From the IMG/VR virus record IMGVR_UViG_3300008261_000019, positions 1 through 60,014 of that record: a stretch of 60,014 bases of DNA. The stretch is one strand, 5' to 3'. This document shows, piece by piece, positions 1 through 60,014 of this stretch; position 1 is the first letter of the stretch; every line of letters starts with the position of its first letter. The notes under the pieces are model-generated. The model did not search any database. It worked only from the letters and a program-made list of their open reading frames with translations, and had not been told where the DNA came from. Both the position numbers and the translations under genes were made by a program. This DNA is from a virus. Lineage: Duplodnaviria; Caudoviricetes.

Positions 1-2207
1 TCTAATAAATCATGAACATTATTTTTATATCTTGGATTAATAATTTTTTCTTTAATAAATGACTCTACAGTTTGTTCTTTACTTTGAACATTGCCTGGAT
101 TAAGACTGGATATATATTTTAGTAAGTCTTTATATTGATTAAATCCTTTTACATCTCTTTCAAGGCTATTTAATCTGGACTTTAACTTTTGCTGCATTCC
201 TGGCATTCCACTAATACCTAATTCTCTTACTAACTTATTTCTCTCCGATATTAGTCCTCCTGCTTTTTCTGCCTCTTCTGAAGTTTTATATCCGGCTATT
301 TGTCTTTTAACTTCCTGTAACCTATTTTCTTTATCAGTAATTTGACCAGTTAATAAACCTAATGTCTCTTGTATTTCTTTTATTTCAGTTATCGAATTTC
401 TTACTTTTGTATCAATTTGTCTTCCGTAATCTGTAATGGCTTTTGCGTTAGTAATATCTACATTTCTTATCTTAGACAGCAGGCTTTTCTTTGATTCTTT
501 AAATATTTTTTCATCTTCTTTTTCTATTGAGTTTGTACTAATTAAACTTGCTTGTTGTTTAAAGTTTTCTAAAAATCTAATGACTGATGCATTTTTACTT
601 TGGTTATTTAATTTATAATTAGCCGCCTCGCTAAGTAAACTCACCATTTGATTTTTAGAAAATCCCATTGCAGTTGAACTTTGGATTACATTGTTAAATT
701 TTGTTCCAGTAAAAATAAAATTCATTGCATTATAATTAGATTCTGATATGTATGTTTTTGCATCTATATCAGAAAATAAATTAAATATCTTTTTAAAATC
801 TAAACTTTCTCTTTTAATTGTAGATACTTCTTCTGCATATTTATTAATTGTTTCCTCTAAATTATTTTTTAAAGAAGTCTTAGATTCTTCTTCAATATTC
901 TTCAATTCTTCAAATCTTATTCCTCTTCCATCTAGTAACTCTTGCCTGAACTCATCCCATCTTCTCTGAACTCTTTCTTTGTTTTTAGGCGAACTATCTG
1001 GTCTTATTTTACCTCTTTTTTCAAGTTCTCTTTTTTCACCTTCAGCCTTATCTTTGTCTTTATTAATTTCCCCAACTTCTTCTCCAAATCTTTTTCTTAT
1101 CTTATTAAAGTATTTTGATTCTGCGGCTACCTCTTTATCTAATTCCCAAAAAGCTGAGGTGATTTTATCAACAATTTTGTCTCCAGAACTTCCTTGTCTT
1201 GTATAGACATCTCTTCCGGCAAAAATACTTTCCATACTTTTGCCGTTATCTACTTTTAAACCCAGCATATAACTACTAAAGGCTTCTGCAATTACTCCAA
1301 ATCTTACATTCGTACTTGATATCCCTAAAAATGTTGCGACTCTTTTATTGATTTTTTTAAATAAGTGGCTGTCTCCATCATTAGATTGAACGGCTATCTT
1401 CTTATAATCTGTTACTAAGCTTACAATATCTTTTGCACTTCTAATTTTATCTTTTGCTTGTCTTGTATATTGCTGACGATTTAATCCGTATCCTGTTAAT
1501 ACGAATTCGTCCAGTGCTTGCTCAGACATGTTAGCTACAGATAATTCTTGTGTTCGAGCATCAACTTGTACAAATGGATTATCATTACCTAAATTGACCC
1601 ACGATAAGATACTCATTGGTCTATTTGATTCTTGAATGAACTTATTTCCTTTTTCTCTTTCGTTACTAATTTGTTTATTTATTTTATCAACTAAACTAAT
1701 GAGTTCATCTTGAGTAAGTGGTTTTTTCCCTAATAAGCTAAAATCAAATTGCTTTCCAGCAATCATTAACTTATGTTCTTGGCTTAAGAATTTTGTACTT
1801 GTTTCAATAACTTCTCCAGCTTTATTACTTAACGAAATCTTGCTTTTATTCAAATCTAAATTCGTTTTTAATGAATTAGAAGCTAGATTGGCATAAACTT
1901 CCCTACCATGTCTATCAAATGTCTTAAAGAACATTCTTCCTGTATCTACATCTACGCCTTGAACCTTTTCACTTTCAAAAAAGATTGGATTATTAAATTC
2001 ATCAACAATTAAATTCTCTTTTATTTGAGGCATTCCAGGCTTATATCTCCAACCTAGCTTTGCCATCTTTTTACTATCAGTTGCTAAAATAACTTCATTT
2101 GCTCTTTGATATGTTTCTGCGCCATCATAATTATCATCAATAAAATTAACGACTTTCTCTCTTCTGATTTCATCATTAAAATCATCATCCATTAAATACT
2201 TAGCCAT
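1..2207 (-). CDS. Large virion-associated protein, 3' end truncated by the window (>735 aa)
   Basis: Not in the ORF track because it is truncated. ATG at 2207 preceded by GGAGGT (2215-2220); reads MAKYLMDDDFNDEIRREK. The frame was only spot-checked. Follows the 1902-aa gene in the tail module. Confidence 0.75.
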   Translation of the reverse strand, partial: MAKYLMDDDFNDEIRREKVVNFIDDNYDGAETYQRANEVILATDSKKMAKLGWRYKPGMPQIKENLIVDEFNNPIFFESEKVQGVDVDTGRMFFKTFDRHGREVYANLASNSLKTNLDLNKSKISLSNKAGEVIETSTKFLSQEHKLMIAGKQFDFSLLGKKPLTQDELISLVDKINKQISNEREKGNKFIQESNRPMSILSWVNLGNDNPFVQVDARTQELSVANMSEQALDEFVLTGYGLNRQQYTRQAKDKIRSAKDIVSLVTDYKKIAVQSNDGDSHLFKKINKRVATFLGISSTNVRFGVIAEAFSSYMLGLKVDNGKSMESIFAGRDVYTRQGSSGDKIVDKITSAFWELDKEVAAESKYFNKIRKRFGEEVGEINKDKDKAEGEKRELEKRGKIRPDSSPKNKERVQRRWDEFRQELLDGRGIRFEELKNIEEESKTSLKNNLEETINKYAEEVSTIKRESLDFKKIFNLFSDIDAKTYISESNYNAMNFIFTGTKFNNVIQSSTAMGFSKNQMVSLLSEAANYKLNNQSKNASVIRFLENFKQQASLISTNSIEKEDEKIFKESKKSLLSKIRNVDITNAKAITDYGRQIDTKVRNSITEIKEIQETLGLLTGQITDKENRLQEVKRQIAGYKTSEEAEKAGGLISERNKLVRELGISGMPGMQQKLKSRLNSLERDVKGFNQYKDLLKYISSLNPGNVQSKEQTVESFIKEKIINPRYKNNVHDLL

Positions 2208-2235
2208 CTAAAATACCTCCGGCATTTCATTTTAA

Positions 2236-2270
2236 AATAGGACAATATACTTGTTGTATATTGTCCTATT
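2236..2270 (-). terminator. Hairpin/putative intrinsic terminator
   Basis: AATAGGACAATATAC-ttgtt-GTATATTGTCCTATT, a 15-bp inverted repeat immediately after the stop of the 1902-aa gene. Confidence 0.6.
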
Positions 2271-2272
2271 AT

Positions 2273-5200
2273 TTATCCCAGCAATCTATGTGCATCTTGG
2301 TTCATTTGAGTTGCGATTTCTTGCCTTCTATCTTTTTTAATTACTGCATTTACTGAACCTTGTCCATTTGTTGGACTTACAGTAATATCGATATCTGTTA
2401 ATCCGATTGAATTAAGCATATCATGCAATCTACTTCTAATATCTGCAGGATTACTTTGTTTATTAACATTTGGCGCTTCCATTGCTACTTTCGCAGCCTG
2501 AGCTTTATCGTCGGGCCAAATATCAAATTCGGATTCATCTAGCTTTTCTTTTTTAATTAATTTTACTTTTAAGTCTTTTAATGAAGCTCTTGAGTCCCAT
2601 CCCACCCATGTATCTGCTGGCAACTCATGTGTAGAAAAGTATTCTAGAAGGTCTGGCTTTTCATCTACTTCCATACCATATGATGCTTGAAGCATTCTAC
2701 GAATATAACTTGGTACAGTTTTTATAATCTTTTCTCGTTCTTCTTCTGGCGCTTCTAGGAATGGTAGTATGTAAGCCCTATCTTTCTTAGGCACTGCTGC
2801 TAGGAAGTTCTCTAAGGGGTCTCCTGGGTCATATGCATACATTGTTTGTTCTGACTCTTGATAATATTGCAAAGCCTTGGCTGCTGCCTCTGGGATTGTC
2901 TGAAGCTGTCTATCATTTAATATAGAATTTAATCTTTGATTAATTTCTGATATAACTTCTTCTAGACTTCCCTCTATCCCCATATTCGATGCTTCATCCA
3001 GAGCGTCTTCTACTTCATCTTCATTACCTAGTCGAATCTGTCTTTTTAAACGTTCTAGTTTTGCTTTTGTTTTTTTATTAATTTGACCTTCTTCTTGTTT
3101 GTCTTCTATATATTTTTTTACATTGAATCCATCCGCTAAAGCTTCTTCTGCAGCTTCTTGATATAGTCCTCTAAACTTAACATACTTTAACATATCAAGA
3201 TATTCGAACATTTCTCTTTCTTTCAATCTTCTATCAGGAATCCATCTGTCTCCTGTAGTGCCTTCATACATATTTGTATAAAAGCTTCCTAGTAATCCTG
3301 CAACTGCTCCAGTTAATGCTCCTACAATCTTTCCATATCTTTTATTTCCGAAGTTAAAGCCAAGTAATGCTCCAGTAACTACAGCAACTCCAGGCTCTTT
3401 TCGAATAATATTCTCATACCAAGGGATAAAGAAATCTCCAAATGGGTCTGTCCATTGTTGCCAGTCCTTATTATAGGTTTCTCTTATCTCATAAGATTCA
3501 AGAGCTGACCGTACCTGCATAAACTTTGTATTATAAGGTGTATCCAAGTGAGCAATACTTTCCCAGAGTTGACCAACCATAATCTCTGGCCTTGTAAATC
3601 TTGCATATACTGATGCGGGTGAATAGTCGTTTTCTTTTTCTTTTGCTACTCCGGACTCAATTAATTGTTTATTCACATTTATATCATTATTATACAATAC
3701 AGCGCTTATTGTTTGATACGTATCATTATTAATTTGATTTAATTCATCTTTATCAATGCCAAGAGTTATTGTTTCGCCTTCCTCAATTCCAATAATTTGA
3801 CGAGCCTTTCTTGCTTTAGGGTCGTCTTTACCCATTGGAATTGTAAGTCCAGCTAATTTAATTGGATTTTCAATACCTTCTACTTTAAACATATAAGTTC
3901 TTTGATTTGGATAATCGATAATATTTTCTACGGTTGCTTCAATCTTCTCTATATTCGCTGTTTTAAATCGGTAAGGGTATAATCTTTCTGCTTCTTTTTT
4001 CTGCGATACTTGGTCTTCAATTTCTCTTACTTCTTGCAACTGCTCATCCGTTATATACTCCCATCTACGAATATCCTTTTTCATCTGTCGATATTCATTT
4101 GAATAAGGAGCAACATCGGCAAGTATTCTAAATCTATCTAGCATTCCATAAAAATCTGCTGGACCGACTGTTCCATCTTTCATACCTTGATTGATTGCTT
4201 CTCTTGCCGTATTTACTTTTCCTATCGAATAGTCATAAAGTTGCTGATTAAAATCAAAAGCATATACTTTAAATGGCTCCTGCTCATACATCTCTGATTC
4301 AATATCATCCCGATTAATATGAATTAAATATCCTCTACTAATCCCTGTTGCTTTTAAATAAAAATTAACCTGTTGAACATTTTTAAAAAACATTTCGTCT
4401 TGGTTATATTTATTTCCTGTCATTGTTTTCGGGTCAAGAATAGCCATCGGTGCATTTTGCAAAGAACTTGATATAAACGATTGAAATGCTTCTGGATTTT
4501 CTTCTTGCATTGACTTGATATCGATAGAGTTATTATAAAAACCTCCATACTCAGATGCTCCGCTCATCTCTGGCGATGCTGAATAATATTTAAATGTCTG
4601 AGCTTGTTGGATTACTTTTTCTAAAAACTTAGCATGATTGGCTTTTACATCATAAAAGCCTCCTACTCCTAACTCAGGTATCGAGACATACTGCTCAAAG
4701 TCTAATGCAATTTTTTCTTTTTGCATTTGTGCTTCCCATTTTTCATGCCATCCTGAACCTTTATCTAAAATGTAAGATTCATCTTCATCTTTTATTTCAT
4801 CTTTTCTAAGAATGTGGCTAATCATTGTTGGAACTTCGTAACCTAAAAATGAAGCTCCTATCGACATATCATTATCTACTTCTACATTATATAATCGCTC
4901 ATATCCTTCTCCAGGAAGTCTTGATTCTCCCTTTGTTATCTTAGAGTAAGGGTCGCCATGCTGCAGGTCTAAAAAGTATTCAGGTCCAGGTAACCAGCTT
5001 GGCATTGTATTGGGAATCGGATTATATTCGTCTTGTTTTAATGGCTTAGGGACAAAACGACGGAAAATCTCATTTACATCTCCCCCCAAGTTACCAATTG
5101 ATAAATTCCAAAATGCTCTTTGCATTGATGTCATATCAGTAGAATCTGCAATTACTGGTTGCGAGCCGAACTGACCAAATAAACTTTGAGTGGTAAATCC

Positions 5201-7981
5201 ATAAAATCCACCCATCTCTGTTATGTTTGAATACAAGTTTCCACTAAGCTGTGTAAGTTCAGTCGGACTCATTACATATCGATTATCCATAGCCATACTT
5301 GGCTCTTCATATCCAAATAAAGTAGAGCCAGGTGCTCCAGCTAGTCCCTTTTCTTTAATGCGCTCATTTAATGACCTTAGTTGCTTTCGATTAACAATTG
5401 CAGTTTCTACATTACCTGACGATGTTACATACGCAGCATATGTCTGACTTGATGGCATTTCACTTGTTCTTTGAAATTGAATACTATTATCCAACATAGA
5501 TGCTTCACTCGTAATTACAGGTTTGCTACTATTAATTGTTTCATCTATAAATAAAGGCATAGGTGTATCAATTGCTCTATCTGCAGCTAAGTTTCCTTCT
5601 TCATCTATGTACTCTGTATTATCTTGATTAAAGTCAATTGGATAAAGTTCATTATTCATTGTTGGAGCATACACACCGCTACCCGAACCAAGTAAGTCCC
5701 AATATTTTTCATGCATTCTTTGAGGAGGTTTCAAAAAGAAAGAAGCTACATTATTTAAAACTGGACCGATTAAAGGAAACTCTTCTATTTCTGAGAATCC
5801 GCCAGTTATCATGTAAGGTCTATCATAATAATGTTTCTTTTCATAATGATAAGGGTCCGTAATAAAATGTCTTATTGGAGCAAATGGATTCGTAGGGGTT
5901 GGATACCAAGTATTTGCAAAATATTCTTCCCTAGAGCCATACAATGTATCAGAGAATTTTACATCGGCAATAGTCTCTCTTACCCAGTTGGGTTTAAAGT
6001 ATTCTATCTTACCCCCTGTAAAGGGTGTATTGCCCATCTCCCAAAATCGGCCTTTTCTTACGGCTACTTCTCCATCTTCATAAAACTTTCTCGTTTCTTC
6101 TGCAGTATCATTTAAGTCTAGGAATTGTCCCACTAATGGGAATTCTGTAATTTGTTCTCCGCCAGGAAATAAATTACCAAAATGTTTTGCCCAATCTGTA
6201 ATTCCTAATGCGTCTCTTACTTCTGCTGCTCCCACTGCACCTGACGCATAGAAGTTTGCTAACTTATCTTCGAATTGAAATCCTAAAAATCTATCTGACT
6301 CTGTATTTAAATAATCCCATGTTTCTACAGCACCAAATACAGGAGCTATTCTTCTAAATACCAAGTTTAAAAAGATTTGACTTGCAGACCCTAGATTCTG
6401 ATTTGATAATCCAAAGCCGACTTGATTTAATGTTGAATTTAATCGCTCAAAAAAACCATAAGGAAACAAAGTTGCGGTTGTTACGTTTTCTAGAGAATCT
6501 CTGCCTGCACTAAATTGCTTAAAATATTCAGTAGCAGATTCCGAATCTTTTAATCCTCTATAATTTCTCATGACAATCCACGGTGTATTTCCACCAAAAG
6601 ATTGTTCAAGTGGCATCTTGTAAGAGTTTTTAACATCATACGGCCTAAATATTCTATGCATTACTTGACCGATATAGGATGGCCACGTTGTAGGGTCAAT
6701 ACTAGGTGCTTCAATTCCTTGACCAAAGTTCCACGATACATCTCGACCAATCGGCTCATCTTGAAATCCTAAATCAAGAAACTGTCCTATTTCCCACTTT
6801 ATTTTTCCCCAAGTGTCTTTTGGTTTTGCATATCTAGAAACGCTTACTCCAGCCAAGTTTCTTATATATCTTGCAATAGGTCCTGATTCACCAGGAACTA
6901 ATCTAACATTGTCCATTATTGGTTTTTCTAAATTAGTAATATCAAATAGATTTCCGTCAATAAATACGTGCGCATTTTGTGTTGGATTTATATCTTTTGT
7001 AACAATGGGATTTATCATGCCTTTTTCAAGTATTGCATAAGTAGGCGGTCTATTTTCTTTGCTAAATCGATTTAAATAAAACATACGAAGCGGATTAATT
7101 TTAACAAATGGAATCGCAAATTCATCCGACATAATATCTAGCGTTGAAGAAAAATCTTCTGAGAAATCTCTTAAGTCCATGACTTGTTTTGTTTTTGGAT
7201 TAAAAAATACACTTTCGTCATAAACTTTATTTTCAATATCTGTTACTGTTTTAAATTGATTAATTGCTCTTTGTATAAAGCCTTTTTCTTCTTCGCCCAA
7301 TTCTTTTAACTGTAGTATTTCTGATACTTTTGCATTTCGATATCCTAGTTCTTTTACTTTTTGAGCTTGTTCGTTTTCAATAAATTGATTTTTATTTGCA
7401 ATGGATTCATTGAATTTTTTCTCTACTGAACGAATCCATCTTTCTTTTGCCATGTTTTCTTCAATAGGTCCGCCTTCAACAATCTTATTCGGATAATAAA
7501 TTGCTTTTTGTTCATTCGTCATCAAGTCCCATTGGTCATCTAACTTTGAAATGACTTTTTCTTTTTCTCTAATTAAGTTCATTAACGAACTTTGGCTAGA
7601 AGTAGAAAGAACTTCGTTTTGCGTTTTTAGTACCTTTTTCTCATGACTCCTCAATGCCCTACTCATATGCTCAGATAACCGTTCTAACTTATGTGTCATC
7701 GTGGCATTATGAGCAAACTTTTCATTTGACCAGTTCCTTAAACCTTCGCTCATTGCACTTAACTTTGTTTTTCTATAGCCACCTAGCATCTGTATAGCAT
7801 TCTGCATGAGCGGACGCAATAAACCCTTCTTATAAGCAAAATAACCGCCAGCAGCTAATCCTGCAGCGGTTAATGCTCGGGTAAATGGCGAAGGCTCACG
7901 CTCTGGATGGTCTCTAAGATACTCTCTATAGAACTCTCTGTCCGAGCCTCTGTCAGCCATTACTTGTACACCCTCTTCCAA
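2273..7981 (-). CDS. Giant virion protein (tape-measure position/ejected protein) with PD-(D/E)xK nuclease-like and thermonuclease (SNase)-like domains
   Basis: 1902 aa, follows two chaperone-like genes. GFYDV...ILDPKT...QQVNFY...GYLIHINRD is RecB/Cas4-like. TVENIID...IKLAGLTIP...DTYQTISAVLY..DINVNKQLIESGVA is SNase-like. Gly-rich hydrophobic segments are present. Confidence 0.6.
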   Translation of the reverse strand: MEEGVQVMADRGSDREFYREYLRDHPEREPSPFTRALTAAGLAAGGYFAYKKGLLRPLMQNAIQMLGGYRKTKLSAMSEGLRNWSNEKFAHNATMTHKLERLSEHMSRALRSHEKKVLKTQNEVLSTSSQSSLMNLIREKEKVISKLDDQWDLMTNEQKAIYYPNKIVEGGPIEENMAKERWIRSVEKKFNESIANKNQFIENEQAQKVKELGYRNAKVSEILQLKELGEEEKGFIQRAINQFKTVTDIENKVYDESVFFNPKTKQVMDLRDFSEDFSSTLDIMSDEFAIPFVKINPLRMFYLNRFSKENRPPTYAILEKGMINPIVTKDINPTQNAHVFIDGNLFDITNLEKPIMDNVRLVPGESGPIARYIRNLAGVSVSRYAKPKDTWGKIKWEIGQFLDLGFQDEPIGRDVSWNFGQGIEAPSIDPTTWPSYIGQVMHRIFRPYDVKNSYKMPLEQSFGGNTPWIVMRNYRGLKDSESATEYFKQFSAGRDSLENVTTATLFPYGFFERLNSTLNQVGFGLSNQNLGSASQIFLNLVFRRIAPVFGAVETWDYLNTESDRFLGFQFEDKLANFYASGAVGAAEVRDALGITDWAKHFGNLFPGGEQITEFPLVGQFLDLNDTAEETRKFYEDGEVAVRKGRFWEMGNTPFTGGKIEYFKPNWVRETIADVKFSDTLYGSREEYFANTWYPTPTNPFAPIRHFITDPYHYEKKHYYDRPYMITGGFSEIEEFPLIGPVLNNVASFFLKPPQRMHEKYWDLLGSGSGVYAPTMNNELYPIDFNQDNTEYIDEEGNLAADRAIDTPMPLFIDETINSSKPVITSEASMLDNSIQFQRTSEMPSSQTYAAYVTSSGNVETAIVNRKQLRSLNERIKEKGLAGAPGSTLFGYEEPSMAMDNRYVMSPTELTQLSGNLYSNITEMGGFYGFTTQSLFGQFGSQPVIADSTDMTSMQRAFWNLSIGNLGGDVNEIFRRFVPKPLKQDEYNPIPNTMPSWLPGPEYFLDLQHGDPYSKITKGESRLPGEGYERLYNVEVDNDMSIGASFLGYEVPTMISHILRKDEIKDEDESYILDKGSGWHEKWEAQMQKEKIALDFEQYVSIPELGVGGFYDVKANHAKFLEKVIQQAQTFKYYSASPEMSGASEYGGFYNNSIDIKSMQEENPEAFQSFISSSLQNAPMAILDPKTMTGNKYNQDEMFFKNVQQVNFYLKATGISRGYLIHINRDDIESEMYEQEPFKVYAFDFNQQLYDYSIGKVNTAREAINQGMKDGTVGPADFYGMLDRFRILADVAPYSNEYRQMKKDIRRWEYITDEQLQEVREIEDQVSQKKEAERLYPYRFKTANIEKIEATVENIIDYPNQRTYMFKVEGIENPIKLAGLTIPMGKDDPKARKARQIIGIEEGETITLGIDKDELNQINNDTYQTISAVLYNNDINVNKQLIESGVAKEKENDYSPASVYARFTRPEIMVGQLWESIAHLDTPYNTKFMQVRSALESYEIRETYNKDWQQWTDPFGDFFIPWYENIIRKEPGVAVVTGALLGFNFGNKRYGKIVGALTGAVAGLLGSFYTNMYEGTTGDRWIPDRRLKEREMFEYLDMLKYVKFRGLYQEAAEEALADGFNVKKYIEDKQEEGQINKKTKAKLERLKRQIRLGNEDEVEDALDEASNMGIEGSLEEVISEINQRLNSILNDRQLQTIPEAAAKALQYYQESEQTMYAYDPGDPLENFLAAVPKKDRAYILPFLEAPEEEREKIIKTVPSYIRRMLQASYGMEVDEKPDLLEYFSTHELPADTWVGWDSRASLKDLKVKLIKKEKLDESEFDIWPDDKAQAAKVAMEAPNVNKQSNPADIRSRLHDMLNSIGLTDIDITVSPTNGQGSVNAVIKKDRRQEIATQMNQDAHRLLG

Positions 7982-8628
7982 TACTCAGTCCCTGCAATAA
8001 ATGGAACCTCTACAAATTGCTTTGATTTTAAAATGAATTGTGAGTATTCCAGCATTGGGTCTTTTCCTTGTTTTCGCATTTCTATACCAAGCTCTTTAAA
8101 TGATGGAGGCTCTACTTCTTCCTCTGATTCATCTGAATTAAACTCTTCTTCTTTAAACTCGATTGGGTAGCCCATGATATTTTTCAATATCCATTCTGCC
8201 TTAGCTGCATTTCGCATAAAGCGACTTACATTCCATTCCATCATATCTTCTTCTGATAGATGTGTGAATACCGCTTGAACCATCGCTTCTGCTTGCTTTT
8301 CAAACGTACCCATTTGGTCTCTATAATATTTAAAGTATTCATTTGCCTTTTGAGTCTTACCGAATCCGGATTCATTTAATATTGTTTCTGCTATTGTAGA
8401 TAAAATTCCTGCCCCAATATTTTTACAATCAATATCCGTGGGATTAATAATACATATTCTGCAGATAATTTCATAACTAACATCTTTATCATCAGATAGA
8501 AAAACAAGCTCAGCATATTCTTTTCTTGTTAGTAAGCGAAAAATATATTCACTATCTTCAATGATAATTGAATAAATCTCTCCATACTGAGCTTTTGCTT
8601 TTAATAAAAACTTTTGAGGCGAATCCAT
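7960..8628 (-). CDS. Tail assembly chaperone-like protein
   Basis: N-terminus YIFRLLTRKEY...ICRICII...AGILSTIAETILNESGF is paralogous to the upstream 165-aa ORF; lies between tube genes and the giant protein. Confidence 0.6.
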   Translation of the reverse strand: MDSPQKFLLKAKAQYGEIYSIIIEDSEYIFRLLTRKEYAELVFLSDDKDVSYEIICRICIINPTDIDCKNIGAGILSTIAETILNESGFGKTQKANEYFKYYRDQMGTFEKQAEAMVQAVFTHLSEEDMMEWNVSRFMRNAAKAEWILKNIMGYPIEFKEEEFNSDESEEEVEPPSFKELGIEMRKQGKDPMLEYSQFILKSKQFVEVPFIAGTEYWKRVYK

Positions 8629-8652
8629 TTGTTACACCGCCCTTAATTTATT

Positions 8653-9150
8653 TTACAGAGGTGTAACACTAACTTTTCTAGTGAATCCGCTTTTCTGCAT
8701 AATTTGTTCTGCAAGCATTGATGGAACTCCGCCAGCTTGATTGACCATATCTTCGTAACAATATCCATAAGGAAATAGTACGCAGATTTCGCAAATCATT
8801 TCTTCTCGCATTAATTCATTTGTATTTGGTGTACTCATAATTTGCTTATACTCAAATCGGTTTAATGGGCGCCAAATAAAAATATCATCTTCAATATTTG
8901 TGCTATATACTTTTGTAAATTGTTTTTTCCATCCGATAATCTCTGATTGCAACGGTCCACCGTCAAAAATCTCCGAGTCATAATAACCTTGCTTATTTAC
9001 TTCTGGTCTTTCTTCTCTATTTTTTCCGCTCTCTTGTTCTCTCTCCACTGCATCTTGCTTAAGTTTTTGATACTTGGCAACAGATGAATTTTGACTCTCA
9101 AACCCGTTGTTAAAAGAGTTTTCAAAATTATTATCGAATTGATTTTGCAT
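8653..9150 (-). CDS. Tail assembly chaperone-like protein
   Basis: FIWRPLNRFEYK...EEMICEICVLFP...GGVPSMLAEQIMQKSGF; synteny after tube genes. Confidence 0.6.
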   Translation of the reverse strand: MQNQFDNNFENSFNNGFESQNSSVAKYQKLKQDAVEREQESGKNREERPEVNKQGYYDSEIFDGGPLQSEIIGWKKQFTKVYSTNIEDDIFIWRPLNRFEYKQIMSTPNTNELMREEMICEICVLFPYGYCYEDMVNQAGGVPSMLAEQIMQKSGFTRKVSVTPL

Positions 9151-9174
9151 ATTAATTTCTCCTCATATGTTTAT

Positions 9175-10647
9175 TTAATCTATATCTCTAGCAACAAATG
9201 TATAAGCTTCTTCTATTGGTTGACCTGATACATCTACAATTTGTGTAACTCCAGTGATTTGTACATTTTTAATACTTCGACTTGTTGTATTAAAATTTGT
9301 AACATTTTCATTCAATTTTGTGACCATTTCATTGCCTTGGTTTAATCGTATAACATTTTCTGCAATTGGTCCATACACAATGTAGATATCGAATCCGCTT
9401 TTTCTTAAAATTGTTCCGTTTCTTTCTTTGTTATAAAAGAACGTGTCATCATCATTTTCTCTACTTTCTTGACCCCATATATTAGACTCTAATTCTGCAA
9501 CCCTACTTTCAAATAATTTATCTGGACTTTGAGTAGGTGATTTTAAAGTTATTGTTTCTAGCTCTTTAACTGTAATTGTTGGAGATATCGCTTCAAGTGT
9601 TTGACTTCCAATAATTCCAGTGGTTTGTATATTATTATCTAACTGAAATGCTTTTACTGCTAGCATCGTCCCTAAGTCGTAAACTCCATTAACTTCTAAG
9701 CCTGTTTGCAGAAGTTGCTTTGCTTGCGGACTGACCCATCTCCCCTTTGAGTTGTCCATAATTTTTGCTTGTTCTAATAGATACTTTAATGCGTTCATTA
9801 CATCGTTATTATATAGAGTTCGACCATTTACTACTGTAAATGGTTTTTGTTTTATTATCTTTTTTAACAACGGTATTTCTTTTAATCTTGAAATAAACTC
9901 TCTGTCTTGAGTAATTGCTTGTCTGTATTTTTTGTCATCTTTTCCTTCTCCAAGATAAACTGTTTTTTCACCATATCTTCTCATTGTAATCCAATGATTT
10001 GATTGAACATCATTTTTTTTAATAACTGAACTTGATATTAAATTTGTTTTACTTTCTTCAAGATTTGTTTTCCAATTATTATATTGCTTTTTTTGCAATC
10101 CGTATCCCAGTTTTATTAATCTTTCCTGAAGTTCTTTTACCTCCTCTGCGCTATTTTCAGATTCCATACTTAAAGGTATTTTCCATTTGTATATATCTTT
10201 TTCTTTTCTTTCAGTAACTCTTTCTTCAGTTAAGTCTCCATAATCTCTTCTTACGGCATCTTCTACTGCATCTTCTATTCCGCTTGTAAATTTATTTACT
10301 GCATCATCTGACGATATCTGAATTAATCTAGGCGCAATTGTACTTTGATTTTCTGCTAATGTTTCTAGTACAACATTGATATATTGAGCTTCCTTAAATG
10401 CGATTCTAAATTCCCCTTGTATCATTCTACTTCCTCTTGCAACCGCATCCCAAGTATATGAGCCATAACCAAATATAGGCTTAATTGTTTCTTGTAAGCT
10501 ATACGAAAGTCCTGTTACTTCATCTATAAATATATCATTAAAATAAATAGAAACATCTGAGCCCGTAAAGTATTCTTCTGGGAAGTACTGATACTCTGTT
10601 TGAGACTTTGTATATAATGCTTGTTTTATTTCTTCAATTTCGGCCAT
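9175..10647 (-). CDS. Tail tube-domain protein with inserted peptidoglycan-binding domain (tube initiator/baseplate hub-like)
   Basis: N-terminal FTGSDVSIYF...ARGSRMIQGEF and C-terminal IEEAYTFVARDI match the tube protein. VKELQERLIKLGY and GVYDLGTMLAVKAFQLDNNIQTTGIIGSQT are PG-binding helices. Confidence 0.7.
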   Translation of the reverse strand: MAEIEEIKQALYTKSQTEYQYFPEEYFTGSDVSIYFNDIFIDEVTGLSYSLQETIKPIFGYGSYTWDAVARGSRMIQGEFRIAFKEAQYINVVLETLAENQSTIAPRLIQISSDDAVNKFTSGIEDAVEDAVRRDYGDLTEERVTERKEKDIYKWKIPLSMESENSAEEVKELQERLIKLGYGLQKKQYNNWKTNLEESKTNLISSSVIKKNDVQSNHWITMRRYGEKTVYLGEGKDDKKYRQAITQDREFISRLKEIPLLKKIIKQKPFTVVNGRTLYNNDVMNALKYLLEQAKIMDNSKGRWVSPQAKQLLQTGLEVNGVYDLGTMLAVKAFQLDNNIQTTGIIGSQTLEAISPTITVKELETITLKSPTQSPDKLFESRVAELESNIWGQESRENDDDTFFYNKERNGTILRKSGFDIYIVYGPIAENVIRLNQGNEMVTKLNENVTNFNTTSRSIKNVQITGVTQIVDVSGQPIEEAYTFVARDID

Positions 10648-10660
10648 AGTAAATCCACCT

Positions 10661-13468
10661 TTATTTATTTACTGTAAATTTAAAAGTAACAATTGCTTTA
10701 GGCATTTCTTTTATGTTTACACCAGTAACATTAAAGCTAGATTGTTCAATTGATGCCATTAATGATATTTCAATTGTTGTATAAGGAGTAAAATCTACTT
10801 CTTTTCTTTTTACAATCTTGTCAAGAATATTTAATATTGTACTATCCTTAATCACATCAGCAGTATAATAACTTGATATAGTTGCTTTAGAATTTAAAAT
10901 TGGATGAGGGAATTTATTTGATAAATCAAAGTCTACATAATAACTCATTTTATTTGATTTTGACTTTTCTTTTGTATTTACTAAGAAACAATCTCTAAAA
11001 CTTGAAGTAACATAAGTATTCTTATAAGCGTTGTTTGCAGGAGAAAGATAGTCTTGTACAACTACAACTTGGTAATTTTTTTTATCAGTTTTTGCTGGTT
11101 TAAATAAAGCTATTAATCTCCAATTTATTTCGAAAGATGAATTTAAAGGCATTCCCGTAACTTTAATTCTTGGCATTTCATCGTAGTTAGTTAAACCCTT
11201 TTTTGTCAGAGTTTTATTCGCTACGCCAGAGTAGTTGTCTTTTTCAATTCTTATTTTAATATCACTAGTTTTTGTTAGCTTTAATGTCTCTTGTATAATT
11301 TTATTATTTTCTTTGCTTCTAATATCTAAAGATTCATTTAATGTCTGATAAGTTACTGCATCAATTACAACTTGAAATATTTTATTTACACCAATATCTA
11401 TATTAGAAAATTGAACAACTCCATTCTTATCTGTTTTTCCTGAACCATTTTTAATTGTTTTTCCATTTAATTTTAGGGCTACTGTTGCACCCTTTATTTT
11501 TGTACCTGATTTATCTTGTACTGTTAATTTAATAACAACAAGTTTTTTAGTACTCGTTGTTGGCGGAGTTATGTTTCCTGGGTTTGTCTTTGGACTATTT
11601 ACTATTGAATTACCCTGGTTTTGATTTGTTTGATTTGCAGGAGCTTCTGAACTAGCAGGCTTAGCAGGTTGAGCAGGTTGAGTAGGCTTAGGAGTCTCAA
11701 CAGGCTTTGTCGCCTCGACTGGAGTACTCGGCTGACTACTATTAGATGAAGTTGAATTCTTTGCTGGCTCTGAAGGCTTACTTGGCTGATTCGTTACTGC
11801 TGGCTTCTGCACTGTTTTTTTAGGCGTTTCAATAAAATTACTTAAAATCTCATCTTTAGCTCTGAATTTAACAGAAGAGACACCGCTTATACCTTCGTTT
11901 TCTTTTAAGTGCCTTATATCTCTTGCGATAAACGTAAGAACATTTTCTGTAAACATATCTTCTACTGAAATCGTCATTGTTTCATCTACAAATGTCGCTC
12001 CGTATATTGTCATTGATGCTGTTTGTCCATATTCATTTCCATAAGAAATATTAATATCAAATGGCGGAAGCTGGTCTGGTCTTAAATAATTTAAATCGTT
12101 TAAGTAAGGAACATTTGCCTTTAAATCATGAATGAATGATTGATTAATCACAGTAAAGATAATTGTTCCTGCATATGTAATTCCGCCTCTAGCATATCCT
12201 TTTGAAGATTGTCTTCCAATTGTTCTTATTTGAGCTAATTGCCTATAAGTAGAATACGTTACTGTTGATGCTGTACCTACTACAATCGCAGAACTATTTG
12301 GAAATACTAAGCTAATGACTGCATCTGAACCTGAAAAAGAAGAAGTCCTTTTTAGCTGATTGATATTTTTTATAGGCTGAGTTGGTGTTGAAGAATTAGT
12401 TATATTTATCTTTTGTGGCAATTCACTCATCGTTTGATTTGCAATTTGTTTTCCTGGGTCATATTTATTCCCCAGTGAATCTTGCCACTTTTGTTTTTCT
12501 TGCTTGTATCTTTGTACTGCTAATCCCAATCCATTTCCAAGTGAATTAATAAATAATTCTTGTTCTGGAGTAAATTCTAGATATAAAGCTGCATTGTATG
12601 CTAAATCTTGAGCAAACTCTCTTATGTAATATAAATCATCATTATCTAATAATGTTTTATCTAATAAATGTTCTGGATTAACCAATGTATCTGATAGTGC
12701 TGATGCTAGAGCTTCATTTTGTTCTCTATTTAAACTGTTACCTTTTACTAGATTTTCTAAGTTATATGCAGTACTAGTTAAAAACTTCATTTGCTGTTCT
12801 GTAAATACTTTTTGCCAAGGCTGATAATTATATAAAGCAACTGTTTTTACTGTATCTAAATCATAAGCGTACATAGGGTCTAACCCTCTAATAAATTGCT
12901 CTTCTGTTTCACTTAATCTTGAAGTTCTTGACTTTAGCTTTTCATTTAAATCTTTTGCAAACTTTTTAATTTTATTTCTTTGTTCTTGACTTAGATTTTT
13001 AAATTTTAATTGGTCGGGATTTGCTAATTCCAAATTTAATTGGGTATTTAAATAAATCGCAACATCAGTAGGGAGCTCAAATCGAACATTATCAATATTC
13101 ATTAAGCTAGATGTATAACCAAGTAACTGATTTCTTGAGCTGTCAGGCAATAAAACATTTTTATTTACATATATAAATTCTTTTCCTACTTCTTTTTCAA
13201 GGATTTTATCTTCATATATTCCCTTATCAATAATATCAGTAAATTTCTTTAATCTTTCTGATGTTATTTTATCTAGTTCATGACTATACTGAGGAGCGCC
13301 AGCTTTTACTACACTCTCTTCCTGATTTGAGAGTGGATATGCGTTTGAAAGTTTCTCTAAAATATCCATAAGAAACTGATTATCATCAGGCTCTCCAGGC
13401 TCTCCAAATACAACATCATAAATATATTTATACACATTAAATGGCAGCATTAACTTTTCATCTAACAA
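10661..13468 (-). CDS. Tail tube-domain fusion protein with Pro/Ser/Thr-rich linker and Ig/carboxypeptidase-regulatory-like domain
   Basis: Central SFSGSDAVIS...ARGGITYAGTIIF...DQLPPFDINISYGNEYGQ closely matches the tube protein; P/S/T linker; VQDKSGTKIKGATV...TDKNGVVQF beta-sandwich. Confidence 0.7.
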   Translation of the reverse strand: MLDEKLMLPFNVYKYIYDVVFGEPGEPDDNQFLMDILEKLSNAYPLSNQEESVVKAGAPQYSHELDKITSERLKKFTDIIDKGIYEDKILEKEVGKEFIYVNKNVLLPDSSRNQLLGYTSSLMNIDNVRFELPTDVAIYLNTQLNLELANPDQLKFKNLSQEQRNKIKKFAKDLNEKLKSRTSRLSETEEQFIRGLDPMYAYDLDTVKTVALYNYQPWQKVFTEQQMKFLTSTAYNLENLVKGNSLNREQNEALASALSDTLVNPEHLLDKTLLDNDDLYYIREFAQDLAYNAALYLEFTPEQELFINSLGNGLGLAVQRYKQEKQKWQDSLGNKYDPGKQIANQTMSELPQKINITNSSTPTQPIKNINQLKRTSSFSGSDAVISLVFPNSSAIVVGTASTVTYSTYRQLAQIRTIGRQSSKGYARGGITYAGTIIFTVINQSFIHDLKANVPYLNDLNYLRPDQLPPFDINISYGNEYGQTASMTIYGATFVDETMTISVEDMFTENVLTFIARDIRHLKENEGISGVSSVKFRAKDEILSNFIETPKKTVQKPAVTNQPSKPSEPAKNSTSSNSSQPSTPVEATKPVETPKPTQPAQPAKPASSEAPANQTNQNQGNSIVNSPKTNPGNITPPTTSTKKLVVIKLTVQDKSGTKIKGATVALKLNGKTIKNGSGKTDKNGVVQFSNIDIGVNKIFQVVIDAVTYQTLNESLDIRSKENNKIIQETLKLTKTSDIKIRIEKDNYSGVANKTLTKKGLTNYDEMPRIKVTGMPLNSSFEINWRLIALFKPAKTDKKNYQVVVVQDYLSPANNAYKNTYVTSSFRDCFLVNTKEKSKSNKMSYYVDFDLSNKFPHPILNSKATISSYYTADVIKDSTILNILDKIVKRKEVDFTPYTTIEISLMASIEQSSFNVTGVNIKEMPKAIVTFKFTVNK

Positions 13469-13547
13469 TGGAGAACAACTCCTTATCTCTATATACCTTT
13501 ACTAATAATATATCATGAATAGTACTTATTTTTTACAATAAAAATAA

Positions 13548-13575
13548 AGACCCAGATGATTAATCATCTGGGTCT
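13548..13575 (-). terminator. Intrinsic terminator after tube gene
   Basis: Perfect palindrome AGACCCAGATGATT/AATCATCTGGGTCT followed by a T-run on the minus strand. Confidence 0.7.
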
Positions 13576-13591
13576 CCTTATAAATATAAAA

Positions 13592-14323
13592 TTATTTTGC
13601 GTCAGTTCCTTTTACATTTCCTTGTGTATCGCGATAGTATACGCCAGCAATGATTGGCGAAATACGACGAGCAATATAAGTCATTTGACGCTCCATAACG
13701 ATTGTATCTACTGATACGCCTGAACCTTCATTCAAAACATCTAGGTCATAGATTTTTTGGAATGCAGCTTGACCATACTCATTAGCAAAAGTAAGAGTGA
13801 CATCAAATGGAGGCAATTGGTCGATATAAAGAATATTATCTTTATTAATTTTTCCAAATCCATATGGCTCTTGACCCAGCGCAGTACCTACGGCTACATC
13901 CTTTCCGTCAGCTCCTTTTGTGAATCCTGAGCCGTATTTTCCAAAATCTCCGGAGGTTGTATCGTCCCACTCTGTTAAGCTTAATAGACTACTGAAATCT
14001 TCGCTGAAGTTATATCCTGTTGCAGCACTTGTTGGAAGATTTCCTTTAGCCGTATATTGATTAGGCCAAGAAGTAATTGTTTCTTTTACTTCTTCCATCA
14101 AAGCATCGCGATTAAATACCGCAAATACTAAGCTTCCGGCAATACCGCGCTTACCACGGGAGAATGAACGCGGGTCTGGTGAACCGAAAGTATATACAGG
14201 AGCTTTTTCACGTTGAATAGCCCATGAAATTTGCTGAAGCTCTCCAATGACTTTACTACCAAAAGATACGATTAAGTCTGCGCCTGAAAAGCTCGTAAAT
14301 GTCTTTAATGTTTCAATTGACAT
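13592..14323 (-). CDS. Major tail tube protein
   Basis: Directly downstream of sheath; SFSGADLIVSFG..IGELQQISW...RGKRGIAGSL; codon bias of a highly expressed gene. Confidence 0.8.
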   Translation of the reverse strand: MSIETLKTFTSFSGADLIVSFGSKVIGELQQISWAIQREKAPVYTFGSPDPRSFSRGKRGIAGSLVFAVFNRDALMEEVKETITSWPNQYTAKGNLPTSAATGYNFSEDFSSLLSLTEWDDTTSGDFGKYGSGFTKGADGKDVAVGTALGQEPYGFGKINKDNILYIDQLPPFDVTLTFANEYGQAAFQKIYDLDVLNEGSGVSVDTIVMERQMTYIARRISPIIAGVYYRDTQGNVKGTDAK

Positions 14324-14353
14324 ATTTTTCCCTCCTATTAACTATATTATTCA

Positions 14354-16462
14354 TTACAGACTCGGGCGGAGGCTGATAACTGTTGTAATTTGACGTAACT
14401 CCATAGCAGGTACGATAGTCAATTCAACTTGAGCTTGACCTACTAATTGCATTTGAGGAGTAGCGATAATATTAAACGTGTAATTCATAATCTCGCCCTG
14501 CTCTCTTAAAACACCTAAGCGCTTTTCAATTGCAGCAGATAAAGCATTCCGTTGTGCAACTTCGTTCGGCTCACCAATGAATGGGTCTGCAACTTCACGA
14601 ACTTGGTCAACTACATCTTTAACAATACGCATTGTTGAAAGTCGACGATAATCTGATGTTCCTTGAGCAGCGGTTACTCCGTCAACTACAACTACTTCAG
14701 CGCCATTATTTTTAGTTTTCAATGTAACATAACGAGCATTTGTTAATTGGTCTAATTGACTGCTCGATAAGTTATAACGAAGACCTAAAATTCCAGGAAC
14801 TCTTTTATTTGTAGTAGCTGATTGAGCTCTCATTGTTGTAAGCATTGCTGCGTAAACAGAAGCCGCTGAATCAGAGTAGATGCCAAAACGGTTTGAACCA
14901 AACAATACATCTGGACCAGCTAATACTGAAATGTATCGACCCAAATCAATTCGGTTTCCATCGGAATCTTTTAATTCATTACCAGCTTTATCTCTCATGA
15001 AGAAATCTAAGCCTTTGCTTAATGAATCATTTACTTTTGTTTTGATTGTAGCTAAGCTTGTATCTTCAACCGGAGTCATACCAATAACTCCAAGAGTTGT
15101 TTTATTGCGATAAGTCATTACCGCACAAGCAAGTGACAACTGATAAGCAAATGATTTGTATTTACCAGCAAGTACGCTGTCTGCATATACGCCAACTGGA
15201 ACAACGAAATCTACACTGTAGTTCTCTAAGTTCTCATAAGCTTTTTGCAATGCTGTGTAAGCTTGCTCTTTTGTTAATCGAGTGCTGTCAGCCCCACCAG
15301 TTAATGCAGTAGCTGCTTGGATTGTTAAATCCGAAGTTTCTACATCTGAATAACGAGTGTTTACTTTTGCAACAACAACGTTATTTAATGCGTTATTATT
15401 AATTGCATTTTTCAATAAGTCGAAAGTTGGGTAATCTAAGCTCGAGAATTCCATTGGCGCTTCATTTACGCTTGTATTCTGCTTGCTAGTTGGTTTTGTA
15501 ATAACAACTTTTTTACCGATAACAACGCTTGATGTATTTACGATTTCTTGAACTGCTACAGTAGTTTCATTGTAAACAGAACCAGCATAAACCGATTCAA
15601 ATTCAATTACGCTATCTTCGGAAGCAGTATTTGTATACGTATAAGAAATCTCAAGGATTGAGTTTAAATCAACGTATCCTGGTTTTAAAACAAATTTCGG
15701 AGCTTCTTCATCTGTTGCATCAATTTCAAATGCTTCAGAGTTAACAATTACTCCATTTGCATACAATTCAATTGAATAATCGTTATCTTCGTTAATAGCT
15801 GGGATGTACTCAATTGCATACTCTGCGTTTGAGCCATTTGCATCAAATGAATCAGTTACAGCAGTACCGTCTGTTTTTGTATATGTGATGTATACTTTTG
15901 AGTTTGATTTCACTGAGTTTGCATCAATTGCAACAACAGCCTTTGTACTTGTATCATCATCGCCGTTTGTTACTTCATAACTATTTGAGCTAACAATGAT
16001 GCGGTCAGCTTGGATTTGAACTGAGTTTACTTGAATTTCATTGCTACTCAAAGTAAATGTATCAGCATCATTACCAGGCGCTGAGCCTAAGATTTCGCTA
16101 TTCGATTTTTCTGTTGTAAAGCTGATAGAAGAAGCTTTGATTGAGCTAGTTGCTTTATCTCCAGAGATACGAACTAAACGAATATCGCGGCATCCTGCAG
16201 TATATGCTTGCTCAAATGCTTTAACCAAAGTTGAACCATTTGAAGTACCATTTGGGTTTACTGCGCGTCCAAAAACAGTTTCTACAGTCGCAGCATCAAC
16301 TGCTACTGGCTCGCCTACAGGTCCATCTACAGCAGTTCCTAAGAATACAATGCTTTGAGTTTGCGGCGGATTTGGGTCATTACGAAGGACTAAGCCACCA
16401 TCTTTAAATTCGGCAAGTACCCCTGGTAAACTAGGGTACAAATTAAACGGATTTGTTGCCAT
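14354..16462 (-). CDS. Contractile tail sheath protein
   Basis: 702 aa; N-terminal LPGVLAEFKDGG...FLGTAVDGPVGEPV; C-terminal RRLSTMRIVKDVVDQVREVADPFIGEPN...LTIVPAMELRQI. Confidence 0.9.
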   Translation of the reverse strand: MATNPFNLYPSLPGVLAEFKDGGLVLRNDPNPPQTQSIVFLGTAVDGPVGEPVAVDAATVETVFGRAVNPNGTSNGSTLVKAFEQAYTAGCRDIRLVRISGDKATSSIKASSISFTTEKSNSEILGSAPGNDADTFTLSSNEIQVNSVQIQADRIIVSSNSYEVTNGDDDTSTKAVVAIDANSVKSNSKVYITYTKTDGTAVTDSFDANGSNAEYAIEYIPAINEDNDYSIELYANGVIVNSEAFEIDATDEEAPKFVLKPGYVDLNSILEISYTYTNTASEDSVIEFESVYAGSVYNETTVAVQEIVNTSSVVIGKKVVITKPTSKQNTSVNEAPMEFSSLDYPTFDLLKNAINNNALNNVVVAKVNTRYSDVETSDLTIQAATALTGGADSTRLTKEQAYTALQKAYENLENYSVDFVVPVGVYADSVLAGKYKSFAYQLSLACAVMTYRNKTTLGVIGMTPVEDTSLATIKTKVNDSLSKGLDFFMRDKAGNELKDSDGNRIDLGRYISVLAGPDVLFGSNRFGIYSDSAASVYAAMLTTMRAQSATTNKRVPGILGLRYNLSSSQLDQLTNARYVTLKTKNNGAEVVVVDGVTAAQGTSDYRRLSTMRIVKDVVDQVREVADPFIGEPNEVAQRNALSAAIEKRLGVLREQGEIMNYTFNIIATPQMQLVGQAQVELTIVPAMELRQITTVISLRPSL

Positions 16463-16495
16463 TTATATTCCTCCTTAAATTCAATCCTATGCTAA

Positions 16496-17152
16496 TTAAT
16501 TATCTTTATAATTCTGGTTAAACAATCTTAAAAAATCTGCCGCTTCTGAGGTGGGATGCGATTCCAGATTCCCAGATTGATGTTGCACAAAAGCCTTTGT
16601 ATGAATATCTTGTATTTCTGCGGATTTAATAATTTCAATCCGCTGTATGCGGACTAAGTATCGCAAAGTGCGGTGGGGTAGCTCTTGGCGATTCTCAGTT
16701 GATACTTCAGGTCGTAGCTCACTTATAAAGGTAATATCAGATATACCCAACTTCTTAAAGTATCCTGTATAAGTCAGCATAAAAAACTCGAATTTTCTTT
16801 TCCACTCTTTTGCTTCGAGTTTTGTATTCCCATATATATGAAATTCACCTAAACAATCGAACCATTCGGTAAGTTCTGTTTGATATTGTTTAGGATTATC
16901 TGGGTCCAAATATTGTTTCATTTGTCGCGGTTTTCGACCATCTGATAATTTATCGGTATGCTTTCTGGAAATTAAATCATACATAATTGCTGGTAGCTCT
17001 AATGATTCCGATAGATTTTGTGTTCCCTCTTGCTCAATAAATCTGCAATCAGAATGAATACTGTCCCATAATTCTTTGACAATAAGCATAAAATCATCAA
17101 AATCGTTAATATTTCCATCAGCATGAAGTTCATTACCGTGCATATAATTCAT
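16496..17152 (-). CDS. Putative tail completion/terminator protein
   Basis: Size and position upstream of the sheath; alpha/beta pattern of neck proteins. Confidence 0.5.
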   Translation of the reverse strand: MNYMHGNELHADGNINDFDDFMLIVKELWDSIHSDCRFIEQEGTQNLSESLELPAIMYDLISRKHTDKLSDGRKPRQMKQYLDPDNPKQYQTELTEWFDCLGEFHIYGNTKLEAKEWKRKFEFFMLTYTGYFKKLGISDITFISELRPEVSTENRQELPHRTLRYLVRIQRIEIIKSAEIQDIHTKAFVQHQSGNLESHPTSEAADFLRLFNQNYKDN

Positions 17153-17170
17153 TGTAACATTCCTCTTTTA

Positions 17171-18778
17171 TTATGTAAGACTTAATTGAGCTTGAGTTGC
17201 TACATATTCAATCATATTCTTAGTTAGCAAATCTACTTTAATAATTCCAGAACTACTATTTTTATCATACTCTAAATTATATCTGTAGTCTATTAGTAGT
17301 CCTTGATTTTTTAGCTCTTTTAATGTAGAATCTATAAGTTTTTCTAGAATATTATTATTGATTAAAGGCTGAATTGATTCGCCTTTATAGATGTCTACAG
17401 TTCTATTTAACTCATTCATTGCAATCTGCACTTGTCTTACATTGACGATATAATGCATTGCATCTGATGATATCGCTGCAGTTACTCCATTAGAAACAAC
17501 AATTCCATTTCTTACAGATACCCTAGGGCAAACAACTCCAAGATTTGCAAAATGAATTACTTCTTGATTATCAATATCATACGAAAATTCCCCAGTCATC
17601 GGTATGACTTTATTTGTAGTCGTATTTTGATAACCCATAGATGCTATCATTGCCCCGTAACAAGAATTCCATGGAAATCTATATTCTGTTGGAAGGCCTT
17701 TATTGTATGTGATATCTCCTAATACAATTGTAATATATTTTCCCTCGTCAATATATCCATCTACATCTTGATATGTTAAGTCGTATCTTGACTGTAGCGG
17801 AGTTGAATTTACCCAGTCAACTAAGTAATTTGAATTCGTTAACTCAGATAAATCATCTATGAGACTCATTGATAAAACCCCATGTGTCATAACTCCAGCG
17901 TTTAATTGATTTTTACAAAAACGAATCAACTGACCATGAAAGGTTACAAACTGATTATTGTTTTCTGAATCTAATAAAGATAAATAATCTCTATCTCCAG
18001 TGTATGTATATGAGCCATAATAATTTATATTGTTAGCTATTCCTTCATGGAAGTCATCAAAGAAAGCTTCCAGTGGAATGACGATATTGACTTGAAAACC
18101 ATTTAGTAATTCATAGCTTTCTTCGAGCTTTAAAAATAAATCATTTTTAGAAAGAATTAATCCGTCTTCTCCATTTTCTAAAAATGATTTATTATTTGCA
18201 TTCATACCGATTAAATCTAAAATTAAATAATCCTGATTTGATGTAGAAGCTTTAATATAATTTTTATTGATATATGAATCTGTATTAATTATTTTCACAA
18301 GTTCATTTACTGTTGTTAGATTAGATAAATTATATGCGATACTTTCTTTATTTAATGCTTCTGGAAAATATATTTTTAGATAATAATTATTATCTAATCC
18401 TTCTTCGATAATAAAATAAATATCATTATATATATCTCCACCATAAATTGATTCTATCTTAATTATAGAATCTAAAACATCCATCTCTTCTTCATCAATT
18501 ATCTCAGTTACTACTCCTACTAAAGACGCGCTAGCTTTAGACCCGCTTATTCTCATTAAATAAATTGGCAGTTGATTATTTACTTCGTAAGCTTGTTTAA
18601 ATCCTTTATATAAATTTCCTTCTTCTCCGAAGATAGTTAGTGCCATATCTAAATTTGAAATTAGTGTAGGTTCTAATACGGGTCCATTTGCAGATACACC
18701 AAGTATGACAATTGTTTGGTTTAGATTTTGAGTTAAAGCTGGAGAAGTTAATTTAGGTAACTCATAAATCGGCTGCAT
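17171..18778 (-). CDS. Second, diverged tail sheath-like protein
   Basis: IVILGVSANGPVLEP, IESIYGGDIYND, TTNKVIP and VVSNGVTAA parallel motifs in the main sheath. Confidence 0.8.
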   Translation of the reverse strand: MQPIYELPKLTSPALTQNLNQTIVILGVSANGPVLEPTLISNLDMALTIFGEEGNLYKGFKQAYEVNNQLPIYLMRISGSKASASLVGVVTEIIDEEEMDVLDSIIKIESIYGGDIYNDIYFIIEEGLDNNYYLKIYFPEALNKESIAYNLSNLTTVNELVKIINTDSYINKNYIKASTSNQDYLILDLIGMNANNKSFLENGEDGLILSKNDLFLKLEESYELLNGFQVNIVIPLEAFFDDFHEGIANNINYYGSYTYTGDRDYLSLLDSENNNQFVTFHGQLIRFCKNQLNAGVMTHGVLSMSLIDDLSELTNSNYLVDWVNSTPLQSRYDLTYQDVDGYIDEGKYITIVLGDITYNKGLPTEYRFPWNSCYGAMIASMGYQNTTTNKVIPMTGEFSYDIDNQEVIHFANLGVVCPRVSVRNGIVVSNGVTAAISSDAMHYIVNVRQVQIAMNELNRTVDIYKGESIQPLINNNILEKLIDSTLKELKNQGLLIDYRYNLEYDKNSSSGIIKVDLLTKNMIEYVATQAQLSLT

Positions 18779-18795
18779 AATGGTATCCCCTTTTA

Positions 18796-19317
18796 TTATT
18801 CAAATTCATAATTCGCTATTCCGTTTAGGCTTCTGATAAATATTTTTCGATGTTGGGTCCTTATTGTCTCTGCTCTTGCGCTTGCTACAAAGTATTCAAT
18901 TCTCCCATTCATCGCTCGCTCTTGATAGACGTCATTAATTTTATAAGTTCTAATTAAATGAGTCGGTTTATTTTCGTTTTCTTTATCCCATCCTACATGA
19001 TAAATATAATCATCAATTGCAGGATGAGCATCATGCCTAAAGAATACAGTTAAAGCATCAATCCATGACCTTCCAGATACATCGACCAAAGATAAGTTTG
19101 GTCTTGTTATTGCTTGAATTGCTGGGTCATTTCTTACACGATGCCTTTCAACTACTGACACCCATCCGGTACCTATGCATGAAGTACAACTTGGCTTTGA
19201 TTCTTGATTAATTTCGCTCCAACATCTGCATCTAATTTTTCTACTCGTTCGCTGAAGCAATACATAATGCCCATAATTATCTAAAAGCTTTTTAACTTCT
19301 TTTCTTAAATCAATCAC
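18796..19317 (-). CDS. Putative head-closure/neck protein with Cys cluster
   Basis: RCRCW...CTSCIGTGW; position between head and tail genes. Confidence 0.5.
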   Translation of the reverse strand: MIDLRKEVKKLLDNYGHYVLLQRTSRKIRCRCWSEINQESKPSCTSCIGTGWVSVVERHRVRNDPAIQAITRPNLSLVDVSGRSWIDALTVFFRHDAHPAIDDYIYHVGWDKENENKPTHLIRTYKINDVYQERAMNGRIEYFVASARAETIRTQHRKIFIRSLNGIANYEFE

Positions 19318-19886
19318 TAGAATCCCACCCTTGTATTTAATGGGTAAGGGAAGTTTGTTAATGCTCTTGTTGCGCCAGTCATTGTCGGAACTACGCTTAA
19401 GTTAGCTCCCCATCTATCGGCTTCTGCTTTTAATGTTTTTAAAATATTACCTAGGTCTGGCACTTGTCTTTGCTTTGTAATTTGTAACTGACCTAAGTTT
19501 GTTGTTTCCATTGTAGGTTCTGTTCCTACTGTAATTAATAAGTTACGAATCAAATCGTATTCTGTTCGATAACGTACATACTGAGACTTAACATATAGTT
19601 CATCTAATTCACCAGTGACTGTAGCTCCTGCATCGATTATCGCTTGAATTTCAGTACTGTTCTGCCATATTTGAAAATTGATTTTGTCATCAGGTATATC
19701 TGATAAAATCTGAGGAAAATCATTTCTAATAATTCGAACAGTAGAATACATTGGAGAATACTCAGACGTAAAAGACCATTCCTGACTGTATTCGCCTAAT
19801 TTGAATGTAACAAAATATCTTTTATTATTTTCTAGAAACGTATTATTTGTTATTTTTGGTTCATAAATAAGTATGGGATTGAGCAT
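19317..19886 (-). CDS. Putative head-tail adaptor
   Basis: MYSTVRIIRND...IPDDKINFQI resembles adaptor N-terminal helices; synteny. Confidence 0.45.
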   Translation of the reverse strand: MLNPILIYEPKITNNTFLENNKRYFVTFKLGEYSQEWSFTSEYSPMYSTVRIIRNDFPQILSDIPDDKINFQIWQNSTEIQAIIDAGATVTGELDELYVKSQYVRYRTEYDLIRNLLITVGTEPTMETTNLGQLQITKQRQVPDLGNILKTLKAEADRWGANLSVVPTMTGATRALTNFPYPLNTRVGF

Positions 19887-19902
19887 ATCAAATCACATCC
19901 CT

Positions 19903-20163
19903 CTAAGTAATTTCTCTACACGTAATTTTATCTCCAGATAAAAGTGGGGTTAAAAACCGAATTACATTTGAATCGACTTCAATGTAATCATCTAAATTCC
20001 TTTGAAGCACTCCATTTAAAAATACCTGCAAGGAATTCATCTCTGGGTTATAAGCGTTATCTAAAAAGAAGTCAGTCTGATTATTAACTGCTTCAAATTC
20101 TGTATGTCTAATCGTTACATTAATTGTTTGAGAAGTTGTTTGTACTTTTCTTAATTCGAGCAT
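19903..20163 (-). CDS. Small virion beta-domain protein
   Basis: QTDFFL...LQVFLNGVLQ...DYIEV...LLSGDKI resembles the C-terminus of the fibre protein. Likely start is ATG 20163 behind GGAGG; the ORF track starts at 20178. Confidence 0.6.
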   Translation of the reverse strand: MLELRKVQTTSQTINVTIRHTEFEAVNNQTDFFLDNAYNPEMNSLQVFLNGVLQRNLDDYIEVDSNVIRFLTPLLSGDKITCREIT

Positions 20164-20164
20164 A

Positions 20165-21298
20165 TTAACCGCCTCCAACGACGATTTCTAGGAAAAACTT
20201 ATTTTCTTCAATTCCAATTTCTAATGGCTCTCTTTTATTTACTCTTAGCCAAAAATCGATTGTTTGACCAGGTATTAAATTAAAAATTGTAATTGAGCTT
20301 TGATAAATATCTGGTCTTCCACCAATGTCTTCTGCAACTTCTACTAAGTCATATCCTGGATAATCGAAATATTGCTTGGACTTAATCAATGAATTGACAA
20401 AGATAGATTCTGTTGAGTTTTTTAATGTAAATTTTACTTCTCTTTGATTATTTATTAACGATTCAATTCGATAAAAATCGGATGGTTGAAATTTTTCATT
20501 ACCCTTCCATAACTCGACTTGATATCCTAGGTTCCATATATCTCCGCCGCATAACAAAGCTCCGCTTATTGAATCAATGAATCGATTACTCGGACTAATT
20601 AGCTCTATTGTTTTATCTTCTATTGTTAAACTTTCTAGATTTATTTTCATAAAGCTAGTTGCCTCTGGGCAAATTTCTGTTCGAACAATTTCTCCATCAG
20701 CATTTTTTACATTCACTTTCATACCTGGAATTGCATTTAAAAATGTTAAATTCATATCTCTATAAATTTTAATTTTAGATACTTCAAAGTCGCTATTTTC
20801 TTCACTGCCATCTGTATAATAAACAATACCTGCTTTTGTGATTTCGCCAATACCAGTTTTTGAAATAAAGTCCCATGCCCCAGTTGTACGAAGCCCGTAA
20901 GCTGATATGATATTTTTTGATTTTACGATTCTAAGACCTGAATAGTAATTACCAATCTGGTCCTTTTTATTGATGAGTTCAATAAAATCTTGATTACTTT
21001 TATATAAAATAATTCCGCCTGTTTCTGTCCCAGTTGGAATATAGTCTTGTTGAATTTCAATTACATAACTTTCTTCAGGCATATCTTTTAAAAACAAGTG
21101 GGGAAGTGAATTATCCCCACTTGTGTTTTCATTGTGTATCCTTAAAATACCTGATTCATTTTCTTCTTGTGGAATAACAATTTCATATTCAGCATTGGAT
21201 GGTGAGATGATGAAATTGGAATTAAATCGAGTATCGGTAAAATCATCGATATAAATTAATCCATTTTTTACTTTATTAAAGTAAGACAACAATCTCAC
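20165..21298 (-). CDS. Virion structural protein with concanavalin/beta-sandwich-like N-terminal domain
   Basis: 377 aa beta-rich ORF in the structural operon. Confidence 0.5.
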   Translation of the reverse strand: MRLLSYFNKVKNGLIYIDDFTDTRFNSNFIISPSNAEYEIVIPQEENESGILRIHNENTSGDNSLPHLFLKDMPEESYVIEIQQDYIPTGTETGGIILYKSNQDFIELINKKDQIGNYYSGLRIVKSKNIISAYGLRTTGAWDFISKTGIGEITKAGIVYYTDGSEENSDFEVSKIKIYRDMNLTFLNAIPGMKVNVKNADGEIVRTEICPEATSFMKINLESLTIEDKTIELISPSNRFIDSISGALLCGGDIWNLGYQVELWKGNEKFQPSDFYRIESLINNQREVKFTLKNSTESIFVNSLIKSKQYFDYPGYDLVEVAEDIGGRPDIYQSSITIFNLIPGQTIDFWLRVNKREPLEIGIEENKFFLEIVVGGG

Positions 21299-21308
21299 CC
21301 CTGATAAA

Positions 21309-21671
21309 TTATACTAAGCGTACATAAGATGCTACATCTACTTGTCTAAAGATACGAACATTTGCCATACCGATTAAAGAACCTACAAGGCTTAGTTTTT
21401 CAATCGCACTATCTAAGCTGTTATGCATTGAATCGATTAGCCACGGCTCTCCTCTTACTTGCGCAACATCTGGGTCTGCATCGGTCATTGGCTCAGTTAA
21501 AGAAAGTTTACCGAAGTTACCTGCAACGAGTGCTTTCGGATACCAAAGAGTTGCACCTTTTTCAGTTCCTTCTGGCGTTACCGTAGCTCCTCCAGTTTGA
21601 CCGAGAATTGGTCGATTTGCGGTTGGGTGAATTGGTCTTACCATTAAGTAATAACGTACAACGTTAGCCAT
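21309..21671 (-). CDS. Hypothetical virion protein
   Basis: 120 aa; strong SD GAAAGGAAG; operon context. Confidence 0.6.
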   Translation of the reverse strand: MANVVRYYLMVRPIHPTANRPILGQTGGATVTPEGTEKGATLWYPKALVAGNFGKLSLTEPMTDADPDVAQVRGEPWLIDSMHNSLDSAIEKLSLVGSLIGMANVRIFRQVDVASYVRLV

Positions 21672-21686
21672 TTTTATCTTCCTTTC

Positions 21687-24600
21687 TTAAGTCCATAATT
21701 TTCTTTGCATAAATGATTCGCTACCCTTAATCTTATTTAAATGATGGTCTTTATAATATTTAAATATTTTATCAAGTAGCATTTCTACTTTTCTTATTCC
21801 TAAGAAGGAGTTATTATCTACACACTCTGTTGTCGCTCCTTCATAAACAACTCCTGTAATTCCTATATTATAAATCTGAACACTTGCATCTCCAATATAT
21901 TCGATGTGATAAAGATGAATGCCTCTTTCGACAAAGAAAATTTGCTCTTTAATTACTCCTACTGCCGAAATAGATGAAATCTTTTTCTTATCAATATAAA
22001 GATTTACAACACCACTTTTTCCTTCTTGGTTCGCAATAATGAAAGAAAAAGAAAAATATCCATCGATAAAGTTTTCTTTTATAAAAATGAATTCTTTTTT
22101 ATTTATAACTGGTGTTTCTTCATCTTCGTTGTTATCTTGAATCTGTTCATCAGTTGGAGGTTCAATAACTTCATTGCTGTTATAAACTAATTTTAATATA
22201 TCTTGAAAGTTACCCATAGTAGTAAAACTATTTAAATAGAAAAATTTATCCTTTTCTATTCGGATAACCTCATCATTTATTAAATATTTTTCAGTAAAAA
22301 ATTCATTGTTATTTAAATTAGTAATTTGATTAATATCATTTATATTAAATTCAATGTTTTTTACAAATATATTTGATAATACTTGAATATTTTCTGTTTG
22401 CTCAAAATCATCGTTAATTAAATTATCATTTGATAAATTAAAATCTTTTATCTCTATTGAATTTCTATATAATTTTAGGCTTATAGTTTTATTTTCAGGA
22501 ATTTGGTAACCATTATTATTAGATAAACATAAAAAAAATGAATATCGATACATGTTCTTAATAAAAATTCTTTGAGTTTCTTTATCAACTTCTTCAACTC
22601 TTTCTAGATATGCATAATTATTTTCATCGATTTCATAATAATAATTTGTACTGTATTTTGAATCTTTTTTTTCATTTTTATAGCTTACTTTTTCAACAAA
22701 TTTTCCGTCTTTAAATACAATCAAATGAATATCTAGATATTTTAATGCATTAACTTTTGGGTAAACTAATTCATAAGTAAAATCATAATCTTTTGATACA
22801 ACTTCTAGTTTTTCTTCTTCTTGAAATGGAGGTATTATAATTTCTTCCGGTAACTGATTTGGGATATCGATATAATTTCTTACTTCATATGAAATATAAT
22901 TTCTTCTTAAAATAAATGTACTATATGCAACCAGCGTTGATTCTGCATACCATCTGCAAAATCTAAATATTCTTTTGTATTCATCGTTCCACTTATTTTC
23001 TGATTCTAGATATTCTTTTAATAAATCAAGAACATAAACAAGTGCCTCGTCGCTGTACATTCCTCCGAGTTTATAAAAATCTTTTTTATAAACTTTATGT
23101 ATCATAAGTATTACATCATAAAAAGCTTCTAGTGTTACTTGGACTTCTTTTATCCCTATATCTTTTGTCTCTGGATAGAATTGATTTTTAGGGTATAGTA
23201 CCTTTATTGAAGGTTTTCCTAAATCTTGACCTGGTAATATATGATAAGGAATACCTTCAGAATCTAGCGTAAATCCCTCGTAATCGAATACTTCTGAGGG
23301 AACGGATAAATAGTCGTACTTACCTGCTTTGTCGTTGTCCCAAGCTTCTAATGCTTCATTAAAGTCTCTTTCTTTTGAGAACTCAAACTGAATTGAAACA
23401 ACCTCTATAAGGGACACTACTTTATCTTTTTTATTTAAATAAAATGTATTATGTGGCGTAAATCCTTTAATTATTTTATTTAAATAAAAAACTTCATCTA
23501 ATGCCTCAATATTAGTAGCTTCTGAGTTTGCTGTTATACTTACAGGGAATTCACTCACATCAAGAGATTGTTTTGTGATTTGATACTTACTAAGGCTATT
23601 GTCTAAAATTGCTTTTGATTCATTTTTAAATCCAATTTCTTTTTGTTTATACTGGATTGTTTTTCTTTCAATTTGAATAGCTGTCTCTAATCTTTGGTTG
23701 AAGTTATAAAATGTTTTTTGATTTTGTATTGATAAATAATTTAACTCATCAATAATTCCGTTGATGTTGTATCTTTCTCCTGCAATGTTTACATCCTTAT
23801 TTAAAATTCCATCTAAATCATTTGTAACTCCATTATAATAAAGGTCTAGATGTAATCCTGTAATTTCATTTCTTTCTGATAAAGGACTTTTAGTTACCTT
23901 TATTGAATTTAATGGTCTATTTAATATTGAAAGATAGTATTTTAAATTTTTTACTCCAATTAAATCATCTCTTTCCGATTCATAAAAATCTTCAGATAGA
24001 TTTCCTTGTCTAATTGGTTGAACACTTAAAATATTATTTTCACTAAATAAATTAAATTCTTTTACAGGGGTTGCGTACAGGTTGTAAAAATCTTTTATTA
24101 AGCCTTCTTTTACTACTGATGGCAGCATCGTAATATCTTCATTTTTTATTGAAAGAAATCTTTTTTCATCTTTTCTATGTAGATTAACTCTATCTAATTT
24201 ATAACTGTGTTTATAACTAAGATAATTAAATGTATATAAATTTGACCTTATTCCATTTCGCTTAAATTCTTGCTTTGATAGAAATTCAGGATGCAACTTT
24301 GCAGAATTTCGACTTGACTCGTAAGCTGCAATTTTATGGTCTATATTGGTTGCAAATAATCTTGACTCTACCTTAAGCTGCTTTGATTTTAATTCCTCAA
24401 TTGAGTAAGGAATTCTTTGTGCAGAAAAAATCTTATTCAAATAAGGTTTTAATTCATGAATCTTTTCTGCATAAATAAATTTATGATTAATTCTTGAATT
24501 AAAATCATTTACACCTTTAAAAGATATTCTAAAGGAATTATCAATATCAATAGATGTCCTTTCAAAAGACATCTTGAATGCGTGATTATAAATAATGGCT

Positions 24601-24752
24601 AAGGGGCTGCTAACAGTCCCCTCAGCCATTAAACTACTATCTCCTAATTCCTTATCGCCATTTTCGTCTTCGATAATTTCAAATTCGATACTTTGAAAAT
24701 TAGGAAGGCTAGTAAAAATGTCGAAACCCATCGCGTATTGATAGATTGGCAT
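21687..24752 (-). CDS. Large hypothetical structural protein
   Basis: 1021 aa AT-rich ORF in the structural operon. Confidence 0.6.
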   Translation of the reverse strand: MPIYQYAMGFDIFTSLPNFQSIEFEIIEDENGDKELGDSSLMAEGTVSSPLAIIYNHAFKMSFERTSIDIDNSFRISFKGVNDFNSRINHKFIYAEKIHELKPYLNKIFSAQRIPYSIEELKSKQLKVESRLFATNIDHKIAAYESSRNSAKLHPEFLSKQEFKRNGIRSNLYTFNYLSYKHSYKLDRVNLHRKDEKRFLSIKNEDITMLPSVVKEGLIKDFYNLYATPVKEFNLFSENNILSVQPIRQGNLSEDFYESERDDLIGVKNLKYYLSILNRPLNSIKVTKSPLSERNEITGLHLDLYYNGVTNDLDGILNKDVNIAGERYNINGIIDELNYLSIQNQKTFYNFNQRLETAIQIERKTIQYKQKEIGFKNESKAILDNSLSKYQITKQSLDVSEFPVSITANSEATNIEALDEVFYLNKIIKGFTPHNTFYLNKKDKVVSLIEVVSIQFEFSKERDFNEALEAWDNDKAGKYDYLSVPSEVFDYEGFTLDSEGIPYHILPGQDLGKPSIKVLYPKNQFYPETKDIGIKEVQVTLEAFYDVILMIHKVYKKDFYKLGGMYSDEALVYVLDLLKEYLESENKWNDEYKRIFRFCRWYAESTLVAYSTFILRRNYISYEVRNYIDIPNQLPEEIIIPPFQEEEKLEVVSKDYDFTYELVYPKVNALKYLDIHLIVFKDGKFVEKVSYKNEKKDSKYSTNYYYEIDENNYAYLERVEEVDKETQRIFIKNMYRYSFFLCLSNNNGYQIPENKTISLKLYRNSIEIKDFNLSNDNLINDDFEQTENIQVLSNIFVKNIEFNINDINQITNLNNNEFFTEKYLINDEVIRIEKDKFFYLNSFTTMGNFQDILKLVYNSNEVIEPPTDEQIQDNNEDEETPVINKKEFIFIKENFIDGYFSFSFIIANQEGKSGVVNLYIDKKKISSISAVGVIKEQIFFVERGIHLYHIEYIGDASVQIYNIGITGVVYEGATTECVDNNSFLGIRKVEMLLDKIFKYYKDHHLNKIKGSESFMQRKLWT

Positions 24753-24766
24753 TTTAATCGCCTACT

Positions 24767-26980
24767 TTAAGATTTTTTAATTGCGATACCAACACTTGAG
24801 TTTGGCGATGATTTTAAGAATGAGAAAGGAGCATTAATTCTAAAGAATTTATAAGACTCTTCCTCAGGAGTTCCTTTATTAATTACTAAATCATCTAAAT
24901 GTACAATTGAAGGCGCCTCAGCAACCAATACGTTATTCATAATTCCTCTGTATCCATCGTAAGAATGAACGATATATACAGGGCTTAAATGGAACTTATT
25001 TGTCCAACGAGATGGGCTAAATACTTCTTTACGCATGAACTCATCTTGAGTAACAAAAGATGCACTATGCTTTTGGAAGTAAGTCCCTGAGCGGGTTTTA
25101 TACATGGAAATATCGTTAACACCAGTCCCAGTATTTTCCCCGAATGAAGTTGGAAGATTAATCTTGATAATATTATTTGTATTTGTAATCTTATCGCGCT
25201 CTACTCCAGCTTCTACTCCCCAGTTATTATTCGGAGCTTTTTTATCCATGTTTTGCGAATAATCGTTGGAACCGCGATAGTAGATTCCTTGGTCGAGCTC
25301 ACTTGGTGTTAGTTCTTTTTCTAGGTACCAGTCATCTTGCGTTGCATAAGTATATTTTGCATTACTAATTTCTGTAGATGGTTGGGCGGCATTTGCTGTT
25401 CCATTAATTCTAGTCTGAATTGTTCGCTTTGAGTAGATTAATATTTTTTCTGCGCTTTTTGGAATGTCTCTAATCTCTAATGTAAATTGTCTATAGTTTA
25501 CATCAGGTCTTGGATATCCCATTACTCCTGTTTTTTGACCATCGCTAGTCCAATTTCCACCAGAATTAGGTATTATTCTTCCCGATTCATATGATTCTGT
25601 TTTTAGTTGAGCAGGATAAACGACTGTATAGCTTAAATCAATTGGTGTACAAGCCGCCGTTGAAGATGTCTCATTTTTATAAGCCACTCGATAAGAAACT
25701 TTATGAACGAACTCCACTGTATTAGTAGACGATACATTTAAAGGAATTGTCTTATCAGCACCAGTAGGGTCTTTATATTTCCACATAAATAGTGGACTAC
25801 CTTCGCTTGCTTCTGCAGGAATACCCTTGACTGGCTCTCTTTGCGGATTTCCAATAACTTTAGGTGGGTTATTTAAAGAGTTTGGATTTGCCCAACATGG
25901 AACAGTTGAAGAACTTGTTGTAATTGCAAAGTTTCCATCAACATCTGGAACTGCATCACCAGTTGCATCTTCAAATGCATTTAATCGTCCAATATAAGCA
26001 AATGAAATTAAATAATCATCAAAGTTAAATGTAGGGTCACCCATCAATACCATAGCAACATTATCGTTTGTGATATTCATCCAATATTGAAGCTGGATAC
26101 CCTGTTGCTTTGTAATACCTGCTAATTTAATTGGTATAAATTCTACACCTTGAGAATAGTCTGTGGTATCTGTGTCAAAGTCTAAAGTATCGCGAAGAAC
26201 CTCTTTAAAATCGGTATACCAAGACATTTTTGATACTACAGAAATATTAGCGTCTGCTCTTGGAGTATCGTATTTATAATCATATTTATCAAATACTCTC
26301 ATATTAAAATGAAAGTCATTTGGAACCTCTGTAGTTGTTCCGTAATAACGAACAACATTAAAGTCTTCTGGATTGATTAAGTATTCTGGTCTTTCAATTT
26401 CTAAAAACATTGTCAGACTTTCCTGCGTAACATTTGTATCTGGAATTAATTGATTTTGATACTCTTCTGGAATTTCTACTGCAGTAGTTGTTGTTTTAAG
26501 AACAATCTTTCCAAAAGCTCTAACATTTTGAAGTGAATTTGCAAGAGCTGGGCTATGTAAGTAGTTATAATTAATTACATAACTAATATTATCTCCAGTT
26601 TCTAACTGACTCACAAAAGTAACGAATCCTTGCTCATAATTAATTGTATATTGTTGTATTTCTTCTTCATTAAACTCTGGCAATAAGATATACTGCTCAC
26701 TTCCGCCATCGCCAACTTCTTTTTTGTAAATACTAATTGAGATTTTAGGGTCCCAATTTGTTTGACTAGCAATATAGGAATTAGCTACCAAATCTCCACT
26801 TTCATCAAGCTCAAGAGTGTCATACTCAATATTTGTAGAGATATAAGGGGAAGGGTATATAATCTCCCAGTTTTTACCCGGAATAGGCACCCCGCTTTCA
26901 TTGCGATTTGCCATAGTAAATATCTTTGCAAAATCTGATAAAGCTCTATTGGATGTTGTTGTTCCTTCAATCCAAGCCAT
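24767..26980 (-). CDS. Virion structural (fibre/appendage-like) protein
   Basis: 737 aa; MAWIEGT start; C-terminal SRWTNKFHLSPVYIVHSYDGYRG; SD AAGGAGTG. Confidence 0.55.
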   Translation of the reverse strand: MAWIEGTTTSNRALSDFAKIFTMANRNESGVPIPGKNWEIIYPSPYISTNIEYDTLELDESGDLVANSYIASQTNWDPKISISIYKKEVGDGGSEQYILLPEFNEEEIQQYTINYEQGFVTFVSQLETGDNISYVINYNYLHSPALANSLQNVRAFGKIVLKTTTTAVEIPEEYQNQLIPDTNVTQESLTMFLEIERPEYLINPEDFNVVRYYGTTTEVPNDFHFNMRVFDKYDYKYDTPRADANISVVSKMSWYTDFKEVLRDTLDFDTDTTDYSQGVEFIPIKLAGITKQQGIQLQYWMNITNDNVAMVLMGDPTFNFDDYLISFAYIGRLNAFEDATGDAVPDVDGNFAITTSSSTVPCWANPNSLNNPPKVIGNPQREPVKGIPAEASEGSPLFMWKYKDPTGADKTIPLNVSSTNTVEFVHKVSYRVAYKNETSSTAACTPIDLSYTVVYPAQLKTESYESGRIIPNSGGNWTSDGQKTGVMGYPRPDVNYRQFTLEIRDIPKSAEKILIYSKRTIQTRINGTANAAQPSTEISNAKYTYATQDDWYLEKELTPSELDQGIYYRGSNDYSQNMDKKAPNNNWGVEAGVERDKITNTNNIIKINLPTSFGENTGTGVNDISMYKTRSGTYFQKHSASFVTQDEFMRKEVFSPSRWTNKFHLSPVYIVHSYDGYRGIMNNVLVAEAPSIVHLDDLVINKGTPEEESYKFFRINAPFSFLKSSPNSSVGIAIKKS

Positions 26981-26997
26981 TTATTTGCACTCCTTTA

Positions 26998-27648
26998 CTA
27001 AACTTCTATTAAAAATCGAAGGTCAAACCATACTGTTTTTGCTTCCGCGCCTTCGTTATAAAATTCTAACTTTATTATATCATTTGGGCTTACCTTATAA
27101 ACAGTAAAAAGTGTAGTGCCCATATTAATATGTTGTGGAATTTCTTTTGTGTATATGCTATCAAACAAAAGTGTATCGTTAACAAGTAAATTCCAGTAGT
27201 CATCTCCATTATAACCTGAACATGCGATAGCGACATCAATTAATTCTAAGTTTGATGTCGCTTGATAAGTTGCCTCATATTTTCCCGCGATAGGCGGAAT
27301 TACCATTCTAAACCCTTTTGTATAAGGCCTAGTATAAGAAGGAATAATATGATTTGGAAAGTCTACATCAACACTGAAGCCATTAATTGTTTCAATTTCT
27401 TTTATTTTATCAATTACTACTACTCTATCTAAAGTACCAGCTTTTATATTATTAATTTCATTAATTGTATTTACCGTTTCAACTGTTGTTACTTTTTCTA
27501 CTTCTGTTATTTTTAAAATTTCATCAATTAATTCTACTTGATTTAACATACCGCCTTGAAGTTCTTTTAGAACATCAATAATTCCACTTTGTATTTCTTT
27601 TATTTTATCTAACGAACCGCCTGTAGAATATATCGGATTAAATGCCAT
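26998..27648 (-). CDS. Hypothetical virion protein
   Basis: 216 aa; tripeptide-periodic (I/V-x-x) stretch suggesting a beta-helix, then a beta-sandwich. Confidence 0.55.
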   Translation of the reverse strand: MAFNPIYSTGGSLDKIKEIQSGIIDVLKELQGGMLNQVELIDEILKITEVEKVTTVETVNTINEINNIKAGTLDRVVVIDKIKEIETINGFSVDVDFPNHIIPSYTRPYTKGFRMVIPPIAGKYEATYQATSNLELIDVAIACSGYNGDDYWNLLVNDTLLFDSIYTKEIPQHINMGTTLFTVYKVSPNDIIKLEFYNEGAEAKTVWFDLRFLIEV

Positions 27649-27661
27649 TTACATCATTCCT

Positions 27662-29056
27662 TTAGCTAGTACTGCTAGTTATAGGCGTTAAATTATATAT
27701 TATTCTACTGATATTTGTATTTGCATTATACTGAACATCTACGGAGGCTATTATTAATTGCTCCATATTTGCTTCATTATAGTCTTCTTCAATTCCTAAC
27801 ATTGAGATACTTAATGCTTGATTAATATCTGAAGCACTATGTTGACCTGGCACTTCTATCATGATTTTATTTAATCTCAAAGAAACATTACTTTGATTTT
27901 CTTTCGGCAAGAAGTCAATGTTGCTTGTATTTGTTATTAAATTAGGTCCTTCATTCTCGCTAGGCATTCCGCTCTCTGGAGAGAAGCTGAATGGAGGGTC
28001 GGGAGGTAATGTATCTTCCTCTGCCACAACACCTTGATTAGATATGTTTTTATAGAATGAAAAAATTTCACTCCATGGACCTTCTACGCTTAATAACTCG
28101 TAACCTTTTAAATATCTAAAAGATATATGAATAACATAAGGAACAACATTTCCGTTAATATCATGAATTACTGGAGTAATATTTTTTCGATAATAAATGA
28201 TTCCATTAACTTCATCAATTACATAATCAAAAGTCTTTCTTAAAACACCATCATTATCTTTTATGTATATATCTTCGCCAACGATATCTTTTTTATTTAA
28301 TTGAATTTCATAATTTATCGTACTATAGTCTCCAGCAGGTACTGTAACTTGCATAGGAACTTGAGGAGAATATTGAGGAGTCTTTACTTCTTTAACACCT
28401 CGAACCCTCCAATAATACGCTTTGTCCTGAGTAAATGGATAAGATGGTTTAATTGTTTGACCAACTGTTAAAAAAGCTTTATAACTACTCCAATCATCGG
28501 GCCACAAAACATTATTAAATGTTCTAGAATCCGATATCTGTATCTGATAGTAATTTGCCGAATTTACCGGACTCCAATTAAATTCAACTAAATTATTAGC
28601 TAGATTAGGAACAATTGTTTCATCTTGTGGCAATGTTAATAATGGCTTAGAAAGTGCGGCAAAATTAGCAACAGTAAAAGTAAAATGATAGTCCCCCATC
28701 ATATAATCCTTTGTTGCGCTTCTAATTCCTAACTTTCTTTCATTTGATAAATCATCGCCAATAACTGTTACTTTTACAATTTGCAAAGATGAAAATGGAT
28801 TTTTAGGAGTGAATATAATAACAGGCTTATCTTTCAAAGCCATCTTAATTCTATCTTCTTTCTTTGAAGGATAATTAATTGTACCTTCAATTTTTGTTCC
28901 ATTTTCATCTTGTACAATTACACTATTCTGAATCGATTTAACATCTAAATCGATATTAAAATAGATTCGGATACTATCCTTTGTACTTACGTTTGTCTGA
29001 TAATTTCTAGGATACGTCTCAATCACTTGTGGATTGAGTGGCGTTGCGAAACTCAT
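27662..29056 (-). CDS. Ig-like (Big_5/FN3) domain virion protein
   Basis: PQVIETYPRNYQTNV...IRIYFN is Big_5-like; FNWSPVNSANYYQIQIS...YYWRVRG is FN3-like. Confidence 0.7.
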   Translation of the reverse strand: MSFATPLNPQVIETYPRNYQTNVSTKDSIRIYFNIDLDVKSIQNSVIVQDENGTKIEGTINYPSKKEDRIKMALKDKPVIIFTPKNPFSSLQIVKVTVIGDDLSNERKLGIRSATKDYMMGDYHFTFTVANFAALSKPLLTLPQDETIVPNLANNLVEFNWSPVNSANYYQIQISDSRTFNNVLWPDDWSSYKAFLTVGQTIKPSYPFTQDKAYYWRVRGVKEVKTPQYSPQVPMQVTVPAGDYSTINYEIQLNKKDIVGEDIYIKDNDGVLRKTFDYVIDEVNGIIYYRKNITPVIHDINGNVVPYVIHISFRYLKGYELLSVEGPWSEIFSFYKNISNQGVVAEEDTLPPDPPFSFSPESGMPSENEGPNLITNTSNIDFLPKENQSNVSLRLNKIMIEVPGQHSASDINQALSISMLGIEEDYNEANMEQLIIASVDVQYNANTNISRIIYNLTPITSSTS

Positions 29057-29072
29057 TTACAACACCTGCTTT

Positions 29073-29453
29073 TTATTTATATTTCTTTTTGCTTTTATAA
29101 TTATATTTATTTTGTTGTACAGGAGTTCCATCCTCAGATACTTCTGATTCTTCCGAAGAAACTTCTTCAGCATCTTCTTCGTTTATGGATACTTCTTCTA
29201 CTTCTACTGGAATTTCTGATTTTAAATTAACTTGAATATTAACTTTATCTGCTTGTACTTCACTTTTATCTACTAATACATTTTTATTTACATCGATTAA
29301 TGTTCCGTATTTAATTGCTCGAATAACATTTGGAGTGACTTCATAGCTTTCAGGCAACACAACATATGGATGCATTGGATTATGAAGATGAATTCCGTCT
29401 ACACGAATTGCTACTTGTTTCGGATTTAACAGAAGAACTTTTGGCTTACTCAT
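29073..29453 (-). CDS. Hypothetical protein following major capsid gene
   Basis: 126 aa with acidic then basic tail; SD GAGGTG. Confidence 0.6.
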   Translation of the reverse strand: MSKPKVLLLNPKQVAIRVDGIHLHNPMHPYVVLPESYEVTPNVIRAIKYGTLIDVNKNVLVDKSEVQADKVNIQVNLKSEIPVEVEEVSINEEDAEEVSSEESEVSEDGTPVQQNKYNYKSKKKYK

Positions 29454-29484
29454 ATTTTCACCTCAAATAATTTTTATAGCATAA

Positions 29485-29515
29485 ACGGGTAGATAAAATG
29501 ATTTTACCTACCCGT
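29485..29515 (-). terminator. Intrinsic terminator after major capsid gene
   Basis: ACGGGTAGATAAAA-tga-TTTTACCTACCCGT inverted repeat. Confidence 0.65.
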
Positions 29516-29550
29516 CTTTTATCTAGCTATATTTATATATTTTTATTAAA

Positions 29551-30654
29551 TTAATCTTGAATCATTCGAACTGCATTTGGTTTTGCATATGTCGGAGCAA
29601 GAGCAATATTTTTAGCAACTGCAACCCCGCGACCTTCATTTAAGATACCTACTCCATAACGCTCTTTCATTTTCATGTTCATGATATCACGAGCTGGCTC
29701 TGTAAAACGCTCTGTACTTAACTCTTCTTTTAAAAGAAGAACACCGACATTATTACGGTCAACAATGTACATGTCATAAAGTTTTTTAACTTTATCGAAA
29801 GGAATAAATGGCGACAATTGAACATTAAATGCAAATGGTAAACGTCCTTGAATTGCTGCAGTTCCCATTGTCATTGATGTTGGTTGATTTGTAGCCGGAT
29901 ACATTGATTGAGGCGTTAAATTCAAGCCATTTACAAGCTCTGTGCGAGCAAATGCTGTCCAAGTCAATGGATGCATAAGGATATCAGTCGGAGTTAACTC
30001 ATTAGCCATAACAGCAATGATTAAATCCAAGAAATCTTCTGCAGACAATGTATCATTACGATTATAATCTGGACCAAGTCCTGATGTGTGAGCTTTTTCA
30101 TTTGTTGAATGATTATCAAATACAGTATGACCATAACGGCTCATGTTATAGAACATTTTTTGTTCTTTATGGCGAGCCATTGCGCGACCTGCTTCACGAA
30201 TCATCATTGCAACGATATCCCATTGAGCGTCTTGGATTAACTCATCAGTGAAACGGAGACGAAGTCCTGATTTACCAACGCGAACTTCTGTCCCTGCTTC
30301 GTGAGTTTGCCAGTCGATAGTGTCTTCTGGAATCTCTTGACCTTCGGCTACATCGTAAGCTCGCATTACTCCGATACTCGGAAATTGCATTGTATTTCCT
30401 TGTCCGTTAAAACGGATTGTTTGGAAGAACTGGCTAGCGATATACAATGGCTCTGCTGCTTCGCGCATAGCGCCGATAATTGTACGTGGAATTAATACAG
30501 TAGCAGATGGACTTGCTAACATCTCTGCAAATGATACCTTTACATCAGTATCTCCCGATAATGCACGACCTAAGTTTTCAGCAAGTGTAACGTCTGCTTC
30601 TGTTAATTTATATTTAAGCTTTTCAGCTTCTGTGAATTGAATGCTCATATTCAT
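29551..30654 (-). CDS. Major capsid protein (HK97 fold)
   Basis: LIPRTII, VAEGQEIP, KSGLRLRFTDELIQD, AGRAMAR, MHP, KERYGVGIL; follows protease and decoration genes. Confidence 0.9.
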   Translation of the reverse strand: MNMSIQFTEAEKLKYKLTEADVTLAENLGRALSGDTDVKVSFAEMLASPSATVLIPRTIIGAMREAAEPLYIASQFFQTIRFNGQGNTMQFPSIGVMRAYDVAEGQEIPEDTIDWQTHEAGTEVRVGKSGLRLRFTDELIQDAQWDIVAMMIREAGRAMARHKEQKMFYNMSRYGHTVFDNHSTNEKAHTSGLGPDYNRNDTLSAEDFLDLIIAVMANELTPTDILMHPLTWTAFARTELVNGLNLTPQSMYPATNQPTSMTMGTAAIQGRLPFAFNVQLSPFIPFDKVKKLYDMYIVDRNNVGVLLLKEELSTERFTEPARDIMNMKMKERYGVGILNEGRGVAVAKNIALAPTYAKPNAVRMIQD

Positions 30655-30699
30655 ACTTCCTCCTAAGCAATATATAATCCTATAAATTTTAAAATATAA

Positions 30700-31857
30700 T
30701 TAGAGTTTCAATAAGATGCGAGCTGCACCAACTGCGCCATTATAGTTCCATCCGGAAGGAGTTCCATAGAACTTAGCTTTGAATGTTACTGTTAATGTTT
30801 TTGAGCTAGCGATATTTTTCTTAAACGTTAAGATTCCTTTTGTATAATCTAACGCAAAGTCGGTATCTTCTGTTAAATCAGCAGAGCCATCATTTACAGT
30901 AACAGTTCCTGCAACGATATCTTGCCAGTAGCTCGTAGTTCCTTCTAAGTTAATTTTAACTGGGCTAGTAGCATAGTTACCAGCAGCAACAGTAATTGTT
31001 ACGCTTTGAGCCGCTTGATAAGCAGTATCAGCTTTCAATCCACCGTCAGTTAATCCAGCAATACCTTGAACTTCATTTGGAGTAGTGAAAGCATTCCAGT
31101 ATCCAGGAGCCCCTACAAATCCAAATGTTCTAGCGTCTTCGCCATAACGACCTGATTCGTCGTAAGGGAATCCACCAGTAATTGGGTCTGTGTACCCAGC
31201 AGTATTTTTTGTAATCGCATTGTCCATTTTACGAGCAGTTTCATCCCACATAGCCCATTTCAGCCAGCCCCAAGGCTCTTGGTTTTCGTCAGTTGCTAAG
31301 ACTTGACCAACGATTAGGTGAGCTGAATCTGTTCCTGCAATCCATTTTGTTAATTGACCTTTGTTATCTACGCCAGAAACTTTTACATAGTCTCCAGCTT
31401 TTAAGCTGGATGCATGCCATGCTGCGCCATATTTAATTGAAGCAGCATTTGTCGCAGCACCACTACCTAGGAATAAAGGCAACTCTACATAGTCACGAGT
31501 AATGATTGCAGGTTGATTACCATATAAAAAGTTATTGTAGTGTTTTGAGAAGTTATAAGGAGCCATACCAATTGCATTAGATTTTGCTGCAACAGCACCA
31601 TCTGCAATTGTAATAGTGTTCACTTTTTTACCTGTTTCATCATCAGTTACATGCTCACCAACAGTAACAATCATACCTTTAGAAATAACAACATCTTTTT
31701 CTGCAGGAGTTGCGTAGTTGGATTGAAATAAAACTGATAATGTCGGGTCTGTTACCCACTTCTCAGCAGGGGACATACCGCCTGATACGATTAATTTTGT
31801 ATTTGAACGGCTACCAGCCTGAATAGAAGCCCGTCCTTCTCTTTCGAATAAAGCCAT
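30700..31857 (-). CDS. Capsid decoration/cement protein
   Basis: Lies between protease and MCP; Gly/Ala/Thr-rich; high-expression codon bias. Confidence 0.65.
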   Translation of the reverse strand: MALFEREGRASIQAGSRSNTKLIVSGGMSPAEKWVTDPTLSVLFQSNYATPAEKDVVISKGMIVTVGEHVTDDETGKKVNTITIADGAVAAKSNAIGMAPYNFSKHYNNFLYGNQPAIITRDYVELPLFLGSGAATNAASIKYGAAWHASSLKAGDYVKVSGVDNKGQLTKWIAGTDSAHLIVGQVLATDENQEPWGWLKWAMWDETARKMDNAITKNTAGYTDPITGGFPYDESGRYGEDARTFGFVGAPGYWNAFTTPNEVQGIAGLTDGGLKADTAYQAAQSVTITVAAGNYATSPVKINLEGTTSYWQDIVAGTVTVNDGSADLTEDTDFALDYTKGILTFKKNIASSKTLTVTFKAKFYGTPSGWNYNGAVGAARILLKL

Positions 31858-31887
31858 GAAAATTCATCCTCTCTTATTCATTACAAA

Positions 31888-33243
31888 TTATTTTTTGCGC
31901 ATCATAAATTCTTTTAGACGATTTGCTAAATCTTCAATTGTGATTTCTTGCTTATCTTCAGATGAAGTAGATTCTACGATGTTTCCTTCTTCATCTTCGA
32001 TTGTATGGTTAGAAGAATTAATTACTAATGAAGGATTAGAAACTTTTGCTGATTGTCTAATCTCTCCAAACTTAGAAACTAAATCTTCGATTTCTTTTTG
32101 AATTACTTTTGTAGGAACTTTTGTGTACTCAGAAATAATAGAATCTCTTGAAACTTCGCCAGAAGTTTTTAAATCTGCAAGACGCTCAACTAATGTTTTA
32201 TGCACAAGTTTAGCAAGTGTAATGCTCTTTGTTTTAAATGAATCTTTTTCTTCTTTCAACTGATTCATCTCTTGCTCTTGTTCTTGCAATTTATTTTCTG
32301 CTTGTTGCTTCTCTTCTTTTAAAAGATTAACTTCAGCAGTCAAAGTGTTGTTTGATTCTTGAAGAGTTTTAATACTTTCTTCAAGAGCTAAATTATTAGA
32401 TTCTAATAATGATAGCTTATCTTCTGAAGATGATTCTTTTACTTCTTCTTCATCTGTAGTTTCTTCTTCATTTGGCTCTTGCTCTTCTTCTTTTATTAGC
32501 TCGCCATCGCCATCTTCTAAAGATGTGTCTACATTTGATTCTTGAAGTAATTTATCTACATCAGATAAAACATTCTCTTCTAACTGCTCATCTGGGTTAG
32601 TCATATCTTCATTACTCCTTTCTGCGTTATCTTCAACAGATTGTCGAATGTCAATGACTTGAGCATTTGAATCTGCGGGAACGTTGACCCAAGAAACTTC
32701 ATCAAATTCCATTTCACCTATAATCCAGTAAGCTTCTTTACCGTCATATGACTTTCCTTTTCGGTGTCCGCAAAATCCTTCTTGTACAATATTCTTTGCA
32801 CAAACTGAACAAACAGCTTTTTTAGCAGAACCACCAATACTCATTGTCATATAACGTTTATCTAAAACTTTTTGAATTGTTTTTTCATCGTTAATACTTA
32901 ATTCTAATTGAATTGCTTGGGTTCCAGGATTTAGAACAGAGTTTTTAAATTCTGCTTTAATTACCCGACCCACTGGCTCTCCATGAGTATTATGATGAGT
33001 TAACACAGGCTTTGGATAAGGTTTAGTCCATGAATCAACGCTAGATTGAAGACTATCAGCAGGGTAAAAGGTTTTATTCTTTGTAAGACCTGCATGGATT
33101 GCCTCTACTGTTACAAGAAGCTTACTAGGGTTTCCTTTATCTTTACCTTCTTGCAGGCTCAGTGATTCTTCTAAATCAACTGAACTTACTTTAAAAGTTT
33201 CTTCAATTCGACCTTTTAATAAGCTATCGGTTACATTATCCAA
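31888..33243 (-). CDS. Prohead protease with C-terminal scaffold (acidic coiled coil)
   Basis: PVLTHHN..PVGRV, MSIGG, CSVC, CGH, EVSWVNVPAD; Glu-rich heptad C-terminus. Confidence 0.88.
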   Translation of the reverse strand: MDNVTDSLLKGRIEETFKVSSVDLEESLSLQEGKDKGNPSKLLVTVEAIHAGLTKNKTFYPADSLQSSVDSWTKPYPKPVLTHHNTHGEPVGRVIKAEFKNSVLNPGTQAIQLELSINDEKTIQKVLDKRYMTMSIGGSAKKAVCSVCAKNIVQEGFCGHRKGKSYDGKEAYWIIGEMEFDEVSWVNVPADSNAQVIDIRQSVEDNAERSNEDMTNPDEQLEENVLSDVDKLLQESNVDTSLEDGDGELIKEEEQEPNEEETTDEEEVKESSSEDKLSLLESNNLALEESIKTLQESNNTLTAEVNLLKEEKQQAENKLQEQEQEMNQLKEEKDSFKTKSITLAKLVHKTLVERLADLKTSGEVSRDSIISEYTKVPTKVIQKEIEDLVSKFGEIRQSAKVSNPSLVINSSNHTIEDEEGNIVESTSSEDKQEITIEDLANRLKEFMMRKK

Positions 33244-33245
33244 CG

Positions 33246-35048
33246 TTATTCACCTTCTTCAAGGTAGTTCATGTAAGCTTTATTACTTGTCTCTTCAAAT
33301 TTATCATAAAAGACTTCAAAGATTGCGTTAATACTTTCTTGTGTATCTAGCAACTTTAAATCTTCTTTTAATGTATTTAAGATAGTTATCTTTAAATTCA
33401 TCATATGATAAGAAATTGATTTATCAATTAAATTTAATTGATTTGGAGATAAGTAACTTTGAGTTAATTCTTTTATTTTATTTTCGCTATATAAAATTAT
33501 ATCAGATAATTCACTGGTAATATTATATTTTTCTTTAAAATATTTATCAATTAATTCGTTTATTGATTTATTTAATTCAATGTACTCTTCTTCTACTTTT
33601 GCTATATAAGGTTCAACCGATGCAGTCTGTCTACTAGGTCTTTGAGTATTTCCTGGTCTTGGTGTTGATTGATTTCTAGGCTGAGTTCGATTATTAGTGT
33701 CTTCTGTATTTGTAGATGACTGACCCTTTGTTTGAAGAGCAACTGGTATGCTTACCATGTTCATAAACATTTTTGCTCTATCTGTAATTGGGTCGCGACC
33801 AAGCATTAATCTCATTTCATCTTCTGTAATGGCATTGTGCTCATATTGAAAGATTGCATGATTTTCTGCTTTTATTTTTGAATCTACATTAATTTCTTTA
33901 AATCGGAAATGAACAGAGTCATTGGGGTTCAAAACAGGGTCAATGCCAAACTCCATTAATAATTCTTTCATAACAAAGTCATTAACGAAGATTTCCATGA
34001 CACGCTGGAATGCTTTTACCCTATCAGCAAATTCACTAGATAAGTTATCTCCAGTGGAACGATTTGCCGTATCGCCTCTACCCATCATCAATTCAGAAAC
34101 ACCTAGTCCAGTAAATACGCGTTGTTCGAAGTATTTCAGATAAGGTTGAGCATTAATAACTTGATTTGTAGCTACCGGAATAATTGAAATTCTTTCAGAT
34201 GTAACTGCTCCAGCTTCTAAGTCAAGATTCTCAATCTCACTTTTTACTTTAGCAATCTCTGCATCAGACGCTCCCAATCCTTCTTCAGGTAAACCTACTT
34301 TTACATGTATATAAGGAAATAAATTTCGGTAAATAATTTTTAATACGTTTTCTTCTGCTTGCCTTAAAGCCCGAATATCATCTAATACTGGTAAAAGAAA
34401 CGGAGTACCAAATGCATTTCCTTTTTCTCTTTTGTAATAGATATGAATGACATCTTCGGGTTTAAATCTTACTGCCTTATCTTGACCATCTACTTCTTGC
34501 TGCCAACCTTTGACTGTTCCAAACTTATCTCTACGAATAGATAAAGTTGTAACATTAACAGGAAAGTATCCGCCAATTGGAAGATTTCCTCCAAGTCCTT
34601 GAACTTTGATTCCAGGAGGAAGTGAGTTAGGGTCATCAACTCTAGATTTTACAACAACAGAATTTCCGTACTTTACTAAGTCTTCGGCCATTTCAATAAA
34701 TAACTGGTCCGTTGGAATCTGTGTTACTTCTGCCATCATTGATAAACGCAATCGGATGTATTCAACTGTACTTGGATTCTTCCCGATAATATCCCAACCA
34801 GATTTAAACATCATTTCTATGTATTTATCTACTGCTTGGCGTATATACGACTCGGTATTAATTCCATTTGTTATCTGAGTTAAATCAAACTCAGGTGCAA
34901 TAAAATCTCTTGCTTCAAAATTAAAGGCGAGTCCGATTTTACGTAAAACTCCTTGAATTGGGTCACGCTTCAAGCTCTTTCCCCCACCAGTACTCGGAGC
35001 TTCAGCGAATCGACCTAGCCAAGTATAAAATCGGTCAAAGACTCCCAT
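33246..35048 (-). CDS. Portal protein
   Basis: 600 aa; DLVKYGN, FKPEDVIHI, AFGTPFL, GLGVSELMMG, ITEDEMRLMLG; upstream of protease. Confidence 0.9.
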   Translation of the reverse strand: MGVFDRFYTWLGRFAEAPSTGGGKSLKRDPIQGVLRKIGLAFNFEARDFIAPEFDLTQITNGINTESYIRQAVDKYIEMMFKSGWDIIGKNPSTVEYIRLRLSMMAEVTQIPTDQLFIEMAEDLVKYGNSVVVKSRVDDPNSLPPGIKVQGLGGNLPIGGYFPVNVTTLSIRRDKFGTVKGWQQEVDGQDKAVRFKPEDVIHIYYKREKGNAFGTPFLLPVLDDIRALRQAEENVLKIIYRNLFPYIHVKVGLPEEGLGASDAEIAKVKSEIENLDLEAGAVTSERISIIPVATNQVINAQPYLKYFEQRVFTGLGVSELMMGRGDTANRSTGDNLSSEFADRVKAFQRVMEIFVNDFVMKELLMEFGIDPVLNPNDSVHFRFKEINVDSKIKAENHAIFQYEHNAITEDEMRLMLGRDPITDRAKMFMNMVSIPVALQTKGQSSTNTEDTNNRTQPRNQSTPRPGNTQRPSRQTASVEPYIAKVEEEYIELNKSINELIDKYFKEKYNITSELSDIILYSENKIKELTQSYLSPNQLNLIDKSISYHMMNLKITILNTLKEDLKLLDTQESINAIFEVFYDKFEETSNKAYMNYLEEGE

Positions 35049-35172
35049 ATAATCGCCTCGCTTTGATACAGCTTTATATTTGAACTAGACAAACCTACTT
35101 TTGTCCCTCTCCACCCTCTATTAAACATTCACCTCTAAATGTTTAATAACCTCAGTGTGTCTAGAATTTTTC

Positions 35173-35958
35173 TTATTTCTTTAAACCAATTTTATCTGCT
35201 AGTAAGGATAAAATACTTGCCATTTGTGCTCTTGTCAAAGGTGCGTCAGGATTAAAGTTACCGTTTGTATCACCCTTCATTAAGCCAAGTTCTTTTACTT
35301 TATCAATACTATTAGCAGCCCAGTGCGTCGGAGGAATATCAGGAAAATATTTAGACATCTCTTCTTGGACCTCCTTTAATGTAACATTTTGTTTTGGATT
35401 TTTCATATCATTGTAATAGTCTTTTACTTCTTTTTTAAAATCTTCCCACATTTTTTCTGAATTCGCAACTCCAAAAAATTCTTTGGCAGCTTCATCGTAT
35501 ACAAAATATCTTGGGCAGTCTTTTCCTGTAATATCATAATGGCGAGCTAAATCTTTATCTGGATTTAATTTATTATCAAATAATAATTTAGCACATAGCC
35601 AGGCGGATGCTTTTAATGCTTCTTTAAAGTTTCCATCTTGATTTACGCAGGTTTCAACACCAATTGTATTCGCGTTCGGATAACTACCAAAATAAGATGT
35701 TTTGTATTGCTTAGCTCCAACGTGATAAGCCATTTCATCGTCTGGAACAATTCTTAATATTGTCTTGTCATCTACAAAATAATGGGCTGAAGCATAACGT
35801 TCTGGATTACTAAAGTATCGATAATGAGCCATTGCATCTGCTTTTTTACCCATATTCGCAGTCCAGTGAATAATGATGCCTTTTACGCTTTTTAATTTTG
35901 TTCCTGGTCTTGATTTTTCATTTATTCCGATTAGTAATTCTTTAATTTCATAACTCAT
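35173..35958 (-). CDS. N-acetylmuramoyl-L-alanine amidase (Amidase_2) endolysin with C-terminal SLH domain
   Basis: IIIHWTA, SAHYFVD, AYHVG, IGVE, RHYDITGKDCP; FPDIPPTHWA...GLMKGD..FNPDAPLTRAQMA is an SLH motif. Confidence 0.92.
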   Translation of the reverse strand: MSYEIKELLIGINEKSRPGTKLKSVKGIIIHWTANMGKKADAMAHYRYFSNPERYASAHYFVDDKTILRIVPDDEMAYHVGAKQYKTSYFGSYPNANTIGVETCVNQDGNFKEALKASAWLCAKLLFDNKLNPDKDLARHYDITGKDCPRYFVYDEAAKEFFGVANSEKMWEDFKKEVKDYYNDMKNPKQNVTLKEVQEEMSKYFPDIPPTHWAANSIDKVKELGLMKGDTNGNFNPDAPLTRAQMASILSLLADKIGLKK

Positions 35959-36389
35959 TTTTTTTCACCTTTTTCGTATGAAGATGGAGATTTAATTGAT
36001 ATGTATTGTTTTTTCATTTGGCTAATGTAATCGACGATATCAACATACCATTCATACTGAGACCAATTTAATGTGAAGTGGTCATCTTCTTTTTTATTCT
36101 TATAGACTGTGATAATGGACTTTTTAAATAAATCAATCACCGTGCATATGTAGTATTCATTGACTTGATGCCTTAATAATACTCTAATTACCTGAGAATT
36201 ATTATTATGTGCTTCAATTACTTTCCCATAATATATTGATTTTAACACATCTTCAGGCTCTACATTTCTTTCTTTCATTCTAATTTGTGCATAATCTGTA
36301 AAATCAAAAGTATTTAACTTGTTTATTTCTGACCTTAAATAATGAAGTTCTTTTGGGGACATTTGAGTGTAGTGTTTACGTCTATTCAT
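35955..36389 (-). CDS. DUF4258-like (RelE/BECR-fold-like) protein
   Basis: FTDYAQIRMKERNV..EDVLKSI..GKVIE...ICTVID....IITVY. Confidence 0.55.
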   Translation of the reverse strand: MNRRKHYTQMSPKELHYLRSEINKLNTFDFTDYAQIRMKERNVEPEDVLKSIYYGKVIEAHNNNSQVIRVLLRHQVNEYYICTVIDLFKKSIITVYKNKKEDDHFTLNWSQYEWYVDIVDYISQMKKQYISIKSPSSYEKGEKK

Positions 36390-36522
36390 AAAGCTATACC
36401 AATATTAAATTAGAGATTACATTCATAAAAATAATCTCCCCTTTTCTAAATAAAGAAGAGACAATAGATTTTTTTAATTTTATCTCTATTATCTCTTCTT
36501 CTATACACATCTAATTCTTTTA

Positions 36523-36897
36523 TTAAATAACAAAATCCTCTGTCCCACTGAAATTATTTATATTTATCCTTAAATCATTCATTGCAGAAGTTGCTTTTGA
36601 CTTTACTGATTCAATCCATGTCTCTGCTACTTCTTCTGCATTTCCTTCATATTGAGAATCTATAAAACTAATTGTAAATGGAAATTGACTTTTTATTTTT
36701 CGATTCATCGGTTGCAAAGTTGCGATTGTTTCATTTTGAGCATTTTTAATTTCTCCGCCTAAGTTAATGCTTGGTTCATTAAATAACTCAAATAAAGAGA
36801 GGTCATCTTCTGAAAAGCTGGACGTTGTAACTTGAACTGTGTAAACATTTCTTACTAGCGTTTTCACGAATGATAAATTCATTATTAACACCACCAA
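36523..36897 (-). CDS. Hypothetical protein
   Basis: 124-aa ORF; true start is probably the internal ATG (MNLSF). Confidence 0.55.
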   Translation of the reverse strand: MVVLIMNLSFVKTLVRNVYTVQVTTSSFSEDDLSLFELFNEPSINLGGEIKNAQNETIATLQPMNRKIKSQFPFTISFIDSQYEGNAEEVAETWIESVKSKATSAMNDLRININNFSGTEDFVI

Positions 36898-37012
36898 TAA
36901 TTGATACCTTTTTATTAAAGGTATTAAAAATCTATAGCGGTAAAATAAATCATAAAAAATTTACATCCTATTTTAATATTACATCAAATGTTAACAAATC
37001 GGCAATATTTAT

Positions 37013-37207
37013 TTACTCTTGATGCTTTTTATTCCCATTTGGAGTAAATGGACACTTGGTAACCCATCCTGATTTTTCATAACTTTCTTTTCTTGCTCTT
37101 AGATGGCAAGTATCTTTTAAATCGCAATACATACATTTAATCTTAACTTCTCTGTATGTATTATTTTTTTTCATTAATCTTGTTGGTTCAAATTCATGTT
37201 TTTTCAT
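37013..37207 (-). CDS. Small Cys-containing protein
   Basis: CMYC...C...CP; SD GGAGG. Confidence 0.6.
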   Translation of the reverse strand: MKKHEFEPTRLMKKNNTYREVKIKCMYCDLKDTCHLRARKESYEKSGWVTKCPFTPNGNKKHQE

Positions 37208-37243
37208 TTATTGGCTCCCTCCGCTAAGAAAAAATAATTATAA

Positions 37244-37280
37244 AAACCCCCTGGGAAAGGGGAGATATCCCAGGGGGTTT
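37244..37280 (-). terminator. Intrinsic terminator after fibre gene
   Basis: AAACCCCCTGGGA...TCCCAGGGGGTTT followed by a T-run on the minus strand. Confidence 0.75.
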
Positions 37281-37305
37281 CATTATTTTATTACATTATT
37301 TCAAA

Positions 37306-39708
37306 TTAAGCAGTTTCGTTAACTACCCATTTGATGATGATTACATCTCCAGCAGCCAAAGTCTCAGGGTCAAAGTCTACACGATTTCCATGAGTTAAGC
37401 TGTTAGTAGTTGAAACTTCTGCATAGTGGATGCCTTCAGCTTGGAGTACACCGTTGACATAAACGTCTAAAGTATCGTCGCCCAATTGGAACAACTCTCC
37501 ATTAGGAAGGTCTACAGTTGTTTCTCCGCCAGTAGCAGTGAATACATATTTTTTATGAACGTGGATTTTCGTACCTTGTTTCAAAGTACCATTTTCGTTG
37601 ATAGCTACGTCTAAGCGAGCATCAACTGAACCCATTGTTCCACGAGCATTTGTTACTTCTGTTTCTAAATCGTCGATATCAGTTTCGATATCATCTAAGC
37701 GAGCGTCAACCGAAGCAAAAGTGCTGCGAGCAGTTTCTACTTCTGATTTAACAGCTTCATAACGAGTTTCGCCAGCTTCTAAACGAGCATCTAACGAAGC
37801 GTGAGCAGAACCAGCGCCAGTTGGACCAAAGAAGGAAGATGTACGACCATCTACAACTTCTTGATGGCTTTCTTGCAATGCGCCTTCAACAGTAGTAGCT
37901 GAGAAGATAGAGCCAGCGTCATTAATTCCAACTAATGAAGCGCCTTCGCCAACAGCAGTTGAAGCAAGGTCAGCAAGCGTATCGCCAGTAGCAGCTTGAC
38001 GGTCAGCGATTTCTTGGTTCAAGTTTGTTACGATTTCAGCCAATGCACCTTCAACAGTTGTAGCAGTAATTAATGAACCGCTATCTTGAATACCAACAGC
38101 TCCAGCGCCTTTTCCAGCTCCACCAGTTGTTGCAGCCAAATCATCGCGAATTGCTTGGTCAGCAGTACTGCGAGCAGTAGCTTCATCTGAAACTGCAGTT
38201 GCTCTGTCACTGATTTCTGTATTTAAGTTAGTTACGATTTCTTGAAGAGCGCCTTCTACAGTGCTTGCAGTAATCAATGAACCAGCATCGTTAATACCAA
38301 CTAAGCTAGCACCTTTAGCAACTGAAGTTGAAGCAAGGTCGCTTTTAATTAAATCGTCAGCGTCAGTGCGGTCTTGGATTTCATCAGCAATTGCTGTATC
38401 AATGTTATCCAAGCGAGCATCTAAGTTAGCAGCAGCTCCGCGAGCAGTAACAACTTCACTAGCAATCTCAGCTAATGCACCCTCTACAGTTGTAGCGGAG
38501 ATGTTACCAGCAGTATCTTGAATACCGATAGTAGAAGCACCTTTGTTAGCTGAAGTTGAAGCCAGGTCATCAATTGTTGTTTTGAATTTCTCGTCAGTTG
38601 TATTCTCGATATCAACTAAGCGCTCTTCTAAGCTAACGAATGTATCAACTGCGAACAATCCGTTTGTCGAAGCAGCATCGCGCTCATGAGTTGCAGTTAC
38701 TTCTGCTCCTCCGTTGTTTTCCAACGTATCCAAACGGCTGTCGATACTTACTAATACAGCTTCAACAGTGCTTCCGTCTAAACCTGCATCAGCAGATACG
38801 CCAACCAATGTTGCTCCACCAGAGCCATTTGCAGTAGAAGCAAGGTCATTTGTCAAATCAGTTACTGAGTTTTCGATTGCAATAAAACGTGATTCGATAG
38901 AAGCATATGCTCCACGAGCAGTGATTACTTCGTCGATGATAGCAGATGCGCGAACTGTTGTGTTAATTACGCCACGAGTTTGAACTAAGATTTCGTCAAC
39001 CAAGTTGCGAGCTAAGTTTGCATTGCCATCACGGTCTAATGTATAGCTAGGACCATAAACATCTTTAGCTAATTGCAAGATGTTCAAGTGAGCTGAAGTA
39101 TCAGCTACGCCATCAACAAATTTCTCGTTAGCTGCAAACATTTCGGATACGCTATCCAAGTTAAAGCGTTTAGCATATTGCCAGTCGATATCTACTGCGT
39201 CAGTAGTTGTATAAGCTGTTTCATCGCCTGACTCATCTAAGTAGTAGAATTTCAATTCATACTTCGATGAACCAGCGTCATAAGTCATACGACCATAAAC
39301 ATCTGAACGATGAGTTACACTAGAAACTTCCCACTCAGCAACAAGAGGGTCTTGTGAACCAGCTAAGCGCAATGGAACGCGGTTTTTCTCACCAGATGTG
39401 ATAACGCCTTCACTAGTCGAATCTGAACCAACTGAAGGAGTACTGTTTGGAATTTGACCAGTTCCACTTCCAGTAACGTCGATTTTTGTTACGCCTGAAG
39501 CAACTGCAGTTCCATTAACTTGAACAAAGTCAACAACTTTCTTATGGCTGAAAATTTCAGCATAATCAAGTGCCAATTTTGTATGAGCAATTGCTGCGTT
39601 TGATGCGATATTAGCATCCATAATTGTGTTGCTAGCGATATTTGAACCCAAGATTGTTGCACTAGCAATCTGCGCGGAACGGATTTTTACGAAACCATTC
39701 AATGCCAT
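37306..39708 (-). CDS. Repeat-containing fibre protein (abundant virion fibre)
   Basis: Likely start ATG 39708 (MALNGFVK) behind GGGAGTG, not 39807. About five DLAST..KGASLVGI.DAG..I.A.TVEGAL.E repeats and several ARG...LDARLD coiled-coil repeats. Confidence 0.75.
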   Translation of the reverse strand: MALNGFVKIRSAQIASATILGSNIASNTIMDANIASNAAIAHTKLALDYAEIFSHKKVVDFVQVNGTAVASGVTKIDVTGSGTGQIPNSTPSVGSDSTSEGVITSGEKNRVPLRLAGSQDPLVAEWEVSSVTHRSDVYGRMTYDAGSSKYELKFYYLDESGDETAYTTTDAVDIDWQYAKRFNLDSVSEMFAANEKFVDGVADTSAHLNILQLAKDVYGPSYTLDRDGNANLARNLVDEILVQTRGVINTTVRASAIIDEVITARGAYASIESRFIAIENSVTDLTNDLASTANGSGGATLVGVSADAGLDGSTVEAVLVSIDSRLDTLENNGGAEVTATHERDAASTNGLFAVDTFVSLEERLVDIENTTDEKFKTTIDDLASTSANKGASTIGIQDTAGNISATTVEGALAEIASEVVTARGAAANLDARLDNIDTAIADEIQDRTDADDLIKSDLASTSVAKGASLVGINDAGSLITASTVEGALQEIVTNLNTEISDRATAVSDEATARSTADQAIRDDLAATTGGAGKGAGAVGIQDSGSLITATTVEGALAEIVTNLNQEIADRQAATGDTLADLASTAVGEGASLVGINDAGSIFSATTVEGALQESHQEVVDGRTSSFFGPTGAGSAHASLDARLEAGETRYEAVKSEVETARSTFASVDARLDDIETDIDDLETEVTNARGTMGSVDARLDVAINENGTLKQGTKIHVHKKYVFTATGGETTVDLPNGELFQLGDDTLDVYVNGVLQAEGIHYAEVSTTNSLTHGNRVDFDPETLAAGDVIIIKWVVNETA

Positions 39709-39755
39709 ATACACTTCACTCCCATTTAGTAGTTTTTTTATTTTGCAAAATAAAA

Positions 39756-39783
39756 AATAGTGACATATCTCTATGTCACTATT
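39756..39783 (-). terminator. Hairpin/putative terminator
   Basis: AATAGTGACATA-tctc-TATGTCACTATT followed by a T-run on the minus strand. Confidence 0.6.
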
Positions 39784-39901
39784 GATTTTATCAGTAGAAT
39801 ACACCATAATGAAATATTAAATTTGCCCTACTTTTATACTTATAAGGTTAAAAGGCTTATTTAAACTGAATTTGTTCGATTTTGTATCTATATAGTATGG
39901 C

Positions 39902-40828
39902 TTAATTTCTGTGAATTATAATTTTTTTCTCATTTTTATATAAATCGACCTGGACCAAGCCTTGCGGAGCAGGGGTTAGACCCATCATTTCTGCATACCC
40001 TTCAAAATATGTAAGTAAAGAACCGCCAATTATGTAATGTCTTTTCTTTTGTATCAATAAATCATTCTCATCATCTATGATATATCCACTATCCATGTCA
40101 TGCTGAATCGAGTGAACATGCCCCATAAAATACATATCTGCATCGAGCATAATGTCTCTTTGTCTTCTTACCGCATTTATCCTACCACCAGGTGTTCCTG
40201 CAGAACCTCTACCGTGAAAAGTATGTGCCTTATATACTTGGTCTCCAACCAACCACTTATGAAATCCCTGATAACCTAGAAATGGCACTTCAATTCCAGT
40301 CTCTTTCGATAGACGTTTTGCAATTAATCGCATTGGGTCTAATCGAATTAATACTGAAGTTCTATATTCATGATTTCCAGGCATCAAACCAAGTATCTTC
40401 CCAGCTTTCGCTAATGGCTCTAATAGCGCTGTCATATGCTCAATCTGTTCATCAATATGAACTTCTTCTTCGTATACGCCCATTCCAACTGAAGTTTTTG
40501 TTGCATTCTCAATTAAGTCGCCTAAGCCAATCATGTATGTATCAGGTGTACTTAAAATATAATCTAAAAATGCTCTAAACTTTTCTTTATTGCAATTTAG
40601 CGAGCCGTAGTGAATATCGTGTACAGGTACAATACTTATTTTATCTGCATCTGTTTCAAATTTATGTTTGGATACTTGCTTCATTTTGATTTCATCTGAC
40701 ATTTGATTAATCTTGTAGAAAGACTCTAGCTCTTGCTTTTCTCTTACAAGTTTATCTATGCCCATTCCTTGTAAGGCCGATTTAACAAGTTCTTCAATGT
40801 CTTTAATATTTTCTGCCACAAAATTCAC
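39902..40828 (-). CDS. Calcineurin-like metallophosphoesterase
   Basis: DIHYG, GDLIE, GNHE, FHG and GHVH metal-binding motifs. Confidence 0.9.
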   Translation of the reverse strand: MNFVAENIKDIEELVKSALQGMGIDKLVREKQELESFYKINQMSDEIKMKQVSKHKFETDADKISIVPVHDIHYGSLNCNKEKFRAFLDYILSTPDTYMIGLGDLIENATKTSVGMGVYEEEVHIDEQIEHMTALLEPLAKAGKILGLMPGNHEYRTSVLIRLDPMRLIAKRLSKETGIEVPFLGYQGFHKWLVGDQVYKAHTFHGRGSAGTPGGRINAVRRQRDIMLDADMYFMGHVHSIQHDMDSGYIIDDENDLLIQKKRHYIIGGSLLTYFEGYAEMMGLTPAPQGLVQVDLYKNEKKIIIHRN

Positions 40829-40837
40829 CCCTCGATT

Positions 40838-42016
40838 TTATATTTCTTTTACCTCATATTGATTAATGAATCTTTGAATTTGTTTTGATTTATTTTTATC
40901 TTCATAATCAAAATAATTATTCATATCATTTGTAATCTCATACATTTGTTTGCTTTTCTCTTTTTCAACTAGTTTATTAATATAATTTGTATACTCCATA
41001 TTTTTTAATTCCATATGCCTATGCAAATCAATAAGTACGGAATCATATTCTTGAAATGCATCTTCAATTACATCTAAGGTCTCTTCTAAAAAATCATTTA
41101 TTCCGTTTAAAAATAAAGGAGTTTTTAATTCATGCATCCATGATGCAACTTCTCTATTATCATTAATTAAATTATTTATTTTAATTAATTCATTAAAGTA
41201 AATTGATTCTTTATCATTTCCGCATAAATGAGTCATTCTGTCTTTAATTACTTCTAATTCATTTTTTAATTTATCAAATTTAATTTCTGATATTTTATTT
41301 AACTGAGATAATACATTATTACTTGCAGATGATAGGCCTGTGACTAATGAATCAATATCTGAATTAAAATAATCACTAATTTTTAGATTCAATAATTCAG
41401 AGAATTTATCAATAATATCTTCGTATTTATTTAATAATCTAGCAGAAGCTAGATTTAATTCATTTTTATTATTTAGTTGATATACATCTTCACTAACTAT
41501 TTCATTATTTATAAAATTATTTGCTGTGCTAACTATTTTTCTTGATTCGATATTTTCTAATTTTTTAATTTCCTCATCATCTTCTAAATTAATCTTATCT
41601 ACCCCAAATAAATCTTTTGCAATAAAATCGCTTATTTGATTTACTCCATCTTTTAATTCCAATAAAATCGGATACACTTCCCCTTTAACATTTCGATTGA
41701 TATTATTCTTATAGTATTCATCAAATAGTTCTTTTGCTTCTGTATCTTTTTGATAATTACTAAAAGGTTTGTTTTCTAAAGAGAAGTTTGAAAGCGCTTT
41801 ATCTATATTATTTATCATATTGTTTAAATTTTGCAACAAATCTTTCATTTTATTTACTGTATCGATATAAGGGTAATCTATTTGAGTCTTTATTGCTTCT
41901 GGAAATAAAGAATCGAACTTATCTGCCTCTACGTCTGAAGGTATTAAAGCAAAGATTTTTTCTCTAATACTTGGACGATACTCAATATAACTACGCTCTG
42001 ACTGATTCATTGGCAT
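40838..42016 (-). CDS. Hypothetical helical protein
   Basis: 392 aa; SD GAGGTG. Confidence 0.65.
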   Translation of the reverse strand: MPMNQSERSYIEYRPSIREKIFALIPSDVEADKFDSLFPEAIKTQIDYPYIDTVNKMKDLLQNLNNMINNIDKALSNFSLENKPFSNYQKDTEAKELFDEYYKNNINRNVKGEVYPILLELKDGVNQISDFIAKDLFGVDKINLEDDEEIKKLENIESRKIVSTANNFINNEIVSEDVYQLNNKNELNLASARLLNKYEDIIDKFSELLNLKISDYFNSDIDSLVTGLSSASNNVLSQLNKISEIKFDKLKNELEVIKDRMTHLCGNDKESIYFNELIKINNLINDNREVASWMHELKTPLFLNGINDFLEETLDVIEDAFQEYDSVLIDLHRHMELKNMEYTNYINKLVEKEKSKQMYEITNDMNNYFDYEDKNKSKQIQRFINQYEVKEI

Positions 42017-42048
42017 CTTTAATCACCTCGCTATTTATTATAATAAAA

Positions 42049-42072
42049 AATCATATCCCATGGGATATGATT
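42049..42072 (-). terminator. Palindromic terminator after terL
   Basis: AATCATATCCCA/TGGGATATGATT perfect palindrome with A/T runs on both sides. Confidence 0.65.
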
Positions 42073-42835
42073 AAAAAGTTCTTCTACTTGGTTTTGCTCC
42101 TCTACTTGGACCTCTACTAGGTTTATAGCTTGTTGATTTACTATTCATTCTAGAGCCAAGCGATATAATTCCAGAAGTAGTAGTCTTATTGTTTTCAAAT
42201 GGCTTATCTTCACTTGAACCTATTCTTTTTGCACTACTGTCTGTTAGGTTTTTAAATGCATCTATTTTTGCAATCAGGGATGCATGGCGGACCTTAAACG
42301 TATCATTATATTTCATGTTAAATACATGAATTGCTATCATGATACAATCATGTATGTGTTCATTTTTACTTGAGTATACTGGCCTTCCATTCATACCGAG
42401 TCTTTCAACTCGATACTCTTCAAATTGCTTAATCGTTTTTCTATCGGAAGGATTAAATGCAAATTGATTTCTCTCAAATAAAAGAACTGTATTATTCACC
42501 ATAAATGGTTTGATGTCTTTTTTATCTCTAATCTTTGTAATTGGGTCTCTAATTGTTACTTTCTCCGAAAAGTTAATTCGTATTACTTTATGCTGAAGTC
42601 CTGATTGAGGATTTTTTTGTCCGTATAGTTTTAATTGCTCAATCTGATACTCTCCATGACCAGCATCAACTGCAATATAATCAAAATTATATATATCATT
42701 TAGTTCAATAATTTTTTTAATTGCATTATCATATGTGAACTCATTCCGAGGAATTTCTGCTCGAACGAATGGCGCAAACACACCAAACTCTTCTATATAC
42801 TGAACGCCGACCATATTTGTATCGTTCTCATATTT
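42071..42835 (-). CDS. terL: Terminase large subunit, exon 2 (RNase H-like nuclease domain)
   Basis: Extends in frame upstream of the ORF-track ATG as KYENDTNMVGVQ; YIAVDAGHG and EHIHDC acidic residues. Confidence 0.85.
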   Translation of the reverse strand, partial: KYENDTNMVGVQYIEEFGVFAPFVRAEIPRNEFTYDNAIKKIIELNDIYNFDYIAVDAGHGEYQIEQLKLYGQKNPQSGLQHKVIRINFSEKVTIRDPITKIRDKKDIKPFMVNNTVLLFERNQFAFNPSDRKTIKQFEEYRVERLGMNGRPVYSSKNEHIHDCIMIAIHVFNMKYNDTFKVRHASLIAKIDAFKNLTDSSAKRIGSSEDKPFENNKTTTSGIISLGSRMNSKSTSYKPSRGPSRGAKPSRRTF

Positions 42836-43972
42836 CAGTTATGTTACGAAGAGAATCGCTACTTCTCTCCTTCTATAGCTTTCACTATAGCTCAGACTAT
42901 ATCTTGCGCCATAAATTATTTATGGCGACTGAGCGCTTCGAGTCGCTTGACTCTACTCCTATCGGATAGTCGTTGAACCTTCCCCTCATCAGGGCTTGGC
43001 TGCGCAATGGGTTTAAAAACCGATTATCCAATCCTAATTATTTTATGAGCATTCACGTTTAGGCTTATCTCATCCTTGCGTTGTAGCTAATTAGGCTCTA
43101 AGGACTTTCCCGCAATTCACTCAGTAGGGACATATATTTATTATATTTTCGCTTCAATCTCATATTTTCGTTAGAATCTTTATAAAGCCAATTTAATATA
43201 TTAATAACGCTTTGTATTTTACTAGTTTGCAGAGATTTTATAGAAGAGTTTTTCATTTGATAAAGAGTTGTTAATTCTGGTAAATACTTTTTTATTTCGA
43301 GTAACATATCTTCTCCACCAGCGATTTTAAATGTCCAACAATTTCTACTAACTGTTAAACATCCATCTCCATCAAAATATCCTCTAATAAAATGATGTAC
43401 TAGACTTTTATCAATTACCGGCATTTTGCACACAATAGATTTTCTTTCAATAACTCCATGATTTATAAGGTCTTTGCACATTTGTGTAGAATTAACTTTT
43501 AATAAACAAGCAGAATGGTTTTTAATATTTTTAATTTGAATTTTATAATTTGATTCAATTTCTTTTTGAAAATTATTTAAATGGTCTATGTCATCACTAT
43601 TTAAATTTATTTGCAGTCTATATGAAAATTTATCAGAACCTTTATATACACATCCATCTGCCATTATAAATCCTAGCCAATATGCTTTTTCTGGAGTATC
43701 AATACTATAAAAGTATTTTTCGTTGAAAGAAAACTTTCTTGCTCCTTGCGAGCCGACATTTTGATTAATATCATAGTACTTCATTAAATTATAAACAGTC
43801 TTATAATTGACTGAATATAATTCCGCAATTTTATAAGCGCTTTTATATTTATTATAAAGATTTTCTAACTCTTGTTTTGAAGCAAATACCTTCATTTTGC
43901 CAGCCATATTATCACCTTCATATTAAGATAATAATATTATATAAGGTATTGTTTGAAAATACAATGATGTTT
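42836..43972 (-). ncRNA. Group I self-splicing intron in terL
   Basis: Exon 1 ends in U (TGGGAT) and the intron ends in G (ATAACTG). Core elements on the minus strand: GAATTGCGGGAAA (P), CGCAGCCAAG (Q), GTTCAACGACTA (R), AAGATATAGTC (S). IGS GTCCC pairs with exon GGGAT. Splicing restores GIDWD-KYEND. Confidence 0.9.
43098..43907 (-). CDS. Intron-encoded LAGLIDADG homing endonuclease
   Basis: Two motifs, YWLGFIMADG and FIRGYFDGDG, plus an N-terminal HTH-like segment. Confidence 0.92.
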   Translation of the reverse strand: MAGKMKVFASKQELENLYNKYKSAYKIAELYSVNYKTVYNLMKYYDINQNVGSQGARKFSFNEKYFYSIDTPEKAYWLGFIMADGCVYKGSDKFSYRLQINLNSDDIDHLNNFQKEIESNYKIQIKNIKNHSACLLKVNSTQMCKDLINHGVIERKSIVCKMPVIDKSLVHHFIRGYFDGDGCLTVSRNCWTFKIAGGEDMLLEIKKYLPELTTLYQMKNSSIKSLQTSKIQSVINILNWLYKDSNENMRLKRKYNKYMSLLSELRESP

Positions 43973-44932
43973 ATCCCAGTCAATTCCGAGTATTCGAGGA
44001 CCTCTTTTTTCGAATTTATAATCTACATAATCTATGCCCAGTGATTGTCCTAAGTTGACTGCTTTATCTAGATGGCTTTTTAAATATACGCCCCTAGATT
44101 CTTCGCCAAACTCAGCCATAACTTCTTGTATATATCTTACTTCGGTTAATTCATCTTTTAATTCATCTAAATAAGTTCTACCCGTATCTTTATTTACCTT
44201 TAATAATTCTGGGTTTACAGTAGATGGTGCATAGCATTCTCTCCAACCATTCGTAGGAGCGCCTGTACACCACTTATAGAAGGAGCTACGACGACCTGAG
44301 GGTGTTGATGCGGCAATAATTTTAATACGCTCAGGAGCCTCATTACGAATGTTTAAGATGTTAGTAATATCACTATCGTTTAAGTAATCGCACTCATCTA
44401 ATATGATAAGGTCAGCTCTTTGTCCGCGAGTTGATGCTGCGCCCGTAGAGTTCTTTGTACTTGCTGTTTGTCCTTTAATACTTGTGCCATTATAAAGACT
44501 TAATTGGTGATGAACATCTCGCTCAATTGAAGAACGTATTTCTGGAGACATATCGATTAATTGCTGTATCCGTTCAAATATTAAATCGACTTGAGCTTCA
44601 TAAGGCGCAATAATTAAAATATCATATTGGTTGTTTGGGCCTTTGTTTGGTTGCATCATTGCATGCCACAAGATAGAGATACACATGACTTCCGTTTTCC
44701 CGAGACGTCTGCCTAGGCGCATAACTGTTTGTTTTGAATTAACAATAGTATGCAACATCGAGAATTGATAATCTCTTGCATGCCAATCTAAAAAAGCAGC
44801 AGCCCAGTTTACTGGATTAATATAAATTTCTATCATCATAATCTCTTCTTGACTAAAACCAAGCACTTCAAGTTCATCTTTCGATTTCCCTTGAAGTGCT
44901 TGAGCAATTTCAAACCATTGATTTGATGCCAT
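43973..44932 (-). CDS. terL: Terminase large subunit, exon 1 (ATPase domain)
   Basis: RDYQ, Walker A GRRLGKT, Walker B LIILDE, motif III ASTP; ends GIDWD. Confidence 0.92.
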
Positions 44933-44956
44933 ATTAATTTCCCCTATTTTTATCTT

Positions 44957-46111
44957 TTAATAATCGCTTGAACCCGATATTTGATTTAGTCCGTATATAG
45001 CTCCTGCAGTTGCTCCAATACGAGCAGCACTTTGACCAAATGTTCCGCCAACATAATATTCTCCAACGGCAGTAAGTCCAGACATTGCTCTATCCATTGT
45101 ATCTAGCTTAACATTTTTCTTTACAAGTTTTCCCCTCCCACTTCTACCAGTCATTTCTTCTTGTAGTTTATTAATTTTATTAGTTGAATCTATATATCCT
45201 TGGTCCTGCATTGCTGTATCGCTATATTGTACTTCTCCTTTTTCATTTTTTGTTCCAAACTTTTCAGCTCTTTCTCTTCTTAAGTTTGCAAGAGCTTTTG
45301 CGTCTTTTATATTATTATCAATTGCTGTTTGCTGGTCTTCTGTATATCTCTTACCTCTACCGCTTTTCATTTCATTATAAGCTCTTCTTCCAGCTACAGT
45401 TGTTCCGCTGAATAAACCGCCTTGTTCCTGTGCCTGCCTAACTACCGAAGATTTATTGGCATCTTTATTTGTAGGATTAGATGTATTTTTTTTTGCTTTT
45501 CTGGCTGCTAATCTATTTTTTTCCCTTTGTGCGTGTGGTTGATTTACTTTCGTCCACTCCGCAAGCTCATCTTTAGAAATAGTAGCCCATCCGCTTTTAT
45601 TATTGGCAGAAACCTGACTACTCGATGTAAGACTCAAACCAGGTGCCAAAGATGAATTAGTGCTAAAATCCTGATTAGTAACTCTACTAGTTCCACTAGA
45701 TGTTGAAGATAAGTTAACTCTTGAAGCATTATTACTAACCGTAGAATTAATACTACCATTGTCTACTACACTTGCCTCTACATCTATTGGTTCATTGTAT
45801 CTTTTATTTTTTGGTATATTACCAGAGCCGTAACTAATTATTTCTGGATTATGTACATAAACTTCTGGTAATCTTGCTGAACCCGGACCTATACCTGGAG
45901 AATACAAACTTTTAACATCATAATTGGCTGAAGAATATCCCATTTCTTGTATTGGCGTCGGACCCTGAGTAACAGAAAGTTCATTACTCATTTGTTCTAC
46001 TGCTTTTGATTCCTGTACTGCTTTTGTTTCTTGCGCAACTTTACTGCCCATTCCCTTACCCTTGAGATTAGCTTTTCCTCTAGAGCGTTTATATTTTGGC
46101 ATCTTTGCCAT
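44957..46111 (-). CDS. Hypothetical low-complexity protein (possible internal virion protein)
   Basis: 384 aa; Ser/Asn/Lys-rich with a Gly/Ala hydrophobic C-terminus. Confidence 0.6.
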   Translation of the reverse strand: MAKMPKYKRSRGKANLKGKGMGSKVAQETKAVQESKAVEQMSNELSVTQGPTPIQEMGYSSANYDVKSLYSPGIGPGSARLPEVYVHNPEIISYGSGNIPKNKRYNEPIDVEASVVDNGSINSTVSNNASRVNLSSTSSGTSRVTNQDFSTNSSLAPGLSLTSSSQVSANNKSGWATISKDELAEWTKVNQPHAQREKNRLAARKAKKNTSNPTNKDANKSSVVRQAQEQGGLFSGTTVAGRRAYNEMKSGRGKRYTEDQQTAIDNNIKDAKALANLRRERAEKFGTKNEKGEVQYSDTAMQDQGYIDSTNKINKLQEEMTGRSGRGKLVKKNVKLDTMDRAMSGLTAVGEYYVGGTFGQSAARIGATAGAIYGLNQISGSSDY

Positions 46112-46124
46112 CTATTTCACCTCT

Positions 46125-46577
46125 TTAAAATGCACCTCTATGTAATGAGCGAGCTTCATTTCCTAAAGCACTTCTTAGATTTTGTCTACTGCTAGCCATC
46201 ATCTGAGTCGCTCTTTGACGCATTGTATAGTTTTGTTCAGTATCTTCATACTTCCAACTTGCAAAGTTACCGTATTTACTTTTTAATCTTGACTCCATTA
46301 GTTTTTTATCAAATATTCCTGACTCGCCAATTGCTTTTGCGCCCTCGTAACCAATGTCTTTAGCTGCCGCAATCCAAGGAGCAAATTCCCATAATGCAGT
46401 ATCTAAAGCAGCGTAACCAAATGATACTGCTTTTGATTCATCTGGATTTTCTTCTCTTCGGTATTGATATGTAGATATTCCTTGCCAGCCAGTAAAACCT
46501 GCCCAAGCTACTCTACCTACACTTAATCCTCCAGCGCGAACTGAGTTCTGACCTGTTTGATTTGTTACCATTGCCAT
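46125..46577 (-). CDS. Hypothetical protein (possible internal virion protein)
   Basis: 150 aa; TMRQRATQMM..SRQNLRSALGNEA..LH C-terminus. Confidence 0.6.
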   Translation of the reverse strand: MAMVTNQTGQNSVRAGGLSVGRVAWAGFTGWQGISTYQYRREENPDESKAVSFGYAALDTALWEFAPWIAAAKDIGYEGAKAIGESGIFDKKLMESRLKSKYGNFASWKYEDTEQNYTMRQRATQMMASSRQNLRSALGNEARSLHRGAF

Positions 46578-46578
46578 A

Positions 46579-47412
46579 TTACAGGAATCCTCCTTTTCTT
46601 GAATTGTTTAATGCAAACACTAGGTCTCCGCTTGCGCCCATCGTATCAACCGTTCTAGTCGGATTATTCGAACCTGGAGTCATTCCTGCATTATCAAAAT
46701 AATAATTTGGCTGAATTACATTTGTGTTCTCCAAATTCATTGTGCTATTAATCCCTGCACTTTTACCGCCCATTGCTCCACCGACAACTAGTGAACCCAA
46801 AAACACTGGTAAGCCGATTGCAGGGTTTCTTCTTGTTTTCCATAATGCGGTTCCAACGGCTGCGGCAACACCTGCAGCTTCGACTGCCAATGTTCCTGCA
46901 ACTTGAGCACCAGCAACAGACCCCATGACTGCTCCTCTTGCCAATGGAGCAGCTGCATTATCTGCCAGCTTTAAAAGCCCGACAGAGCCTTTTTCAAGAG
47001 CGCTAAGGGTTAGACCGCCAACTCCTTTTGTAAAAGCTCCTGCGCCATAAGAGAGAGGTTTTGTGATGGATGTAGCAATATCTCCAGCAACCCCAAATGT
47101 TCCTGCGCTTGCTAACCCCATTCCATATTCTAAACCCGCTCCAGCATAATTCAATACACCCAAACTACTTTGTCCAAAAAATCTTCCTATATTTGCTAGT
47201 GAACTTTGGCCTTCTATTCTTTCAACTGACCGTTTAAATTGACTAGTTCCTCTTGCAAATAAACTTTTTGCGTCATTTGTGTAGTCATTATATATTGTGC
47301 TAGTTATATTTCCTGAATAAGAATAGTTACCCTTTTCAGCAAAAGCTCCTCCAAAAGCAGCGAGATTATTTCCCGCGTTATACATTACCGAAGTAAATAA
47401 ACCACCAATCAT
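46579..47412 (-). CDS. Gly/Ala-rich hydrophobic protein (possible ejection protein)
   Basis: 277 aa with long Gly/Ala hydrophobic stretches. Confidence 0.6.
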   Translation of the reverse strand: MIGGLFTSVMYNAGNNLAAFGGAFAEKGNYSYSGNITSTIYNDYTNDAKSLFARGTSQFKRSVERIEGQSSLANIGRFFGQSSLGVLNYAGAGLEYGMGLASAGTFGVAGDIATSITKPLSYGAGAFTKGVGGLTLSALEKGSVGLLKLADNAAAPLARGAVMGSVAGAQVAGTLAVEAAGVAAAVGTALWKTRRNPAIGLPVFLGSLVVGGAMGGKSAGINSTMNLENTNVIQPNYYFDNAGMTPGSNNPTRTVDTMGASGDLVFALNNSRKGGFL

Positions 47413-47431
47413 AAAATCACGCCCTTAAATC

Positions 47432-48031
47432 TTAAAAGAATGGAACACCCATAATGTCGCGTTCGCCACTTGCATTATAAGTGACCCCACCACCAGATAT
47501 TCCTCTTACTGCACCAGATGCACCAAAGTAGGCAGCTCCTAGCATTCCGTATTTTATTGCTCTATCTGGACCCTTACCAGCATTCATAAAGTCAACAAAG
47601 TTACCTACGTTTCCTGGGCCATACATATCCACGACTCTGCCTTTTCGACCAACCATTTCTTTTTTATATCCGGCGCCTTCATATTTGCCCATTAAAGCAT
47701 TATCATAGTCTTCATTTAATTTTGTTTTTTCATTTTCGGCATCTTCAATTTGTTTTTGTCTAGCTTTTAATTTATCTCCCTCTAGCCCGTCCATTCCACT
47801 TTTTAAGCCATCAATCTTTTTTTGAGCATTTGTAATTTTTCCTTTTTCACCATGAAAAAAATCATTTGCATATTTTCTTGTATCATGTGAAGCTGTCATT
47901 TTTGCATATTGGTCCTCTGAATTTGTTCCTTTTGCTACTCGACTAAGCCATGTTCCTTCTGTACCTGTAAACACGTCGTCAAGAACGCCCCATACTTTTT
48001 GAAAACTTGAATTACTTCCGATTTTTCCCAT
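47432..48031 (-). CDS. Hypothetical protein with coiled coil and C-terminal Gly-rich hydrophobic segment
   Basis: 199 aa; SD GAGGTG. Confidence 0.6.
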   Translation of the reverse strand: MGKIGSNSSFQKVWGVLDDVFTGTEGTWLSRVAKGTNSEDQYAKMTASHDTRKYANDFFHGEKGKITNAQKKIDGLKSGMDGLEGDKLKARQKQIEDAENEKTKLNEDYDNALMGKYEGAGYKKEMVGRKGRVVDMYGPGNVGNFVDFMNAGKGPDRAIKYGMLGAAYFGASGAVRGISGGGVTYNASGERDIMGVPFF

Positions 48032-48042
48032 CTTAATTCACC

Positions 48043-48204
48043 TCAATATCCTGATTTTCGACCCATCATCATTGGTCGATTTCTTTTTGTTGAAATCATG
48101 CTCTTTGGCTTTGCGACAGGTGACTTAATTGCATTGCCAGCTTTGTTAACCAAGCCATTTAAGAAATGACATCCATTACTCATAATTCTTCCATACCCAG
48201 CCAT
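48043..48204 (-). CDS. Small basic protein (53 aa)
   Basis: Below the ORF-track cutoff; SD AAGGAGGAG then ATG; MAGYGRIMSNGCHF...RKSGY; fills the gap between adjacent genes. Confidence 0.6.
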   Translation of the reverse strand: MAGYGRIMSNGCHFLNGLVNKAGNAIKSPVAKPKSMISTKRNRPMMMGRKSGY

Positions 48205-48207
48205 GTT

Positions 48208-48915
48208 TTACTCCTCCTTGTCTTTAGGAGTTACGTCAATGATTTTACCTTCTTCCTGCAGTCTTCTTACTTTTTGAATTAATTCTGCAGCTCGACTCGA
48301 AGGGTCATTTACGGTTAAGATATCAACTTTTTTATCTTTTCTCGTTGAATTCATTTGATTTAATAACTTTATCCGTTCTAATCGTAACTTATTTTTAGCT
48401 TCAAAAGCTTTATGTAATTCGGGTCTTGTTAATACATTTCCCCGAGCATCTACGCCTGTTATGACTTCTTCGATAAAATCACCACTAACAGCCAAATAAT
48501 TGTCAGCTCTTAGCATTAAGATTTCGATATCGATAATATCTTTGATAATCGAATGGTCGACCGTGTCATCGTCTTTAATATCAAATTCTCTGCAATATTT
48601 ATCAAAGCGCTCTAAGACAGCTCCAACTTCAATTGGACATCTTCCGCCTACGTCTAAGTCATCTTCTTCTATCCAGCAAGTCGCTCGAAATGGACAGCTA
48701 TTTCCCTGACAAACAATTGGCACTCCTGAATACATTCCATGGCGCATATTATGAAAAGCTCTGGCTTTCCTAACATTCTCTAAAGCTTTTACGCTATTAA
48801 AGCCCCAGACAAATGGAATGCCACTTTCCTCAAGTAATCTTTCCACTTCATGATTTTTGTTTTGACTAAAAGGATGCGCCAGTATTTCTTTTTTATCAGT
48901 TTGCTTTTTTCCCAT
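48208..48915 (-). CDS. Hypothetical protein, possible terminase small subunit
   Basis: 235 aa near the start of the late operon, upstream of terL; RHGMYS, Cys cluster, helical C-terminus with IIDV. Confidence 0.45.
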   Translation of the reverse strand: MGKKQTDKKEILAHPFSQNKNHEVERLLEESGIPFVWGFNSVKALENVRKARAFHNMRHGMYSGVPIVCQGNSCPFRATCWIEEDDLDVGGRCPIEVGAVLERFDKYCREFDIKDDDTVDHSIIKDIIDIEILMLRADNYLAVSGDFIEEVITGVDARGNVLTRPELHKAFEAKNKLRLERIKLLNQMNSTRKDKKVDILTVNDPSSRAAELIQKVRRLQEEGKIIDVTPKDKEE

Positions 48916-49010
48916 TCCGATTCTCCCCTAGATAATAGAAAACGGCTACTGGTCAGCGCTTAATCAGCAAATTGCTCCTAGTTCGCTCCGTAGCCGTATA
49001 TATTATTATT

Positions 49011-49205
49011 TTATTGAATATTACTGTAATTGTAAATCAAAAGTAACAAAATCATAAATCCTAATAATAAATTATAAAATAAAATACGGACCATCATGTT
49101 GGTTAACTGACGATTTAAATAATACGCGATAATTATGTCCGCAATATTAAATCCAACAAATCCTAAGATAATTCCCATGCAGAATATTACTGCAACCATG
49201 AGCAA
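49011..49205 (-). CDS. Small membrane protein (two TM segments; holin-like possibility)
   Basis: 64 aa with two hydrophobic segments; SD GGAGTG. Confidence 0.5.
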   Translation of the reverse strand: MLMVAVIFCMGIILGFVGFNIADIIIAYYLNRQLTNMMVRILFYNLLLGFMILLLLIYNYSNIQ

Positions 49206-49235
49206 TCACTCCAAGAGATGTATTACACATATGGT

Positions 49236-49529
49236 TTATGTATTTGGCTTGCTAATTTTTAAATCATCTCTGCATTCTTCGCAATATCTTTTCTTTCTCT
49301 CTTTTCTTTTAATCAAAACAACCTTTTTGCAAAATACGCATTGATACTCTTTGTCATTTCGTTCCTGTAAATTTGCAGTAGGAATATTGTATTTAATCCG
49401 TGTACGGTTAATTGTTGCACGGGAGCATCCTATAACATCCGCAATTTCTTTATCAGTCAAGCCCTCTTGTTGGCTTAGTCTTGTTATTTCTTTTACTAAA
49501 AATGGTAGCATTAGATTACACTTCCCCAA
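49236..49529 (-). CDS. HTH plus zinc-ribbon protein (putative transcription regulator)
   Basis: GLTDKEIADVIGCSRATINR HTH; CVFC...CEEC. Confidence 0.7.
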   Translation of the reverse strand: MGKCNLMLPFLVKEITRLSQQEGLTDKEIADVIGCSRATINRTRIKYNIPTANLQERNDKEYQCVFCKKVVLIKRKERKKRYCEECRDDLKISKPNT

Positions 49530-50595
49530 AAAATGAAATTTATCTATTTTTTCATAGATATTTGTAACATCTTTTTACTCTAATAAATTATTCTACTCCA
49601 CCCTTCTCCACTTTTTCAAATCACCCCTCTCAAAGACTCCGTCTGTATAAGGTTCCATTTTTTACTATTTCTATAATTATACTATTTAGTCATATATTGT
49701 TAATAGGCGCAACCCACAGTTATTTGCCTCAATCATGATAAAGCTGTCTGAAGAGCCGTGTTCAACTCACATAAAAAAATACCATCAAAGACCGAGGTTA
49801 TGTTCCTCCGAAGATTCTGTAACTATGTCTTCGGTCTGTATTTTTCTAGCCTCGTTTTGTATAAGGTTTTAGATTTGTAGATGACAATGTCAATTCTTGC
49901 CATTTCAGCTATAAACCTTAGTACTTGAGTATCTTTTTTTATCTTTTAATAGCTAGTAGTTATATATAGTTAGGTAATATATAAGTTATAAATAATAGAA
50001 CACCTCGCCTAGGCCAATGTGTGACATGACTAATGTTTAATTTGTGAACATTTTGTGTCTAATACTTATACACTATGTATAACCATTGTATAATAATATG
50101 GTATTAAAATGGGAATTTTACATATCATATTTTTGATATGAAGTACATACATTGGATTAATTTTATTGTAGCACAGTTTTCTTGTAATTTATTCAAATTG
50201 TTTTGAAAACAAATAGAAATATTTTTGTAATTAGTTAGCACAAGTTAGCGCTTACATTTTATTCATGAATTTAATGAGTCATATGTGCGAAGCACATATT
50301 TGAATTCTAATCATTTATTGCATCTTATTTTTAAATTCCTTATAGGAATAAAAAATTATACATATATATTTTTGGGACCCTGCCTTTTTATTTAAAGGGG
50401 CGGGGTCTTTTTTATTTATTTTTATTTTCTTATAAATAAATTCAAATATTTCATATATATTTTTTGCGGTGCGAAAATCGTTAAGGGGTTGGAAAAAGTA
50501 TATATATTTTTCTGCGGTGCCAGGCCTATATATTAATGTGAACCACAGCGTTCGATGCCCCACTGGTATTAGACGTTGTGTGCCTCCGCGTCTCA

Positions 50596-50653
50596 AGGGT
50601 AAGAAGCATATACGATACTACTTCGGTAGTTACTCGACAAGTATATGTACCTT
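50596..50653 (+). ncRNA. Unidentified structured RNA motif, copy 1
   Basis: GGT-AAGAA-GCATATAC-GAT-ACTAC-TTCG-GTAGT-TACTCGACAA-GTATATGT-ACC; covaries with the copy at 51842. Confidence 0.6.
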
Positions 50654-50706
50654 AATCACTGTCGTTACCGTCACATGCCAATAAGCTAGATACACTAGAT
50701 GAGGCA

Positions 50707-51321
50707 ATGAAAGGAGATGTCTCTATGTTGGAGATGTTGTTGTTTGGGTTGTTGTCTGCTTTAGTTGTTATTCTATTGATGCCTGCTGATGTGCAAGCAT
50801 CTATTCGTCGTGCGCTTGTGTCTGCTGCTCGTCGCTTTGCTGATGTCATTGAGTCGGGTCATGCTCGTGCTGCTAGTCGTCCTGTTACTGAATCCTCTAA
50901 AGAAGGTATTACCAAGAAGAATCCTTGGTCTGAGCCAAAGGTAGTATCGGTTGAAAAAGTTGTTGACGTTGATGCCCTTGAGCGTCGCTTTGCTATGATA
51001 CAAGACCAGCTTGATGCATCGCAAAACCGCTTTCAGTCGTTCTTGTACAATTACCATGGCGATATGGCTCGTGTTGGGGATAAGCTTCAAGAGGTTGATG
51101 GATTGGATAGACAATTAGATTCTACACACTCCAGTATCGAATATCTTCGCTCATTAGACCGTAAGCTTGAGCTTAGAGTAATTGCAATTGAGGAATTACT
51201 ACAATCACCTCGCGAACTTAAGGAAGCTCTTGAAAAGGTTGAAGACCAAGCAACCCAGCTTCGTAAAGAAATTGAACGTCAGAATGCTATCACTGAACAG
51301 TTGAAAAAGTTTGAGTACTAA
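50707..51321 (+). CDS. Membrane-anchored coiled-coil protein
   Basis: N-terminal TM and heptad C-terminus; likely start is the ATG at ~50725 behind AAAGGAG. Confidence 0.7.
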   Translation: MKGDVSMLEMLLFGLLSALVVILLMPADVQASIRRALVSAARRFADVIESGHARAASRPVTESSKEGITKKNPWSEPKVVSVEKVVDVDALERRFAMIQDQLDASQNRFQSFLYNYHGDMARVGDKLQEVDGLDRQLDSTHSSIEYLRSLDRKLELRVIAIEELLQSPRELKEALEKVEDQATQLRKEIERQNAITEQLKKFEY

Positions 51322-51329
51322 AATCGTTC

Positions 51330-51360
51330 AGGGTCAGGGGCTTCGGTCTCTGGCCCTTTT
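51330..51360 (+). terminator. Intrinsic terminator
   Basis: AGGGTCAGGGGC-TTCG-GTCTCTGGCCCT-TTT. Confidence 0.75.
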
Positions 51361-51392
51361 ATATATAAATCACACTACAAGGAGTTGTTGTT

Positions 51393-51830
51393 ATGTTTGT
51401 ATTCTTTGGTTTTGTCTTTTCATTCTGCTTGATTGTTGTTCTATTGCAAAAGGCTGGTAAGTACCGTGTATTACGGGTAATCGGTGATGTTCTTCGTGAT
51501 ATCGCTGATAAGGTTGAGGGCGTTACTATTGAGACTCGTGAGATTGATGAGTCCCAAGTTCCATCGAATATTCTTAAGGCTGCTAAGTTAGCGCAGCCAG
51601 TCAGCTTAGTAAGTGGTCCTAAAGTATGTGCAGTGTTTGAGTGTGTACTTGATGATGGGTCTGTTACTACGTTAGAGGTTCATGAGTTAGAATCGGTTAT
51701 TTGGATAACTGAGGTTTATCTCAATGGATTTGGCTTCAAGAAGGTTGCTGAGCGTCCTAGTATCAGCATGCATCGCAAGGTATTCGTTGATGGTAAATGT
51801 ACTGTCTGCGAGTACTTTCTCCCTCTTTAA
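51393..51830 (+). CDS. Hypothetical membrane-anchored protein
   Basis: SD AAGGAG; N-terminal TM. Confidence 0.7.
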   Translation: MFVFFGFVFSFCLIVVLLQKAGKYRVLRVIGDVLRDIADKVEGVTIETREIDESQVPSNILKAAKLAQPVSLVSGPKVCAVFECVLDDGSVTTLEVHELESVIWITEVYLNGFGFKKVAERPSISMHRKVFVDGKCTVCEYFLPL

Positions 51831-51841
51831 TCGTTGTTCAT

Positions 51842-51899
51842 GGTGAGAAGCTTACCTAATACTCATCTCCACATGAGTCACTTGGCAAGGGTAAGTACC
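51842..51899 (+). ncRNA. Unidentified structured RNA motif, copy 2
   Basis: GGT-GAGAA-GCTTACCT-AAT-ACTCAT-CTCCAC-ATGAGT-CACTTGGCAA-GGGTAAGT-ACC. Confidence 0.6.
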
Positions 51900-51934
51900 T
51901 AATTCATATTCATTTAATTAAAGGAGATGTTCTT

Positions 51935-52255
51935 ATGTTTAATGTTAAGTTGAATCGCAGAGGTAAGATTGTTCGACTGTTGTTTGTTGTCGCATTGTTC
52001 ACAATGATTATTACTGGTATTGCGGATAGCTTCTTCAAGGATGCATTTAAGGTAGTGGATTACGAAGAGGTAGTTGTCTCTGATGGAGATACCATCTGGA
52101 TGTTGTGCAAGAAGTTTAATGGACGAGTAATTGCATCATCGACCGGGGATGTTGGTGAATGTGTTCATCATGTAAGTAAGATGAATCCTGAGCAATCTGA
52201 TACGTTACGCTCTGGTGATGTTATTAAGATGCCTGTATTGGCTGTTAATGAGTAG
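51935..52255 (+). CDS. TM plus LysM protein, YneA-like cell division inhibitor
   Basis: N-terminal TM; VVVSDGDTIWMLC...MNP...TLRSGDVIKMP LysM; 106 aa, the same architecture as Bacillus YneA. Confidence 0.7.
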   Translation: MFNVKLNRRGKIVRLLFVVALFTMIITGIADSFFKDAFKVVDYEEVVVSDGDTIWMLCKKFNGRVIASSTGDVGECVHHVSKMNPEQSDTLRSGDVIKMPVLAVNE

Positions 52256-52280
52256 TCGTTCAATGACTTGATTTGAATAT

Positions 52281-52316
52281 GGAGAGGGCCTCATAGATGG
52301 GGTCTTCTCCTTTTTA
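52281..52316 (+). terminator. Intrinsic terminator
   Basis: GGAGAGGGCCTCA-taga-TGGGGTCTTCTCC-TTTTT. Confidence 0.7.
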
Positions 52317-52318
52317 TT

Positions 52319-52377
52319 TTCTTCATAATGCAGCCATTGACGGTCACAAGCCCGTATGAGAAATGCAGAGTGGGAAG
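52319..52377 (+). ncRNA. Twister ribozyme (type P1)
   Basis: cttca-TAA-TGCA-GC-cattga-CGG-TC-ACAAGC-CCG-tatgagaaa-TGCA-GAG-tggg matches twister architecture; predicted cleavage between U52326 and A52327. Confidence 0.85.
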
Positions 52378-52623
52378 TCATATCACGGAAAGGAGTTGAT
52401 GAGGTGCTAAACAACTTGCAGTGCTCCACCATTGCAAGCCTAGCAGTACGGGCGCTACAACGTCGTCAGTCAGAATCGTTTACCAGGAATACCATGCCAC
52501 TTTTACTGAATTTCTTGGGCATGGAGATGTTCTTAAATTCTTGGTTCCATGGGGACGCCTGTGAATTGCAGTGGACGTGCAATCTAACAAGACGTTACTA
52601 CTACACGAAAGGAGGTGATTTTT

Positions 52624-53157
52624 ATGTTTGATTGGCTAGCAGAATACGACAAAGGTATCCCCATTGAAGAAAATGAAACATCTAACATCGATGAGTTCCG
52701 TATCGCCTACGAATACCAAGACCTCAAAGAAACACTTGGTATCGCTCATCACAACTTCAATCAATCAGAAGAGGCATTTTTATTAGCACTCAAATCTGAT
52801 GACCTCAGTACCTTTGCCTATCACTACAGACGGTTTTTAGGTTTTAACCGCCAAGCTAGCATCTTTGTCGATGCTTCTGTAGCCATGATGAGACGTAATG
52901 CTGAGTTGGGTTATCTTGGGATTGATGAAGACAAAGCATTTAGACGCTATTGGAGATATGCTGGATTTAAGTTTCATAACCAGCAAATCACTGATACGTT
53001 TAAGAACTTGCAAGTTACGCCAGTATCTAAACCAGAAGAGAGGAGGGACCTGAACCTAAATGTTCCTGATTTCAAAGAATTCCCGATTGAAATTAGTGCA
53101 GCGCACCGTCTCGACCCATATGGGTTCAATACTGACGGATTTGGGCATTTCTATTGA
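52624..53157 (+). CDS. Hypothetical protein
   Basis: Perfect SD GAAAGGAGGTGAT followed by ATG at 52624; the ORF track starts at 52615. Confidence 0.7.
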   Translation: MFDWLAEYDKGIPIEENETSNIDEFRIAYEYQDLKETLGIAHHNFNQSEEAFLLALKSDDLSTFAYHYRRFLGFNRQASIFVDASVAMMRRNAELGYLGIDEDKAFRRYWRYAGFKFHNQQITDTFKNLQVTPVSKPEERRDLNLNVPDFKEFPIEISAAHRLDPYGFNTDGFGHFY

Positions 53158-53428
53158 TGATTTTATTGTTAATAGAATTGAAATTGTAGAAAGTCGAATT
53201 CATGGGTATACAGGTAATCCATCCGAGAGAAGTAGCATTCATATTTATTTATCTCTACCTGTATTGTTCTCAAATTCTTTAATGGCTTTCAAGCCCGTTG
53301 CTCGTCGCTTTATTTGCTTCGAATTGGTCAAAGAACTATACCACTACTGGTCTAGTATCAATCGCATTGAATATAACCCAGCTTGGGCTGAATCTTATGC
53401 CGAACAGTGGGTCAAGGAAAATCTGTAA
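53060..53428 (+). CDS. Hypothetical protein
   Basis: Overlaps the previous ORF; true start is probably the ATG near 53120. Confidence 0.5.
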   Translation: MFLISKNSRLKLVQRTVSTHMGSILTDLGISIDDFIVNRIEIVESRIHGYTGNPSERSSIHIYLSLPVLFSNSLMAFKPVARRFICFELVKELYHYWSSINRIEYNPAWAESYAEQWVKENL

Positions 53429-53432
53429 TACC

Positions 53433-53460
53433 CGTCCTGAGCATGACGTTAAAAGGCTTC
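53433..53460 (+). ncRNA. Compact H-type pseudoknot motif, copy 1
   Basis: CGTC-CTGAGCAT-GACG-TTAAAAG-GCTT; loop GAGC pairs with GCTT. Confidence 0.5.
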
Positions 53461-53494
53461 CTCTTCATGAGGACTAAAAAAGGGAGGCAAAACA

Positions 53495-53971
53495 ATGCCA
53501 AAATCACCACATGCAAACTGGTCTGTATGGTCATTACTTCACCTTGAAGACAATGATGTCGTATATGGACCAAAAGTCTCAATCGATAAAATTGAGAAAA
53601 TCGTCAACACCCTGCAACCACCCATCAAGGTGATTGTAAGAGTTGATAATCGCGAGACCATCATCAAAGAAATGGCGTTCAAAGCCAAGGAGTCAGGTTG
53701 CGAAATCCATCTCGAAGACAATCGTAATCCCCGACATCCCATTCCCCACATGAACGACGACTGGTCAATGGTCCGTTATCGTGGTGGAGTAATCATTAAC
53801 GGTAAGCCCGAGACCGTAACACAGGCAATTAATGATGAGATTTATGGCTATAAACAAGACCTCATTGTTAGGTACGATTTAAAGCGTTACATCATTGATG
53901 AGGCATTGTATTCCGCCGAGATTCAGCGCAAGTACGATGTCTTATTACTTGAGCCAGTAGCCCGTCACTAA
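53495..53971 (+). CDS. Hypothetical protein
   Basis: SD AGGGAGG; 158 aa. Confidence 0.75.
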   Translation: MPKSPHANWSVWSLLHLEDNDVVYGPKVSIDKIEKIVNTLQPPIKVIVRVDNRETIIKEMAFKAKESGCEIHLEDNRNPRHPIPHMNDDWSMVRYRGGVIINGKPETVTQAINDEIYGYKQDLIVRYDLKRYIIDEALYSAEIQRKYDVLLLEPVARH

Positions 53972-53978
53972 ATCCCCC

Positions 53979-54015
53979 AGCACCCTGACAGATGGTGCTC
54001 TATAAATAGTCTGTC
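53979..54015 (+). ncRNA. Compact H-type pseudoknot motif, copy 2
   Basis: AGCACC-CTGACAGAT-GGTGCT-CTATAAATAG-TCTGTC; loop GACAGA pairs with TCTGTC. Confidence 0.55.
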
Positions 54016-54040
54016 CACTTTACTAAAAGGAGATAGTGAT

Positions 54041-54553
54041 ATGCAAAAAATCAAAGTTAACTTGCCTGTACAGAGGTCGTACTCAAACATTGTTGGCTTC
54101 CAGGTCAAGGGAGTTCCTTACTCGAATCAGCAATGGATTCGTCTCGAGTCTGATAACCCGGAGGGGCTTATTCCGGAAATGAACGTATCGCTTAATGTAG
54201 GCCCTGGCATGTCGCTTTACATTGGTCGTAATGACCAGAATGTATACCGCTTTGGTCTTTGGTACGAAGATGAAACCCTTCGCCCAGGGCACGGGGGCTT
54301 TTGGTCATCAAACTGCGAGTTTGTTCGGGAACAGACAGGAATTGACCTAGTTCCAATCAGTATTGCAAAACCAGGCGACACGGGAATTGCGGCTTACATG
54401 CGAGCAGACATTCTTGCGCTGATATCAATTAAATTTGGCTACAGACTAGTATGGGGTCGCTTTTATTATGATGACCCTCACTGGCATGCAGTTCCGATTG
54501 GTCAACCAAATCCTGAAGAACTTCCACCTCAGGAAAAGTGGTGGAAAGATTAA
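54041..54553 (+). CDS. Hypothetical protein
   Basis: SD AAGGAG; 170 aa. Confidence 0.75.
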   Translation: MQKIKVNLPVQRSYSNIVGFQVKGVPYSNQQWIRLESDNPEGLIPEMNVSLNVGPGMSLYIGRNDQNVYRFGLWYEDETLRPGHGGFWSSNCEFVREQTGIDLVPISIAKPGDTGIAAYMRADILALISIKFGYRLVWGRFYYDDPHWHAVPIGQPNPEELPPQEKWWKD

Positions 54554-54613
54554 TCCCGCCTGACGAGTCCTAAAGGACGAAACCTGTAGCCTTCGGGCTA
54601 TGGGTCGTGGGAT
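54553..54613 (+). ncRNA. Hammerhead ribozyme (type I)
   Basis: Stem I ATCCCGC/GTGGGAT; core CTGACGA; stem II GTCC-taaa-GGAC; GAAA; stem III ACCTGTAGCC-ttcg-GGCTATGGGT; GTC triplet with cleavage after C54606. Confidence 0.93.
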
Positions 54614-54925
54614 ATGATTTACCCACAATTTATACAGAAAGGAAGTGATGGCCATCTGTATCGTAGTGCTCCACCACTACCGCTACAGAAAATCCCCTGC
54701 AACACGACCAATCATCAAGACGCTACACACACCCTCTACGTACTCCACGTACACCCTGTCGTCCCGTCGTCAAAGTCAGTTGTCTGTCGTTAACTTTCGC
54801 CCATTTAGTGAGTTCATGGGCGAAGAGAGTCACATAAACTCTTGTTTCCATGGCTAGCCGTGTGAGGGTTTATAAACGCTCAAGCTAATCAGCCGTAAGG
54901 CAAAACTAAAAGGAGGTATCCCACG

Positions 54926-55582
54926 ATGGATACAAACAAAGACAAAATGATGGCATTCTTGTCATCAATGACCGAAGAGCAAGCTTCAACTTTCATGGCA
55001 ATGCTTTCGCAACAAGAAGCTCCTGTCACAACTAAACCAATTGAAGTAACATGCGCACCATCAGTTGCACCGTTCTTTGCAGTAATTATTAATGAACCGT
55101 GGTTTCATGCAACAATCGATATGTATCCGGTAGCAGGCGGTTGGTCGGAATGGAAGTTTGCTGACCTTGCAAAAGCAAAAATGGCTGAATTTAAGATTGC
55201 TGAAGATTCCGATACTGCTGGCGATGCATGGGTTTTTCTTAATCGTATGCTTGGTCTTACTGGTAGCAAGGAGGACCGTTGTTTTATCGCTGAAGCTGTA
55301 TGCGAAATGTTGGGTATGGAGTACAGACATTCTTACCGCGTAGCAGACAAAGTATCTGATGTCATTGCCTGGGCAGTTGATAAAACTGGTATTAGCATTC
55401 AATGGGTTGGCAATAAAGTCGTTCTTGTTGGTGAATGGACGCAAGACCGCGCACCTGATGCTGGCGGCTTAGTAGGCAAGCCTCTTCGCTGGGCAACTGA
55501 TGTAGTCAGCAATGGCAAGCAAAATATCAGCAACTTGAAGCAAGCGTATAATCAAGTGAAAGACAACAAAGCCACTGAGTAA
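54926..55582 (+). CDS. Hypothetical protein
   Basis: SD AAGGAGGT; 218 aa. Confidence 0.75.
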   Translation: MDTNKDKMMAFLSSMTEEQASTFMAMLSQQEAPVTTKPIEVTCAPSVAPFFAVIINEPWFHATIDMYPVAGGWSEWKFADLAKAKMAEFKIAEDSDTAGDAWVFLNRMLGLTGSKEDRCFIAEAVCEMLGMEYRHSYRVADKVSDVIAWAVDKTGISIQWVGNKVVLVGEWTQDRAPDAGGLVGKPLRWATDVVSNGKQNISNLKQAYNQVKDNKATE

Positions 55583-56109
55583 TCGGTGGTTTTCCTGTCT
55601 ATCAGGAGGAATGAGGGTTTATCCCTTTTCCTTGAGTACATCTGATTAGGTGTATTCAAGGAAGACGGATATGCCAGTTGCTATCTGGTCTTCAAAAATT
55701 TAATCCGAAAGGAGGTGATTTATTATTTCACCAGCACTATCCCGCACCAAGGGGAGTGGAGAGTCAAGCGCAAGTCGAGATGTAGCCTACCAGTATTCGT
55801 AGTTTTACTTTCATCTAACAAACAAAGGCACCCGACGTTTTTTGCGCTACTTATCCCTGCGGAGGTGAGCTAGTTGCACGTGGAAGTCGTTCAGTCAAGC
55901 AAGTCCTGTCGTCCGTCGGTATCGTTCAGTCGCTCAAGTCAAGTTGTCAGTCGGTGTAATCAAGCAGATGCTTTTCTTATCTATGGGGAGGTCTGGGGTC
56001 TAACATAGATGGCTCCATGGGATTGTCTTCTCATACGCAGTAAACGCTCAAGCTAATTGCCTGTAGCTCAAATTCAAAACCACCAAAAATAAAGGGAGAT
56101 GTATTTATC

Positions 56110-57042
56110 ATGATGAAAATTCAAAACGTTCAAGTTATCAGCACAAACGAGGTGACTCGTGCAATTAAGGTTGCTCTGGAGAATGGCAAATGCTTTACGG
56201 CTGGCTTCTCTGCAACAACACCAGATTTTATGATTCAACGCACCAACGGCGTAGTCGCATCCACAACGAAGTCTGCAGTTATTGCATCTTTCAAAGGCCA
56301 TATGGATATCACTGATATCAAGACACTTGCAGAACACATCAATGCATTGCGTCCGGTGGTATTCGGCAAGTCAACGCAAAACGTAAACATCCTGCCAAAA
56401 GTTAAAAAGGAATACAAAGCAACTTGTGCATGCTGCGGTGTTGGTTTGACTGATAAAGTCATTGATTTCTGCAATCGCAAGTTGTTCGGTGAAATGGTTT
56501 GTTTTGATTGCCAAAAAGGTCCGAAAGGTCCTAAGAAGGAGGGCGCGAGCGAAGCGAGCGCCCCTACTCCTTCCTCCATTTCAGCTCCTCAAGTATCTGT
56601 TCAGGACTCTGCTCCTGTAGCAGATGCTCTTGAGGATATGCGTTTAGAAATGGAGGAGATTCGTAAACAAATGGAATCAGACCCTGATTGGATTGATTCC
56701 ATTTCTGTTACAACTACTATTCCTAGGGCGAGCGAAGCGAGCGTAAGAACCAAATGCACAAAATGCGATGGTTCTGGTAAACTCCATTTTTATGTGCATG
56801 TACAAAATGGAGTATGCTTCCGATGCAAAGGCAGAGGGTATTTTAGCGCTAAGCCAAAAAACACTGCTCCTTCAAGCCTGAAGGAGTCAGAGGATGTTGT
56901 CGTTACTGATAACGAAAAAACACCTATCTCAGAGCAGTCATCCGCTGAGGTAGGTGTGGTTATATCGAACGATGCCGTGGCCTGGACGAAGTCGCTTGAA
57001 GAAAGTTTACTGGAGAGCGACTTGGTGGCAGACCGGAATTAA
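56110..57042 (+). CDS. Zinc-finger protein with DnaJ-type CxxCxGxG repeats
   Basis: CACC...CFDC and CTKCDGSG...CFRCKGRG; SD AGGGAG. Confidence 0.75.
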   Translation: MMKIQNVQVISTNEVTRAIKVALENGKCFTAGFSATTPDFMIQRTNGVVASTTKSAVIASFKGHMDITDIKTLAEHINALRPVVFGKSTQNVNILPKVKKEYKATCACCGVGLTDKVIDFCNRKLFGEMVCFDCQKGPKGPKKEGASEASAPTPSSISAPQVSVQDSAPVADALEDMRLEMEEIRKQMESDPDWIDSISVTTTIPRASEASVRTKCTKCDGSGKLHFYVHVQNGVCFRCKGRGYFSAKPKNTAPSSLKESEDVVVTDNEKTPISEQSSAEVGVVISNDAVAWTKSLEESLLESDLVADRN

Positions 57043-57083
57043 AGTGTCGGTAGGCAAGTGAATATAATTATTCGTGAATTTAT

Positions 57084-57132
57084 TACCTGGTATGCTTAAG
57101 CATACCAGGTATTTATATATAAGTCAAATTAA
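57084..57132 (+). promoter_or_regulatory. Palindromic leader element, copy 1
   Basis: TACCTGGTATGCTT/AAGCATACCAGGTA, a 9-nt spacer, then AAGTCAAATTAA. Confidence 0.55.
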
Positions 57133-57146
57133 AAAATAAAAGGAGA

Positions 57147-57752
57147 ATGAATATGTCAATTAACATTTTTGCATTTAAATCTTCAGGAACTAAGATACCG
57201 GTTGATGTGTCTGGTGTAACCAGACTTGTCTCACTCCGTAATAAACCGGATACAAATATCTTATATGGCCTTATTGGTGATGGCGGAAAGTTCTACTGGG
57301 ATACAACGTACTCCCTTCCGCTTGTTCACGTTAAACAATATACAAAGATGCCTAAGCAACAGGTCCGACGTGTGGCTAAGGCATTTATCTGCGGTTATAT
57401 TAATAAACTCGTTGAGTCACGTCTAACAGACAACAAAAGTCCTATGCATTTTGAATCCATTGAACGAACAGAAGAGTATCTAAGACGAGCTACTGCAAGT
57501 GCGGAGTCTGAAGGACGTATCTCTGGAGTACCGAGATGGATGAGGGAAAATTGCAAGGTATGGACGCCTTGTTACTCAAGGACCACTGGGGAGTTGTTAT
57601 ATTACCGTAGAACGAAGTATACATCCGATGATGTTACTCGAGCACTGGTTGCTCGGTACTTACCATTGTGTGCTGGATGTATCCTTCGTGTAGATTGCGA
57701 TAAGCCATGTAATGCTCCGGAGTCTGTATCCGTAAAGACCTTTATTTCCTGA
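57147..57752 (+). CDS. Hypothetical protein
   Basis: SD AAGGAG; 201 aa; C-terminal Cys cluster. Confidence 0.7.
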   Translation: MNMSINIFAFKSSGTKIPVDVSGVTRLVSLRNKPDTNILYGLIGDGGKFYWDTTYSLPLVHVKQYTKMPKQQVRRVAKAFICGYINKLVESRLTDNKSPMHFESIERTEEYLRRATASAESEGRISGVPRWMRENCKVWTPCYSRTTGELLYYRRTKYTSDDVTRALVARYLPLCAGCILRVDCDKPCNAPESVSVKTFIS

Positions 57753-57802
57753 TATGGCACCCGGGGAGGTATTATTTATATTCGTAATTAATTTATTATC
57801 TC

Positions 57803-57852
57803 TACCTGGTACACTGTAAGTGTACCAGGTATTCTGATAAAAGTCAAATTAA
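57803..57852 (+). promoter_or_regulatory. Palindromic leader element, copy 2
   Basis: TACCTGGTACACT-gta-AGTGTACCAGGTA, a 9-nt spacer, then AAGTCAAATTAA. Confidence 0.55.
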
Positions 57853-57870
57853 TCAAAGGAGAGATTTATT

Positions 57871-58257
57871 ATGATGAATGATTTTCAACAAGACAGAGAA
57901 GTATCAAACTTTAATCAAGTCAAAGAGATGTACCGTGATTACTTTGGGCCTTATGTTCAGACAGATGCTGATAAGGATTTCTTTAATCAGCTCTGGCTTG
58001 CAGCTTGTTCTTGTGCCCTATTTTACCTCGATGAAGTGTACTTGAAAGGCTTCAAGTACTCCAAGGAAGAGGTCACATCTGATTATCTTGCAGATAAGGT
58101 CTGGGCAGTAAATAATCCGTTTCGCCCGATGAAGCCGTTTGGCCTGTATCAACCAGTTAAGAGAAAGGTCTTTACCTCAGGTAATAAGCAGTATGTTTTG
58201 TATACTTACTACAATCATGATACTGACTTTCTCTTCTTGCGGGTCTTTTGTGATTAA
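57871..58257 (+). CDS. Hypothetical protein
   Basis: SD AAGGAG; 128 aa. Confidence 0.7.
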   Translation: MMNDFQQDREVSNFNQVKEMYRDYFGPYVQTDADKDFFNQLWLAACSCALFYLDEVYLKGFKYSKEEVTSDYLADKVWAVNNPFRPMKPFGLYQPVKRKVFTSGNKQYVLYTYYNHDTDFLFLRVFCD

Positions 58258-58425
58258 TCAATTTCCAGTTGCAATGAGTGAAAAAAGTCCATTTTGGCCT
58301 AGAGCAGGTGCAACTGATTGTTACTTATTTGCACCTGTTTCTTTATTTTTAGAGATAATTGGCCTTAGCCGAATTGGAAGTAATGGAAACGATTGTCAGT
58401 ATTATAAGCTTGTGAAACAGAATAA

Positions 58426-58441
58426 TGTTTCACGTGGAACA
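58426..58441. promoter_or_regulatory. parS: parS site (Spo0J/ParB binding)
   Basis: TGTTTCACGTGGAACA is the reverse complement of TGTTCCACGTGAAACA, matching the Bacillus parS consensus TGTTNCACGTGAAACA. Confidence 0.88.
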
Positions 58442-58459
58442 TTTCTTACTCCTACACAT

Positions 58460-58475
58460 TGTTTCACGTGGAACA
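58460..58475. promoter_or_regulatory. parS: parS site (Spo0J/ParB binding)
   Basis: Second identical TGTTTCACGTGGAACA, 34 bp from the first. Confidence 0.88.
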
Positions 58476-58667
58476 AATACATCGGTCCCCGCGCTTCGCG
58501 CTCAGTCCTATTAGCAAAAGTGAGTTATCGATTTTCAACGATTTTTGGCTATTACGCATCAATTATCGTTGATTTCTGTTACAAAAATATCGATTTTCAA
58601 CGGAAAAGAGGTGAGAAAAATGAGCTTTTTGAGGTTTATGAGATATAATTACTCGAAATGTGAGGTG

Positions 58668-58757
58668 CTAGGCCCAAGGGGGTTTTTGATGTCTATTGAA
58701 GGCCCAATCCCTGTTTTGGAGGTTATTGAAGGCCCGATGGCTCTTTTGGAGGTTATT
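58668..58757. repeat. Three imperfect 30-bp tandem repeats
   Basis: GGCCC at 58671, 58701 and 58731, each followed by TTTT(G)GA(T/G)GT(C/T)TATT. Confidence 0.7.
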
Positions 58758-59188
58758 ACTGATTTCATGTCTTTCTTAAGCTCTTTTGAGGATATATTCC
58801 TTCCTTACTCTACTCATGATACTTACTACTCTTCTTACTGTTTACTACCGATTACTCTTGCTTATTTTCCTTATTATTATTCTTTTAATCTTGGTTATTG
58901 CTCTTTGGTATTAGGATTAACTCCTTCTTACCGTTTCCGAGCGATGGATTTTAATTCTTTCCAATCCGCGGTAATTATACATGGATATCATTACCTTCAT
59001 GATAATTACTCCTTATTTTCCCGTTCGCTGGCGCTCTGTCGTGCTCCTTGTTACTTTCCTGTTGTGCTTGGTTTCCCGTTCGCCATCGGTGCTCCTGTCG
59101 TGGTCCTGATGGCGATTTATGATTTTTATTTATTTCTTATCAGTTCATTTTTATTTATCATTCTAATTTTAATTAAAAAGGGAGATTG

Positions 59189-60014
59189 ATGATTATGCCA
59201 TTGAAACGTTCACAGTTTGTTGTACCTGTATTGGATTGCCGTGATTTTGATATTACTGCTGATGGGTTGCTTTTTAATTCCGACAAAGCGATTCGCGTTT
59301 CCATTTCCGAAAACCGTTTGTTCCGCATGTTCGGTGCCGAGAATTTCTGCATCTTGACTGGTCATAGTAAGGTCAAGAAACATATTCGTTCCGCGATGCT
59401 GTTTAAAGGTTTCATGATGGACGGTAAACATTGGGTTCGTGTGATGCGTTCTCCTTCTCAGTTCCGTACTGCTAAAGCGTACTACACTTGCTTAGACCGC
59501 GATATGGTTCGCAAAGCTGTTGTTCATGATGCGGATTTGGGTTGGTTAAATGAAGCTAATATCGCAAAAGCAGAATCCCGTATTGGTGGTCAATCCCTTG
59601 CTTCTACGATTTCTTTAGTTGCTGATTTCACATTTAAAGTGGTTCCCGATGTTGTGAAAACCATGAAGCTGTCCATCGGTAAAATCGTTGATGGCAAGCT
59701 CACTACGGAAGCAACTGATGTTGATGTCAATCTTACTGATGGCAATGGCTTGGTTAAGTATGCTACGGCTCAAGGCTGGGCAATGGATTTAGGTCTTACT
59801 TATGTTCCATCTTTGTTCCAGTTCCGTTATGGCGGTATGAAGGGTACTTTGACTGTTTGGGATTGGGACGGAGCTGAAGATATCATCTTCACTAGTGGTC
59901 AGGTCAAGTATCAATGTGATTTGAGTCAGTGCAATATGGAAATTCTTCAGTATCAGAAACCTGCTCACTCTCCTTGGGCTCGACTTCATTCTCAAGCAGT
60001 TACGCAATTAACGG
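59189..60014 (+). CDS. YonO-like / cellular RdRP-family single-subunit RNA polymerase, 5' part (truncated by the window)
   Basis: Not in the ORF track. SD AAGGGAG with ATG at 59189 or 59195. Translates MPLKRSQFVV...RSPSQFRTAK...NLTDGNGLVK...VPSLFQFRYGGMKGTL, matching the DG.G and PS.FQ.RYGG.KG motifs of the eukaryotic RdRP/YonO family. Confidence 0.85.
   Translation, partial: MIMPLKRSQFVVPVLDCRDFDITADGLLFNSDKAIRVSISENRLFRMFGAENFCILTGHSKVKKHIRSAMLFKGFMMDGKHWVRVMRSPSQFRTAKAYYTCLDRDMVRKAVVHDADLGWLNEANIAKAESRIGGQSLASTISLVADFTFKVVPDVVKTMKLSIGKIVDGKLTTEATDVDVNLTDGNGLVKYATAQGWAMDLGLTYVPSLFQFRYGGMKGTLTVWDWDGAEDIIFTSGQVKYQCDLSQCNMEILQYQKPAHSPWARLHSQAVTQLT

What the first reader, a model, noticed from the sequence alone, without database searches (positions are those of the whole stretch)
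50530..58260. Early operon punctuated by ribozymes and other structured RNAs at almost every gene boundary, upstream of an RdRP-family polymerase
Seen: most intergenic spaces here hold a discrete structured element. In order: motif X (50596), terminator, motif X (51842), terminator plus twister (52319), GUC element A, pseudoknot (53433), pseudoknot (53979), hammerhead (54553), GUC element B, long hairpin, GUC element C, palindrome (57084), palindrome (57803). Established: twister and hammerhead cleavage leaves 5'-OH and 2',3'-cyclic phosphate ends. Inference: the early transcript self-processes into separate, end-protected mRNA and ncRNA modules, forming an RNA-programmed expression system that may be coupled to the YonO/RdRP-like enzyme.
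Basis: partly seen in the sequence, partly recalled or inferred. Interest (0 to 1): 0.88.

Follow-up and report, generated by a model that had tools for sequence, protein, structure and literature searches.

The report
Ribozyme-punctuated early operon of lake phage
Two genuine self-cutting RNA motifs, a twister and a hammerhead, sit with terminator hairpins and some unexplained RNA-like spacers between the small early genes of an uncultured lake phage; this is a good new example of an arrangement described in phages since 2011.

Summary
The window is a 60-kb freshwater phage contig. The plus-strand block 50.5-58.3 kb holds 11 small orphan genes. It is 25.8% non-coding, against 4.6% in the structural block.

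Confirmed:
- A P3-less twister (52322-52376, E 8e-8).
- A type I hammerhead (54554-54612, E 3e-4).
- Both score below Rfam's gathering cut-offs, but every core feature is present. Each core pattern matched more than 110 IMG/VR phage contigs.
- Four intrinsic-terminator-like hairpins, one long perfect hairpin and a repeated palindrome unit.

Real but orphan: "motif X", two copies with covarying stems and no relative anywhere searched.

Weak:
- The "GUC elements" share only short sequence blocks, and they may be leaders, ncRNAs or small ORFs.
- The two "pseudoknots" have no support.

Best reading: the ribozymes cut a polycistronic early transcript into pieces with structured ends. This was proposed for phages in 2011 and is still unproven, and no RNA data were available. 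This scan has noted such operons before on other DNA (55 notes).

New lead: this twister subtype co-occurs with RdRP/YonO-family polymerase genes. They are present in 11 of 45 twister-bearing records and 0 of 25 hammerhead-bearing records, usually within 10 kb of the twister. Only 1 of 8 deposited YonO-type phages has a twister.

The parts
50374..50409 (+). 16-bp terminator-like hairpin with T-run, upstream of the operon at the edge of a 1.5-kb mostly non-coding region
   Evidence: the weak PyrR and sRNA Rfam hits here are this hairpin only
50598..50651 (+). Motif X copy 1: GGU/ACC closing pairs, 5-nt bulge RAGAA, 8-bp stem, asymmetric internal loop (RAU / YACUYGRCAA), apical hairpin; in the 5' leader of gene 1
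51330..51357 (+). Intrinsic-terminator-like hairpin (12 bp plus T-run) between gene 1 and gene 2
   Evidence: (z -5.24)
51842..51899 (+). Motif X copy 2, between gene 2 and gene 3; apical hairpin carries a CUCCAC loop
52281..52310 (+). Intrinsic-terminator-like hairpin (13 bp plus T-run), ending 11 nt before the twister
   Evidence: (z -4.02)
52322..52376 (+). Twister ribozyme, type P1, without P3. P1 UUC(A)/(G)GAA, P2 UGCA/UGCA, P4 ACGG/CCGU, T1 CAC:GUG, T2 GC:GC. Predicted cleavage between U52326 and A52327
52377..52623 (+). Element A: 247-nt spacer between the twister and gene 4. Not GUC-rich. SD-like block plus 3-codon mini-ORF at its start. Shares a UUCCAUGG hairpin block with B and C
53429..53494 (+).
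   Evidence: z -0.26
53972..54040 (+). Intergenic spacer with a 6-bp hairpin whose loop could pair with UCUGUC downstream; weak
   Evidence: z -2.02; 6 of 200 shuffles fold as well
54553..54613 (+). Hammerhead ribozyme, type I. Stem I AUCCCGC/GUGGGAU, core CUGACGA, stem II GUCC-UAAA-GGAC, GAAA, 10-bp stem III, GUC. Predicted cleavage between C54606 and G54607
54614..54925 (+). Element B: spacer between the hammerhead and gene 8. GUC cluster around 54711-54840, hairpin with CUCCAC loop, block AAACGCUCAAGCUAAU shared with C. Holds a 70-aa ORF of uncertain reality
55582..55689 (+). Long hairpin structure with an 18-bp perfect stem (55626-55665) after gene 8; RNase III-type site or 3' stabiliser (inferred)
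   Evidence: z -5.44
55691..56109 (+). Element C: 419-nt spacer before gene 9. Densest GUC run of the whole window (55861-55980), including a 34-nt tandem duplication
   Evidence: (D2, D5, D17)
57084..57111 (+). Palindrome 1: 12-bp terminator-like hairpin within a repeated about 100-nt intergenic unit before gene 10
57803..57831 (+). Palindrome 2: 13-bp hairpin, paralogue of palindrome 1 with two compensatory changes; weak T-run
59186..60013 (+). N-terminal 276 aa of an RdRP/YonO-family polymerase; the ORF runs off the contig
   Evidence: PF05183 74.3 bits, cut-off 23.8; P0012, 89% identical, 1005 aa

Best explanation
The plus-strand block is the early or middle operon of an uncultured freshwater tailed phage. 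It is transcribed as long polycistronic RNA, probably by the host polymerase. Two self-cleaving ribozymes in that RNA cut it at two gene boundaries.

The twister cuts 16 nt behind a strong terminator-type hairpin. The upstream message therefore ends in hairpin-UUUUUAUUUUCUUCAU with a 2',3'-cyclic phosphate. The downstream message for genes 4-7 starts with a 5'-OH and the folded twister.

The hammerhead starts at the stop codon of gene 7 and stays on that message as a stable 3' cap. It releases the gene 8 message with a 5'-OH end that can fold into a small local hairpin (GUGGG...CCCAC).

Together with three or four intrinsic terminators and one long perfect hairpin, this divides the operon into segments. 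The stability and translation of each segment can then differ.

Shown: the motifs, their family membership and their positions. Inferred: cleavage in vivo, the role of the end structures, and differential expression.

Motif X and elements A, B and C are lineage-specific leader RNAs of unknown role. They occupy the places that RAGATH-type RNAs occupy in other phages with the same twister.
For: Twister:
- Rfam gives E 8.4e-8, and all conserved nucleotides align.
- The one deviation from the consensus is paired. L4 reads UCAC instead of UCCC, and L1 reads GAGUG instead of GAGGG. This keeps pseudoknot T1, which the review PMC6154101 describes as pairing between L4 and L1 (passages).
- I aligned the window copy with 43 P3-less copies, taken from 72 unique copies. 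92.9% of pair cells pair, against 81.0% in shuffles. 9 of 18 pairs show double changes, and 0 of 500 shuffles reach this.
- A 49-nt stretch is 100% identical in an unrelated 112-kb phage.

Hammerhead:
- E 2.9e-4 with a complete core.
- Fold z is -4.2.
- Its core and stem II pattern occurs in more than 119 IMG/VR contigs.

Specificity: no other ribozyme-like Rfam hit exists in the remaining 50 kb at E <= 1.

Family-wide context:
- In 12 phage loci with this twister, Rfam finds type II hammerheads, a pistol, RAGATH-4, -16, -28 and -36, ROOL and tRNAs.
- The 40 nt upstream of 71 such twisters fold to a mean of -10.9 kcal/mol, with 38 of 71 at or below -10. Controls give -6.1 (9 of 70) and -5.5 (6 of 65). 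The window's value is -17.9.

Literature:
- Perreault et al. 2011 (PMC3088659, passages) report clustered hammerheads flanking genes in prophages. They showed cleavage of about 2-kb polycistronic constructs in vitro and proposed that long phage transcripts are processed this way.
- The review PMC6765202 (passages) states the same hypothesis and says the function is still open.
Against: - Both ribozymes score below Rfam's gathering thresholds (46 against 67.2, and 30.3 against 34).
- The twister's P1 has only 3 standard pairs plus an A-G mismatch.
- A strong terminator sits directly before the twister, so much transcription may stop before reaching it.
- There are no relatives at intermediate distance to show conservation of positions.
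- The twister alone folds no better than shuffles (z -0.8). This is expected for a pseudoknotted RNA but gives no support.
- The proposed effects of the ends on stability and translation are untested for any phage ribozyme.
Confidence: 0.6

Rival explanations
1. The parts are unrelated, ordinary signals. The terminators end short transcripts. The palindrome units are terminator, operator or promoter modules. The long spacers hold small unannotated genes or dead gene remnants. The two ribozymes are horizontally acquired cassettes that cut RNA but serve no coordinated programme.
For: - An identical 49-nt twister core sits in an unrelated phage.
- Contigs of other organisms in the same lakes match only the twister core (loose ends at 52326-52341 and 52372-52375).
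- One strain's contig breaks exactly at the terminator|twister junction.
- Elements A, B and C hold ORFs of 47, 70 and 44 aa that share VLHH and FxEFxG-like strings, with three synonymous third-base differences in one block.
- A, B and C fold no better than shuffles.
Against: - The UUCCAUGG block shared by A, B and C is read in different frames in A and B.
- None of the small ORFs has a Pfam match, and their start contexts are poor.
- Non-coding density is 5.6 times that of the structural block.
- The hairpin-then-twister layout is enriched across the family, which argues for a function tied to the neighbouring RNA.
Confidence: 0.25
2. One reading: an integrated RNA-programmed expression system. 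Nearly every boundary element is a processing or end-protection module that releases separate mRNAs and ncRNAs, and the system is functionally coupled to the RdRP/YonO-like enzyme, for example as its template, primer or regulator.
For: - PF05183 polymerase genes occur in 11 of 45 records that carry this twister subtype (9 above the cut-off), and in 2 of 5 non-randomly chosen records.
- They occur in 0 of 25 hammerhead-bearing records (Fisher p 0.0057).
- By tblastn, homologues are found in 39 and 8 of 50,697 deposited phage records.
- In 11 of the 13 positive records the twister lies 2.9-10.0 kb from the polymerase match; in the window the distance is 6.8 kb.
Against: - Only 1 of 8 deposited phages with YonO-type polymerases has a twister-P1 match at E <= 1e-3.
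- The positive records look like a few related clades: the ORF lengths of 912, 916 and 923-924 aa recur. The counts are therefore not independent.
- YonO is a DNA-dependent polymerase that transcribes the late genes of SPbeta as one operon (PMC5467207, passages). In the window the late genes lie on the other strand.
- In most positive records the twister operon runs divergently from the polymerase gene.
- Two of the listed elements are unsupported, and A, B and C are only weakly alike.
Confidence: 0.07
3. The twister and the hammerhead bracket a 2.28-kb four-gene RNA (52327-54606) with a 5'-OH and a 2',3'-cyclic phosphate. A host RtcB-type ligase circularises it into a stable circular mRNA.
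For: The end chemistry is what RtcB joins (established knowledge, recalled). Both ribozymes would remain on the excised piece, given the positions.
Against: - No complementarity brings the two ends together.
- Perreault et al. looked for spliced or circular products of clustered phage hammerheads and detected none (PMC3088659, passage).
- No RNA data were available, so back-spliced reads could not be sought.
- Earlier follow-ups in this scan on similar brackets found no support (I did not check these).
Confidence: 0.03

Closest known systems
Clustered self-cleaving ribozymes flanking genes in prophage and phage operons (Perreault et al. 2011, PMC3088659), and the 'RAGATH' neighbourhoods of twister and hammerhead (Weinberg et al. 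2015, recalled; review PMC6765202, passages read)
   Same: Two different ribozyme classes lie on the sense strand between small phage genes. Unexplained structured or conserved RNAs sit beside them. In a phage with the identical twister, the order is terminator, twister, RAGATH-16, RAGATH-4, gene, which parallels terminator, twister, element A, gene here.
   Different: None of the window's extra elements (motif X, A, B, C) matches any RAGATH or other Rfam model. The host lineage is freshwater and has no close relatives in IMG/VR.
Twister ribozyme, type P1 (Rfam RF03160; structures reviewed in PMC6154101)
   Same: P1-P2-P4 order, U-A cleavage dinucleotide, conserved L1, L2 and L4 nucleotides, and both pseudoknots formable.
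   Different: It has no P3, which is present in 78% of twisters according to the review. T1 is CAC:GUG instead of CCC:GGG. There is a 3-nt insert between P4 and P2. The score is below the gathering cut-off, as for 13 of 13 relatives scored.
Hammerhead ribozyme, type I (Rfam RF00163)
   Same: CUGACGA, GAAA and GUC core, three stems, and an open stem I.
   Different: Stem III is long (10 bp plus UUCG). The score is 3.7 bits below gathering. No loop-loop contact between stems I and II is obvious.
RNase III processing of the phage T7 early polycistronic transcript (recalled, not read here)
   Same: An early phage operon is cut between genes, and hairpins are left at the 3' ends that stabilise the mRNAs.
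   Different: Here two cuts would be made by the RNA itself. Only the 18-bp hairpin at 55626-55665 looks like an RNase III substrate.
Minimal, P4-less HDV-like 'theta' ribozymes of phages (PMC10879173; introduction and one results section read; the descriptor is in a supplement I could not see)
   Same: Motif X can be drawn with the same strand order: P1, P2, P3, P1', C-containing junction, P2'. It sits in a phage non-coding region on the sense strand.
   Different: P1 would be only 4-5 bp. Three nucleotides separate P2 and P3. There is almost no room for P1.1 and L4. There is no Rfam HDV-type hit, and the motif is not next to a tRNA.
YonO of Bacillus prophage SPbeta (PMC5467207)
   Same: The window's 3' ORF belongs to the same Pfam family, PF05183. 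A full-length 89%-identical relative carries a DFDGD loop aligned with DKDGD of another phage's enzyme.
   Different: It is very distant. tblastn finds only 8 deposited phage records, the best being phage 0305phi8-36 at 27% identity. Its template and targets here are unknown.

Membership tests
Twister ribozyme (type P1, RF03160) | Helices P1, P2 and P4 in the type-P1 order | tested here: met
   cmscan alignment. In 44 aligned subtype members, P1, P2 and P4 covary: 9 of 18 pairs show double changes, and 0 of 500 shuffles reach this. The window's P1 has 3 standard pairs plus an A-G mismatch.
Twister ribozyme (type P1, RF03160) | Double pseudoknot: L4 pairs with L1 (T1) and with L2 (T2) | tested here: met
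   By inspection of the alignment, using the review's definition. T2 is GC:GC as in the consensus. T1 is CAC:GUG, a paired change from CCC:GGG. Within the subtype alignment T1 and T2 never vary, because the search pattern fixed them.
Twister ribozyme (type P1, RF03160) | Conserved nucleotides, including the U-A cleavage dinucleotide | tested here: met
   UAA, GCC, GGUC-CAAGCCCG, AAA and GAG all align.
Twister ribozyme (type P1, RF03160) | Rfam gathering score (67.2 bits) | tested here: not met
   46.0 bits. The missing P3 costs score. 13 of 13 subtype relatives scored are also below the cut-off (43-67.0 bits).
Twister ribozyme (type P1, RF03160) | Self-cleavage | not testable with these tools
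   No RNA run holds the DNA. A bench assay is needed.
Hammerhead ribozyme (type I, RF00163) | Catalytic core CUGANGA ... GAAA ... NUH | tested here: met
   CUGACGA at 54560-54566, GAAA at 54579-54582, GUC at 54604-54606.
Hammerhead ribozyme (type I, RF00163) | Three stems around the core, with stem I open | tested here: met
   The MFE structure equals the centroid and shows stems I (7 bp), II (4 bp) and III (10 bp). -29 kcal/mol, z -4.2.
Hammerhead ribozyme (type I, RF00163) | Rfam gathering score (34 bits) | tested here: not met
   30.3 bits, E 2.9e-4.
Hammerhead ribozyme (type I, RF00163) | Tertiary contact between stems I and II, needed for fast cleavage | not tested
   No loop in stem I is evident, and I did not search for a pseudoknot.
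HDV-like / theta minimal ribozyme (for motif X) | Nested double pseudoknot with a P1 of about 6-7 bp starting at the cleavage site (the typical length is recalled) | tested here: not met
   Only GGUR/YACU (4 bp, or 5 if it competes with P3) can be drawn from the two copies (by inspection).
HDV-like / theta minimal ribozyme (for motif X) | Catalytic cytosine at the first position of J4/2 (PMC10879173) | tested here: inconclusive
   A conserved C precedes AA and the P2 3' strand in both copies, but the register is one nucleotide shorter than in HDV (recalled).
HDV-like / theta minimal ribozyme (for motif X) | Match to Rfam HDV-type models | tested here: not met
   No hit at E <= 10 in 101-nt scans with the laxest filters.
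RAGATH RNA motifs (for elements A, B, C and motif X) | Match to a described RAGATH covariance model | tested here: not met
   The only RAGATH hit is RAGATH-1-hammerhead, which overlaps the hammerhead itself (24 bits, E 1.9).
Intrinsic terminators | GC-rich hairpin followed by a T-run | tested here: met
   Four + strand sites with 12-16 bp stems. For the region, 15 sites were found against 8.5 +/- 3.5 in shuffles.
RdRP/YonO-type two-barrel polymerase (PF05183) | Pfam match above the curated cut-off | tested here: met
   74.3 bits for the 276-aa fragment and 149.6 bits for the 89%-identical full-length P0012. The catalytic loop lies beyond the contig end.

The most novel reading that the evidence does not exclude
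Two things would have to hold. First, motif X (two covarying copies in early 5' leaders, matching no known family) would be a new class of self-cleaving or processing RNA, which would give this operon four ribozymes of three classes. Second, the ribozyme- and RAGATH-rich operon would form a conserved functional module with YonO/RdRP-type phage polymerase genes. For example, RNA self-processing might replace the pausing and termination control that these minimal polymerases lack.
Probability: 0.1. Interest if true: 0.75.

Novelty: new member of a known kind. Interest (0 to 1): 0.4.

Why it matters
What self-cleaving ribozymes do in phages and bacteria is still an open question (review PMC6765202). 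This locus is a compact, testable case. It has two ribozyme classes, each beside a strong end structure, in a short operon of a phage that is widespread in lakes (contigs in runs of 8 studies).

Three observations go a little beyond the textbook picture:
- A whole twister subtype common in phages falls below Rfam's cut-off, so standard annotation misses it.
- A strong hairpin directly upstream is a family-wide companion of these twisters. This suggests that the cut serves to leave a protected 3' end.
- The subtype is enriched near YonO-type polymerase genes. I found no paper on this link in the library searched.

Tried and rejected
Relatives of the operon:
- megablast of 8 kb against deposited phages gave no match.
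- The search for related loci with the 170-aa gene 7 product, the polymerase fragment and P0012 in IMG/VR found none.
- The alignment A1 in JGI metagenomes matched 117 pattern stretches, none confirmed.
- P0012 in GTDB genomes found none.
- Protein searches found only one relative at 47-53% identity for each of two operon proteins (P0002, P0008), and one 89%-identical polymerase (P0012), all on Logan contigs.
So the test 'do related phages swap element classes at the same boundary' was not done.
- The only hint is one strain's contig that leaves the window exactly at 52321|52322 into at least 219 unlike letters. The first 30 of these contain the heptamer CUGAUGA. I did not test this further.

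RNA evidence: no RNA holder was listed. Read laying used DNA contigs only, so it shows no starts or ends. None of the 40 listed strain differences lies in the twister, the hammerhead or motif X, but 48 more differences were not shown.

Motif X:
- The strict pattern gave 0 IMG/VR contigs.
- The relaxed pattern gave 23 JGI loci. On inspection only one sequence, present twice as L114 and L123, keeps a stem in register.
- Covariance model R1 found only the two window copies at E < 0.01, over 86 sources (0.94 Mb) and 100 sources (0.91 Mb).
- I considered hairpin-ribozyme, pistol, hatchet and riboswitch resemblances from memory and dropped them for lack of any Rfam hit.

Elements A, B and C:
- RNAalifold found one shared hairpin with no covariation.
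- blastn against 255 fetched loci found nothing.
- The paralogy of the downstream genes was tested and rejected: no pair scores below E 0.05.

Hammerhead product and RBS: the 5' end of the hammerhead's 3' product can pair over 9 bp with the RBS spacer of gene 8 (54916-54924). In shuffles, 2374 of 20000 have such a complement somewhere and 191 of 20000 have one near the RBS. With a slightly longer 3' context the MFE prefers a local hairpin instead. I do not rely on it.

Mini-hairpin promoters of YonO-type polymerases, a lead from earlier scan notes: I inspected the minus-strand intergenic spacers by eye and saw no repeated motif. I made no formal search.

Literature: 'YonO' plus 'ribozyme' gave 4 papers, all unrelated by title. 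'RAGATH' plus 'RNA polymerase' plus 'phage' gave 4 papers, none on this link by title or abstract. Subscription papers such as Roth 2014 and Weinberg 2015 are not in the library, and I cite them from recall. Supplements were closed, so I did not see the theta-ribozyme descriptor (Supplementary Fig. 6 of PMC10879173).

Full report
WHAT THE WINDOW IS. The window is the whole record held, one 60,014-nt contig. It is a tailed-phage genome fragment.
- Portal and major-head genes and other large genes fill the minus strand from 1 to 48.9 kb.
- After a 1.5-kb AT-rich gap, a plus-strand block of small genes starts near 50.5 kb.
- Public runs that hold the DNA are lake and freshwater metagenomes. 15 rows from 8 studies hold at least part of it, and one of them may be the source.
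- The 11 genes of the block have no informative Pfam or PHROG match. The exceptions are a weak LysM-like hit for gene 3 and a zinc-ribbon family for gene 9.
- The ORF that runs off the 3' end (59186-60013) belongs to the RdRP/YonO family PF05183 (74.3 bits, cut-off 23.8). An 89%-identical full-length relative of 1005 aa scores 149.6 bits.

THE TWO RIBOZYMES ARE REAL. At Rfam gathering thresholds the window has no hit at all. With E-value reporting on 50000-60014, two hits stand far above the noise: twister-P1 at 52322-52376 (46 bits, E 8.4e-8) and Hammerhead_1 at 54554-54612 (30.3 bits, E 2.9e-4). The next best hit has E 0.73. The other 50 kb give nothing ribozyme-like at E <= 1.

The hammerhead:
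- It has the complete CUGACGA / GAAA / GUC core and three stems.
- It folds to -29 kcal/mol (z -4.2), and the MFE structure equals the centroid.
- Stem I starts at the last A of the gene 7 stop codon. Cleavage is predicted after C54606.

The twister:
- It lacks the optional P3. The review PMC6154101 says P3 is present in 78% of twisters.
- It has one paired deviation from the consensus. L4 reads UCAC and L1 reads GAGUG, where the consensus has UCCC and GAGGG.
- The review states that L4 pairs with L1 and L2 to form T1 and T2. The change is therefore compensatory and keeps T1.
- Cleavage is predicted between U52326 and A52327.

BOTH BELONG TO LARGE PHAGE SUBTYPES.
- A pattern for the hammerhead core with the GUCC/GGAC stem II matched more than 119.
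- Among 72 unique twister copies from the 113 loci, the four P1 positions pair fully in 47 and at three positions in 17.
- I aligned the window copy with the 43 copies that lack P3. 92.9% of pair cells are standard pairs, against 81.0% in shuffles. 9 of 18 pairs show changes on both sides, and no shuffle of 500 and no slid register comes close. T1 and T2 are invariant there because the search pattern fixed them.
- None of these twisters reaches Rfam's gathering score. None is reported in 12 loci scanned at gathering. 13 of 13 scored in six loci lie at 43-67.0 bits. This subtype is therefore invisible to routine annotation.
- One unrelated, complete 112-kb phage (G002) carries a 49-nt stretch identical to the window's twister.

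THE CONTEXT IS THE KNOWN 'RIBOZYME NEIGHBOURHOOD'.
- In 12 loci around such twisters, Rfam finds type II hammerheads (7), a pistol, RAGATH-4, -16, -28 and -36, ROOL and tRNAs.
- Several phages have 3-4 twisters within a few kb.
- In G002 the order is terminator, twister, RAGATH-16, RAGATH-4, gene, then a second twister and RAGATH-36. This parallels terminator, twister, element A, gene in the window.
- Perreault et al. 2011 described multiple hammerheads flanking single genes or short gene blocks in prophages. They showed cleavage of about 2-kb polycistronic constructs and proposed processing of long phage transcripts into shorter mRNAs. They did not detect spliced or circular products (PMC3088659, passages).
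- The 2019 review repeats that twisters and hammerheads share gene neighbourhoods, that processing of polycistronic RNAs has been suggested, and that the role is unknown (PMC6765202, passages).
- This scan has recorded the same arrangement before on other DNA: 55 notes in at least 50 genomes. I took the Perreault reference from those notes and checked it myself.

THE OTHER LISTED ELEMENTS. Four plus-strand terminator-like hairpins are solid. One of them is the first 'palindrome'. The second palindrome is its paralogue: the intergenic units are 79% alike, with two compensatory changes at the stem apex. This fits an RNA hairpin and a DNA operator equally well. The 18-bp perfect hairpin after gene 8 is very stable (z -5.4) and looks like an RNase III-type site or a 3' stabiliser. 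That is an inference.

Motif X is a real repeat.
- It has 2 matches in the window and 0 in 100 shuffles.
- In its 8-bp stem the six inner pairs differ between the copies and still pair.
- The bulge RAGAA and the internal-loop strand YACUYGRCAA are conserved.
- It matches no Rfam family even in 101-nt scans.
- It has no convincing relative in IMG/VR, in JGI metagenomes, or in 1.85 Mb of ribozyme-bearing phage loci.
- It can be drawn with the strand order of a P4-less HDV-like ribozyme, a kind known from phages (PMC10879173). However, P1 would have only 4-5 bp and other junctions do not fit, so I do not file it there.

The two 'pseudoknots' have no statistical support (z -0.26 and -2.0).

The three 'GUC elements' are long spacers of 247, 312 and 419 nt.
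- They share only short blocks and one hairpin without covariation.
- GUC excess is strong in C, borderline in B and absent in A.
- They fold no better than shuffles.
- They contain small ORFs with some shared strings, but one shared block is read in different frames.
- Whether they are leaders, ncRNAs or small genes is open.

Overall, 8 of 11 boundaries hold a supported element. The block is 25.8% non-coding, against 4.6% for the structural block.

HOW IT MOST LIKELY WORKS. The twister sits 11 nt behind a 13-bp terminator hairpin. Across the family, the 40 nt upstream of the twister are much more structured than control segments: mean -10.9 against -6.1 and -5.5 kcal/mol, with 38 of 71 at or below -10 against 9 of 70 and 6 of 65. 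This corresponds to the optional P0 hairpin mentioned in the review. Cleavage therefore leaves the upstream message with a 3'-terminal hairpin, whether or not the polymerase terminated there. It frees the downstream message with a 5'-OH and the folded twister.

The type I hammerhead cuts at its own 3' side. It remains as a stable cap on the gene 7 message. The gene 8 message starts with GUGGG..., which can pair locally with CCCAC 15 nt downstream.

I therefore read the operon as being divided into segments (genes 1-3, 4-7, 8, 9 and so on) by a mix of terminators, two ribozymes and one long hairpin. End structures then set the stability of each segment. Only the motifs and their positions are shown. 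Cleavage in vivo and its consequences are inferred.

THE POLYMERASE LINK.
- PF05183 matches occur in 11 of 45 IMG/VR records of at least 40 kb that carry this twister subtype (9 above the cut-off; 5 of 19 records that are at least 90% complete).
- They also occur in 2 of 5 records that I had picked for other reasons.
- They occur in 0 of 25 records of the same size class picked through the hammerhead pattern. Fisher p is 0.0057.
- Among 50,697 deposited phage records, tblastn with two such polymerases finds 39 and 8 records, all from Bacillota hosts where a host is named.
- In 11 of the 13 positive records the twister lies 2.9-10.0 kb from the polymerase match, mostly on the opposite strand. 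In the window it lies 6.8 kb upstream on the same strand.

Caveats:
- Recurring ORF lengths suggest that the positives are a few related clades.
- The comparison sets are not random phages.
- The methods differ between collections.
- The reverse does not hold: only phage c-st, of 8 deposited YonO-type phages, has a twister-P1 match.
- YonO itself is a processive DNA-dependent polymerase for late genes (PMC5467207).

The link is a lead, not a mechanism. I found no paper on it in the library searched.

VERDICT. The core of it, two ribozyme classes plus structured elements between early genes next to an RdRP-family polymerase gene, is correct. The 'RNA-programmed system' reading is not supported. 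This is a new member of a known kind, with three modest extras: an orphan covarying motif, a twister subtype that lies below the Rfam threshold, and a twister-polymerase co-occurrence worth a proper survey.

Noticed in passing
L258:15594-15648 (record G002), compared with window 52326-52374: A complete 112-kb phage with unrelated proteins carries a twister core identical over 49 nt (its polymerase is 21% identical to the 89%-identical relative of the window's polymerase, P0012). It is followed by RAGATH-16 and RAGATH-4. This suggests recent horizontal exchange of ribozyme cassettes between distant phages.
   Followed up: partly
window 52321|52322: In run X2 a strain contig (about 2.5% diverged upstream) leaves the window exactly between the terminator and the twister, into at least 219 unlike letters that contain a CUGAUGA heptamer. 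A second contig enters at 52322. Something is inserted or swapped at this module boundary.
   Followed up: partly
window 54607-54615 and 54916-54924: The 5' end released by the hammerhead (GUGGGAUAU) is complementary over 9 bp to the spacer between the SD and the start codon of gene 8. Shuffles give such a match near the RBS in 191 of 20000 cases. A local hairpin competes with it.
   Followed up: partly
window 58426-58441 and 58460-58475: Two identical 16-nt palindromic parS-like sites lie 34 nt apart (repeat D19).
   Followed up: no
window 48916-50400: A 1.5-kb AT-rich stretch with only short ORFs lies between the divergent gene blocks. It ends in a 16-bp hairpin at 50374-50409. Repeated TATATAT...TGCGGTGC boxes at 50450-50530 may be promoters.
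   Followed up: no
window 50706-50729, 51916-51939, 56088-56111: Three genes share a 24-nt ribosome-binding module (AAAGGAGATGT...ATG). The start of gene 1 is therefore probably 50726, not the ATG at 50707.
   Followed up: partly
window 56545-56560 and 56728-56743: An exact 16-nt repeat GCGAGCGAAGCGAGCG occurs twice inside gene 9, which encodes a zinc-ribbon protein.
   Followed up: no
window 42815-43097 (minus strand): A 283-nt intergenic spacer in the structural block contains a CUGAUGAG string and GUC-rich runs. It has no Rfam hit at E <= 1.
   Followed up: no
window 51861-51878, 52420-52443, 54664-54681: Three unrelated hairpins carry the same CUCCAC hexaloop: the motif X copy 2 apex, element A and element B. 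Its meaning is unknown.
   Followed up: no
NC_007581.1 43341-43430: Clostridium phage c-st, which has a split YonO homologue, has a twister-P1 match (53 bits, E 3.6e-12) about 120 kb from that gene.
   Followed up: no

Follow-up and report, generated by a model that had tools for sequence, protein, structure and literature searches.

The locus considered here raises the question of what two short, closely similar RNA elements are doing at gene boundaries in an early operon of a freshwater Caudoviricetes phage, and whether they represent a self-cleaving ribozyme, another kind of processing signal or something else. The window (the whole stretch of DNA that was analysed, 60,014 nt) carries this small folded RNA element, here called motif X, as two copies on the + strand, delimited by reading of the sequence, half-pattern scans and a pairing test. 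The copies and their parts, with the P2 helices obtained from folding and the pairing test, are as follows.

50598..50651, + strand: motif X copy 1, 54 nt
50606-50613 with 50641-50648, + strand: P2 of copy 1, an 8-bp helix
50614-16, + strand: J2/3 of copy 1, GAU, enclosed by P2
50617-50630, + strand: P3 hairpin of copy 1, with conserved ACU/AGU closing pairs, two further pairs and a UUCG loop
50631-50640, + strand: 10-nt strand UACUCGACAA of copy 1, enclosed by P2 and 3' of P3
51842..51899, + strand: motif X copy 2, 58 nt
51850-51857 with 51889-51896, + strand: P2 of copy 2, an 8-bp helix
Between P2 and P3 of copy 2, + strand: J2/3, AAU, enclosed by P2
51861-51878, + strand: P3 hairpin of copy 2, with ACU/AGU, three further pairs and a CUCCAC loop
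51879-51888, + strand: strand CACUUGGCAA of copy 2, enclosed by P2 and 3' of P3

Judged from sequence, motif X is real and uncatalogued, and a function can be assigned to it only as odds. Copy 1 reads GGT-AAGAA-GCATATAC-GAT-ACTAC-TTCG-GTAGT-TACTCGACAA-GTATATGT-ACC (50598-50651), and the frame common to both copies, proposed in the first-pass annotation of this DNA, is borne out by reading of the sequence and by half-pattern scans of the window: the 5' half-pattern GGTRAGAA-N8-RATACT, with at most one mismatch, has two matches against 0.09 expected (0 of 100 shuffles reach two), and the 3' half-pattern AGTYACTYGRCAA-N8-ACC has two against 0.00 expected. The limits given there were exact for copy 2 and too wide by 2 nt on each side for copy 1 (50596-50653). 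The 5' flanks of the copies are unrelated (5 of 30 positions identical), similarity extends about 10 nt 3' of the ACC, and the 5' limit of conservation is the predicted +1 G of the HDV-like drawing considered below. A coding explanation was rejected, there being no reading frame common to both copies, since the P3 hairpins are unequal in length by 4 nt and the frame left open by copy 1 runs into a stop in copy 2. No RNA run is listed for the region; among the contigs of four runs, all of them DNA, none of the listed strain differences lies inside either copy: all seven differences in variant contig X8 fall outside copy 2, and variant contig X2 has one difference in 262 nt near copy 1 (upstream, at 50583) and 19 near copy 2, of which the 16 listed include none inside the copy; this strain-variant sample is too small to demonstrate constraint on motif X.

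The nested fold has standard pairs in 28 of 28 cells across both copies, so that the earlier claim of stems that differ and still pair is upheld. Between the copies, P2 has three pairs altered on both sides in a compensatory manner and one altered on one side (C-G to U.G), and pairing is retained through all seven substitutions; when the partner columns were slid as a control, only 15-50% were paired. RNAalifold independently predicts P1 and P2 (11 pairs), and the P3 hairpins of both copies are perfect although they cannot be aligned. The covariation is real and has little statistical power, with significance out of reach at n=2, because two sequences alone do not let the shuffle control fall below 1 in 8 (64/500 obtained). 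The G.U pairs (G50606.U50648, G51850.U51896 and U51857.G51889) fit only the + strand, which places motif X RNA on the same strand as the genes; the opposite strand would carry A.C mismatches at these sites, and a DNA form the weaker G.T mismatches. The proposal that unpaired bases are conserved over stems is weaker than first stated, since they are not demonstrably the better conserved (5 of 18 unpaired positions changed, against 7 of 16 stem positions; Fisher p = 0.48), and the predicted folding energies are ordinary (z = -1.58 and +0.09). The CUCCAC loop of copy 2 is found again on other hairpins in the same operon.

The placement of the copies can be compared with that of two known ribozymes further along.

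52322..52376, + strand: twister of type P1 without P3, 46 bits, E 5e-7 on the whole window, sub-threshold against a gathering score of 67.2
54554..54612, + strand: type I hammerhead, 30.3 bits, near the gathering score of 34, with CUGACGA, GAAAC and GUC all aligned

Copy 1 precedes the GGAG of gene 1 by 61 nt (the choice of ATG 50725 as its start codon is backed by N-termini identical among P0005, P0006 and P0007), and copy 2 starts 11 nt past the stop codon of the ORF at 51393-51830 and ends 23 nt ahead of the GGAG of the ORF at 51935-52255. The twister is 12 nt 3' of a terminator-like hairpin, about 15 nt ahead of the next Shine-Dalgarno (SD) sequence and about 470 nt downstream of motif X, and the hammerhead begins directly after the stop codon of the ORF at 54041-54553. 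All of these elements lie at gene boundaries in a single co-directional operon, with a stop codon or SD sequence at a distance of 15-61 nt or less, and the first-pass annotation was right that motif X is placed like true ribozymes: it shares with the twister and the hammerhead the strand and the slot (from stop codon or terminator to the next SD sequence), and differs from them in having no core nucleotides or architecture in common and no multi-helix junction. The slots occupied by ribozymes and motif X may be interchangeable cassette boundaries, as is suggested by a variant strain contig that diverges from the window precisely at the 5' limit of the twister, its sequence from there on containing CTGATGA. 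A tRNA/tmRNA search of the window found none. RAGATH motifs, which Weinberg and colleagues are said to have described in 2015 as RNA structures near twister and hammerhead ribozymes, resemble motif X in being conserved structured RNAs that neighbour such ribozymes in phage-type gene arrays; they form many-member families, whereas motif X consists of two copies in one phage lineage. Passages of PMC6765202 describe how twister-sister, pistol and hatchet were discovered by association with known ribozymes, and also that other RNA structures near ribozymes failed to cleave in experiments.

Searches for known families and for relatives leave motif X without a match. No Rfam family, the RAGATH families in Rfam included, matches the copies, which settles the check that the first-pass annotation had called for: there was no match at gathering thresholds on the whole window, none at E<=10 on 49500-53000, and on 75- and 78-nt slices of the copies at E<=10 only meaningless weak matches to mir-7578 and sR30 (copy 2, E ~7-8). 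A covariance model of both copies (R1), run on the window with filters off, returned only its input, the next best of the 12 matches listed scoring 11.8 bits (E 1.5), and blastn of 49500-55500 against GenBank phages gave no match. Pattern scans returned 7 loci, then 10 (3 new), then 0 from viral contigs, 2 from metagenome contigs and 9 from genome contigs. The further homologues on which the ribozyme proposal had been made to depend did not appear, none of these 21 distinct pattern loci from the three collections being structured and 0 of 21 having a complementary stem at the P2 position; the scan patterns require 19-22 fixed bases, all of which come from two related copies, and distant relatives would escape them. 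No related loci were reached via the 145-aa, 204-aa or polymerase-fragment ORFs or via alignment A2. The N-terminal terminase ORF has four related loci (43-51% identity), none of which R1 matches better than E 2 among the 8 matches listed, and none of which has an Rfam match at E<=0.01. The 145-aa and 106-aa proteins have no relatives outside their own clusters; gene 1 has two, P0006 and P0007, encoded on assembled contigs of 1,786 and 58,010 nt, and tblastn of P0006 against GenBank phages returned nothing. Keyword searches of the literature (not by sequence) retrieved no prior description resembling motif X.

Comparison with known RNAs led to the rejection of most established classes. A hammerhead core comprises a three-way junction, CUGANGA, GAAA and a UH cleavage site; motif X has neither the junction nor the core and no Rfam match, and the true hammerhead at 54554 was detected. 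The hairpin ribozyme consists of two loop-bearing domains docked against each other over a junction or hinge, and was rejected on the grounds that P2 is an 8-bp duplex unbroken on both strands and without a hinge, that no loop strand faces the AGAA bulge and that Rfam gives no match. An RNase III site requires about two turns of near-continuous double-stranded RNA, whereas motif X offers 3 + 8 + 5-6 bp (16-17 bp in sum), with a 5-nt bulge and a 3/10 loop in between; it is like the RNase III signals of early polycistronic phage mRNAs (the T7 R sites and those of Bacillus phage SP82), which direct one cut, in that related hairpins with internal loops recur between early genes, and unlike them in that its loops are kept and its stems are free to vary. 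Readings as a kink-turn, a tetraloop receptor or a tRNA-like structure were dropped by eye, the required bases being absent in one or both copies. Twister is built of P1, P2 and P4 with two pseudoknots formed via conserved L4, L1 and L2 bases, and cleaves at a U-A step (PMC6154101); types P1, P3 and P5 were rejected, the copies having no Rfam match while the true twister 470 nt downstream was detected. Pistol has a P1 hairpin loop, a 6-bp pseudoknot with the P2-P3 junction and a 3'-side G-U step linking P3 and P2, and hatchet has four stems, P1-P4, its conserved bases lying in the P1-P2 interval and in the bulges that separate P2 from P3 (PMC6154101); against pistol stand the missing 5' hairpin and a long junction strand that is 3' rather than 5', against hatchet the presence of three helices only, and against both the lack of an Rfam match. 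In the part of PMC5660989 consulted, the two strands of the twister-sister L1 loop count 5 nt (G5 to G9) and 6 nt (G59 to U64), and in lantern ribozymes a rod of stem, internal loop and stem suffices for self-cleavage, the longer strand of the loop containing a C-A step (PMC11620745). Motif X likewise has C-A-A-G ending its long loop strand at the 3' side, and this reading was rejected for the 3/10-nt loop, the different short-strand sequence, the lack of a junction or SL4 partner and the lack of an Rfam match.

The remaining known topology is that of HDV. An HDV-like nested double pseudoknot lacking P4 can be drawn for either copy, and in it the pairs of P1, P2, P3 and P1.1 are all standard. 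The GGU has two alternative partners, the 3' ACC (a nested P1 of 3 bp) and the YACU directly 3' of P3 (a pseudoknot). In copy 1, GGUA (50598-50601) can pair with ACC at 50649-51 or with UACU at 50631-34 (4 bp, the first pair G.U), and in copy 2 GGUG (51842-45) with ACC at 51897-99 or CACU at 51879-82; in the HDV-like P1 of GGUR with YACU, which opens with G.U, the fourth pair covaries from A-U to G-C. For P1.1, CGA of copy 1 (50635-37) complements UCG at 50623-25 in the P3 loop region, and UGG of copy 2 (51883-85) complements CCA at 51869-71, a compensatory variation (CGA/UCG to UGG/CCA) in which the choice of partner was post hoc and a 3-bp complement has a chance of 0.09 and 0.15 per copy. 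The covariation of the Y of ACUYG may equally be taken as a pair with the R of RAU, and such a pair excludes P1.1. A CAA stands just before the P2 3' strand (50638-40 in copy 1, 51886-88 in copy 2), which opens with an invariant G, and C50638 (C51886 in copy 2) is by analogy a candidate counterpart of HDV C75. By a post hoc estimate, P1, a 3-bp P1.1 and CRR at fixed positions would occur jointly by chance at ~3e-5 per copy. The topology fit is nevertheless weak evidence, because a relaxed HDV-like descriptor matches 25 distinct sites in 120 kb (both strands of the window).

Several features do not accord with this drawing. The P1.1 partner of copy 1 sits within a C(UUCG)G tetraloop, a loop type of great stability that normally stays inert; motif X has a 3-nt J2/3, which the HDV-like family is not known to have; and the drawing does not account for the conserved AGAA or for the 3' tail ACCU..AAU. 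Rfam HDV-family models searched on the 75- and 78-nt slices at E<=10 gave no match. In the descriptor text of PMC6326823, P1 has 7 bp (nucleotides 1-7 with 29-35) and a G1-Y first pair, whereas motif X has four contiguous pairs, a fifth (A-U) being possible only by breaking the first P3 pair. The first-pass annotation, which saw no HDV consensus, holds as regards Rfam and the short P1, and needs qualifying as regards topology, since the copies can be fitted to that of P4-less HDV-like ribozymes. The junction J4/2 is C-R-R-A in the same text, and C-A-A of motif X fits its first three positions, being one base shorter or else ending in G rather than A. The conserved L3 bases U19, C23 and G24, with their U.G reverse wobble, have no full counterpart: UCCAC in the CUCCAC loop of copy 2 resembles U-C-C-N-C but has A at the G position, and copy 1 has ACUUCGGU. 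From the portions of PMC10879173 and PMC6326823 consulted, motif X so drawn resembles minimal HDV-like ribozymes (drz-Mtgn type, theta ribozymes) in the order P1a, J1/2, P2a, P3, P1b, P1.1, C-led junction, P2b, in the G.U at the 5' edge, the conserved 3 bp of P3, the absence of P4 and the length of about 55 nt, and, like those of phages, it is intergenic and in sense with the genes; it differs in its 4-5 bp P1, its 3-nt J2/3, its 3-nt CAA (or CAAG) and the absence of an adjoining tRNA. In the consulted part of PMC10879173, P4-less minimal HDV-like ribozymes occur almost exclusively in Caudoviricetes phages.

Taking these results together, we give an even chance to motif X being a cis-acting, + strand mRNA-processing (punctuation) element of the early operon, further along which the twister and the hammerhead occupy comparable slots. 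A site-specific cut at or beside the motif would provide the downstream cistron with a defined 5' end shortly before its ribosome-binding site. The two copies, their strand, the P2 and P3 helices and the 5'-UTR or intercistronic placement are observed directly; that a cut is made, and in which mode, we infer. Self-cleavage of whatever kind is our preferred mechanism, put forward tentatively, and it is possible, with similar reserve, that motif X is an undescribed self-cleaving ribozyme of one freshwater phage lineage, either drastically reduced HDV-like (4-bp P1, no P4, ~54 nt) or of a wholly new class, which that lineage would use interchangeably with the twister and the hammerhead as punctuation of the operon. 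A protein-dependent cut, by a host or phage endoribonuclease recognizing the conserved bulge and loop, seems to us unlikely. The most concrete model of self-cleavage, the HDV-like nested double pseudoknot without P4, is itself rather doubtful; the RNA would fold with P1 of GGUR/YACU (first pair G.U), J1/2 AGAA, the 8-bp P2 and P3 closed by ACU/AGU, YGR would pair with the P3 loop (P1.1-like), the C of the J4/2 CAA might act as general acid, and the cut would be expected 5' of G50598 and G51842. Counted against the HDV-like model is that GGU pairs equally well with the 3' ACC, and against the processing model in general that everything rests on two sequences, with no homologue among the collections searched.

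Several explanations dispense with a cut. Motif X could bind a regulatory protein or a small ligand, as a translational operator or a riboswitch-like aptamer does, and so adjust expression of the downstream genes for small membrane proteins; this reading, improbable in our judgement, nonetheless agrees with conserved bulge and loop bases around variable stems, with confinement to one lineage, as for a co-evolving phage-encoded partner, and with the hydrophobic N-terminal segment and closely similar translation-initiation regions of both downstream genes. It is difficult to reconcile with the motif ending 61 and 23 nt before the SD sequences, without overlap and at unequal spacing, and with gene 2, which has a similar N-terminus but no motif; neither a conserved terminator nor an SD-sequestering alternative is common to both copies (the latter was rejected as a shared mechanism, CAUCUCC with GGAGAUG being present in copy 2 and absent in copy 1), and no RNA-binding protein was identified among the neighbouring genes. 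The absence of homologues in the collections searched, the existence of two copies only and the finding that loop bases are not significantly more conserved than stem bases would also suit an element with no RNA function, such as a duplicated remnant, a small mobile cassette or a DNA-level signal (for example, a hairpin promoter of a phage RNA polymerase). Given seven P2 substitutions with pairing always preserved, P3 hairpins that are both perfect despite being unalignable, G.U pairs that in DNA are the weaker G.T mismatches and on the other strand A.C, and motif edges that are sharp between unrelated 5' flanks, we leave this account only a slim chance.

Two further RNA-level accounts bear on transcription and decay. 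The put RNAs of phage HK022 are cis-acting antitermination RNAs, and motif X might similarly promote read-through of terminator-like hairpins within the operon: the first + strand hairpin of this kind downstream is at 51330-51357 for copy 1 and at 52281-52310 for copy 2, and the twister 12 nt behind the second needs read-through to be made. We consider this very unlikely, as there are two cases only, the later hairpins (57084, ~57800) have no preceding motif, a two-hairpin architecture is lacking and the hairpins may be mere 3' protective ends. A compact fold that blocks 5'-to-3' exonucleolytic decay after an upstream cut, itself uncut, would accord with placement in the 5' UTR right before ribosome-binding sites and with the pseudoknotted fold that is possible; a plain hairpin would suffice for this, making the conserved loops unnecessary, and the predicted stability is ordinary, so that such a 5' stabilizer appears highly improbable.

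At two copies motif X is a lead, not a discovery, as far as its sequence allows one to say. Natural self-cleaving RNAs of new architecture seldom come to light, and most were found by looking beside known ribozymes, the approach followed here. Should motif X cleave as an HDV-like ribozyme, the fold would tolerate a much shorter P1 than current descriptors allow, and ribozymes of this kind would be going unnoticed in phage genomes; if it cleaves otherwise, it would add a new ribozyme class. If it does not cleave, it would be a compact signal, directed to a protein or to RNA polymerase, that occupies ribozyme-type slots in the operon, and would as such bear on the role that ribozymes play in phage operons.

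The analyses presented here establish that motif X, found in two copies on the + strand, is a real, RNA-level and uncatalogued element. The first-pass annotation had described two copies of one frame whose stems differ yet still pair, and the sequence reads as it wrote; its limits for copy 2 (51842–51899) are exact, whereas those for copy 1 overshot by 2 nt at either end, the true extent being 50598–50651. Searched separately, the two halves of the frame give exactly two matches apiece in the window, where 0.09 and 0.00 are expected. In the nested fold, which comprises P1 (GGU/ACC), a 5-nt bulge (RAGAA), the 8-bp P2, a loop (RAU/YACUYGRCAA) and the P3 hairpin, every one of the 28 cells holds a standard pair, as compared with 15–50% of cells in slid controls. 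In P2, three pairs have both partners replaced and one C-G becomes U.G. Inside P3, AC-UUCG-GU of copy 1 and CAU-CUCCAC-AUG of copy 2 do not align, yet each makes a perfect hairpin. RNAalifold independently recovers P1 and P2, and the G.U pairs are compatible only with the + strand. Neither copy stands out in folding energy (z = -1.58 and +0.09), and the shuffle control, made with two sequences, has a floor of 1 in 8 (64/500). Unpaired bases are not significantly better conserved: 5 of 18 unpaired bases are changed versus 7 of 16 P2 bases (p = 0.48). A coding explanation was rejected: the copies differ in length by 4 nt and a stop codon interrupts copy 2, which excludes a shared reading frame.

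That the motif was unrecognised is borne out by Rfam, which returned no family match at gathering thresholds, left both copies unmatched at E<=10 on a 3.5-kb slice, and gave no credible match on 75- and 78-nt slices of the copies. A covariance model built from both copies found no third copy in the window (best other match 11.8 bits, E 1.5). An absence of further homologues, named in the first-pass annotation as speaking against its proposal, is what the scans made returned: five scans of viral, metagenome and genome collections, with patterns of 19–22 fixed bases, gave 21 distinct loci, each inspected, and in 0 of the 21 was the stem at P2 complementary. Neither motif X nor a ribozyme was detected in four distant terminase relatives, and two of the three flanking proteins were orphans in the relative search. 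Gene 1, the ORF downstream of copy 1, has two relatives (49% and 43% identity, on contigs of 1,786 and 58,010 nt), in both of which its residues 1–22 (50725–50790) are identical although whole-alignment identity is only 36–44%; its start at 50725 is set by the N-termini of three homologues. The strain in sequencing run X2 shows 1 difference in 262 nt around copy 1, and the 5' UTR and gene 1 start may form one conserved module. Contigs from runs X4 and X7 match only 50630–50666 at >=80%, the rest being foreign; this 37-nt stretch takes in the 3' half of copy 1 and the 15 nt that follow it, and may match by chance or be a fragment common to another phage.

The window is a complete contig (60,014 bp) found in metagenomes that several studies obtained from freshwater and lakes; the search for data sets containing it returned no RNA run. 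Its structural and packaging genes occupy the - strand as far as 49529, and on the + strand a series of small ORFs begins near 50700. The same Rfam searches found a twister and a hammerhead in other slots of the motif X operon.

RNA elements of the operon
50598–50651, +: motif X copy 1, 61 nt upstream of the gene 1 GGAG
51842–51899, +: motif X copy 2, beginning 11 nt past a stop codon and ending 23 nt ahead of the next GGAG
52322–52376: twister, type P1 without P3 (Rfam search, 46 bits, E 5e-7)
54554–54612: hammerhead, type I, with complete core (Rfam search, 30.3 bits versus a gathering score of 34)

The twister is preceded by a terminator-like hairpin at a distance of 12 nt and followed, after about 15 nt, by the next Shine-Dalgarno, and the 5' end of the hammerhead adjoins a stop codon. 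In run X2, one contig matches 51562–52321 and continues into 219 letters unlike the window that include CTGATGA (hammerhead-like), and another begins at 52322. Since the variant departs exactly at the twister 5' edge, with CTGATGA after it, the operon slots look like cassette boundaries, and strains appear to recombine or swap cassettes at 52321/52322. According to PMC6765202, a common twister/hammerhead neighbourhood was the lead to twister-sister, pistol and hatchet, and further structures from that approach failed to cleave in experiments.

Several other features accompany the operon. TGCGGTGC occurs at 50465 and 50513 (+), 48 nt apart and upstream of copy 1, and is absent elsewhere in the window; a TATATATTTTT-type run lies 5' of each, and the pair may be a promoter or operator. 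CTCCAC forms the loop of different operon hairpins at 51867, 52424, 54669 and 54743 (+), and CAUCUCC of copy 2 is able to pair with the downstream ribosome-binding-site GGAGAUG. TCGTTCA stands immediately past the gene 1 and gene 3 stop codons (51324 and 52256, +) and, at 55887 and 55922 (+), within a tandem GUC-rich repeat (55887–55955). The intergenic slots 53429–53494 and 53972–54040 (+), which have no Rfam match at E<=5, contain hairpins with loops that could pair with bases further downstream, possibly as pseudoknots. On the other strand, the large terminase is apparently split (42071–44932, -), which points to a homing endonuclease carried in an intron or intein.

ORFs of the split terminase region
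43937–44932, -: terminase N-terminal ATPase ORF (Terminase_6N)
43098–43907, -: LAGLIDADG-type ORF, after the terminase N-terminal ORF
42071–42814, -: further ORF, after the LAGLIDADG-type ORF

Considering a potential mechanism, we suggest that motif X may work like an HDV-like ribozyme with a double pseudoknot. All five inter-copy differences at unpaired positions are transitions, and two of them are coupled, the R of RAGAA going from A to G as the Y that follows AGU goes from U to C. Flanking bases extend this pair to GGUR/YACU, whose first pair is G.U and which directly abuts P3; CGA in copy 1 and UGG in copy 2, which come next, are exact complements of UCG and CCA in the respective P3 loop regions, and C-A-A stands immediately 5' of the P2 3' strand. 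Drawn in this way, motif X would have its strands in the order seen in HDV-like ribozymes (P1, J1/2, P2, P3, P1.1 and a cytosine-led J4/2). The family descriptor, as given in PMC6326823, calls for 7 bp in P1, G1-Y among them, two pairs in P1.1 and C-R-R-A at J4/2; according to PMC10879173, minimal forms without P4 are nearly restricted to Caudoviricetes phages, and PMC13635239 describes P1.1 composition as variable. Cuts would be predicted 5' of G50598 and G51842, and the model would account for the sharp stop of conservation at the 5' G, ahead of which 5 of 30 flanking bases are identical; similarity persists for about 10 nt past ACC. The chance of such a fit at fixed positions is about 3e-5 per copy, as a post hoc estimate.

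Against this model, P1 of motif X has only 4–5 pairs where the descriptor has 7 bp, there is an additional 3-nt J2/3, and the U.G reverse wobble of the descriptor's loop is absent. Moreover, the P1.1 partner in copy 1 lies inside a C(UUCG)G tetraloop, CUCCAC loops occur on other operon hairpins too, GGU pairs equally with ACC, the Y of ACUYG may pair alternatively with the R of RAU, and AGAA and the 3' tail are left unexplained. A relaxed descriptor finds 25 sites on both window strands, including 50597, 50598 and 51842. Since the P1 length and L3 features were tested and not found, we do not file motif X as an HDV-like ribozyme.

Among the readings that involve no cleavage, an antitermination RNA is very improbable, and a 5' stabiliser or the lack of any RNA function is a shade more so; a regulatory binding site is unlikely, to the same degree as cutting by a protein nuclease. 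Self-cleavage would be a tentative possibility, somewhat ahead of these, with about half of its share falling to the HDV-like form. For motif X as an element with a role in mRNA processing, which takes in both self-cleavage and cutting by a protein nuclease, we judge the chances to be even.

Follow-up and report, generated by a model that had tools for sequence, protein, structure and literature searches.

Three elements with a shared 3' block behind probable ribozymes and a long hairpin in a phage early operon: candidate leaders of processed messages

What could be the function of three long untranslated stretches that are repeated within one phage operon? The IMG/VR record IMGVR_UViG_3300008261_000019 belongs to an uncultured freshwater phage, and the whole stretch of DNA analysed, of 60,014 nucleotides, is here called the window. 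The elements A, B and C are located on the + strand within the early operon, and each of them leads directly to the ribosome site of the gene that follows. A first-pass annotation considered them as diverged copies of a repeat of about 250-350 nt, and proposed that they give rise to a family of processed non-coding RNAs. Judging from the sequence, the elements are most likely message leaders starting where the RNA is cut, a free-standing decoy RNA or a small protein being less likely. In its complete form, which we hold tentatively and at slightly less than an even chance, this reading would make A, B and C paralogous 5' leaders of processed early messages, with an orphan SD-like stabiliser at the beginning and a shared regulatory block at the end (Table 1).

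Table 1. Positions in the window of the features found in and around elements A, B and C
Feature	Positions	Strand	Details
Terminator-like hairpin with T run	52281..52310	+	stem of 13 pairs (7 G-C), then TTTTTATTTT; ends 11 nt 5' of the twister
Probable twister-P1 ribozyme, form without P3	52322..52376	+	RF03160, 46 bits, E 9.2e-8, model 1-68
A, SD-like word GAAAGGAGTTGAT	52388..52400	+	12 nt past the twister
A, hairpin H1	52415..52438	+	9-bp stem, CUCCAC hexaloop; -16.0 kcal/mol for the 50-nt context
A, hairpin H2	52492..52524	+	CCAUGCC/GGCAUGG, 7-bp perfect stem; 0.019 of 2000 shuffles as good
A, 3' block	52507..52599	+	81.3 bits with model R1; ends ~10 nt before the SD of 52624-53157
Probable type I hammerhead	54554..54612	+	RF00163, 30.3 bits, E 3.2e-4, full model
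Predicted 5'-terminal hairpin GUGGG/CCCAC	54607..54626	+	minimum-free-energy fold of 54606-54957
B, SD-like word GAAAGGAAGTGAT	54637..54649	+	nearest ATG 54648, 2 nt from the core
B, hairpin H1	54663..54680	+	6-bp stem and outer extension, CUCCAC hexaloop; contains AGTGCTCCACCA
B, GTC-rich tract	54758..54788	+	7 GTC in 31 nt
B, hairpin H2	54796..54824	+	UUCGCCCAU/AUGGGCGAA, 9-bp perfect stem; 0.0005 of 2000 shuffles as good
B, 3' block	54808..54900	+	76.7 bits with model R1; ends ~10 nt before the SD of 54926-55582
Long hairpin, 5' of C	55620..55671	+	24-nt arms, 83% complementary, 4-nt loop
C, SD-like word GAAAGGAGGTGAT	55707..55719	+	without ATG, GTG or TTG 4-13 nt downstream
C, GTC-rich tract	55887..55955	+	35-nt tandem duplication, 2.0 copies, 79% matches
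C, 3' block	55969..56068	+	69.6 bits with model R1; ends ~25 nt before the SD of 56110-57042

Candidate cutting sites and SD-like words

As had been proposed, A is located behind a twister, B behind a hammerhead and C behind a long hairpin, both ribozymes being probable ones whose scores lie under the Rfam cut-offs. The twister candidate matches the model in full length but lacks the optional P3 hairpin and stays below the gathering cut-off of 67.2; its sequence indicates a probable ribozyme and not a curated-threshold member of RF03160. Hammerheads are characterized by a core of CUGANGA, GAAA and GUC surrounded by three stems, and they cleave after the GUC. The candidate preceding B, for which the cut-off is 34, contains CUGACGAG, GAAAC and GUC, and its alignment to the model shows all three stems. 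The predicted GUGGG/CCCAC hairpin would cap the 5' end of the downstream cleavage product. With respect to C, the long hairpin is a candidate site for a double-strand-specific (RNase III-type) enzyme.

An SD-like word of the form GAAAGGA(G/A)(G/T)TGA (at 52388, 54637 and 55707) and the sequence CGCTAC are found in each of the three elements, as the first-pass annotation had described. The word follows the twister by 12 nt, the hammerhead GUC by about 30 nt and the long hairpin by 36 nt. These GAAAGGAGKTGAT-like words, which we take to be complementary to the anti-SD of the host (a canonical sequence is assumed for it), are situated 224-390 nt 5' of the gene starts and are not the initiation sites of those genes. 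Among the listed + strand genes whose start lies 4-13 nt from an SD, 11 have their ATG at 7-11 nt, and the twelfth (53060) has its start at 13 nt.

Extent and nature of the repeat

The repeat is shorter than originally thought. A 3' block of about 95 nt is alike in all three elements and significantly similar in every pair (its score was reached by 0/1000, 1/1000 and 1/1000 shuffles), whereas the 5' halves are not (74/1000 for A and B, 431/1000 for B and C, and 350/1000 for A and C). Since the 5' halves lack significant similarity, the three-way homology rests on the 3' block; outside it, the SD word is the sole similarity between A and C. A search with model R1 found the block at these three sites only within the window. 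The three genes that follow the blocks are mutually unrelated (no pair at E <= 0.05 in pairwise comparisons).

Each block contains TCCATGG where it had been placed before (52546-52552 in A, 54847-54853 in B and 56014-56020 in C) and, 18-20 nt beyond it, a second motif with the consensus RRACGYKCAAKCUAAY. The latter is GGACGTGCAATCTAAC in A (20 nt past TCCATGG) and TAAACGCTCAAGCTAAT in both B (54873-54889, 19 nt) and C (56041-56057, 20 nt). The spacing of the two motifs is kept in all copies, with 3 matches in the window and 0 in 100 shuffles. TCCATGG by itself occurs 8 times in the window, 3 of them in the elements, for an expectation of 4.8, and is thus not enriched over the window as a whole; a 23-nt repeat family with TCCATGG at its end has 3 copies. 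The exact 17-mer attributed to B and C was recovered (2 matches with up to 3 mismatches allowed; at least 2 matches in 3/100 shuffles), and the copy of A differs from it at 6/17 positions. A and B, for their part, share the identical 12-mer AGTGCTCCACCA in the H1 region. In one strain an A>G change is present inside the TCCATGG of C, so that this motif is not invariant, and strains also differ in the lengths of two runs, one of T inside C and one of A between C and the gene after it.

A hairpin of different sequence had been proposed for every element. This holds for A (7 bp) and B (9 bp), in which the H2 pairing is preserved despite changed arm sequences, but not for C, where 4 bp at best can be formed at the equivalent position (0.21 of shuffles match). 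The folding energies are ordinary (z -0.02 for A, -0.89 for B and -1.34 for C), and a consensus fold of the 3' parts of all three elements comprises 12 pairs only, 1 of them compensatory. The predicted folds of the leaders gave no common mode in which the block would hide the ribosome site that follows it, and they indicate that the AUGGG and CCAUGG segments could pair in more than one way. Transcription attenuators combine a leader ORF with alternative hairpins leading up to an intrinsic terminator; a ribosome-mediated attenuator was discarded here, no terminator-like site being found after the alternative AUGGG/CCAUGG pairings.

It is quite unlikely that these similarities are a functionless remnant, left by old duplications or by recombination joints and now diverging. 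The element was absent from all other phage searched, including 5 related phage records, and such lineage-specificity would fit a remnant, as would a likeness now limited to about 95 nt, the rearrangement of C with its fresh 35-nt duplication, and the strain differences inside TCCATGG and in the T and A runs. However, conservation is sharply uneven, with 17/17 identity beside unalignable sequence, the motif spacing is retained in 3/3 copies, and the H2 pairing of A and B has been kept with changed arms. Phage genomes, moreover, seldom retain about 1 kb of useless spacer.

The same identity of B and C amid diverged surroundings, together with the fixed spacing of the second motif and TCCATGG and the position of the block 35-55 nt ahead of three start codons whose genes are unrelated, could also indicate that the block acts as DNA. 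One possibility is a promoter or operator used by an RNA polymerase that the phage encodes or modifies, another a repeated cassette of the PeSL type that serves mainly recombination; we regard such a role at the DNA level as rather unlikely. The phage encodes a YonO-type polymerase, an enzyme whose promoter is unknown as far as the cited account goes (PMC5467207), and T4-type phages are described as having repeated regulatory cassettes before variable genes (PMC2839356, PMC4122927). Like those cassettes, the elements are a repeated non-coding unit before unrelated small early genes. Membership in such a group was nevertheless rejected, since neither a sigma-70-like promoter on the + strand nor the terminator part was found in the elements. 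Other facts also argue against a role at the DNA level. Only 3 copies exist in 60 kb and none of them is 5' of the - strand structural genes, the expected targets of a YonO-type enzyme, and the copy of A deviates at 6 of the 17 positions. The predicted hairpins contain G-U pairs, possible solely in + strand RNA, and the A>G change of one strain breaks the CCATGG palindrome yet would retain the RNA pair as G-U.

Coding capacity, transcript boundaries and the GTC-rich tracts

The frames of A and B are open from the SD word through a common motif, and the elements could be read as genes for small paralogous proteins, of 75 aa in A and 69 aa in B, whose C-terminal parts have RRQS...NSxFHG in common, C being a decayed copy. 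A BLASTP comparison of A and B gave 14/31 identities with E 9e-6 (as a single comparison). Frame A may be translated, since its GTG, 8 nt 3' of the SD word, is well spaced and opens 75 codons (52404-52631) that overlap the start of the next gene at ATGTTTGA. We nevertheless think such proteins improbable. The codon-usage scores of ORF A (-0.29) and ORF B (-0.32) are under every one of the 408 leave-one-out in-frame gene windows, the lowest of which scores 0.011, no frame stands out, and the stop-free lengths are within the shuffle range (p 0.07, 0.17 and 0.33). The 12-mer common to both elements lies at codon position 2 in A and 3 in B, and the similarity extends beyond the stop codon of B, whose ATG is too close to the SD core to resemble those of the listed genes (just 2 nt). 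In C, the shared frame contains three stops and no start codon. Neither Pfam nor PHROGs contained a family matching the element frames, no protein relative was scored among 5.8 billion clusters, and the single match among 1.84 billion representatives was a tandem-repeat artefact. The sole strain SNP in ORF A is non-synonymous, as against 13/17 synonymous SNPs in the flanking genes (the 5 changes of the divergent X8 patch, 55466-55474, being excluded). The first-pass annotation had judged the elements non-coding, naming codon-level conservation of the RRQS...NSxFHG frame as the observation that would contradict it. None was seen: the differences over the 33 aligned codons are 16/13/17 by position, with no third-position excess, and it is the H2 pairing that is kept in A and B instead.

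No terminator-like site was found on the + strand from 52311 to 57083, nor any + strand promoter-like site inside the elements, which makes them contiguous with the downstream genes. Because nothing of this kind bounds the elements, and each abuts the ribosome site of the next gene, a leader is a simpler reading than a separate RNA, and the proposed family of processed non-coding RNAs was not borne out.

The first-pass annotation had ascribed a GTC-rich tract to all three elements, and on its view they would be released as discrete, stable RNAs acting in trans, for example with GUC repeats that sequester an RNA-binding protein or a nuclease. The reported counts, 7 GTC in 54758-54788 (B) and 10 in 55886-55952 (C), are correct, and the density is exceptional: the only two 60-nt windows with at least 7 GTC in 60 kb are those of B and C (mean 0.6). 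The ribozymes could plausibly define 5' ends, and the non-coding character of the elements is also consistent with such RNAs. The tract, however, is nearly lacking in A, which has just 3 GTC, and the one in C is a recent 35-nt duplication. Spacing of the triplets is irregular, and their predicted exposure does not set them apart from the leader as a whole (unpaired probability of tract and leader 0.49/0.44 in A, 0.35/0.46 in B and 0.50/0.49 in C), and one strain loses a GTC through a C>A change at 55910. Combined with the missing 3'-end signal on the + strand, these facts leave little probability for trans-acting RNAs; a sponge or decoy found no support, and neither did the suggested template for an RdRP-like enzyme, which is unlikely. 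We know of no protein that binds GUC repeats.

Protein-sponge sRNAs of the CsrB/RsmZ type carry repeated short motifs, and B and C resemble them in having a short triplet many times within 30-70 nt. In contrast to those sRNAs, the triplets of the elements were not seen in hairpin loops or predicted as exposed, and the elements have neither a promoter or terminator of their own nor a known partner protein. This candidate was discarded, since no + strand signals for separate transcript ends were found and a repeated unpaired motif is not predicted in all members (GTC 3/7/10). Another candidate considered was a type III antitoxin RNA, an array of tandem repeats of about 34-36 nt directly 5' of an endoribonuclease toxin gene. 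A ToxI-like RNA was rejected as well, because the repeat exists only in C (2.0 x 35 nt) and the protein encoded downstream of C has no toxin-family match in Pfam or PHROGs.

A possible role in early message processing

Since no relatives carrying the element were found, its function is what we infer from this phage. As message leaders, A, B and C would derive from one long + strand transcript that is cut in vivo by the twister (A), by the hammerhead (B) and probably by a host double-strand RNase at the long hairpin (C). The orphan and very strong SD-like word, 12-36 nt behind the processing element, would then dock a 30S subunit or a ribosome, and the docked particle would keep 5'-to-3' decay away from the freshly made end, be it a 5'-hydroxyl or a 5'-monophosphate, in the manner of STAB-SD-type stabilisers. 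Such a model assumes a 5'-to-3' exonuclease in the host. The middle part of the leader is variable and may carry a hairpin with a CUCCAC loop (A, B), a GUC tract (B, C) and H2 (A, B). The block of about 95 nt, ending 10-25 nt before the true ribosome site, could be a common cis-regulatory site for the three unrelated genes.

Different reports make such protection conceivable. RNase J1 degrades RNA from 5'-monophosphate or 5'-OH ends and, according to the passages cited, is blocked by a ribosome on a strong SD (PMC5737220). A strong SD without a start codon can stabilise transcripts, and the mRNA of phage SP82 is described in the cited part of that source as depending on its RBS (PMC7509114). 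The 5' stabilisers of the STAB-SD or polypurine type known from Bacillus include, in the portions cited, the cryIIIA leader (Agaisse & Lereclus 1996) and the SP82 early RNA (Hue, Cohen & Bechhofer 1995) (PMC3997798, PMC7509114). The elements resemble them in that a purine word like a strong SD is placed within an untranslated leader, at a distance from the gene's own ribosome site and near a putative processed 5' end, with structure before the word (the retained twister fold in A, the predicted 5' hairpin in B). They differ in that the phage 5' ends would come from self-cleaving ribozymes, and in that 200-350 nt more of leader, with the shared block, follow the word; stabilisation by the phage words is putative.

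Hammerhead and twister ribozymes between the genes of phage operons are known from the ribozyme literature, as far as it is cited here. Like those, the present candidates are at gene boundaries of an early operon, just past a stop codon or terminator and before the next ribosome site. Here, 250-320 nt of repeated leader separate ribozyme from start codon. A more speculative extension, which we consider unlikely though worth stating, is a post-transcriptional regulon of a new kind. In it, 5' ends made by ribozymes or RNase would be guarded by SD words, and any regulator would be one RNA-binding factor of phage or host that reads the block of about 95 nt, with the GUC tract as an extra platform in B and C, timing the translation or decay of three unrelated early genes. 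Phage twister and hammerhead ribozymes would in that case acquire a concrete job, the production of defined and protected 5' ends.

If the leader reading is untrue, the elements would be a lineage-specific repeat of one uncultured freshwater phage, with limited reach. If it is true, ribozyme processing would be tied to the known protection of mRNA by ribosome roadblocks. In this operon a probable twister, a probable hammerhead and a long hairpin each precede an orphan, putative docking word and the shared block, and the arrangement suggests a testable job for them: the cutting of a long early transcript into separately stabilised, co-regulated messages.

Position of the elements in the operon

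Elements A, B and C are probably untranslated stretches of the early + strand operon, whose features are collected in the table below. The phage record comprises 60,014 bp and its completeness has been estimated at 27% (CheckV). Structural genes, such as those for the major head protein, the portal and the large terminase (PHROGs), are located on the - strand up to ~48.9 kb. The + strand operon, composed of small genes of unknown function, begins near 50.7 kb and leads into a polymerase gene that matches the Pfam RdRP family PF05183 (E 1.1e-20). In the account of PMC5467207, this family includes YonO, the DNA-dependent RNA polymerase of phage SPbeta. The whole window has no Rfam match at gathering thresholds and a tRNA search of it found none.

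Features of the three elements and of their surroundings
Feature	Element A	Element B	Element C	Elsewhere in the window
Element (approximate limits)	52385-52610	54635-54905	55705-56065
3' block	52507-52599	54808-54900	55969-56068
SD-like word GAAAGGA(G/A)(G/T)TGA	52388	54637	55707
Putative upstream processing element	probable twister, 52322-52376	probable hammerhead, 54554-54612	long hairpin, 55620-55671
Downstream gene	52624-53157	54926-55582	56110-57042
Stems with CUCCAC hexaloop	52415-52438	54663-54680		51861-51878
GUGGAG			55756-55761	53784-53789 (gene 53495-53971)
+ strand terminator-like sites				52281-52310; 57084-57111
Structured motif				50596-50653; 51842-51899
36-nt repeat				57097-57132; 57817-57852
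Overlapping ORFs				52624-53157 and 53060-53428 (overlap 53060-53157)

A consensus scan detected + strand terminator-like sites just upstream of the twister (52281-52310) and at 57084-57111; the interval between them has none, and the elements contain no promoter-like site on the + strand. The 3' ends of the elements are 10-25 nt upstream of the ribosome site of the next gene, and the three downstream genes are unrelated to each other. Therefore, the simplest reading is that the elements are three long 5' leaders.

Some other traits of this region were observed. From SD spacing, ATG 50725 and ATG 57153 are more likely starts than the listed 50707 and 57147. The two overlapping ORFs share 98 nt in different frames, implying either a frameshift or a later start of the second gene. 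A 36-nt repeat (83% identical) is present in two copies, each behind a gene and each with - strand promoter-like sites bearing a TG extension; the first copy overlaps a perfect palindrome with 14-bp arms and a T run.

The common 3' block, hairpins and GTC tracts

The first-pass annotation described three diverged copies of one element with the same order of parts, an observation that is partly confirmed as a whole: each of the motifs that it listed is present in its place, although their weight is uneven. When local alignments were judged against dinucleotide-preserving shuffles, only the 3' ~95 nt (the block) were significantly alike in all pairs, the score being reached by 0/1000 shuffles for A-B and by 1/1000 for both B-C and A-C. 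However, the 5' halves were not significantly alike (74/1000, 431/1000 and 350/1000 shuffles for A-B, B-C and A-C, respectively), and the A-C similarity as first found was discarded as being just the Shine-Dalgarno word. With a sequence-only covariance model of the block, the window yields just the three copies, at 81, 77 and 70 bits, followed by a score of 6 bits for the best other site, and the distance from TCCATGG to RRACGYKCAAKCTAAY is 18-20 nt in all three copies. The 17/17 identity between B and C and the position of the block would also agree with a role at the DNA level, as a promoter or operator used by the phage's polymerase or as a PeSL-like recombination cassette, but recognisable promoter or terminator parts are absent and no copies stand ahead of the late genes, and we consider such a role rather unlikely. 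A Spo0A-box or restriction-site reading of TGTCG/CCATGG was considered at the level of a motif count and dropped.

An identical 12-mer common to A and B forms a hairpin with a CUCCAC loop (H1). The arms of a second hairpin (H2) differ in sequence between A and B and pair perfectly in both, over 7 bp in A (equalled by 0.019 of 2000 shuffles) and 9 bp in B (equalled by 0.0005 of 2000). H1 and H2 in A and B are well supported. The claim that every element carries a hairpin of different sequence thus holds for these two copies (H2) but not for C, which has nothing comparable at that place. A small hairpin using CAUGG is predicted in A and B with a probability of ~0.5. The overall folding energies of the elements are ordinary and a consensus fold of all three has little support. 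The idea that the block masks the ribosome site downstream of it was rejected, since the predicted folds have no pattern common to the copies. A functionless remnant appears unlikely: conservation is uneven, the spacing has been maintained and H2 is compensated, which such a remnant would hardly explain. The same CUCCAC hexaloop is found on three unrelated stems; CTCCAC occurs 18 times in the window versus 11.5 expected (3/100 shuffles reach 18), and its RNA complement, GUGGAG, occurs in element C and in gene 53495-53971.

A GTC-rich tract had also been ascribed to each element. It exists in B (7 GTC in 31 nt) and C (10 in 67 nt), which provide the only two 60-nt windows with at least 7 GTC in 60 kb, but A has only 3 GTC. 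The similarity between the B and C tracts is marginal when composition is kept (33/1000 shuffles), and that of C is a 35-nt tandem duplication. The triplets of the GUC tract are unevenly spaced and are not predicted to be exposed, and A nearly lacks the tract. In a search for a long-range partner of the GUC tracts, the best duplex was ~3.7 sd from the mean of ~555 windows and was judged to be due to chance. A trans-acting sponge RNA, one of the roles initially proposed together with decoys and templates for the RdRP-like enzyme, has neither RNA ends nor motif exposure in its favour and the copies are inconsistent; we regard it as improbable, and none of these roles was upheld.

Coding tests, strains and relatives

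The shared RRQS...NSxFHG frame is open for 75 codons in A (ORF A) and 69 in B (ORF B), and the products align over 31 residues, 14 of them identical (E 9e-6). Small proteins made from A and B nevertheless fail the codon-usage, codon-position, frame and homologue tests, and seem quite unlikely. A codon-usage log-odds score, for which the phage's own genes served as the training set, was 0.54 +/- 0.17 (minimum 0.011) in 408 in-frame 70-codon windows evaluated leave-one-gene-out, versus -0.29 for ORF A and -0.32 for ORF B; no frame stands out, and both values fall within the range of a 1.8-kb non-coding region. In the frame that they share, A and B differ 16/13/17 times at codon positions 1/2/3, with no third-position excess; the identical 12-mer is in different frames in A and B, and the nucleotide similarity extends beyond the stop codon of B. 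C is interrupted by three stops in this frame and lacks a start. None of the three gaps has a stop-free run longer than those of shuffles (p 0.07, 0.17 and 0.33). Neither product has a match in Pfam or PHROGs, and none of 5.8 billion protein clusters received a score in a word-seeded search; the sole match of a full HMMER search among 1.84 billion representatives was rejected, being a tandem-repeat protein with eight matches inside a single short stretch. Read-through of TAG in C was also rejected: TAG terminates the gene 51935-52255 and a suppressor tRNA was not seen.

Freshwater metagenome runs from several studies contain near-identical copies of the phage. Contigs of four DNA runs represent near-identical strains, with 1 SNP in A, none in B (partly covered), and 2 SNPs and 1 indel inside C, which is flanked by 1 SNP before (55599) and 1 indel after (56085). 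Strain changes in the flanking genes are synonymous in 13/17 cases, not counting five from a divergent patch in run X8. ORF A and the C frame have one change each, both non-synonymous, and one run has an additional T inside a C frame; these numbers are far too small to be used alone. One contig of X8 shows ~85% identity to 55436-55506, in the gene downstream of B (11 differences in 71 nt), with both flanks unlike; a mosaic relative is present in freshwater samples. No RNA run was among the listed runs containing the phage, and the source study's single RNA run contains next to none of the phage words.

The non-coding character claimed for the elements withstood this examination of the RRQS frame, and we conclude that they are non-coding or have at most some upstream frames of an incidental kind.

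No GenBank phage matched 52300-56100 by blastn, and tblastn of ORF A gave chance matches only (E 3 or worse). The exact 17-mer was found at 5 IMG/VR loci, all unrelated on inspection, and a degenerate two-motif pattern at 2, which represent one and the same membrane-protein gene in a giant-virus bin. A stricter two-motif pattern, which recovers 3/3 window copies, had 0 matches in JGI metagenome contigs and 0 in GTDB genome contigs, as had an SD-plus-CUCCAC pattern in IMG/VR. Thus the block was found in no other phage in IMG/VR, JGI metagenome contigs, GTDB or GenBank phages by near-exact-motif searches, which would miss diverged relatives. The 218-aa gene and a polymerase fragment have no relatives in IMG/VR. 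The 170-aa gene has 5 relatives (36-53% identity); two IMG/VR loci of its family are not syntenic and lack Rfam matches at E 0.1 or better, and when metagenomes and genomes were scanned with the two of these proteins closest to each other, none was found. The closest retrievable phages share just 51-60% portal identity. Their records contain the hammerhead in 0/4 cases, the twister in 0/4 and the block in 0/5; one has a distant polymerase match, and the zinc-finger gene is in 0/2 searched.

Putative processing elements and a proposed mechanism

Upstream of A there is a probable twister (E 9e-8) and upstream of B a probable hammerhead (E 3e-4), both full-length matches under the Rfam curated cut-off, while a hairpin whose arms measure 24 nt precedes C. 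The twister alignment has GGUCACAAG in place of the consensus GGUCCCAAG, and GAGUG in place of GAGGG, two departures that may be a compensating pair in a tertiary contact. The terminator-like hairpin at 52281-52310 is strong, carries a T run and ends 11 nt upstream of the twister, so that the ends of terminated and of read-through-then-cleaved transcripts would fall within ~10-15 nt of one another. The two copies of another, unassigned structured motif pointed out in the first-pass annotation lie 35-50 nt before the next gene and, unlike the twister, the hammerhead and the long hairpin, have no long leader behind them.

Among the listed + strand genes that start 4-13 nt from an SD, eleven have an ATG 7-11 nt after it and the twelfth (53060) at 13 nt. 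Behind the SD-like words of the elements there is a GTG at 8 nt in A and an ATG at 2 nt in B, and C has no start codon there. These words thus appear to be orphan or nearly orphan putative ribosome-docking words, 12-36 nt behind the putative processing element.

Phage ribozymes that sit at gene boundaries, 5' stabilisers of the SD type and repeated regulatory cassettes are all of known kinds. Non-exhaustive full-text term searches found no description of their combination here, in which one leader design follows a twister, a hammerhead and a long hairpin alike and a common block of ~95 nt precedes unrelated genes.

Twister ribozymes are cleaved near the 5' end of the motif. The RNA downstream of the twister cut would thus retain the folded ribozyme, and a hammerhead cut after GUC would leave an RNA beginning at 54607 and able to fold a 5'-terminal GUGGG/CCCAC hairpin; both ribozyme-made ends would bear a 5'-hydroxyl. 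Bacillus RNase J1 is described as degrading from 5'-monophosphate or 5'-OH ends until it meets a ribosome that occupies a strong SD and halts it (PMC5737220). Stabilisation of transcripts by strong SD words is reported not to require a start codon, and the stability of an SP82 phage mRNA to require its RBS (PMC7509114; STAB-SD and SP82 polypurine work is cited in PMC7509114 and PMC3997798). On the basis of this literature, and of position and sequence, we infer that the head of each leader may act as a ribosome-roadblock stabiliser of the processed message, and that the conserved 3' block would be a common cis-regulatory site.
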